A stretch of 64,000 nucleotides of DNA. Source: the human T2T-CHM13v2.0 reference genome, Homo sapiens. The stretch is taken from the NCBI RefSeq assembly GCF_009914755.1, contig NC_060933.1, one strand, 5' to 3'. Every line of letters starts with the position of its first letter. The first letter of the stretch is position 1. The notes under the pieces were generated by a model. That model searched no databases and had not been told where the DNA came from. It worked only from the letters and a program-made list of their open reading frames with translations. This document shows positions 1 through 64,000 of this stretch, one piece after another. The translations under genes were made by a program, and so were the position numbers.

Positions 1-29
1 CTTCACTCAGCTTCTGGTGCCTGGCTCTT

Positions 30-200
30 TCAGACCCATGCAGGCCCCAGCTCACATGACATCTTTTCGGAAAGACCTTCCCTGATGGCCCAGGCCACAG
101 TACCCACACCAGCATCAGCTCTTTGTCCTCTTCCCCTTTTCATTTCTTTGCAGCTCATGCCATCTGAAACTACCTCATTCAATTATTGATAGATCTGTTT
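30..200 (+). mobile_element. L2 3' fragment (degenerate)
   Basis: Weak resemblance to L2 3' region (gaccttccctga...catctgaaactacctcatt). Confidence 0.4.
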
Positions 201-287
201 GGAATTCCAGGAGTCCCTTTGCGATCCCATTCTTCTAAAGATTCACATGGCCTCAGAATGCCATGTTACAGTGGAGAGTCTGACTTC

Positions 288-628
<341 letters not shown>

Positions 629-844
629 TGAAAAGGGAACACATTTGATTCCTCAGAGCAGCCACAGGCCAGCTCTCTGAAGTAAAGTGCACGTGTGCAT
701 GTGTGTGCACACTCACACACACGTACACACACATTCACAAATAGGACATCTCTTTTAAACAGAAATGGCCACCTGCATTTGAGAAAATAAAGTTTCATGC
801 AGAAGAAAGTGACATGTTAAATTCAATCATCAAGATTTAGACTG

Positions 845-940
845 GTGGGAATTCTGCACAACAAATGACTTGGTTTAATTAACATGGAAATTGCGAGGAA
901 AAAAATGAAGTGGAACCTATGGATTTAAAAATTAGGAAAT
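845..940 (+). mobile_element. L1MC/MD 3' end fragment
   Basis: attctgcacaacaaatgacttggttt...gaacctatggattta resembles old L1M 3' UTR. Confidence 0.45.
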
Positions 941-1724
941 TTTAAGATTTCCATCGTAATTTTTTTAAAACAATATATTTTACTTCCAAAACCCTGCGTT
1001 TTCACATGGTAGCTATCTGCTGGAGCTGAGTAGCCGCTGCTCTCTTGAACAGCATCACCCAGATGGGAGAGCCCCCTTCCCCCCAACCCCCATACACTCC
1101 TATGTGTACAACTTCCTGAACCCTGTAAGCATTAGAGCTTGCAGCCTCTGCTTTTTCTGTTTCCTTCTTGATGGGAAGACTGGCAGCAGGATTTACTTGG
1201 TTGCTACATTTGTGAATTTGTAAAATAATTCATGCTCTGCTAGGTCTGTAACTTGGGAGGCTTGGTGTGCACGGGCATTTAGCAGCAACTCAGAGCGTAT
1301 GGAAGACTGTCACTGGCAAGAGCAAAGTCCCCCCAGGACAGAGCCAGTGACGACTAGCTGTGTATCCTCAGTCTGATGGCGGTGGAAGTGAGGCAGCACC
1401 AAGGAGCAGAAACAGGAAGTTTCCACTGATGACCACCCTGCCCCCAGCTAGGCTGAAAGGCCTCCCCAGAGCCCTTGCATCAGCCTGGCTTTGCACTGGT
1501 CTGGGGGATGTTGCTTGTTAGAGCCAGTGAAGAAGAACGGTAGTAAGTTACCTGATGGCCAAGGCTCTGTCTGACCCTGTCTGCTGTCGTGTTCCTGGCA
1601 CAGAATAGTCTTTGTTGAAGGAACGAATTAGTGCATCCTTCCAAGCCTTGGAGGACCTGTCTATAATAGGCCCACTCTATAGGGTCTTTGTGAGAATTAA
1701 ATTAAAACCCCTATGAGAAACCTA

Positions 1725-2045
1725 ACTAGAGACAATTGGAAGTAACTTAAATATTTGTTCATTGGGAACAGCTACATAATTGTGGCTGTCATTCTGTACA
1801 ACACTCTGTGGCTGTTAAAGAGCTAGAGGTAGTTTTATGTGGATTGATGTGTTCAATGTGTTCAATGGAAAAGCAAGGGTAATATAATCCCATTTATACT
1901 ACAGAGAAAAATCGGGTCTGTAAATATGTTGAGAAAGGTCTGTCGATAGTGGTTATCTTTTGAGAGTGGAATGGATCGGGGTGGGTATGGCCTGGGGACG
2001 TGAGGGGGAATTTTTCACTCTTTATTTCACATACATCTGTCATTG
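1725..2045 (+). mobile_element. L1ME-like 3' fragment
   Basis: ttggaagtaacttaaatatttgttcattggg...tagtggttatctttt resembles ancient L1 3' end. Confidence 0.45.
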
Positions 2046-2273
2046 GCACAGAAAATTAAGCAGTAAACCTAAAGAAACAGAATAGTGCTTGTTGTATAGT
2101 TAGATCAATAACTTGTAACTATTATAAAAGGTAGTTATAAAGTTAGTAAGGGCCAAAGGTCTAACTAGAGTAGGTCGGTTATAGAGGAAAACAGTTTAAT
2201 CTGTTGTTGTTTAACTTTTATGGAATGCAACTTCTTTAGCTTTAATTTGGAGAGCCAAACTATGGCCCTAGTC

Positions 2274-3046
<773 letters not shown>

Positions 3047-3148
3047 GTGCTCCAGGGTCCTAGAGCACAGAACTCTGGCTTTGTTGTCTTTATTTCTACC
3101 AGTTGTCTCTCTCTCTCTCTTTTTTTTTTAAACCCTAGAAGATTATTA

Positions 3149-3447
<299 letters not shown>

Positions 3448-3548
3448 GTTTAAAAGATTGACAATACAGTCTTCTTCAGAGTCTCCATAGGAAAGGAGCG
3501 GCACGAAATGCAAATTATTTGGAGGTTTTGGAGGTTTCAAACTTTTAA

Positions 3549-3671
3549 TTATTTGGCACATATAGTGCTTACTGTGTGCAGGCACTGTTCTAAATATTGC
3601 TTTCAAATATTTAAAAGTGCTTAGAACAGTTACAGCACATAGTAAATGCTATATATCTGCTTGTTAAATAA
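3549..3671. repeat. Imperfect palindrome formed by two inverted MIR 3' ends
   Basis: tatagtgcttactgtgtgc..actgttctaa / ttagaacagt..gcacatagtaaatgctata, centred on AAATATTT (3605-3612). Confidence 0.75.
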
Positions 3672-3734
3672 ATAAAAATTTAAGTTTCCAAATAATCTGT
3701 ATTTCACATAAAAGAGAAGAGATGTGGGACAATA

Positions 3735-3880
3735 TAAATAGGCAGGAGACCAGGGTTGTAGACCCGGTACTATCACATTCCCAGCCTACCCCTTAACCTA
3801 GTCCCTTGGGTGAATTACCGACTCTGGGTCTCACTTACTAACATGAAAGGAGGTTCATAATCTGAATCCTCCTGAAGGAA
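3735..3880 (+). mobile_element. MIR fragment
   Basis: ggcaggagaccagggttg...cttgggtgaattacc..ctctgggtctca. Confidence 0.5.
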
Positions 3881-4148
3881 CAGATAATATCTCAACTCTT
3901 AATAGTTGAACTCTAAAATTTGGTCAGTATAAAAGTAATGTTATAAAATGTGTCTATATCTGTTTATTTTACATTGTATTGGGCCTGGATAATTGGTTTC
4001 TTCCTTTTTACATGTATATAACATCCTATTGGGATCTGTATTAAAAGTGTACTAAAAACATTCACCACATGGTGGTGCTCCCTTCAAAAGCCAAACTGAA
4101 AATTGTAGGCCAGCATTGAGTATTAGGCATGGAGTTGACAGGGGCAGC

Positions 4149-4284
4149 TGTATGTATGTATGTATGTGTGTGTGTGTATGTATGTATGTATGTATGTATG
4201 TAGAGATGGGGCCTCACTATGTTGCCCAGGCTGGTCTTGAACTCTTGGCCTCAAGTGATCTTCCCACCTCAGCCTTCTAAGTAG
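4149..4284 (-). mobile_element. FLAM/Alu left-arm fragment with (TATG)n/(TG)n microsatellite tail (4149-4202)
   Basis: tagagatggggcctcactatgttgcccaggctgg preceded by tetranucleotide repeat. Confidence 0.85.
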
Positions 4285-4663
4285 AGTGCCAGTTTATATT
4301 CTACATTTGTGCTTTAAGTTTTTTTTAGGGAAGTAGGGTCCTGTCATTTTATTAGCTTGATAACTTATACAGATGCCAAAATACAGGAACATTTGTTCTT
4401 TCTTAGGCATTATGACATATTCATGTACATTAACTGATGTTATACTTTTTAAGTGTTCCAAATATCTTCACTCAGAAGTTTATGTGCTTGACAGGAAAAG
4501 AAAAAATACATCTGTAAGGAAAGTATCATAGGTATTTATCCTTCAAAAGCTGATGTTTTTATTTATTTATTTATTTTTAACCTAATGTGTTCTTAAGTCA
4601 TACTGGGATAGCAGCAGTACCCAGCCTAAGAGAAGCTGCAGTATAGTTTCCTTGGTCAAATGA

Positions 4664-5072
<409 letters not shown>

Positions 5073-5923
5073 TGATTCTCTTGAAGCACAGTATTTCCCT
5101 GCCTTTTAGATTTGAAATGGATACTTCTAAGCAGTTGTGACTGGCTGGATTTCAGTCATTTACATCGGAACACTGGTCTGGTCAGCTCACCTGCATCTTT
5201 GGTAGAGAGATATCTCCCAAACATACACTCTCCCTGAAGGATTTTCATCCTTCATATGCTTATCAATTCCCTTGCCAAGTATTTACTGTTTGTCCACATG
5301 AGTACAAGGCATTGAGCTTGTGCTACTGTAGACTCACAGATGGTCATGATTTTCAGGAATTGAATAGAGAAGATGAAACACTGAGACACTGGATTCAAAT
5401 GCTAGACCTTACTGGGTTGACGTTAGTAATAGACATGTGAAGAATTATAGCGGTTGAGAGGAAAGAGACATCTCCTCACTAGGGTGACTGGTCAGGGAAA
5501 AAGATGGGAGTGGTTTTTGGTGGGAGAAGAGGAGGAGACGGGATCTGGGCATATGAAGAGGCCTGGGGTACTGAGGTGGAATTTCACCACACCCCAAATC
5601 TGTTGAAAAGAGGAAAGTGTACAGGCAGGAGACACAGAATCTGGCCAGAGTGAATGTCCTGAGCAAGGGCATGGGAAGAGGAAAACGCAGGGCACAGGGA
5701 TTAGGTGAGGATCCAACTGAATGCTTGCCCAAGGGGCTTCACTGTCGAGGATTTTGACTGAGATGGGGGCAAACATGATAGACAAACTTTAGGGACAATT
5801 TAGCATTGTCTTCAAACACAGGTATGAGGGAGACTTTTGCTGGTGATAGGACAGATTATCCTGAAAATTGACCTGACAAAAATACTTAGACCTGATCCCT
5901 AAAATATAATAAACATCTTTTTA

Positions 5924-6364
<441 letters not shown>

Positions 6365-6400
6365 CTAATTTCAGTAATCAAGATGCTTTTTTCCCCCAAT

Positions 6401-6729
6401 GTTTTGTTTTTGTTGCTATTGTTTTGAAATAGGGTCTTGCTCTATCGTCCAGGCTGGAGTGTAGTGGTGCAATCATGGCTCACTGAAGCCTTGACCTCCT
6501 GGGCTCAAGTGATCCTCCCACCTCAGCCTCCTGAGTAACTGGGACTATAGGTGTGGGCCATCATGCCTGGCTAACTCTTTTTTTTTTTTTTTTTTTTCAT
6601 TTTGTAGAGATGGGGTTTTGGGGTTTTACCATGTTGCCTAGGCTGGTCTTAAACTCATGGGCTCAAGTGTCCTTCTGTTTCAGCCTCCCAAAATGCTGGG
6701 ATTACAGACATGAGCCATTGTGCCCGGCT
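6401..6729 (-). mobile_element. AluJ
   Basis: Antisense dimer; approximate TSD CCCCAAT. Confidence 0.93.
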
Positions 6730-6734
6730 CCCCA

Positions 6735-7305
6735 ATAGTTTTATTGAGGTATAACTGACATAAAATAAACTGCACATATATAAAGTATACAATTTGATAA
6801 ATTATATGTATATGCCCACAAAACGATCACCACAATTAAGATAGTGAAAAGCCCATCATCCTCAGAAGTTTCCTTATGATTCTTTGTAATTCTTCCCTGA
6901 TTTACCTCCTTCCCGGTCCAATACTTACCTGTTTTCTGTCACCATAAATTAGTTTTCATTTATATAAAATTTTAGAAAATACAGTCATATACTATGTACT
7001 CTTCTTTGCCTGACATAATTATCTTGAGATTCATCCATGTTTTTGGATCAATAATTTGTTCCTTTTTATTGCTGAGTACTATTCCATTGTGTGGATGGAC
7101 CATAATTTGTTTATTCATCTGCTGATGGGCATTTGTTTCCCTTTTTGGGCTAATACAAATAAAGCTGCTAGAACACATATGAACATATCTTTTTTACTTT
7201 TATTTTTTGCCTTTTTCCTGCAGTATGAGCAAAGCTTTGTGTGGACATTTGCTTTCTTTTCCTTTGGGTAAATAGGAGCAGGATCGCTGGTCATATGGTA
7301 GCTGT
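6735..7305 (-). mobile_element. L1MB/MC 3' fragment
   Basis: ttttattgaggtataactgaca...gagattcatccatg...tgctgagtactattccattgtgtggatggacc. Confidence 0.85.
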
Positions 7306-7490
7306 CGATGACACTTGAGTCTTAAGGGCTGCTGTTTGGGGAACTGGAGACATAATCTTGGGCCTATGAGTAGACAGGGACTTGGAATTCAGACTGCCCT
7401 ATAAAGCTAAGATCATTGATTGGCTACACTTTGAGCAAAATGATAGACTAGAAAGAATAAGCTGTTGGCAGAATATTTAAAAAAGAAACT

Positions 7491-7885
7491 TGCCAGGCAC
7501 GGTGGCTCATGCCTGTGATTCTAGCACTTTGGAAGGCTGAGGTGGGCGGATTGCCTGAGCTCAGGAGTTCGTGACCAGACTGGGCAACATGGAGAAACCT
7601 CATCTGTTAAAAAAACAAAAACAAAAAGCAAACAAACAAACAAAATTAGCCAGGCATGGTGGCGTGCATCTATAGTCCCAGCTACTTGAGGGGCTGAGGC
7701 TGAAGTATCTCTTGAACCCAGGAGGTTGAAGCCGAAGCTGAGATTGCACCACTGCACTCCATCCTGGGTGACAAAGTGAGACCCTATCTCAAAAAAGAAA
7801 GAAAGAAAGGAAGTTAGAAAGTGGGGGAGGGAGGGAAGGAGGAAGTGAGGAAGGAAAGAAAGGAAAGAAAACAAAGAGAAAGAAA
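7491..7885 (+). mobile_element. AluJ with purine-rich (GAAA/GGAA) tail
   Basis: Alu dimer; approximate TSD AAAGAAACT. Confidence 0.93.
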
Positions 7886-7889
7886 CTTG

Positions 7890-9100
7890 TCTGATTTGGT
7901 CTGCACTTTGAGTGAGAGGAAACAAAAACCTCCCGAGATAACTTTTATTCTAAGCATGCCTTCTTTTAAACTTTGTTTGAATTTACCTGGCCTCTGTAGT
8001 TTGTGAAATTCCAAGAAGAGACATTATTTTAGAGAGATACTAGGTTGCTAGAGTTCCTAGATTACTACAGTTCCTAGTTAGCTGGCAGAAGTCAATGCAT
8101 ATCCTCTTGGACTATATCTATCTTTTTCTCAGTCTTAACACCAGATTCCCAAAGATAAAGCTTCTCCAAACATGATCTCACAATCCAAAACTAAGAACAT
8201 GAGAAAACAAACAACCTTGCATCACAGAGCAGGAAAATGAACAGTAGAACTATAGTACTTTATAGCTTTAGATATAAAAACTGTCAGATTCAGAATATAA
8301 AATACTGGTTTAAAAACATTTAAAGAAATAAAATGTGAAATAGAAAACAAGTAAGGACTAAAATCCTATGAAGAAAAATCAAATAATTGAAAAAGAACTA
8401 AAAAAGAAATGAAAACTACGATCAGTGAAATTAAAACTTCAGTGGATGGGTTTAACAAGTTAGACACAACTGAAGAGAGATTTAGTAAACTGAGGGATAA
8501 AGCTGAAGAAATTATACAAAACGCAGCATAGAGAGACAGAAGTCTAAAATATAAGCCTATAAGGAGAGAGAAAAGAAGTCAATAGAGATAACAGATGAGA
8601 GACAATATTTGAGGAGATATTGCTAAATAATTTCCAAGAATAGTGAAAAACAAGAATCTTTAGATTCAGGAATCAGAGCAAATCCCACGTGGAATTAAAA
8701 AAAAAAAGTCTTCTCCAAATATAAGGCCAATAGAACACCAAAGACAAAAATAAGATCTTAAAAGCAATCAGAGAGAAACTGATTACCTCCCAAGGAACCC
8801 TATTAAACTCAAAGGAGACTTCTCTACAGCAACGATGGAAACCAGAAAGAAGACAGTGGAACAGTATCTTAAAAGCGCTGAGAGAAAAATTATTGTCAAC
8901 CTAGAATTTTAAACTTAGCTAAAATATAATTTAGTAATGAGAGCATGATAATGACATTTTCAGATAAACAAAAACTGATGTCTCCAGCACGGTCTCACAA
9001 AGGAACTTTTATACTTTCAAAAAAGAGAAAATGATCCAAAAAGGAAGAATGTCTGCAATGCAAGAAAGAATAGTGAGGGAAAAGAAAAAGTGGAATGAAT
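7890..9100 (+). mobile_element. Ancient L1M 5'/ORF1 remnant
   Basis: A-rich; gaaattaaaacttcagtggatgggtttaacaagttagacacaactgaagagaga; caacctagaatttt. Confidence 0.75.
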
Positions 9101-9261
9101 AGAGAATTAGTCATGTGGTATCACATGGCAGCTCACTCAGGAATCATAAAGCTGGCCTTGGGATAACAGAGCTAAACTTTAGAGTCCTGAGTCCTGTTAA
9201 TACTCAATCATCTGTGAAATTCAATTAAGTGAGCTTCAAGTTAACCTAAAAAGCTGTGGTG

Positions 9262-9538
<277 letters not shown>

Positions 9539-9713
9539 CAGCAGCTGTGGTGACTCTTTTCTTGAGGTCTTTGGGGGCTGCCTGTTGGTGGACAGGCTGG
9601 TGTGAAGTTGGTAGCCCTGGAGGAGCTGGGGGGAGTTGTAGGGCTAGTGTAGACAAGCTACAGAAGCCACAAGGGAGGTGCTGCTTAGAGGGGGCTCTTT
9701 ATTCTTTGTTTGG

Positions 9714-9838
9714 TTTTAATTTGAGACGGGTTCTTCCTATGTTGCCCAGCCTGGTCCCAAACCCCTGGGCTCAAGCGATCCTTCTGTCGCGGCCTCCCAG
9801 AGCGCTGGGGATACAGGTGTGAGCCACCATGCCTGGCC
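9714..9838 (-). mobile_element. FLAM_C-like monomer
   Basis: Single antisense left monomer; TSD TCTTTA(T/C)TCTT. Confidence 0.85.
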
Positions 9839-9849
9839 TCTTTACTCTT

Positions 9850-11692
9850 ATTAATTTAATGCTGGTTTTCCTAGATCTTTGTCTTTTTTTCTGGATTTTG
9901 GGAGATTTCTTTCCTTGAGTATTTTTCACTTATTTTCTATTAATTTTTTATTTTGGCAGTCATACTTTTTAACTACCACAGCTCTTATTTAAAAAATCCT
10001 TCTCCTAGTATCACATTCTTGATTTCTGGGCATATAATCTTTATGGGTCTCTCTGAGGATATGAGTTACGGTTTTTTGTAGTTTGGATTATCTCCAGTTT
10101 CCTGAATTATCTGTTTCCTTCAGGATAATCTGTTCATCTTGGTCTTTTTCTGTGATGCTCTAGGCTTTCCTCAGCAGTCTGGTAATCCTGGTTGTCCATT
10201 CATGCTTAAGAACATGGGAATGGAAGGGGTGTTGGGAGTCCTATATATGTGGATGGGGTTGTCCATTGGCTGGTTTCAGTATTGGACTAATGAGTAGAGG
10301 AATCAAGGAACCTCTCAGGGCTTTGTGTTGGGACGCTGACACACTGCATTAGTACCTTCTAGACTATGAGCAGGGGAATCGAGGAACCTCTCAGGGCTTT
10401 GTGTTGGGACACTGACTCACTGCATTAGTACCTTCTAGACTATGAGCAGGGGAATCGAGGAACCTCTCAGGGCTTTGTGTTGGGACGCTGACACACTGCA
10501 TTAGTACTTTCTAGACTGTGAGCAGGGGAATCGAGGAACCTCTCAGGGCTTTGTGTTGGGACGCTGACACACTGCATTAGTACTTTGTAGACTGTGAGCA
10601 GGGGAATCGAGGAACCTCTCAGGGCTTTGTGTTGGGACGCTGACACACTGCATTAGTACTTTGTAGACTGTGAGCAGGGGAATCGAGGAACCTCTCAGGG
10701 CTTTGTGTTGGGACGCTGACACACTGCATTAGTACTTTCTAGACTGTGAGCAGGGGAATCGAGGAACCTCTCAGGGCTTTGTGTTGGGACACTGACTCAC
10801 TGCATTAGTACTTTCTAGACTGTGAGCAGGGGAATCGAGGAACCTCTCAGGGCTTTGTGTTGGGACGCTGACACACTGCATTAGTACTTTCTAGACTGTG
10901 AGCAGGGGAATCGAGGAACCTCTCAGGGCTTTGTGTTGGGACGCTGACACACTGCATTAGTACTTTGTAGACTGTGAGCAGGGGAATCGAGGAACCTCTC
11001 AGGGCTTTGTGTTGGGACGCTGACACACTGCATTAGTACTTTCTAGACTGTGAGCAGAGGAATCGAGGAACCTCTCAGGGCTTTGTGTTGGGACACTGAC
11101 TCACTGCATTAGTACTTTCTAGACTGTGAGCAGGGGAATCGAGGAACCTCTCAGGGCTTTGTGTTGGGACACTGACTCACTGCATTAGTACTTTCTAGAC
11201 TGTGAGCAGGGGAATTGAGGAACCTCTCAGGGCTTTGTGTTGGGACACTGACACACTGCATTAATACTTTCCAAACTTTATGTTCTTCAGAGAAGACCCC
11301 TCCTTGCTGGGGGTGAGGAGGTGGAGAAGTGGGTCAGGCGTGTGCCTTGGCTGGCTGCCGCTTCATATACAGACGTATGATCCCTGGTTTTCCCCCGCCC
11401 TCTGTGTCTCACTCCCTTCCTCCACTGCACTTGCCATCTTCATGTTTGGGGCTCTTCTGGGCAGATGGGCTTGATCCTCACCTGTGAATTCCTCTGCTCT
11501 CCTTTGCCAAGCAATGCTTGCCCATCCACTTTCAGATCCCCCAGTTTGTTGAAATATCTAGTATGATGACAGCTTCTCTGTTCTCACCATTGTCGTGGTT
11601 TATACCTTTTTTACTCCTTGGCTGTAATTTAAAGGGGTCACAGGCAGGAGGGGGATGAGTGCATGTGCTCAGTCCACCATCTTGACCGGGAG
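9850..11692 (-). mobile_element. Ancient L1M 5' region interrupted by the 76-bp VNTR
   Basis: T-rich antisense L1 sequence on the left; ends in cagtccaccatcttgaccgg, the reverse complement of an L1 5' YY1-like caagatgg. Confidence 0.55.
10292..11271. repeat. 76-bp minisatellite (VNTR), about 12.9 copies
   Basis: Unit GAGCAGGGGAATCGAGGAACCTCTCAGGGCTTTGTGTTGGGACGCTGACACACTGCATTAGTACTTTCTAGACTGT starts at 10292, 10368, 10444 ... 11204 with an exact period of 76. Confidence 0.98.
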
Positions 11693-12010
11693 CCCCAGAG
11701 GCATCATTTCAATTCCTGTGATATTATGGATTCCTACGGGTAGGAAAAACACAGCCCATTCAACCAAATATACTTTAACCCCTAGAGATTTAGCTTTAAC
11801 TTGTTTAGAATTGTTTAAAAGTCCCTTGTATTTTGCAGTTTTTTCATTTTCTCCTTGAAAGTAAAAACATTTGTGGCAAATAGGGAAGAAAAACTTTCCA
11901 GTTAATCGAGAATTAGGATAAGTGAGATTTAAATATTATCAGATACTGATAAGAACTATGGCTTTTAAAGAATGTCGTCTTAGAATCAGTTTCTAATTAC
12001 TTGTGTGCAG

Positions 12011-12063
12011 AAGAGTCCTGCAGCTGTGAGGTGATCACAGTCTTTGGCCTAAGCCGCTGCCAG
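12011..12063 (+). other. Candidate 53-nt non-coding exon
   Basis: ctaat branch-like site, ttgtgtgcag acceptor, consensus donor CAG|GTGAGT, in unique sequence. Confidence 0.35.
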
Positions 12064-12874
12064 GTGAGTGAAAGCCAATCTGGAGTCACAGAGTGGCAGC
12101 GACTGCACCGGAGATGTGTGTGCCATTTGTTAAGATGAGTCAAATGGTAGTTAGGGCAACGAAGATCCACAGAGGGAGAAAGAAAGATACTGGAAAAGCA
12201 GCAGCACAGTTTAATAACAGTCATCGTTCATGATGGCAAGGTTGTTTACTATAAAAATTCCATCCTTCTTGCCTCTGTGCTGCCCCCCACCATTTTTTTA
12301 TTTGACATTAGGGCTTGCTGATTTATGGCATAACGCAGTACATTTCACCTCTGAAACAAAGTCTGTAAAATCTTGAGATATATTAAAGTCTTTATTCCCC
12401 AACGCTAAAGACCTCATACTGTTTAGTCCTCTATACATTTAGCCCTTTATGCTTGGGGAGGGGGAGGTTATAAATTTCTAGAGGGAACTGGATTGGCAAT
12501 GGTATGTTTGATGGTGAAATGCCTTGACTAAACAAACAAGGCTGCTCCAGAAACGCACACACAGCAAACCTATATGCCATATAAGTAACGTGTTATGTGG
12601 GGAGTTACTTTAGGTTTAAAACAAATGTCATACTCTTGATGCTTTTAGGTAGCTATTATCTTGGTAAGGATAAGACAGAAATATGGTGAAGTTGCATCTG
12701 ATTTTGAGGGATACTGCGGGCAAACCTGACAGCTAGCTTGGTTACTAGAGGTTTAATTAGTTACAGCTGCTCTGCCATTGTATTAATAGAGCCACTCTGC
12801 TTTCAGGCACCATGGATGCCTTTTATAATTTGGATGTTCTTAAAAAGAGCACTGTGTGAAAGTGAGCAGCCCTG

Positions 12875-13635
<761 letters not shown>

Positions 13636-14797
13636 GTAAGTCCAAGAAAGTAGATTGGATTCTGAGTGGGCAGTGAAGGTGGAAATGTGGTCCTAAAGAG
13701 AACGGGCAAATTAAGAAAAGATTGTTTTAAGACAGTCAAATTGTTTTGCCTGTTGAAGAAGGTGATCAGACCCTAATGAAACTGAAAATGAGGAGAGTGT
13801 TCCCATCTCCTGCCTGGTCCTAGCGACTCTGCAAATGGGTGCCTGATTGGTCTGTTGGCTCTGAAGCCAGCCTTTGCTGGATATATTCAGCCTGTTTTGA
13901 AGTTGTGCAGAGAACCTCACTTGCGTCATTCTGAAGACGCAGTGAGTCAACGCAGTCCCAAGAGAGCAGTAATGGCCCCAAACAGAAACTTGGAATGAAA
14001 AATAGCCATGGATTTAAAGACATAGCACATTCTTCCTATGACTTCATTTGGTAATGGTAAGATTAATTCACAGAAAACCCTTCTTGAGTGGCGTACCTTA
14101 AACACATGTAGAATGATTTTTTTCTTTGCTTTTCCCATTTAGCCTTTTGAAACAGGATACACAGTAGGGTGATTGGTTTGGGAGGGCACTGGTACAGTAA
14201 TTCTCCACCTCTCACTTGCCCGTGTGGGTGCCCCATCCCCACCCTCAGGCACACACGCACTCTTAGCTGCTTTTGGACTCCTCCCGCAATGTCACAATAG
14301 TTTTCTTTGAACATTCTTGACCCTCAGTCATGTTGACATGCGTTTGGATTTTCAGTGGAGAAGAATTGCCAGAGAAGAATCTTCCTCTGATTTTAACCAT
14401 TGACCATATTTATATATGCAGTTTCAGCTTGACTTTTAAATTGATAATCTTTTAATAGAATTCCAGATAACATCTTACTGTAACAAACACCAAGGGGATT
14501 ATCCAAATTCCTATTTGAAAATATGTCTTTTATATTACCAGATTTGCCAGCTGCATTATTATCTATTAGTGTGTACTAAAAGTATATTATTTTGGCTTAT
14601 TTTGAGATTAGATAATTCCCAGTGGAATTCTCCCCTTAACCATCTAAATCTGTATTTTTTTTTTCCCCATTTAGTTTCCTAAACAGTGAGGCTTCTGGGC
14701 AGGAAATGAGAGAAGAGGAGGAGGTAATATAGAATAATGCAGTGGCTTTCAAGTATTGTGACCCGTATGAGGAATACATATTCAGTTATGACTTAGC

Positions 14798-14868
14798 ATT
14801 CACATATGCACACATACATGTACGTATATATATCACATTCACACATATGCATATATGTACATATACAG
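14798..14868. repeat. Low-complexity alternating purine-pyrimidine (CATA/TA/CA) tract
   Basis: cacatatgcacacatacatgtacgtatatatatcacattcacacatatgcatatatgtacatatac. Confidence 0.7.
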
Positions 14869-14888
14869 CTGAAGAAGGTCTGGATTAG

Positions 14889-15272
<384 letters not shown>

Positions 15273-15334
15273 TGACTCATTAGTAGTGGATCTCATGACT
15301 AAGAATGGATCCTGACCCAAGTTTGAAGAGACTG

Positions 15335-15580
15335 GTAGGGGTAAATTTAGAGCCTGGGGCTCCAAAGTTTGTCTACCCAGTTTTAAATCCTGGCTTTCCC
15401 CTTAACTTGGGTGGGATCACACCATTAACCGTGTTACCCCTCTGAAGCTTTGGCTCCCACACCTGTGAGATGTGAATGTTGATAACACACACCCACCTCA
15501 TAGGATTAATGAGAACATGCCAAGATATAATGCGCTGAAGGTCTTAGCATGCCTGCGCAGAGCCCCAGCATCTGTTAGCT
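15335..15580 (+). mobile_element. MIR
   Basis: ttttaaatcctggcttt...ctgtgagatg...cctcataggattaatgaga. Confidence 0.65.
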
Positions 15581-15714
15581 GCTGCTGCTGCCGCTGTGGT
15601 GGTGACTGTCCTTGCTAAGATGCTGCAGCTGGATTGGCTTCGTGGGAAGTTGTGGAATTCTGTTCCCTGAGGATGTTGGGAAGGACAGATTGTACTTACC
15701 AAGAGCATTTATTG

Positions 15715-16005
15715 TTGTTTTTATTTTCTTAAACATTTCCAATGAAAATCATCAAACCTATAAAGTTGAAAGAACAATGCACCTAGATTCATCAACTCTT
15801 AACACTTGCTATCTCTCTTACATAGAAACATTTCCCTTTTACCAGTCCACTTGGAAATTGGCTATATACTCACGATAGCCAAGAACAAGAACACTCTCTT
15901 ACACCATCACATCATTGCCACACTTAAGGAAATCCACACTGATCCAGGAACATTATTTGATATACAGTCCATATTCAGAATCCTCCAGGTATCAGTAATA
16001 TTTTA
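15715..16005 (-). mobile_element. L1MC-like 3' fragment
   Basis: aaagttgaaagaa...cacctagattc...tacagtccatattcagaat. Confidence 0.6.
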
Positions 16006-16449
16006 ATTATGACCCATTTGGTGAATTTAAGATGGATTAGATGGCCTGTGGAGTTATTCATGGAGCTGAAGACTTCTGTGAAGTAAAAAATAACCACCCA
16101 GTGTTAAGTGTAACTCTCGTGTGGAATATTAAATCAATTGTGTGTTTTTTTTGGCATCCTTGATGTGAACTCTGGAGACCTGATGAGATGGAGGCTGTGA
16201 TTGTTTACTCTGTGTTAGCTTGGACACTTAGCTTGGCAGTAATCACAAGAGCTTTAGGGAGTGCATCCTTTGCTAGTTCATAAAGATGTATTCTGATAAC
16301 GGGGGACCAAAAGGATATATCCTGAATTGCAAAGTCGAGCAGTAGATTACATTTGGATTTGAATGTAAGTGGCTGTGAATTAGAAATATTTGTTGGAATT
16401 AGAAAGTGTCTAGGTAGGAATGTAAGGTCTCCCCTCAAATTGAGAATGA

Positions 16450-16843
<394 letters not shown>

Positions 16844-16949
16844 TAAGAAAACGTCCACAAGGTAAGGAAATTCAAGCAACCAAGAAAAGACGCTTGATAA
16901 ACAGTAAGTCCCATCTTGCTAGTTTCTTCTGTATTTCTCCAGGGCCACT

Positions 16950-17113
16950 TTAATTGATTCTAAAATGTACATTATTTCTCATTTTTAAAAAAAAATCTCT
17001 AAAATCAGGGTACATCTTAAAAGCAATATAATGCCATGGTTTAATTGGCACATGATTTAGTGATACATAAAATAAAGGCACCTCTTGCAGTGGCATCTTC
17101 GATTTGAAGAAGT
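16950..17113 (+). mobile_element. MER104-like (TcMar-Tc2) DNA transposon
   Basis: gattctaaaatgtacatt...tctctaaaatcagggtacatctta...gtttaattggca...tacataaaataa...tggcatcttcgatttgaagaagta. Confidence 0.7.
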
Positions 17114-18513
17114 ATAATATTCTACGAATATACAAATTTCTGTGTTTTTTTGTCCCCCCAACCCCTGCCCTTTTAAAGACATATAGTAATATAGTGGGGT
17201 TATAGGTTTATATACTGCTACTTAGCTGTGCAGAGAAATTACAGCATTTAAAAAAATCACCAATCTGTCTTCCTCATAAGTCATCATCTAGAAATGGGGA
17301 GAAGCAAAGAGTGGTATTTTGGCCAGTTAATAAGGTCTTATATTCTTTTGGCTTAAACAGTATCTTTTGGGTAAATTCTGGATTTTTTCATATATCCTGC
17401 CATCCCCCATTAAAAACCAGCATCTGGTCTTGGGGGATTGTGAGATTTTTGTGGAGGTGAGGGAGGCCCTGGCCTATGCTTGCTGCCTTTGCTCATCTAG
17501 TCTGGTCTGGTCTGGTCCCTGGGCCTTTCGCAGGTATCCCCTGAAGTGTGGTTGGTGGTCTTGAATTTTTTTCTTTTGTCTCCATCAGGGCCAGGGAACT
17601 GTCCTTGCTTCCTTTTGGTACATTCACCCTGCAGCAGATGTCATGGCTTCCAAGTGGAACTTCACTCTCTTTCTTACTAGTTAAGCTACAGGAGGCTTAG
17701 AGTGCTAAAACCGAGATGCTTCCCCTGCATAAGGCCATGCAACACGGCCATTTTATTCTGTAGCCATCCGTGTTGGGATGAGTGGAAGGTTGCATCTGCG
17801 AGGTGGTCTTCTCCTAGAGTTTCAATTAGGAAGTGGGGCAAAAGCCCCAGTGCCTTCCCTTCAACCTGACGACCAGTCTACCCTCTCCCCACCTGTGCTA
17901 GTTATCAATTTCTTGCTTGTTATCTCCAAATCCATTCTGCTTTGCCATGTTTCGTGACATGGGAACTGGACTCTGTCAACAGTTTTCCTTTGCCTGCTGG
18001 CGAGGTGTTAGGCTTTGTCAACAGAGTGCTGGAGGGACATGGCAAGGTCATGGTGGGAGGAGGGCGTCCTTTCCCAGTGTGCTGATTTTCACTGGTGAGT
18101 GAGTATCAGTGGACTGGCGTGCAAGATGCCCAGAAACACATATCAGCCATCATAGACAGCCCAGTGGGTGGTACCGTGCACCAGCTCCAACCACACACAC
18201 CCTGCAGGGAGTTTCTCCACCACGTGGTGGGCTGCTGCCCTGGGCCAGCTCTGGATCACGCCCTCTGACAAGCATGTTTGCCACCGGCATGCTGTGTGTT
18301 CCTGTGGAGCTGTGCCCTTTCTGAAGAGTCTGAATCTCAGCTTTGGGGTTGGGGGAGGCTCTCCTAAGTTCTTAGTTCCTCCCTCTTCACTCTACCTGCC
18401 CTTTTTAAGACACATAGTAATATAGTGGGCTCTAAGTAGTAGACACTTTGTTCATTTGCTACTTCTGTACCCCTGGGTCCTCTTTTACTCTTCTGTCATT
18501 TGTTAAAAATCTC

Positions 18514-19324
<811 letters not shown>

Positions 19325-19869
19325 GAACGCTCTCTTAGCAGTATCTACTTTTTGTTAATAATTCTTTTATTAAATTTTCCCTATTGAAATGACTGGTGTG
19401 GTTTCTGTCTCCTGACTGGTACATCACCTCTTCCTCGGAATTTGCGGGCAGGGAAGTGATGATACATGTTTGACTGCCTCCTACTCTTTGCACCCTGATG
19501 TGAGGGAAGGGCTGGACCCTTCTACATCTTTCTGTCTGGATGAAGCTCCTCTGCTGTCATTTCCTCCTCCTTCCCTAGTGCGGCAAGCAGCTCTGCCAGC
19601 TTGTCATAGAAGGGCATTTAAGTGACTTTGCCAACACAAACAGTACTGCAATGAAGATATGCCACACTTTGCAATTAGTTATTCACTTTAAAGTTCTGTT
19701 ATGATATAGTAACTTAATAAGTGAAAAAAACATCTTGGACCAATAAGGATGGAAGAAAAGTATCGGAAAACTAGTCAGAATTAAAATAAGGACTAAATCA
19801 CGACTTTTATTTCTGTGATTTCTTTTTGTATTTTTGAAGCTCTTTTCTTAGGTCAGGGCCACCATGGCT

Positions 19870-20925
19870 TTTTGTTGCATTGATCTCTTTATCATTATAT
19901 GCTGTTTCTCCTTAGGCTCTGCAATATTCCTTGCTCTGAGTCTACTTTGTCTGATAGGCACTTCAGCTTTCTTTTGATCACGCTTGCATAATACACCTTT
20001 TCCCATCCTTTTACTCGTAGCCTGCCCGTGTCATTGCCCCAGTGGGGAACTGCTGTTGCTCTTTACTTGGAGCCAGGCTCATGGTAAGAGGATGGGGACT
20101 TTCTTGGTTCTCTTAGTCTGACTCCATCTTAGGCAGGTACTGTGTGCCTGGACTTCAGGATAGGGCTTTCTTAGCATTGTGTGCTTTCACCCTCCATGCC
20201 ACCTGGACTCTGCCTTCTGTGTGTGTGTTTGTGTGTGTGTGTGGTGTGAGCTCCCGTGTGAGAGAGAATTTCCCACGTTTCCCCCCAACCCCACCCGAAG
20301 CTGACTTTTGCATTGTATCAGTGCAGAATCCAGCAGACGATCATATTTGCTGGTACCTCACCCCCAGGAGCAGCAGATCTTTGCCTGGGTCCCGGGGACA
20401 GGGAAGGTTTCTTGCCCTTCCCCCAGTGGATTACGGCTTTTGCATTAGGTCTGAGAGACGGGCTCAGGAAGGAGGCAAGATTTTACCCGAGTCCGGTATT
20501 GAGGGGTGCTCTCTCCAGCCTCGTGCTCTGCTCCCAGTCGTCGTCACGAGCACCTGGTAGTGGCCCATGGAAAAGGGTTTGCAAGTGAGTTCAGACAGGA
20601 ATTCTAGTGTTACACCAGCCCATGCTCAGCTCCATAAGAATTCATTAAAAATTGAGATGTTTTCCCGTCACCTGTTGACATGGCAGCCTCATCTTCCTCC
20701 TGTGCTCTGTGAAGGGTCACAGGGTTTGCGTGTCCCATTTCTCCTTGGAGGGATTTGTCACTGATTAGAATTCAGTTCACCTGATGGCCTTGTGGCCTCA
20801 GCTCTCTGATTAGCTCAAGAAAAGTTAGGATTTTGTTGATTATCTGGCTTTTTCTTTTTGTTGGGTTGAAAGTTCTCTTATGGCTTTCTGCATCTTAAGC
20901 AAGGGGAGTAGAACTCTATTTCTTC
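19870..20925 (-). mobile_element. Ancient L1M (ORF2 5' part joined to 5' UTR)
   Basis: gagtctactttgtctgat...cttcagctttctttt...cccatccttttact; old L1MC/MD 5' UTR motifs. Confidence 0.6.
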
Positions 20926-21069
20926 ACCTGTCCCTCAGCAGAATTATGTAAGTAAAATAAAATTTAGGTTCCTCACAGATCAGTGCAGTTTGCTAATACA
21001 AATACTGTATGTATAGTTACTCTGTTTTCCACATCCACCATTGGTTTAAGTTTGAACACCCCTGTTTTA

Positions 21070-21975
21070 CTTTGTATTTTGAAATAATTTCAAACTTACA
21101 GAAAATTTACAAGAATAGTACAGAGAATTCCTACATGTCCTTTACTTAGTTCGAGTCATCAATTTTTAACGTATTGCTACATTACATTTGCTTTACCATT
21201 TCCCCCCTTCTATATGTGTATGGGTATAAAATTTGTTTTTCGGAATCATTTGGGAGTAGGTCACAACATTTTGTCCTTTTATCCCTTAATATTTCAAGTG
21301 TATGTTGTAAGAACAAGGATCTTCTCTTATGTAACTATAGTATAATTATTAACTTTAGGAAATTTAACTTTGATAGAATATTTTTATTTAACCTAAAATC
21401 CGTATTCCAATTTCCTCAATTCTCCCAGTAATGTCCTTTCTAGCAATTACCCCCTTGGGTGTAGGATCCAGTCCTGGATCATGGATTGCATTAATTTGTC
21501 ATGATCTTTAATATCCTGTAAGCTGGAACAGTTCCTCAGTCTCTCTGCCTTGCATGACATTGGTATTTTTCAAGGACATGGAGCAGTTATTGTATAGAAT
21601 GTTTTTCAATTTTGGCTGGAACATTTCAGTTTCAGTTTGTTTGATGTTTCCTTACTATTAGATTCAAGTTACACATTTCTGTTTTAGAATATTACAGAAG
21701 TAATGCTGTATCTTTCTCATGGTGTTACATCCATTTGCATACCTTGTCTTTCTGCCTGTCGTTAATGATATTAATTTTGATTATTTAGTCAAGGTACTGT
21801 CTGGTTCCTTCATTGGATAGTTGCTAGTTTTCCTCTTGCATCTATTTGCTTTTCGGTTTTTGTTTTTTCCCTTAACTTTTTCTCCCTGTGATTTCCTGAA
21901 ACCTCTTGCATCTAAAAAGCAATCTGTGGGGAGACATTTTGTGACCATATAAGTAACCTGCTCCTCATGAAACAT
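21070..21975 (-). mobile_element. L1MC 3' region
   Basis: tttgaaataatttcaaacttacagaaa...aagaacaaggatcttctctta...ttagattcaagtta. Confidence 0.8.
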
Positions 21976-22909
21976 AAAATACAAACCTTGGGTTCTCTTA
22001 GAGTGGAGAAAGGGATCAGTGATCCAAGACCGTTTCTCATAAAGCTAATACCTCAGAGAGGCTACACCATCAGAGAGAAAATGTACGGGGGAGAAGCACA
22101 TTACACAGTATCAATCAGAAAGGAATATTTCTGTCTGAGCTTTCACTTTGAGTGGAGGGCAAAGAAAAAAAATCACATGAGAACTTGTGGCTGCTGACCA
22201 GCTGCTCCCACATGGGTGTAGAAACTGGTTTTATCCTATCTGTGTGACCTCCAATAGCTGCAAGTTGGAAATCTTGATTTAGAGTGGACCTAGGTTTTTA
22301 CCATCCCTGGGTGCTTGACAAAAGCAAGTTTAAGTCTTCCCTAACTCAGAGTTTCCATAGATCATTGCAGCCAATATGAACACACCAAAAAAGGACATAC
22401 ACACACACACACACACACACCCTGAAACAAGATATCATGCGCAAGAGTCAGTAGAAACAATAGTTGTTCCTGACAATTTCAGATATTGGAAATATTGAAT
22501 ATAGACTATAAGTTAATTTACTACCTTTGGGGAAGCAAAAGAAGGAATTGAAAATATGAGGAAAGAGAGAGATACATCAAAAACAACCAGGCAGTTTTAT
22601 TTTTAAAAATCAAATATAATGTTCAGAAGTAAAAAGCATAATCATTGAGATAAAAAATTTATGGATTGGTTAAATGTTAGAATAGAAACAGCAGAAACCA
22701 GAATTAGTGAACTAGAAGATAAGTCTGAAGAAATAACACAGACTGAAGCTAATAGAAACAAAGGGATGTAAACCACGAGAGGCTCAGAGATATAGTGAGA
22801 AGGTCCAACTTATGTCTAATTGGAGTTCCAGAAGAAGATACTACAGGGAATGGCAAAGAGAGAATATTGAAACAGATAATGAGTGAGAATCTTCACAATT
22901 GATGAACAA

Positions 22910-23339
22910 CAGGCCTTTGTCTGTCATTTGTGGAAGCTAGCACAACAGTTTAAACGGAGGCCCATAGGCCATGTCTAAATATTTAAAAGTTACAAATGTG
23001 ACAGACTGTGAAATAAAATATGTCTATACTCCTACCTTGACAAATATGTCTCTCTGATACTCTAGAAGATGAGGTTTAAATGTAGAGTTCTTGAACTCCA
23101 CAGAGCTCTATGCTGGCACATAGCAGCACAGAGTGAGCCAGACCTTCGCCTGTGGCCCCCACCCTTTTGTCTTTCTTCCCGCAGCTTTATCCATGCTGTG
23201 AGGGGCCTCATGCACACATGTGTACATACTTCAGCCTGCATATCTAAGCTGTGTTCACGCTCCTCACAAGCATGCTTGTAGGTGGCAACTCTGGCCTATG
23301 CCCGTATGCTGGTGCATTCTACTTTCTTTCATTTTTATT

Positions 23340-23374
<35 letters not shown>

Positions 23375-23887
23375 GAGACAGGGTTTCATTCTGTTGGCCA
23401 GGCTGGAGTGCAGTGGTCTGATCATAGCTCATTACAGCCTTGAACTTCTGGACTCATGCAGTCCTCCTGAGTAGCTGGGACTACATTAATTACCACACCT
23501 AGTATTTTTTTTTTATTTTTATTTTTTGTAGCAACAGGGTCTCGCTGTGCTGCCCAGGCTGGGTTTGAACTCATGGCCTCAAACACTCTTTCTGCCTCAG
23601 CGTCCCAAAGTGCTGGGATTACAAGCATGAGCCACTGTGTCGGGCCAGCATTCCACTTTGATAATAGACCTGTGGAAAAGGCCCATGCAAGTCCTGAATG
23701 TGGGCATGGATTCAATTAAGTAGGGAATTCCAGGATCCTGGATACCTAGAATATGGTGATCAGACTCAGGGTGGGTGCATCTCCTTGGGCCTTCAGGCCC
23801 CTTGCCCTGTGGGGAGAGGTGGAGTCTTTTAAATTATAGAATCTAGGGTAGGGGCCTCTCTTGGAACAGGTTCTAAGGGTGGTAATG
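22910..23887 (+). mobile_element. MER115-like (hAT-Tip100) DNA transposon
   Basis: ggaggccca..ccatgtctaaatatttaaaagtta...aaataaaatatgt..ctcctaccttgacaaata; end tctaagggtggtaatg. Confidence 0.7.
23330..23647 (-). mobile_element. AluJ with (TTTA)n tail
   Basis: Antisense dimer; TSD CATTC(T/C)ACTTT. Confidence 0.92.
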
Positions 23888-24258
23888 AGAGACAAAAATT
23901 CTCTGGTTCAGGAAGCCCATCAAATTCCAAAGCGGCAAAGAAGGAAAGGAAAGAAATTCATGTCTAAACATATCAGTAAACCTGTGAACCTATAGAACAT
24001 CAAAACCAGAAACGATTCTTAAAAATAGGAAGAGAGAAAAGACAGATTACCTACAAAGGAACAACAATTCATATGCCAGCTGGCTTTTCTATACCAAGAG
24101 TGGAACTACTGAAACAGTGTTTTCAAAGTAGGCAGTGAAAATAACTGTTGATCTAGAATTGTGTAGCCATGAAACAGCCTTTAAATAATGAGAACGAAGT
24201 GAAATAAAGACATTAGATAAATAAAAACAAAAAGAATTTACTGCTGAGAATTCATCAC

Positions 24259-24813
24259 TGTGATGGTTAATATTAGGTGTCAACTTGATTGGGTTGAAGG
24301 ATTGTTTCTGGGTGTGTGTGTGAGGGTGTTGCCAGAGGAAACTGACATTTGAGCTGGGGGACTAGGAGAGGAAGACCCACCCTCAACGTGGGTGGGCACC
24401 ATCCAGTTGGTTGCCAGTGCAGCTAGAACAAAGCAGGCAGAAGAAGGTGGGATAAGCTTGCTGAGTCTCCTGGCTTCCTTCCTTCTCCCATCCTGGATGC
24501 TTCCTCCCACTCCTCCTGCCCGTCCACATAAGACTCCAGGTTCTAAGGCCTTTGGACTCTTGGACTTGTACCAGTGGCTTGCCAGGGGCTCTTGGGCTTT
24601 TGCCACAGACTAATGGCTGCACTGTTGGCTTCCCTGGTTTTGAGGCTTTCAGACTCGGACTGAGCCACTACGAGCTCTCTTTCCCGGCTTGCAGACCTCA
24701 TATCGTGGGACTTTGCCTTGTAATCATGTGAGCCAGTTCTCCCAAATAAACTCCCTTTCATATATACATATATCCTATTAGTTCTGTCCCTTTGGAGAAT
24801 GCTGACTAATACC
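24259..24813 (+). mobile_element. MLT2B-like ERVL solo LTR
   Basis: tgtgatggttaatattaggtgtcaacttga...aataaactcc...tgactaatac; 5-bp TSD ATCAC. Confidence 0.9.
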
Positions 24814-25544
24814 ATCACTAAAGAACATCCTCAAGAAGAAGGGAAATGACACCAAGAAGGAAGGTTTAAAATTTAAGACAACATTAAGTTGATCCAGAGA
24901 GATGCATTAACTTGCCTAAAGATCACACTTGGTTCAGAACCAAGCCTAGACTTAAACCGAGACAGGATGCAAGAAAGAAATCAAGTTAACGACAGAATTT
25001 CATTTTCACCCAGGAAGTAGACACAGGGTCCCTTGGGGCTCATTTTGGGAGAAGGCCTACCTTTTTCCCAGGACACACCACCATTTACACGTCGAGTCTT
25101 ACAGCCTCCAGGACTTTAAGCTTCCCACTGCTAATGTGTCATTTTTCCTTTCTCTTGCCACTGAGTTGTTTGCTCAACTAGAGGATTTTACTTTCTGCCC
25201 TTCAAGTTCACATGGTAGCTCGCATGGTAACATAAGTGAGTCTTGGCAGTGTTGCCAGGGACAGGATGACTTTAATTTCATTCCTCCTCATCTTGATGCT
25301 TTTTTTCCCTTTCCAGTTCCCATCAGCTACTTCCCTACCCCTAGTGGTCCTATGAGTCCTTCAGTTCTCCCCCTTTCTCCATGACACACCAGGAGCCATG
25401 TCAGATGTGATTTCTGACCTGGGACCCTGAATGGCACAAGGAGAAGAAGTACGGAATTGGGGGAGGGTATAAGAGGGTTTAAGATGCGTGAAAAATGTTG
25501 AGTAGGACATTTCAAGAGATAGTTCAAATAATATGGTACCTTTT

Positions 25545-25755
25545 GTTTACGTCACCACACTTGGCAAATTTGATCGTATGACATCTCATTTGATGTCTTT
25601 GAGATGACAGATGTTGTCCCTACTGTAGAGCTAAGATCCTCAGAGAGGTTAAATGACTTGCCTGTAATCACTAAGTTAGAAAGTGGCAGAGCCCCAGAAC
25701 TACCCCATGCAGCTGCTTTCTAGTTTCTAATCAGGTGCTTTTTCACTAACACCAT
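25545..25755 (-). mobile_element. MIR
   Basis: ctcagagaggttaaatgacttgcc...aagtggcagagcc. Confidence 0.75.
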
Positions 25756-25801
25756 CTTGCCTCTACAAACTGACGGCTTACAAAATGCTACCAAAGGGTA
25801 A

Positions 25802-26098
<297 letters not shown>

Positions 26099-26557
26099 AA
26101 GGGTAATACTTTTTAATCAGCCAATAAGATTCACATGGAATTTGCTTATTTTTAGTATTCCTGTCAGTATTGATGGATTTCTTTAAAAGTTTTTTCCATA
26201 GATCTATTTGCCCATCACCTCTCCAACTCCTCCAGCATCTGCCCCCTTTCTTCCGCATACATATTGTGATGTCTAACTGGGCCTTAATTATCATGAATTT
26301 TAAATTGGTGGTATCCATACTAATCAGGATTTCCTGTAATTGGAACATTCTTCACACTTTTGATATTTGCTGATTGTCCTCTCTATGCATTTTAGAAGTT
26401 TCAGACTATTTTTTCTGAGAAATAACTAGAGTCTGTGCAAGCTGTGTCGTACATTTTGACTGCAATTTTAGTACTGAGTGTTGCTTGCTTGAAAAGAGGC
26501 AGGTAAACCAAGTTATTGAGTGCAGTTTCAAACACAAGCCACCACTGTTCCATAGAT

Positions 26558-27087
26558 CAGGGGTCCCCAATCCCCAGGCCACAGACTGGTCATGGTCTGT
26601 GGCCTGTTAGGAACCAGGCCGTATAGCAGGTGGTGAGCGGCAGGTAAGCAATGAAGCTTCATCTGTATTTACAGCCGCTCCCCATAGTACTCATTACTGC
26701 CTGAGCTCCGCCTCCTGTCAGATCAGTGGCGGCATTAGTTTCTCATAGGAGCATGAAATCTATTGTGAACAGTACATGCGATGGATCCAGGTTGCGTGCT
26801 CCTAGTGAGAATCTAATGCCTGAGGATCTCTCATTGTCTCTTATCACTCCCAGATAGGACTGTCTAGTTGCAGGAAAACAAGCTCAGGGCTCCCACTGAT
26901 TCTACATTACAGTGGGTTGTATAATTATTATATATTACAATGTAATAATAATATAAATAAAGTGCACAATAAATGTAATGCACTTGAATCATCCCAGAAC
27001 CACCCCTCAGTGGCCCCATCCCCAGTCTGTGGAAAAATTGTCTTCCACAAAAGCAGTTCCTGGTGCCAAAAGGGTTGGGGACTGTTG
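26558..27087 (+). mobile_element. MER1A (hAT-Charlie)
   Basis: TIRs caggggtccccaa / ttggggactgttg; 530 bp; approximate 8-bp TSD ccatagat/ccattgga. Confidence 0.9.
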
Positions 27088-27185
27088 CCATTGGATCATG
27101 ACACATTACTATCTTGTTGAATTAAACGTTGCAAACTGCAACGTTTGTAACTGCCAGTAGGCAGTTTTTATTTTATTTTTCATTT

Positions 27186-27428
27186 TTTATTTATTTTTTT
27201 ACCTGTGAGCCCACATCCATAAAGTTAGCAGACTATGTCATAGTCAAGAGACTTTGCTTTATGAACTAGCTGATTTAGTTTGCTCACAAGCTTTGAAAGA
27301 GTCTTTTTTTAAAGGCCAAGTTTAAGACACCTTAGACCATAGAAATATGTGTATTTCCTGGCCATTCGATCATTTGAAGGCCAGATTTTATCAAAACAAA
27401 TGAATCACTGTTTCTCCTTCCTTCATCA
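27186..27428 (+). repeat. Inverted repeat arm A (243 bp, unique sequence)
   Basis: Reverse complement of 29362-29604; no mismatch in a base-by-base read. Confidence 0.95.
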
Positions 27429-28457
27429 TTCCCTAATTGGTTTCCAAAATAAAATGATTAGTGGCTGCATTTCTCAACTGCATTGTTTTGATTACAGTCT
27501 TACTGGCTGTATTGGGTGAGACATTGGGAAATGCTTTCATAACTGGTGATCACTGTTGACGGGGTTCCCTGACTTCATAAAGGCCCAGATTATGTTACCC
27601 CGAGAAAGTCTTTGAAGGAGCAAGCTCTTTCTTATGCTTTTGTTATTAAGTTAGGGAAAATGACTTTAAATAATGGAACCTTAGTTACAATGTAGGTTCC
27701 ACTCTTCTTGAGATTTGTGTTACTTTTTAGACATGACAAAAGTGTGCATTTTAGAGTTCCTCTTACCCCAGGAACAATGGACTCACTTGGCTTTCAAAAG
27801 GGCAGAATATACTGAGTATTTCTGACTGCAGGTTTCTTCTTTCTGGTACCCTCAAAAATACACCATAAATAGTAGATTAATCTCCCTTTTGCTGTCCGTG
27901 AGTCCCTTCCCGTTTCTTCAGCACTGCTTGATATGACTGGTATGGAGGCCTAAAGCTGGCTGGCCTAGTTAGTGTTACCCAAGTGGTTTCTTGTGAGCAT
28001 CCATTTGCATGCAGTTGGGCCTTTTGTCCATTGGTGAACTGCTCCTTGCCTTGAGGTCCTGTAGCTAGTTTGCCACTGAGTATTTCCTTCAAAAAACAGG
28101 AAGGATGCCCTGATATTATGAAGTGGGTGGTTTTAGAATTCCACTTCAGATGGCACTGACCTTTCCTTAATACAGCTGGTTTCACTTAATACATTTTGTT
28201 TAAACAAAGCCTGTTCCTGGAAGTGGTTCCAGAATAGTCTGTTCCTTGTAGCTGTTCCTTTGCTCTTAATTTTAAAAGTGTTTTCCCGACAGTATCATAT
28301 GTGCTCGCACGACAGATTAGAAACTTCTGCTTGAAGTCATCACACTTATGAATTACGTTATGTCCAGTTATGATATATTGATGATTGTATTCAGTAGCTT
28401 GAAGGTTTAAGTGATAACTTTATTTTGCAAAACTGACCACATTCTTTTGTTGCTTAG

Positions 28458-28631
28458 GTGTCTCCCCTTTAAGGGATTCTGATGTCTAGCAGTCTCAATG
28501 GACAAAACAGATAAAAGAGAGAATGAGTATTTTTCACTTTGTAAACATGAACAATTCTTAACAAAAAAGCCAGAGCTGGACTAATTAAATAATCAACATG
28601 TTTTAAAGTGGGATAGACATTTCTATTTTAG
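28458..28631 (+). other. Candidate non-coding exon inside the inverted repeat
   Basis: CTGAC branch site 28433-28437; attcttttgttgcttag| acceptor; TAG|GTATGA donor. Confidence 0.3.
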
Positions 28632-28782
28632 GTATGATACCACAATATTTAAATTTTAGGAAAGACTGGATAGAAATATAAAATAAGATACTAGTAGTCC
28701 TGCTCTGACTTTTCTAAAACAAGTTTATATTACTTTATTTAAAAATGTTTATGAGAGTGCCTTTTAAAAATAGGGATTTATA

Positions 28783-29361
<579 letters not shown>

Positions 29362-29363
<2 letters not shown>

Positions 29364-29604
29364 ATGAAGGAAGGAGAAACAGTGATTCATTTGTTTTGAT
29401 AAAATCTGGCCTTCAAATGATCGAATGGCCAGGAAATACACATATTTCTATGGTCTAAGGTGTCTTAAACTTGGCCTTTAAAAAAAGACTCTTTCAAAGC
29501 TTGTGAGCAAACTAAATCAGCTAGTTCATAAAGCAAAGTCTCTTGACTATGACATAGTCTGCTAACTTTATGGATGTGGGCTCACAGGTAAAAAAATAAA
29601 TAAA
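29362..29604 (-). repeat. Inverted repeat arm B (243 bp)
   Basis: Reverse complement of 27186-27428. Confidence 0.95.
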
Positions 29605-29665
29605 TAAACAAAAAACAATGTCTTTCTCTGCCTTTTGTTAAAAAAAAAACAAAAAAACTTTTTTT

Positions 29666-29814
<149 letters not shown>

Positions 29815-29828
29815 GGCACTTTTTTTTT

Positions 29829-30168
<340 letters not shown>

Positions 30169-30205
30169 CTATCGTAAGATTTATTCTTGTCTTTGGAGAA
30201 CTTAG

Positions 30206-30540
<335 letters not shown>

Positions 30541-31558
30541 TCCGTATTTAAGTATTAGGTGGTGACTCCATACAAAATATTTAACAGCTTGCTGGTTAAC
30601 ATTTAAATCTTTGTTGCTAAGACCTTTTCTATGTTTGACAGTTATTCCAAACACGTTCCATATAGGAATAGTTTGCCAAATAGAAGAACACGGGATATTC
30701 TTCTCCCATGGCTGATGTGTTGTGATTCTAGGTGCATATTTCTGTTTCCAAGAACACGGACCTGTTCTCAAGTTCAAACACTGCATCAAGAGACTGTGCC
30801 CCATGTCTTTTCACTTTTTTCCCTCTCTCTTTCTCTCCCCTTCCCCTCCTTGATTTAATTTCTTCAGCAGGTCAGAATTGATACAGCTTCCAGAAGAAAT
30901 AGTAGAAGTAGGCAAAAGATTAGTTTTTAATTCTTGTTCTGTCAAATACTTTTTGATTGAAATTGTTTTTATTACAAAGGTAGCATTTGCTTTTTGAAAA
31001 ACAAAATAAGAAAAATCTTTTTAATCACTTCACTATTAAGTTTGTTGAATATTCCCTCATAACTTTTTCTCCTGGCTTTTTGAGTATTTGAGACATTTCT
31101 TTCCACATTGCAGTTTTGAAACATTCTACCCCACACTCATACATGAAAGTGAAGGCTCTGCTTCTCAGAGTACAGTTTAATTTACTTTGTGGACATCATT
31201 AACAAAAGGCAGAGAAAGACATTGGACCATACTAATTGTGGGACTTAGAAAAGCTATATTAGTGATGGTTATTAAGTATCGCTTGCAGTGGAGTCTGTAA
31301 CATATTCCTATGAAGTTAATCTAACTACTGAGATAGTGGGAGTGCAGAGGAGGCATGCTGTGAGATGGAGTGGTATTTTCCAGCATGGCTTTTCTGTTTC
31401 TTGAAAACCCTACAGCACTTTGCCATGGTTTCTCATCTGGATGAAATAAAGCACCTGTACCTTAGTATGTCCTGCCATGCCTTTGTATGGCATACTTGGC
31501 TTTGTTCTCCAGGCCTCTTCCCACAGTAACAACGGATTCTTTAGGAATTGGAAGGGGG

Positions 31559-31898
<340 letters not shown>

Positions 31899-32349
31899 TC
31901 ATCTTTACACACACCACCCACTCTATGATGTATATGAGTTCAGAAGAGCACTTTGCTTTATCCTTAATAGAAATATCTGTAAAGCCAGGGGAGTCATAAA
32001 GCTGTAGGCTAAGTAAGGTGCCATGAGAAAAGGAGGCTTCACTTACGCCAGTATTTGGAGCAGCGTTTGGCCTCTTGGAGGTGTTTGCACCCATCGGAGA
32101 TGCTCCATAGTGAGATTTAGGATAAGTGCAAGGTGAGCTTTGCTTTTGTAAAATGCATGAAGTGTGACCACGAAAGGGCCATGGGAAAGAATTATTGATG
32201 GGTTACAGGTGCATCGTTTCAGGCAGATTGACACTAGGAAAGAGCAAAGAGCAGGTAGAGGTTTGACAGTTTACTCCTTTAAAGTAATCCATGTCCAATA
32301 ACCCATGGAAAGTCTTCATGTACTTCTAAGGGGTAGACATACCCTAGTC

Positions 32350-32560
32350 TAGGTGCTAATCTAGGTTCTATCATGTGTTAGCTGTGACCCTGGGCAAATA
32401 ACTTTATCCTATGGCCTCAATTTCATCTTGCAAAAAAATACGGATTAGATAATGGCACTTCCTTAAAAGGTTTGATGGGATTTCAATGGAATATTGCATA
32501 GAAAGTGCTTGAGGCATTGTAAGTACACAGTAAGTGAAGTGTTGACCATTATTAATATCA
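32350..32560 (+). mobile_element. MIR
   Basis: tagctgtgaccctgggcaa...gcctcaatttc.tcttgcaaaa...aaagtgcttg. Confidence 0.75.
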
Positions 32561-32745
32561 TGATGATAAAGTGTGTAACTTATTTTATAAGTACCATATA
32601 ATTGAAATTTGCCAATAGTAACTCCTCGGAGACTTCCAGGGAACTCTGTCAATCAAAAAAAGCTTTGTGTAATAATGGACGCTACCTTGACAGAGTGTGT
32701 TAGTCAAGAGAGGATACTTATTTATAAATTTTGGGATATTTATAC

Positions 32746-33043
<298 letters not shown>

Positions 33044-33104
33044 ATAAAATGTATTTTTATAGATACTTATTGAATTTTAGGATGTGGGCTGGGTGATTAT
33101 TTTT

Positions 33105-33765
33105 TAAAGTACTTTTAAAAAAATTAAGGTATTATTTACATATAATATCCACCCATTTTTAAGTATACATTTTGGTGAATTACTGTGTGTCAATCATGTA
33201 ACCTCAAACACAGCCAAGATTATAAAACAGTTCTCTACGCTGCTTTGGTGATGGATACACCAAAATCTCAGAAACCACCACTACAGAACTTATTCATGTA
33301 ACCAAACACCATGTGTTCCCCAAAAACCTATTGAAAAAAAAAAAGAACCCAAAACCAAAAAACAGTTCTCTCAACATTAAAAGTTTTCCTGTGCCTTTTT
33401 CCAGTGGATTCCTTCCCTCAGCCTCTGGCCCCAGACAAACACTTATCCACTTTCTGTGTCTGTAGTTTTGTCTTTTCAAGAAATTCCTATGAATGGAACC
33501 ATATAAAAGTTATATAAAAATCATAGACTTTTGTATTTGATTTCTTTTACTCTTAGCATCATTTTTTTGAGATTTACTCCTGTTGTATGTATTTACATTT
33601 CCTCTTTTTCTTGGTGAGTAATATTGCATTATATGAATATCTCACAATTTATCCATTTTACTAGTGGATAACATTAGATTGCTTCCAACTTGAGGCTATT
33701 ATAGTACAGCTGCTATGAACATTTGTGTATTCACCATTGTGTGAGCATATGATTTTCCCTACCTT
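33105..33765 (-). mobile_element. L1MB/MC 3' fragment
   Basis: cacccatttttaagtataca...gttttgtctttt..aatggaaccata. Confidence 0.75.
33237..33360 (+). mobile_element. L1PB-like 3' end inserted in older L1
   Basis: ggtgatggatacaccaaaatctcagaaa..accactacagaacttattcatgtaaccaaacacc + poly-A; TSD AAAACAGTTCTCT. Confidence 0.85.
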
Positions 33766-33779
33766 CTTTTCTATTTCAC

Positions 33780-34099
33780 TTTCTTTTCCTTTTTCTTTCC
33801 TTTTTTTTTTTTCTTTTTTTTGAGACAGTCTCTCTGTGTCGCCCAGGCTGGAGTGCAGAGGCACGATCTCGGCTCACTGCAACCTCTGCCTGCTGGGTTC
33901 AAGCAATTCTCAGCGTCAGCCTCCCAAGTAGCTGGGATTACAGGGGCCCGCCACCACACCCAGCTAATTTTTGTATTTTTAGTAGAGACGGGGTTTCACC
34001 CTGTTGACCAGGCTGGTCTTGAATGCCTGGCCTCAGTGACCCACCTACCTCAGCCTCCCAAAGTGCTGGGATTATAGGCCTGAGCCACAGTGCCCGGCC
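33780..34099 (-). mobile_element. AluS
   Basis: Antisense dimer. Confidence 0.94.
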
Positions 34100-34100
34100 C

Positions 34101-34396
34101 TTTTTCCTTTCTTTTTTTGAGATAGGATCTTGCTCAATCATGCAGGCTGGAGTGCAGTGGCACACTTGGCTCACTGCAACCTCCACCTCCTGGGTTCAAG
34201 CGAGTCTCCTGCCTCAGCCTCCCGAGCAGCTGGGACTACAGGTGCGTGCCACCACGCCCAGTTAATTTCTGTGTTTTTAGTAGAGACGGGGTTTCACCAT
34301 GTTGGCCAGGATGGTCTCGATCTCTTGACCTCGTGATCTGCCTGCTTCAGCCTCCCAAAGTGCTGGGATGACAGGCGTGAGCCACCAAGCCCAGCT
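34101..34396 (-). mobile_element. AluSc-like
   Basis: Antisense dimer adjacent to the previous Alu; ggccaggatggtctcgatctc. Confidence 0.94.
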
Positions 34397-34399
34397 GAC

Positions 34400-36309
<1,910 letters not shown>

Positions 36310-36781
36310 TGACATAAATCATAATATCCTAAGACACAAAATTGTTAAAGGCAATAATTTGGAAACATACAACAATAAATAAAATGGTTATAGAGATGTA
36401 ACTTTAAAAAGTTGAACATTTTGTTAAAACGATTCCTGAATATGCTGGAAAATTCAGATAGTTAACAAAATATTTTGAGGATAAAAAGGAAAGGAATCTG
36501 TTATCTGGAGGTAGAATAACTTGGCCATTTTACAGAAAGGAAACAAATTCTGATTTCACTTTTTGTATATCATCCATTTGACAATTTTCAATAAAAGGTT
36601 TATTGAAAACGGAATACATAAGGCTGGTGTTTGGACCTTTTTCCTAATTAGAAATTGTCCATGTCTCCAAAGATTATTAACTCAGTTTATTATCAGCTAA
36701 AGAGATCTTAAAGTTGACTAAACACCTGGAAATTAAAACTTAGGCCAACACATCAAAGTCTTTATGACTTGAAGTGTTTTA

Positions 36782-37481
<700 letters not shown>

Positions 37482-37759
37482 TCATTTTAAAAAGATGTCT
37501 TTTATTACAATTTCTTTCAATTAAACAGTTTTATATTTTTGAAATTTTAAACAATTTGTGCAAACGAGATCCTACTGGACCTATAAAACTAATGTAGTTA
37601 ATTTAGAAGGTTTAAATCACGAGAAGTTAAGCCCAAATCTTGGGTTGATTTAATTGTTGTGTTAACATTGTTTTTATATCATAATAAAATCAGAAGGATG
37701 CATAGACTTGTTTTTAAGCTAATATTAACTTCTATTTCTAGCCCAAAGAGTCATCTATC

Positions 37760-38271
<512 letters not shown>

Positions 38272-38651
38272 CATTTTAATATGAATAAACCTTCTACAAT
38301 CACAGGCCTAGAAAGTTTTTCTTTTTCTTACGGAATTTCTTGACTGTTTACTTGTACTAGATATTTCTTCGGTATATTCATAATGACAGAACAATTGTTT
38401 ATGATTGATTGATCTCCAAAGTTTCCCAAGAAAAGAGAAAAAGTAGGAGGGGAAGGAAGAAAGAAGTGAGCAGAAGTTGGCTTCAGAGAGATAGGAAGGG
38501 CCAGTTCCCTTCTCTGTTTAAGGAGGGGAGAAGACTTAGATGCAGGGAAACTCATTTTGACATGCCAACTCAAACCACAGAAGCCAGAGTCAGTTCAGCT
38601 GGTTTCAGTAGTAACTCAGGACCTTGACAATTCTGTTAAGCCATGTCCTTT

Positions 38652-38839
38652 AAAAGCCAGCTCTTATTAAGTAGGGGGATGAAGGGGGAAGCCCTTCAGT
38701 TAAACAAAGTTACTGACCTGTCTTTTAGACAGGCAGGACAGAGGATCTCCTCATGAGGTTTTTTTAACCTTTTTGTTCTGAAGTTAATGTGTGTTTTAAA
38801 TGAATAATCTTATTTATAACAACATTTTCAGCGTGGCAA
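38652..38839 (+). repeat. Local duplication copy B
   Basis: Diverged direct copy of 37760-37938 plus 38263-38271. Confidence 0.9.
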
Positions 38840-39082
38840 CTGCAGTTTCAGAATGGTGGAATTATACCAGTCAGAGAGAGATGCAAATGATTTAAAATAG
38901 GAAGAAAGCAGGTGTCTGGCCCAGAGGACCAGATTAAGAAGACCCCATGAGAGTTACAATAGTTAGTGAAAATGGTGCTTCTGCAAACCTCATGTCTACA
39001 GAAGCTGGTCAAAGACCAGATGCCACCAGGTAGAATCCCAGCAAACTCTTCAATGGTAGATATCTGTCACCATCCTTAGGAG
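38832..39082 (+). ncRNA. Candidate lncRNA exon
   Basis: Acceptor caacattttcag|CGTGG; possible donors CAG|GTAGAA (39029) or GAG|GTAGGT (39082); no ORF. Confidence 0.35.
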
Positions 39083-39402
39083 GTAGGTCTGTGGAAGCTC
39101 ACTATAATACCATTTGCTTAACAGATATACAAACATGGATCAGATATAATTTCAACCCACAAGGAGCTCACAGTCTGGCTCTTCTTTTGAGGCAAAAAGA
39201 CTAAAGCTGTTGCCTTTATGGTAAGATAAATCTGCCTTGGAGTCAATCCAAGGTGATTTAATTACTGTAGGTAGTTGTACCAATAAGGCTTGTATCCCAG
39301 AGAACTCCATATTGCATTTAAGCTTGTTAGTAAGCCAGGCCAGCTCTATTTCCTGTGAGGACTTTAAAAAAAATTGCATTCACACATTTAAAAATTAGCA
39401 TA

Positions 39403-39530
39403 AGCAGGGTGCAGTGATGCACGCCTGTAGTCCCAGCTACTTGGTAGGCAGAGGTGGGAGGATCACTTGAGCCCCAGAAGTTCAAGACCAGCCTGGACAA
39501 CAAAGTGAAGTGAAGACTGTCTCAAAAAAA
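39403..39530 (+). mobile_element. FLAM-like monomer
   Basis: Single monomer plus A tail. Confidence 0.85.
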
Positions 39531-39739
39531 TTAATTATGACATAAAATGTTATATGTCTTAATTTACACAAATATAAGTATATACTTTTAAATCCCATTC
39601 TTACACACAAAAGCTAGCATACTGTGTAAAGTATTCTGGACCTACACACCTTTATTTTTTTAACATAACAATATGTCTTGGATACATTTTCCTATTTGTC
39701 TATAGAAAGTTTCATCATTATTTTAAAAAATTTGTTTTT

Positions 39740-40082
<343 letters not shown>

Positions 40083-40127
40083 TCATCCAGTGGTCTTCAA
40101 ACTTTCCTGTGTACTCCGTAACAGAAT

Positions 40128-40459
<332 letters not shown>

Positions 40460-40499
40460 TGACATCTAAGATTTTTATTATAAGTTTAAATAGTTGTAA

Positions 40500-40866
<367 letters not shown>

Positions 40867-41045
40867 TCCCTTAATTATAATTTAAAAAATTTTTGCAGAT
40901 GTAGATTTATATAAATTGGCAAGCCAGTTCTCTTTATCAAATTAACTGATCAAAAAAAAAAAAACAGATTAACTGGTCAAACATAGATTTACTTTCTGTC
41001 AGTAAAATTTTGACTTCATTTTTTTAAATCAAATAAGCATGTTAA

Positions 41046-41451
<406 letters not shown>

Positions 41452-42230
41452 TAGGCAGGTGGGTAGATAGATAGGGCCTTCAGACTTGCCTCGCATTCAT
41501 CTTTTACATAAAATAAGACAGTTTCACCTTGAACACTTCTGTGGTGAGACTGTTTAGTCTTGTAGCTCTAAACTCCAGCCATACTCTGATGACTCCCACA
41601 TTTATAAATCCCAGATTTGTATACTCAACTACTTATCTAACAGGTCAAAACTGAACTCTTAAAATTCTTACATTTGTGTCCACACATGATTGGCTAAGCT
41701 AATGGGGCTCAGATTTACCCTGTCACCTGAAACAACTGTAAAACTGGAGAAAATATGTCAAACTCTGAAGTTATTAGGTCTAAGGTGATTAAGAACAGCG
41801 AATCCTGAGACCTGAGAAATAGAGCCCTATGATTGCTCTGATTTAATGCTCGGAGAAAGTTTCCAGACCGCGGTGCGGGGAGAAGGAACATCAGCAGGCC
41901 CCAGCAGTCTCTCCTCATTGAAGAGGTAAAATGAAAATCCAGGGCAGCTGGGGCAGCTAGAGTTCACAGGCAGAGAAACAAAGAGGCAAGAGATGCACAG
42001 AGAAGAGAACACTGGCCTGCAGATGCCCAGGGAGCCCACTCGAGTATTCGGTTGAGTACTGATCAGTGCACCCATGTGAGGAAACCCCTTAGTTCAGGGA
42101 AGGAGCCACTCAAAAGGATTAGAGAGAACCATTTACGGAGTTCACACAGGGCCAGAAATAGTTCCTGTTCCCAGTAGCAGAGTAGAACATTTCATGATTC
42201 AGGGGTATTGATTGGAGTACTAAGAAGAGT

Positions 42231-42246
42231 TGTATTAGTGAAGGTT

Positions 42247-42288
<42 letters not shown>

Positions 42289-42717
42289 TGTGTGTGTGTG
42301 TGTGTGTGCACGTGTGAAGAAATTTATTGTAAGGAATTGCCACGTGATTATGGAGGCTGATAAGTCCCAAAAATCTGCAGGGCGAGTCAGCAAGATGGAG
42401 ACTTAGGAGAGCCAATGATGTGGCTATAGTCCAAAGGCTGACAGGCTCAAGACCCAGGCAGAGCCAATGTTTCAGTTCAAGTCCAAAGGCAGGAAAAAAG
42501 TTGATGTCCCAGTTCGAAGGCAGTTAGGCTGGAAGAATTCTCTTTTACTCAGGAAAGGGTCAGATTTTTTGTTCAATTCAGGCCTTTAACAGATTGAATG
42601 GGGCTCACCCACATTAGGGAGGCCAAGCTGCTTTACGCATTTTGCCAGACTAACGTTTGACCAAAGATCTGAGCACGTATGGCCCAGTCAAGTTGACACA
42701 TAATGTTAATCATCACA
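42231..42717 (-). mobile_element. MLT2C-like ERVL solo LTR with (GA)n(GT)n at 42250-42308
   Basis: tgtattagt...ggcccagtcaagttgacacataatgttaatcatcaca; TSD AGAGT/AAAGT. Confidence 0.88.
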
Positions 42718-42974
42718 AAAGTCTTGCCTCAATAGTTGGGAAAAATTAATCCTAGAATAAATGCTATTCTGGTCTTGCTTAGCAAAGGTTAAGAGCAAGA
42801 CCAAAAAGATCAAACCTTTTCCAAACAAAAGCTGAAGAATATTTTTAGGGATACAAAACCATCTAGGACCGAGTGTGGTAAAATGCACAATGTTTACCAG
42901 CCATTCCAGAATTACTAGGTATGAGCAGAAGTAGTAACATACAACCAATAACTGACCAGAAATGAGACAGATTA

Positions 42975-43403
<429 letters not shown>

Positions 43404-44082
43404 TCAGAATAAACATTGCACAAGTAAAGATTTGTGATTTTGAAGACTTAACCATAGAAACTATCCAAAATGAAGCAGAAAAAAAAAAGAAACCCTGAAA
43501 AAAATACATGAACACAACATCAGTAAAGTGAGGGACAACATCAGGTAGCCAAATGTGTGTGGAATTGGAGTCCCTGAAGGAAGGGAGGGTATGAGGGACC
43601 AAAAAATATATATAGAGAGAGAAAAAAAAATGGCTGAAAAATTTCCAAGTGTAATGAAAGCAGTAAACACACAGATCCAAGAATTTCAAGGAACTCCAAG
43701 CACAGGAAACATGAAGAAAAACTATATACTAAGGCACATCTTAAGCAAATTGCTTAAAACCATGGTTTAAAATGGCCAAAGAAAAAGATACATTATATAC
43801 TTAAGATCAGGGTGACACCAGATTTCTCATTGGAAACAATGTAAGCCAGGTTAACAGTGGAACAATACATTTAAAGCAAAGAAAGAAAACAGTTGTCTAC
43901 CTAGAATTCTTTTCTCAGTGAAAATACCTTTCAAAAATGAAGGCAAAATAAGGTCTCTTTCAGACTTTAAAAAAAAAAAGGAAGAATTTATTACCAGTAG
44001 ATATGCAGTACAAGAAATATCAAAGGATGTAATTAAAGCAGAAAGAGAATGATAACTGGTAGAAAACTGGAGCCACCAGGAG

Positions 44083-44172
44083 TCCCAGGCTGCAGTGAGC
44101 TATGATCGCACCACTGCATTCCAGCCTGGGTGACAGAGTGAGACCCTCTGTCTAAATAAACAAACAAATAAA
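44083..44172 (+). mobile_element. AluJ 3' fragment
   Basis: ggctgcagtgagctatgatcg...; TSD AGAAAACTGGAGC. Confidence 0.85.
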
Positions 44173-44515
44173 AGAAAACTGGAGCTATAAAAATAAATGA
44201 AGACAATGCAAAGGGTAACTAAGTGGATAAATACATAAGATATTTTTTCTTTTTGTTTCAGTCTCATTAAAAGATATGTCTTAGAGGTAATTACACATTG
44301 TAGCATTTGTAACTTACATAGAAGTAAAGTTTATGACAATAGCAGCACAAAGACTGGGAGTGGGAGAACAAATATACTCTTGTAAGCTTTTTACACTACA
44401 TGTGAAGTTGTATAATGTCAATTGAAGGTAGACTGTGATAAGTTAAAGATGCATATGATAAAATCTATAGTAGCAGAGTTATAGCTAATGAGCCAACAAC
44501 AATAAAAAGTTGGGA

Positions 44516-44849
<334 letters not shown>

Positions 44850-44946
44850 CTAAACAGGAAAAGCAAACAGAGCAGATGGGACAAATATGAAACAAAGAGC
44901 AAGATGGTAGGTTAAAATTCATATCAATAATTAATTCACCATTAAG

Positions 44947-45237
44947 GGCCAGGCAGAGTGGCTCATGCCTGTAATCCCAGCATTTTGGGAGGTGGATTAG
45001 GAGGATCACTTGAAGCCAGGAGTTTGAGACCAGCTTTGGAAGCCAAGTGAGACTCCATCTCTACAAAAAAAAAAAAAAAAAAAAAAATTAGCCAGGTGTG
45101 GTGGTGTAGTTCCACTCAGGAGGCTACGGTGGGAGGATCACTTGAGCCCAGGAGTTTGAGGCTACAGTGAGCTCTGATCACACCACTGCACTCCTCCAGC
45201 CTGGGTGACAGCGAGATTCCATCTTAAAAAAAAAAAA
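44947..45237 (+). mobile_element. AluJ
   Basis: Dimer, J-type. Confidence 0.92.
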
Positions 45238-45795
45238 TCCTCATTAAAAGCAGACATTGTGAGATTGGATAAAAAAGCAAGACCTATTTATATTTATATG
45301 CTGTCTACAGTTATCCCACTTTGAATATAAAAATACAAATACGTTAAAAGCAAAAGAGTGGAAAAAGATGTTAATATGTTAACATTAATGAAAAGAAAAC
45401 CTTAGTGGCATATTAAACAAACTATATTTTAAAATGAATGTCACCAAGGATAAAGGAGAATTATTTCATAATAATAAAGAGATACATTCATCAAGACATA
45501 ATTCTAAATGTTTATGCATGTATTAACAGAGATTCAAAATACAAACTTTTCAAGGAGAAATAAATCTGTAATTATAGTTGAAGGTTTAACAACTCTCTCA
45601 CAAAAACTGATAGAACAAGTAGACAAAAATCAGTGAGGATATAGAAGATTTGGACAATATAATCAACTGACTTGACTTAATTGATGTTCAGTAGAACATT
45701 CGACCCCTAAACAGCAGAATACACGTTCTTTTCAAGTGCATATGGAACTGTTTCCAAGACAAATCATTTTCTGGGCCATTTTAAAAGCCTCAGTA

Positions 45796-46570
<775 letters not shown>

Positions 46571-46663
46571 TCAACAGCGAAGTAAGTAAGTATCTGGAAC
46601 TGAATGAAGGTGAAAGTGCCACATAAAATTTGTGTGATGGAGCTAAAGGGAAATTTATATAGT

Positions 46664-46758
46664 GCAGATGGTCCCTGACTTATGACGTCTCAACTTACAT
46701 TTTTCAATTTTATGATGGGTTTTTCAGGATGTAACCCAATTTTAAGTTGAGCATCTGT
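46664..46758. mobile_element. Tigger4/Zombi-like short MITE
   Basis: cagatggtccctgacttatga...ttaagttgagcatctg inverted ends. Confidence 0.7.
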
Positions 46759-46868
46759 ATCAGAAAAGAACAAAGGTCCCAAATCAATGACCTTGGGGTC
46801 CCACTTTTAGAAATTAGAAAAAATGAAGACTAGTGAAACCCCAATTAAGCAGAAGAAAAAGCCAGTGT

Positions 46869-47182
46869 GGCCAGGCAGGGAGGCCCATGCCTGTAATCCC
46901 AGCACTTTGGGAGGCTGAGGCGGGCAGATCACAAGGTCAGGAGATTGAGATCATCCCGGCCAACATGGTGAAACCCCGTCTCTACTAACCATACAAAAAT
47001 TAGCTGGGCGTGGTGGCGCTTGCCTGTGTAATCCCAGCTACTCAGGAGGCTGAGGCAGGAGAATCGCTTTAACCAGGGAGTCGGAGGTTGCAGTGAACCG
47101 AGATCGCGCCATTGCACTCCACCCTAGCGACAGAACGAGACTCCGTCTCAAAAAAAAAAGAAAGAAAGAAAGAAAAAGAAAA
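46869..47182 (+). mobile_element. AluSc-like with (GAAA)n tail
   Basis: TSD-like AAAA(A/G)GCCAGT. Confidence 0.94.
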
Positions 47183-47459
47183 GGCCAGTCTGGAAATCAA
47201 TGAAACAGAAAACCAGTACAGAAATCATGAAACCAAAAGCTAGTTATTTGAGAGAGCAATGAAACTCATAAACCTCTACCCAGACTGATCAGGGGAAAAA
47301 AGGGAAGACAATAACTGTAATATCAGCAGTGAAAGAGATGACATCACACAGATTCTAAAGATATTGAAAGTGTAATAACTGAATATTGATCAGCAATCTA
47401 GAAGAAACAGATTCCTTGAATGACACAAACTACCAAAGTTCACTCAAGAAGTAACCATC

Positions 47460-48253
<794 letters not shown>

Positions 48254-48590
48254 TCACTTCTTCCTTTGTTCAGTTAAACCCAGCTTCATGTTTCTGCTTG
48301 CCCAGGGCCAATAACTTTGGGATCTTCCTTGACTCTTCTTTTTCTGTCAAACCCCGTACCAGTCTTTCAGGTAACCGTAACTTCAGAGTCTATCCAGGTC
48401 ACCTCTGCTTGTCCAAGCCCCTGTCATCTCTCACTTGGATGATTTCATTAGCCTCTTGGCCAGGATCCCTGCTTCTGCTGGTATTTCCTTAGTTTCTTCT
48501 CCCTACAGCAGCCAGAGCTAATCATTTTAAATGTCATATTTCTGTCTCGCCTCAGCTGCAAACCTTCCAGTACCTTCCCAGCTCCTTCTA

Positions 48591-48941
<351 letters not shown>

Positions 48942-49191
48942 TCACCCCGTCTCCCCACCCACTATAACCTCTGACTTACCTCCTTTTACACTCCTTCTTG
49001 CTGACTCTGTTCCTTCCACATTGGCCTCTTTGCTCTTGCTTGAATGATCCCCAGTCATCCTCCCTGCCCAGGGCCTTTGCACTTGCTGTTCTCTGCCAGG
49101 AAGGTGCTTCCTCCGTAGTTCACTCTTCACCTCCTTTGGGTCTTTGCTCAGTTGTCATCTTCAGTGATGGCTCTTCTGATCACCTTATTTA

Positions 49192-49338
49192 ATTTTTATT
49201 TTTTAATTAAAAATTTTTTTTGTGGAGATGTCTTGCTATGTTGCCCAGGCTTATCTCAAACTCCTGGACTCAAACGATCCTCCTGCCTCAGCTTCCCAAA
49301 GTGCTGGGATTACAGGTGTGAGCTACCACACCCGGCCC
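49192..49338 (-). mobile_element. FLAM_C-like monomer
   Basis: TSD GATCACCTTATTTAA. Confidence 0.88.
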
Positions 49339-49396
49339 CGATCACCTTATTTAAAATTGCAGCTCCCAGCCCCCAACCCCAGCATACCCATTCCTC

Positions 49397-49868
<472 letters not shown>

Positions 49869-50015
49869 CCCTCATTCCTTTTGTTATCAGTCATCCCTCC
49901 CAGCCCTGGCAACTGCTGCTCACTTTCCTGACCTTAGAATTTTGCTTATTACAGAATGTCATATAAGTAGAATTATAAAGTATCTAAGCTTTTAAGTCCT
50001 AATGCATTTAAGATC

Positions 50016-50605
50016 TGTAAAAAGTAAAGTAGAGGTTCCTCTTCAAAGACTTTCCTCCCCATCTAATTAGGAATAAATAGTAACTTCTCTTAGAAGAAAA
50101 ATTTATTCAAAGACCTGTGCTAACATTCTTAAATATCTGCTAGCCGTAATAAAGAAATCAATGTACTTTATATTCTTAGCTCTCACAATTTAGCCTAAAT
50201 ATTTGCCCTGGCATGCTTATACTGGTCCAAGCAAGCATTAGGTCATGGCCTGTTCCTCTTCCTTATTTGAAGGTGTTTTTACCTTTCTCAGCACTCCACA
50301 AGTTACTTCCTCCTTCCTTTGTTCTCCTCTGCCTTTGCCTCTTTTAAAAAGTTCTAAGTTCCTAGCCAATCAGGACAAATACAGAATGTGAGGTCCTGTT
50401 CCAGCCAATGGAAACTGGACACAGCAGTAGGGTGGACGCGTCAGGTTGTAAATGACCCTGTCTCCTTTGTTCAGTGTACTCTCATGGCAAAACTGCTGGT
50501 GAGTGTACCCTTTCTGCAGAAAGTAAAAAATGGCCTTGCTGAGGAAATTAAATTTATGTTCAAGTGCTTTTTCTTCAGGGCACCAGGGAACAAGCATTTC
50601 TAACA
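50016..50605 (+). mobile_element. LTR10C-like ERV1 solo LTR (590 bp)
   Basis: tgtaaaaagtaaagtagaggttcctcttcaaagac...caagcatttctaaca; 4-bp TSD GATC; CCAAT boxes and ATTAAA on + strand. Confidence 0.85.
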
Positions 50606-51051
50606 GATCCATATGTGTCGCTGCATGTAATCAGTGGTTCATTCCTTTCTATTGCTGAGTAGTGTTCCATTGTATGGATGTACCCGTGTATTGATCCATC
50701 CATCCACTGAAGGATATTTGAGTTGTTTCCAGTTTTTTTGTGATTATGAATAAAGCCACTGTAAGCATTCACATAGAGGCTTTGGTGTGGACATAAGTTT
50801 TCATTTCTCTTCGGTAAATAATTAGGAGTAGAATTGCTAGGTCGTAGGATAAGTATATGCTTAACTTAGGAGACCCTGCCACAGTATTTTACAAAGTAAG
50901 GGTGCTATTTTGCATTACTACCAGCAGTTCACACCATATGTATTCACACCAGTTGCTCCATTTGGTCTTCGTTCTGTGACTTGTCTCTATTCTCTTAACA
51001 GTATCTTTAGAACAGCAGAAGTTTTTGATTTTGATGAAATTCAGTTTATCG

Positions 51052-51359
<308 letters not shown>

Positions 51360-51935
51360 TTATCAGTGATTTCTCTTAAGTTTCATGCATTGGGTATTGT
51401 AGCTAAGAAATCTTCACCTAACTCAAGTTTACAAAGATTCTTCTGTTTTTTTTCTAGAAGATTTATAAGTTTTAATTTAACTTTTAGGCTTATAATTCAT
51501 TTCACATTAAATGGTGTATGTGGTGCCAGGTATTGCTCGAGAGTCATCATCTTGCATAGGGGTTTCGGATGTTCTAGCACCATTTGTTCAACAGATAGCC
51601 TCTTTTCATTAAATTGCCCTTTCACCTTTGTGGAAGATCAATTCAGCATGCATGTATGGGTCACTTGTATGTTTTTAATTGATTTCTAAATTCTGAAAGG
51701 AAAATGATAAAAAGGAAGATTCTTTCACTATATCTGCATTTCCAATTTCTCCCCCAAGAACGCTTTCCTAACACCTGCAGGCAGAACTAACCACTCTGGG
51801 CCCCTGTAGCTGTTGTGCGTATGTTTATTATTGAGTTTTTCTGGCCTTTGCAGTTCTTTCAGTGTCTGATTCTCCCTCTCTCTCAGCTTCTTTCTCAAGA
51901 CTGTGCATCCTTGGAGGTCAGAAATTGTCTCATCC

Positions 51936-52245
51936 TGCCGGGCGCGATGGCTCATGCCTCTAATCCCAGCACTTTGGGAGGCCGAGGCGGTTAGATCACA
52001 AGGTCAGGAGTTCGAGACCAGCCTGGCCAACATAGTGAAACCCTGTCTCTATTAAAAATACAAAAATTAGCTGAGCGTGGTGGCACATGCCTGTAGTCCC
52101 AGCTACTCGGGAGGCTGAGGCAGGAGAATCGCTTGAACCCAGGAGGCGGGGAGGTTGTAGTGAGCTGAGATTGTGCCACTGCACTCCAGCCTGGGCAACA
52201 GAGCGAGACTCCATCTCAAAAATAAATAAATAAATAAAAGACAAA
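51936..52245 (+). mobile_element. AluSg-like
   Basis: TSD AAATT(G/T)TCTCATCC. Confidence 0.95.
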
Positions 52246-52372
52246 ATAAATTTTCTCATCCTTTTTTGTCATCTTCATCACAGCTGGCTCTCTAATGTTC
52301 GTTGAATGAAAGGGCCATTCCCAAATCTCTGATAAGTCAAGCATTTTTAGGAGAGCTAAACCAGCCAAATGA

Positions 52373-52704
<332 letters not shown>

Positions 52705-53764
52705 GAAAAATACCTACTTTTTTTTTTTTTTTACAGCAGGAGGTGTTTCTGCTTCTACTTTGCTGTGACTTCTGTTTCTCCAGGCATTCCTGGTATGGAC
52801 ATTTATACCAGGTGTTTTGGTCATTGGTGGGCTCTCAGCTTCAGAGGACACTTGGCTTCTCTATACCCTATCTTTGGTGACTTCTGCTTGTTGGACTTCA
52901 GTCACTGCAGTTCACAAGTTTCACACTCATGAAATATTTATTGTTAATTAATTCCAATATTTAATTGATTGCTTCTCTTTCTCAGCACTTTGGAAACATG
53001 TTTACTACCTAGACATTTTCCTACAGTAGATTTTTAATTCTTAACATTTTGATCTTAAGCAATTTACCATGATACTTGGTTTCCATGAGAGATTTAACAG
53101 TTGGAACTGTACTGCCCATAAGATGCAGGTGGGGTCATGGTATGTAGTTGGGAACTCTACAAATGGCAGCCCTTCATGCCTTTGCAAAGGCTGCAGGTTG
53201 GAAAGCTGCCATTACTTGTGAGGGCGTCCAAATGCTTCCTGTGAATGGAAGATGTGTTTCTGTGCCTCACTGTCTTCACTGTGCTGGATTGCTGGCTTTC
53301 TCAGATGTCTTTATTTGAGTCAACCTGTATTCCATCTCCCCACTCCCACCCAGTCTTGATCATCTCATTTGTGTGTATACAACCTTCCCCTCACACACAC
53401 CTCTTTGCAGAGTTTCGTTGCACTGGGCGTTGGGAGGAGAGGCGTCAGAGTTGGGTGGAATCATTTCAGGCTGACTGTCCAGACATAGCTCTCATTAGAA
53501 GCATCAGTAAATAAGCTGAAAACCAACAACACGTACAGCACAGTCTTTCTGTGTTTGCAGCTTGGAACTGAGCAGCCCTCACTGGGTGCATTTCTAATCC
53601 TTTGTCTCATCATTTATATGACATCCACTTAGAAAAAGGTGTTAAAATCATATAACATATTGCTTTTTCCCCTTTTTTATTAGCAGTTTTACTGAGGTGT
53701 AATTTATATGCCATAAAATTTACCATTTGAATGTTCAATTCAATGATTTCTACTAAATTTATAG

Positions 53765-54093
<329 letters not shown>

Positions 54094-54527
54094 CCACAAT
54101 CCAGTTTTAGAACATTTCCAGCATCCCCAAAAGATCCCTTTTGTCCCTTTGCAGCAGTCCTACCCCCACTTCCAGCCCCAGGCGACCATTCATTTGCTTT
54201 TTCTATAGATTTGTCTTTTCCGTACGTTTCATGTAAATGAAGTTTTATACAATATATGACCTTTTGTGACTGTTTTTTTTCCCAGCATGTTTTTGAGGTT
54301 TATCTGTATTATAGCACGTCTCAGTACTTTGTTCCCTTTTTATCACTGAGTATTATTCCATTGTACGGACATACATTTTTCTCTATTCACTAGTTGGTGA
54401 ACATTTGGATTGTTTCCAGTTTTGGTCATCATTAACAATGCTACTATATATATCCATGTATAAGTCTTTGTGTGGATATACATTTTCATTTCTCTAGGGT
54501 AGATTTCTAGAAGTAAAATTGCTGAGT

Positions 54528-55171
<644 letters not shown>

Positions 55172-55298
55172 TAAGAAACTGCCAAACTATTTCCTAAAGT
55201 GACTGTACCATTTACATTCCCACCAGCAATGTGTGAGTGTTCCAGTTTTTCCATGTCCTTGCCAATAGTTGGTTTTGTCTGCCTACCTATCCCCGCCC

Positions 55299-55302
<4 letters not shown>

Positions 55303-55329
<27 letters not shown>

Positions 55330-55425
55330 AGACAGGGTCTTGCTGTGTTGTTCAGGCTGGCCTCAAACTCCTGGGCTCAAGTGCTCCTCCCTAGTAGCTG
55401 GGACTATAGGCACACACCAGTGTAC
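55303..55425 (-). mobile_element. FLAM/FAM-like monomer
   Basis: Poly-T plus agagacagggtcttgctgtgttg...gctgggactatagg. Confidence 0.8.
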
Positions 55426-55639
55426 CAGGGGTTGTCTGTCTTTTGATTATAGCTATTGGAATGGGTGTGAAGCAGCATCTCGTGATTTTAGTTTCCATTT
55501 CTTGAATGACTAATGATACTGAACATCTTTTTATGTGCTTATTAGCCATTTGTATTTCATCTTTGGTGACCTGTCAATTCAAATCTTTTGCCTATTTTTT
55601 TTTATTAAGTTTGTGCACTGTCTTATTATCGAGTGGTAA

Positions 55640-55958
<319 letters not shown>

Positions 55959-56289
55959 TTCCAAGTTCTTTATCAGGTATATGATAGCACATGTAGCTTT
56001 TTATCTTCCTTACACCAGTGCAAGTTTATAGAAAGGAAAAGGGATAGTTAATAGTAATCATAATAATGTTTAATATTTGAATGTTTTTTAGGAGCTGGAC
56101 ACTGGGCTGCATGTTTCACGGGGATGATTTGGGTCACTCTTCAATTTTCTAAAGGTTACAGGACTGTTTCAAACACCTCTCCTTCTATTAACAGTTTTCA
56201 ATGGAGAAAGAAAACAAAAGATTGATTTGGGGAATTCTTAGGTTAATGCGAGTTAGAACTGACCTTTTAACATTATTACCATAAGGACT

Positions 56290-56670
56290 AAATGGCTGTT
56301 ACAGACCCAAAATAGGAGCAATTCAAACAAGCGAGATGCTTCTCTCTGTAACAGGCTGACAGTCGCGGTCCTGGAGGGGCACGATGGCTCCTCAGGGTCA
56401 GACACCTCCTGTCCCTTACTCTGTAAGGCACAGCTTCTACCTCAGGATCCAAAATGCCCACGCCAGCTGCCATGGCCCCTCACAGGCAGTGGACACCAGA
56501 AAGGGGAGAGGGAGTGCGTGCCTGTTGCTTTGAAGAACCTGACCCAGAAGTCTTACACAGCACTTTTGCCCACATACCATCACTTAGTCATGTGGTAGTG
56601 CCTGGCCACAAGAGAGACTGGGAAATGGAGTCTTTATTCTGGGGTGATGTGTCCCATCTGCAACTGAGGG
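56290..56670 (-). mobile_element. Old MLT1-type MaLR LTR remnant
   Basis: cttagtcatgtgg...gagactgggaaatggagtcttt. Confidence 0.55.
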
Positions 56671-56898
56671 GTTAAGGCCTAAAACTTAGGGATTGAAGGC
56701 AGGAGAAAAAACAGATGTCGAGAGCCAGTGTTGGGATTGCAGGGTCCTGTGTGGGATTCCTGTTCATTTTCATCAAAGAAAGTCTAGTTGATATGCAATT
56801 GTTGGCCTAAGTGTTATTGAGGAGTTAATTTTACTGTTGAATTACACCAGAACATTTGTCATGTGAAATAACTATAAATACGACTGATTATTGCCTAG

Positions 56899-57417
56899 TG
56901 TATTACAGTTCTCTCCAGAGACACAGGAAACAATAGGGTCTGTCTATCGGAATAGATATCCTAAAAGTGTATCTTTTGAAGAGATTGATTATAAGGTATT
57001 GGCTCATGAGATGATGGAGCTTAAGAAGTCCCACAGTCTGCTCTCTGCCAGATGGAGACCCAGGAAAGCTGCTGGTGTAGTTTGAAGGCCTGAGAGCTGA
57101 GGGCCAGTGATGTGGATTCCAGTCTGAAGGTCTGAGAACCCAGAGGGCTGAGGGCAGGAGAAGATCCATGTCCCAGCTCAAGCAGGCAGAGGGAGGGTAA
57201 ATCCAACCTTCCTTTTTCTGTTTTTTTGTTCTAATCAGGCCCTCAACGGACTGGAGGATGCCCAGCCAAAGTGGGGAGGGCCATCTGCTTAGGCAGTTCA
57301 CCAATTCAAATGCTAGTCTCTTCTAGAAACACCCTCACAGACACACCTGGAAATAATGTTTAAGATCTGGGCATCCTGGGGGTCTAGTCAAGCTGACACA
57401 TACATTTAACCACCACA
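56899..57417 (-). mobile_element. MLT2D-like ERVL solo LTR
   Basis: tgtatt..agttctctccagaga...tagtcaagctgacacat..atttaaccaccaca; TSD CCTAG/CTTAG. Confidence 0.88.
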
Positions 57418-58889
57418 CTTAGGGAATATGAAAATAACTTAGACATTAAATTTGATTTTGGTGTTGCTGTAAAGAATACAGATCTTAGGCACCAGCTCGT
57501 AGGAGGGGTGGTAAACAAGGAGGACAGCTTTTACCAGGTTGCCTTTGGAAGCAAAACTCTGCTTTGCTGTTTTGTTTTCAAGCGGCTGCATGGCCACTGA
57601 GCGAGCCCTTTCCTGCCATCACCACAGTGCCACTTAGTGAACAGTTTCTCCAAGGTTAACTGTAGCTGCTCTTGTTCAGTTAATATGTAGTTCTGGATTA
57701 ATATGCCACATCTGTCACTTTAAGGAAGAAAAAGAGCAGTTCCGTTTAGAGATCCCATTGCTCCTCTAAGGACAGCAGTCATTTCTAACAAGCAGAGGGA
57801 AGAAATCTTCTGGTTCCATTTGTCCTTTGTGTGTGTTGAAAACCTTGACAACAAAACAAATTGGTACTGAATGGTTTGAAGAAATAAACATTAACTCCCC
57901 TTTAGTATTTCATTTCTAGGGTTTCCAGCCTTGGTAACAATTACCAAGAACTTTGCTGTCATGGGGTACAGCTCTAGGCTGCTGACAGGATCTTCATACT
58001 GGAGGAGACTATACTTTTATAGCCAATTCCAACTGCCCCAGAGATAACTTGGATAAACACTGGCTCCTCCACTACCTCCTAATCCCTGCTGGGTTTTACA
58101 CTGTGGGGAGGTTTAGACAACTTGTTTTCTTTCCCTTTTAGCCCTTCTCTCTACACTCCCCTCCAGCTGCCTTCTTCCCCCACCCCCAAATGTAACGTGA
58201 TCTCCTAGGCCTGCTCTGCTGCTTTTGCAGATTCTTTTAGTCTTAGAGAAAGAGAGGAAAATATTAACCATTGGTTTACCAATTCAAAGTTAACAACATT
58301 TTAAACAAAAGGAGCTTGTCAATAACCAGGGCTTGGGCTTTTCTTTTATCAGTTCCTCCTACTTGGCTGAGTTTACCTCATCATAAATCTTATCACACAG
58401 ATAATAATTTGACAGCTTTAGGGTTTTTGCAGCATTGCTATTTTCTATTGCAACAAAGCTGTAACATTGCTATTTTTGATGTATTTGTTTTATAGATATC
58501 TTAATCTTCAATATTCAGATTAAAAACAAACAAGACTTAGTGATTTAAAATTATTTGGTAAAAAGGTAAAGGGACAGAGACATCTCATGAAAACATGGCA
58601 AAATCTCTTTAAGTTTAATTCAAGCACTTAGAGTTTAATAAGAATATCCCAAACCATTTTTGCTTAATAATATTTCTGTTTATAATTAAACCTTAAGGTA
58701 CAGTGTTGTAACTGGATTTAAGAATTTAGAGTTTTGTTGTTTCTTCGCCATCAGCGAAATTAAGATTTAAAACCTATAGTTTGCAACAAATTTTAGTTTT
58801 TCAGCCTAGTGTCCTAAAACTTGTCTGTCATGGGTACCTAGTAGGTGTCATGTCACAGGAAAGGGATCTAACAAGGGAGTTTGAAGATA

Positions 58890-59000
58890 GGGGTTTTCCT
58901 TGCTCTGCCACTAACTTGCTATGTGACCTAGGGCAAGTTATATAACCTATCTGTGTCACAGTTGTCTGAAATGCAATATGGGGAAAATAAATTCTTAAAA
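58890..59000 (+). mobile_element. MIR core
   Basis: gctctgccactaacttgctatgtgacctagggcaagtta. Confidence 0.75.
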
Positions 59001-59017
59001 TGACAATAAAAAGATTT

Positions 59018-59308
<291 letters not shown>

Positions 59309-59659
59309 TGAAGATGTGTAAGGACTAAAGGAGCCCAAAGGAGACAGTAGGGGATAAGAAAGGCAAAGAGAGTGGTAATAGATTTAGCAGAATCAAGGAT
59401 GCCAAAACCTCTTCTGAGAGAGACCTTGATTAAGAGTGAGCTGGTTTGCCTGTAAGAATCTGCGGAAAGGTCAGAAATTAGAGACATTAGTACCACAGAA
59501 AGCAGGGGATGAGGCCTGAAGCTGAAATCAAGGGGATCAATTGAGAGCCTATAAAAGGAGGGTTTAGATTCTTCAAACCCCTCCCAACCCCACAGAGTCA
59601 GATGACCACCTCTCCTAACCACCTACAGGAGACCAGAGGCATTATATTGAGAAATGCCC

Positions 59660-59982
<323 letters not shown>

Positions 59983-60474
59983 TCAGGAGCCTGACCCCCA
60001 GCATGGGTCCGGGTAGGCCATTGGCCGAAAATAGTGGAGTGGGCAAAGAGCAGATTTTTTAAAAGTCTGCATACTGAATAGTAAGATTCCCAGCCCTCTT
60101 CTAATACCTGCTAGCCAGGGGCCTAATAAGGAAGAGATTGAAATATTCTTTTCTAGGGGGAAAAAGTTGAATGACCCTAGAGAAAAGCCCTACAGATACC
60201 AACATTTAGGGATTCTCTTGAAAAAGCGAGTTTACCATCTCCTTTCACTGAAGCTTACCAGTGGCTGTGCCCCTTCCACGCATACAAAACTAACAGTCAT
60301 CTTTTAGTTGCTCATTCATAGAGAGTGAGTGGCCTGCCAAATCTCTCTAGGCATTAGAGGAAGGTCTCTAACCTGATATTAATAGATAAAGGGTAAAACA
60401 AATAGCAGAAAACAGGAACTTGGTGGAAATAAAGACAATGCAGTCAACAGAGGAAGAGTTTAAAAGAACTATTC

Positions 60475-60845
<371 letters not shown>

Positions 60846-60945
60846 GAACTATTCTTTGCTATCCTTGGAGAGAGAGATTGCAAATGTCAGAAAACAGGAT
60901 GCTTTTAAAAACAATAACAATCAGAATAAGAATAAAAATGAATTA

Positions 60946-61239
<294 letters not shown>

Positions 61240-61317
61240 TGAATTGTTTAATATTAAAAACATTATAGCCCAAATTTAAAATCCAACAGAAGATGTGGAA
61301 AATTGTCTCAGAATGTA

Positions 61318-61606
<289 letters not shown>

Positions 61607-62145
61607 TCAATCCCAGGGCTTTAATATCCTTTTTGTAGGAATTCCAGAAAGAAAACAAAAAAATAATGATAATAACGAAGAAACAAATGGAGGAGAAGTT
61701 AGGAGACGTTAAATGTAAGGAAAAATTTCAGAGTTTAGTGAAGTGAGTATTTTCCAAAACAGAATTATATAAATCTCTGGATTTATGAGTGCCCAGAATA
61801 ATATATGAAAGGCCATATCATTGTGAAAGTTCAGAACACCAAGAATATTAGAAGATCCTAAAAGTTTCCAAAGAGAAAAAAAGCAAGTCATTTTAAGGGG
61901 TCAGGAACCAGAATGGGATTGCATCTCTAAACAATACTTACTGGAAACTAGATAGTAGCAGATAAATAAATGCCTTCAAAGTTCATTTGGGAAAATTATT
62001 TTCAACCTAGAATTCTATACCCAGACAAACTGTCAAGATAGAAGAAAGGTATTTTTTTAGACATGCACCCTCCCTCCCCACCTCTGTGAAGCTACTGGAT
62101 GATGAATTCCAGCAAAATGAAGAAGTCAGTCAATAAGTAGAACTG

Positions 62146-62479
<334 letters not shown>

Positions 62480-63559
62480 TTAGTGATTGGAAAAAATATC
62501 ACTAGATGTTTGACAGATCTTTGAAGTATTTGAGGGAAAATGGTGATAGGTATATAGAAGACTAAATGAAAACAAGGCAATATCTCTAGGATAAACAAAG
62601 ATGTATAATAAAGGAAACATTCATAGTATATTATTGGCTAAGCAGTGAAGAATATTTATATCATCCTAATAATGTAAACACTAACTATTGATTTATCCCC
62701 CAAATTGTGATTTTATTGTTTTGGGGGGTTATGGATGGTGATAGTATAATACTGCTGTCATAAGTTAATAGATAATGGATAAATCTAATGAATTCAGAAA
62801 GAGCAAGATGATGTTACTAGCTAAAAATCTGAAGGAGGCTGTCTCTGCGGAAACATACAGGGGAAAGGGATTGCTGTTTTTTATTACCAGATTTTTACAA
62901 GACTATTTTTAGCCTTTTTTACAAGACTTTTAGTACTGCTTGAGTTTTAACCATGTTATGTATATTACTTTGATTAAAAAGAAAAATTAATTTAAAAAAA
63001 TGAGCATACTAATACCATTAATTTTCTCCTTCTAGAGAAAAATGTTTAACAGTTAGGTTTAGACTTGTTAATTATAAAAATATAGTAGTCTTACTGTAAT
63101 GAGATTTTCTAGAAAGCGGATTTACTCTAAGGCAGTTCAGATTTGGTCCCCAGCTGAGAATTATAGCCTGGAAATACCAACAGAAAAATCAGTGTCATTT
63201 GAAGGACAGTCATCTGTGCAGCCTGTGCATGAAATCATGGGTCTGAATTAGGCCCCCATTCAAGATGCGGGGGTGTGGGGTTTGTGTTTTGCTGAAGCTG
63301 TGGTTGCAAATCTTTGCTTTAGGATGAAAGGTGGGGCTCTCTGTTACATTTGAACCTTAGTTGCTACTCCTACCTCACAGCTAGTGTTTCTTTCTCTTCA
63401 TAAAATAAATTGATTTCCTGGTCCCTTGGAAAACCTCCAGACTGCTTTCTGGAATCATTTTCATATAGCATGTTTGTTAATTTGAGCTCTTGACTGAGTC
63501 CCAGTGAGATGTAGGCAGGAACACAGACCTGATACAGAAATAGTCCTCTTTTGGAAATA

Positions 63560-63785
63560 ACAATAGCTACTGTTTATCGAGCACCTTCTGTGCTTTGGGC
63601 ACTCTCCCTACATGATTCCTAATCTTCATAATAACCCTGTGAGATAACTACTCTTATGACTACCTCCCATTTTTCAGATGAGAAAATTGAGGCTCTGAGA
63701 GGTGAAGTCGTTGCCCATGGCCCCACAGTGAGTGGCAGATCTGAGACTCAGCGCTAGCCTTTGTGACACATAACTCGTGACCAGC
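63560..63785 (-). mobile_element. MIR
   Basis: cccatttttcagatgagaaaattgaggctctgagaggtgaagt. Confidence 0.85.
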
Positions 63786-64000
63786 AGGTAGTGCTACCCG
63801 ATTGAAAAAATGTGAGACTTAAAGGGATGCATGTGTCCCTATACAGTGGCAAAAACTGGTATGACAGAAGTGATGTTTTAAGCTATGTTATCCTTTAGTT
63901 GGACATACACTGGACCCACAGAGCTAGAGTACCTGGCAGGCTCTTGCTGGACAATGTTTGCTGAATCAGAGAAAGTGGGCTTTGTTGGCATTTGCATGTG

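What the first reader, a model, noticed from the sequence alone, without database searches (positions are those of the whole stretch)
10292..11271. 76-bp VNTR in which an AP-1 site is present in only some units
Seen: 13 highly similar units with two linked internal variants, GACGCTGACACAC and GACACTGACTCAC. The second creates a perfect AP-1 element (TGACTCA) and removes a CpG, in units 2, 7, 11 and 12 (starts 10368, 10748, 11052, 11128). Every unit has an ETS-type GGAA core (GAGGAAC in units 2-13), and most have a GGGGAATC kB-like half site. Other variants (CCTTCT/CTTTCT/CTTTGT, TATGAG/TGTGAG) give each allele an internal code. The array grew out of an ancient L1 5' region and lies about 0.7 kb from unique sequence with further AP-1 sites. 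Inference: a tunable enhancer whose output may depend on unit composition as well as copy number.
Basis: partly seen in the sequence, partly recalled or inferred. Interest (0 to 1): 0.7.

Follow-up and report, generated by a model that had tools for sequence, protein, structure and literature searches.

The report
Known ABL1 minisatellite with AP-1 units
This is an already published variable repeat in the first intron of the human ABL1 gene; 4 of its 13 copies carry a binding motif for the AP-1 transcription factor, but the repeat is likely a near-neutral leftover of an old jumping gene, because a published reporter test found no boost of gene activity and no difference between alleles.

Summary
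The array is real (10291-11271, 76 bp x 12.9) and perfect TGACTCA sites occur only in units 2, 7, 11 and 12. It is the published ABL1-MS1 (PMC8097952): the paper's primers bracket it. Published alleles have 13-16 units; in reporters they lowered ABL1-promoter activity in 293T, did nothing in UM-UC3, and did not differ by length. The array sits inside the 5' end of an old antisense L1. The ETS and kB matches are weak cores of chance grade. Not stated in the paper: all four published alleles keep nine non-AP-1 units and differ only in AP-1-type units (4, 5, 6, 7; three of these are degraded reads), so composition and length are collinear, not independent. The 'cancer-only' 14-unit length equals the paper's own reference-predicted product (1194 = 1118 + 76 bp). 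Best reading: a near-neutral minisatellite in which a chance AP-1 variant spread by unit duplication (0.6); a weak AP-1-dose element remains possible (about 0.2). ChIP, ATAC and ape data could not be checked.

The parts
10291..11271 (.). 76-bp minisatellite, 12.9 units = ABL1-MS1 (13-unit allele), in ABL1 intron 1
   Evidence: TRF; unit table; primers of PMC8097952 map once each at 10217 and 11315-11334, product 1118 bp
10413..10419 (+). AP-1 motif TGACTCA, unit 2 (mosaic unit: AP-1 variant joined to unit-1-type tail)
   Evidence: four-gamete test
10793..10799 (+). AP-1 motif, unit 7; the place where published longer alleles carry 2 or 3 AP-1 units in a row
   Evidence: PMC8097952 Table 4, bookkeeping
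11097..11103 (+). AP-1 motif, unit 11
11173..11179 (+). AP-1 motif, unit 12
11204..11271 (.). terminal diverged unit 13: both CpGs lost, no AP-1 (intermediate state of the linked variants)
9860..10290 (-). left part of an old L1 5' region (towards ORF1), antisense to ABL1
   Evidence: 6 other genomic copies from a seed, 0 in control; nhmmer E 9e-20 with a profile of 9 other copies; ORF1p follows in the expected orientation in 3 of 9 copies
11272..11715 (-). right part of the same L1 5' region, up to about its 5' end
   Evidence: copy L027, found with a seed at this end, also matches the left flank at E 8e-7; L021 matches 11388-11547, 0 of 100 shuffles as high; profile tiling z 1.6 and 2.7
12136..12142 (-). 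nearest perfect AP-1 motif outside the array

Best explanation
This is the published, polymorphic minisatellite ABL1-MS1, lying inside the 5' end of an old antisense L1; one base change made an AP-1 motif in one unit type, which likely spread by unit duplication and conversion, and the array likely has little or no allele-specific effect on ABL1. Shown: identity, unit types, L1 setting of both flanks, mosaic units, reporter results in print. Inferred: that the unit is a duplicated piece of the L1 itself, the order of mutations (CpG transition first, AP-1 change on that background, since unit 13 holds the intermediate), slippage at runs of identical units as the source of length alleles, and near-neutrality in chromatin.
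For: Primers and unit table identify it. Published reporters: lower activity in 293T, no effect in UM-UC3, no significant difference among 13-16 units, although these alleles differ in AP-1-type units (4 to 7). Motifs arise easily: 214 of 829 76-bp stretches of the window hold a site one change from AP-1, and 19 of 228 single changes to the unit create one of 25 recalled motif cores. Four-gamete pairs show exchange between units. No RefSeq functional element overlaps it (hub annotation). No row at the estimated GRCh38 place in the GTEx lead-eVNTR table of PMC10234305, whose only ABL1 row is a different repeat. Not among the 3 chr9 intervals of the MORC3-restricted motif-cluster table. CpG o/e 0.32, like the window (0.28), so no CpG island.
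Against: All length change in the four published alleles falls in AP-1-type units (chance about 0.04-0.16 depending on how many events are counted). The 293T-versus-UM-UC3 contrast fits AP-1 offsetting repression (inference; AP-1 levels of the two lines recalled, not checked). 3 of 6 outside AP-1 sites lie within 4 kb to the right (p 0.004 one side, 0.03 either side, post hoc). The reporter used a strong promoter on a plasmid without stimulation. The eQTL negatives are weak: lead-only tables, cut files, and it is unknown whether the locus was tested. The unit's own match to the L1 profile is weak (z 0.5-2.3).
Confidence: 0.6

Rival explanations
1. A weak, signal-dependent AP-1 element: the array is repressive or inert by default and becomes accessible when MAPK/AP-1 is high; because added units are AP-1 units, length acts as AP-1 dose (8, 10 or 12 sites per diploid for the common genotypes).
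For: Four perfect sites in 770 bp against 6 in the other 63 kb; AP-1 units = n - 9 in published alleles; the C and G flanks resemble LTR10A sites shown to be needed for reporter activity (PMC466953 passages); repression seen in 293T but not in a cancer line.
Against: No gain over promoter alone and no allele difference in either line; only 4-7 sites at 76-bp or wider spacing, against up to 33 in LTR10 VNTRs and 45 PU.1 sites at the IFNB1 element; about 57-64 kb from both ABL1 promoters (hub annotation); each published allele rests on one sequenced clone and 3 AP-1 calls are degraded reads.
Confidence: 0.22
2. A length-independent silencer or insulating element, as the published reporter suggests, lost in cancer cells.
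For: All four alleles reduced luciferase in 293T.
Against: No length-matched control insert is described in the methods read; plasmid only; one non-cancer line; no bound repressor identified.
Confidence: 0.1
3. One reading: a tunable ETS/kB/AP-1 composite enhancer whose output depends on unit composition independently of copy number.
For: Same-length alleles can differ inside: the window's third unit keeps GGAA where the published 13-, 14- and 15-unit alleles list a GGGA variant. VNTR motif effects independent of length exist elsewhere (90 loci, PMC10234305 passages).
Against: 0 full kB sites, ETS cores with poor 3' bases; AP-1 count is collinear with length in 5 of 5 known allele sequences (window plus four published); no enhancer activity in print.
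Confidence: 0.08

Closest known systems
ABL1-MS1 (Kim et al. 2021, PMC8097952)
   Same: Same locus: primers, 76-bp unit, unit types and order; the window is a 13-unit allele differing from the published one at one base of unit 3.
   Different: The paper lists other predicted factors and does not name AP-1 in the text parts read (parts 1-4 of 5), does not note that length change is AP-1 units, does not place it in L1.
LTR10A/F internal VNTR AP-1 enhancers (PMC466953, passages)
   Same: Tandem repeat inside a transposable element whose copy number changes AP-1 motif number.
   Different: There the 28-30-bp unit carries the motif, up to 33 copies, with FOSL1/JUND ChIP, H3K27ac and motif-dependent reporter activity; here 4 of 13 units, an L1 host, and no activation in print.
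MORC3-restricted tandem-repeat motif clusters, IFNB1 MRE (PMC13373173, passages and one supplement table)
   Same: Intronic minisatellite with repeated ETS- or AP-1-like motifs, repressed by default.
   Different: Those have dense clusters (45 PU.1 sites); this locus is not among the 3 chr9 intervals listed.
eMotif VNTRs such as CACNA1C and MAD1L1 (PMC10234305, PMC11701250, passages)
   Same: Unit variants create or destroy factor motifs.
   Different: Those have expression associations; none was found for this locus in the tables that could be searched.

Membership tests
ABL1-MS1 minisatellite | published primers flank the array uniquely | tested here: met
   each maps once in the window, product 1118 bp
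ABL1-MS1 minisatellite | 76-bp unit and unit types of Table 4 | tested here: met
   window order 1-2-5-4-4-5-6-5-4-7-6-6-partial against published 1-2-3-4-4-5-6-5-4-7-6-6-partial, compared by eye
VNTR | copy number varies among people and is inherited | tested here: met
   from print: 13 units 22%, 15 units 78% of 414 control alleles; 14 and 16 rare; Mendelian in six families
L1-derived sequence | flanks homologous to a dispersed family that runs into L1 ORF1 | tested here: met
   ORF1p hits in 3 of 9 copies, E 4e-7 to 2.5e-5, right orientation; no ORF1p hit on this copy itself
L1-derived sequence | the unit itself aligns in register with the family | tested here: inconclusive
   2 of 5 unit versions land near the expected profile place (z 1.7, 2.3), 3 land elsewhere; flanks tile around a gap of about one unit
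AP-1 VNTR enhancer (LTR10 type) | AP-1 motif carried by repeat units and changing with copy number | tested here: met
   4 of 13 units; 4, 5, 6, 7 AP-1-type units in the 13-16-unit alleles, 3 of them degraded reads
AP-1 VNTR enhancer (LTR10 type) | raises reporter activity, more with more motifs | tested here: not met
   from print: decrease in 293T, none in UM-UC3, no length effect; figure values not seen; no stimulation or motif mutants tried
AP-1 VNTR enhancer (LTR10 type) | FOS/JUN binding, H3K27ac, accessibility | not testable with these tools
   no chromatin data on hand; no RefSeq functional element overlaps (hub annotation)
eVNTR / eMotif | association with nearby expression | tested here: inconclusive
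   0 rows at the estimated GRCh38 place in PMC10234305 (one file not searched, one cut), PMC11701250 (full lists not in the supplements) and PMC8275641 (files cut)
MORC3-restricted motif-cluster repeat | listed among restricted repeats in BLaER1 monocytes | tested here: not met
   28 chr9 rows cover 3 other intervals
NF-kB / ETS composite element | full kB site and ETS site with consensus flanks | tested here: not met
   0 matches to two recalled kB patterns; GGAA is followed by CC, TC or TT in all 26 cases

The most novel reading that the evidence does not exclude
ABL1-MS1 is an AP-1 dosage switch: a fixed scaffold of nine inert units in which only the AP-1 unit expands, so that common 13- and 15-unit alleles give 4 versus 6 sites and tune MAPK-induced ABL1 (or a neighbouring lncRNA) in AP-1-high cells, including from Philadelphia chromosomes that keep this part of intron 1.
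Probability: 0.12. Interest if true: 0.55.

Novelty: already known. Interest (0 to 1): 0.22.

Why it matters
As it stands it is an ordinary, published minisatellite. Two side results are useful. First, in the published alleles length equals AP-1 dose, which gives a sharp and cheap test of function that the original study did not frame. Second, the bladder-cancer link rests on 6 rare alleles (Fisher p 0.013 reproduced; 0.063 if one control carried one), and the 14-unit 'cancer-only' length is what the paper itself predicted from the reference genome, so it is probably an ordinary allele outside that cohort. If the AP-1-dose reading held, it would add a common-allele, motif-selective VNTR at a major oncogene to a class already known from LTR10 and eMotif studies.

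Tried and rejected
Other genomic copies of the array: a genome search with 10000-11700 found only itself (the tool warns this does not show rarity). Coding role: only short stop-to-stop frames across the array; Pfam scan of 7 short flank frames gave nothing significant (best E 0.04, below cut-offs). Structured RNA: 0 Rfam matches in 8000-16000. Hairpin-driven instability: two units fold no better than shuffles (z +0.82, 160 of 200 as stable). CpG island or methyl-AP-1 site: o/e 0.32, 0 CGAGTCA/TGACTCG. Seeds near the array edges gave no useful homologues (only self; 1 other match with no extension); two further seed searches gave 0. First profile (5 copies, Alu not removed) was swamped by Alu hits; L018 was left out of later profiles because an Alu and a simple repeat interrupt it, and L015, L025, L028 were not used. 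Seven of the 9 profile copies were picked by a seed in 10160-10189, so the score of that segment (z 15.6) is partly by construction; the independent evidence is 10216-10291 (z 4.2), 11348-11423 (z 2.7) and copy L027. Literature searches for an AP-1 or enhancer role at this place: 1 paper, the original; 0 papers; nothing relevant by title or abstract start. A search for AP-1 levels in 293T gave nothing usable. Earlier scan findings were not available.

Full report
Observation. Tandem Repeats Finder reports one long minisatellite in the window, 10291-11271, period 76, 12.9 copies, 97% matches, no indels. Cutting it into units confirms perfect TGACTCA at 10413, 10793, 11097 and 11173, in units 2, 7, 11 and 12. 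The two linked positions read G/A in 8 units, A/T in 4 and A/A in unit 13, so the linkage holds in 12 of 13 units and the last unit is an intermediate. Only the A>T change creates the AP-1 site; the CpG loss lies just upstream. The ETS and kB matches are cores only: all 26 GGAA are followed by CC, TC or TT, there are 0 matches to two recalled full kB patterns, and GGAA/TTCC appears 0.67 times per 76 bp elsewhere in the window. The nearest outside AP-1 site is 0.86 kb away at 12136.

Identity. The array is ABL1-MS1 of Kim et al. 2021 (PMC8097952; I read parts 1-4 of 5 of the text and both supplements as text, not the figures). Both primers map once and give 1118 bp. The window's unit order matches the published 13-unit allele except for one base in unit 3 (by eye). 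The paper found 13 units in 92 and 15 units in 322 of 414 control alleles, 14 and 16 units in 3 each of 394 patient alleles, and Mendelian transmission. Its table of unit types already contains the AP-1-bearing units, but its list of predicted factors does not name AP-1. A search for the name finds only this paper; searches joining ABL1 with enhancer, AP-1 or VNTR terms found nothing further on this locus.

What the published alleles show when re-read. Labelling each published unit by the motif, the 13-, 14-, 15- and 16-unit alleles each keep nine non-AP-1 units and carry 4, 5, 6 and 7 AP-1-type units; exact motifs number 4, 5, 5, 5, and the other three (one in the 15-, two in the 16-unit allele) are heavily substituted units at the far end of the reads that I class as AP-1 type by position and remaining letters. 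The window fits the rule (4 + 9). So length and AP-1 dose are collinear in 5 of 5 known sequences. Chance is not excluded (0.04-0.16 by the number of events assumed), each allele is one clone, and slippage inside runs of identical units would give the same picture without selection (inference). The paper's expected product from the reference, 1194 bp, is exactly 1118 + 76, so the reference allele had 14 units, the length called rare and cancer-only; the sizes in its Table 2 are each 5 bp short of the primer-defined sizes. The association (p 0.013, reproduced) falls to 0.063 with one control carrier.

Origin. A 28-base seed from the left flank finds 6 other copies on six contigs and 0 with the control pattern. 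A profile of 9 other copies matches the left flank up to 10282 at E 9e-20. Copy L027, found with a seed 390 bases right of the array, also matches the left flank (E 8e-7), and L021 matches 11388-11547 with 0 of 100 shuffles as high, so both flanks belong to one element. In 3 of 9 copies an L1 ORF1 protein from the same genome aligns just downstream in the expected orientation (E 4e-7 to 2.5e-5), which makes the family an L1 5' region, here antisense to ABL1 and spanning about 9860-11715. Segments tile along the profile in order (36-112, 113-187, then 266-357, 349-423), leaving a gap of about one unit; the unit itself scores weakly (z 0.5-2.3; 2 of 5 versions land near the gap). Old L1M and HAL1 elements are reported as enriched in the ABL1 breakpoint region (PMC10379433, passages). 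Four-gamete pairs between the AP-1 sites and the tail variants show exchange between units; both end units have lost a CpG by transition.

Function. The one experiment in print put the four alleles behind luciferase driven by 2 kb of ABL1 promoter: activity fell in 293T, was unchanged in UM-UC3, and did not differ by length. That is not enhancer behaviour, though it used plasmids, a strong promoter, no stimulation and no described length-matched control. No RefSeq functional element overlaps the array (hub annotation). In the GTEx lead-eVNTR table of PMC10234305 the only ABL1 row is a CT-rich repeat near exon 1a, and no row falls at the estimated GRCh38 place; one file was not searched, one was cut, and I could not see whether the locus was tested. 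The negatives in PMC11701250 and PMC8275641 are uninformative (lists not supplied or cut). The Garg preprint does not mention ABL1 in its main text; its tables were closed. The locus is not among the 3 chr9 intervals of the MORC3-restricted motif-cluster table. Motifs of this kind come cheaply: 214 of 829 unit-sized stretches of the window are one change from AP-1, and 19 of 228 single changes to the unit create one of 25 recalled motif cores, 1 of them AP-1. Against neutrality: the collinearity above, the cell-line contrast, and 3 of 6 outside AP-1 sites within 4 kb on the right (p 0.004-0.03, post hoc).

How it most likely works. A 76-bp piece within an old antisense L1 5' region was duplicated in tandem; point changes arose in single units and were spread by slippage and conversion; one made TGACTCA. 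The array then likely behaves as a near-neutral, low-diversity marker (0.6).

Comparison. It works, if at all, like the LTR10A/F VNTRs, where AP-1 motif number tracks FOSL1 binding and H3K27ac (PMC466953, passages), or the motif-cluster repeats held down by MORC3 (PMC13373173, passages and supplement search), or eMotif VNTRs (PMC10234305, PMC11701250, passages). It is not filed as a member: reporter activation was tested in print and not seen, and binding could not be tested. The locus is known, the class of mechanism is known, and only the AP-1 bookkeeping and the L1 setting are additions.

Verdict. Observation confirmed; interpretation partly supported; already known; interest 0.22. Most novel reading not excluded: an AP-1 dosage switch at ABL1 (probability 0.12, interest 0.55 if true).

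Noticed in passing
window 8406-8977 (+): Decayed L1 ORF1 fragment on the + strand (tblastn E 1e-4), facing the antisense L1 5' piece that hosts the array, with two Alus between them.
   Followed up: partly
window 60055-60445 (-), 61646-62029: A second copy of the same old L1 5' family (nhmmer E 1.8e-15), with ORF1-like DNA further right (blastn to the 8.5-8.9 kb fragment); it lies inside the annotated lncRNA LOC124902287 exon.
   Followed up: partly
window 43450-44046 (+), 22756-22899 (+), 34678-34830 (-): Further decayed L1 ORF1 fragments (E 4e-14 to 6e-4).
   Followed up: no
window 12136-15279: 3 of the 6 perfect AP-1 sites outside the array lie in this largely non-repeat stretch next to the 3' exon of LOC124902288; it could be a better enhancer candidate than the array (post hoc p 0.004-0.03).
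   Followed up: partly
window 10217-11334: The published 'expected' PCR size (1194 bp) equals this product plus one unit, so the reference allele used had the 14 units that the paper calls rare and cancer-only; tabulated sizes are 5 bp short.
   Followed up: yes
L047:2032-2155: CT-rich repeat just behind the CpG-rich ABL1 exon 1a region matches the place of the only ABL1 eVNTR in PMC10234305 (heart atrial appendage, p 8e-6).
   Followed up: partly
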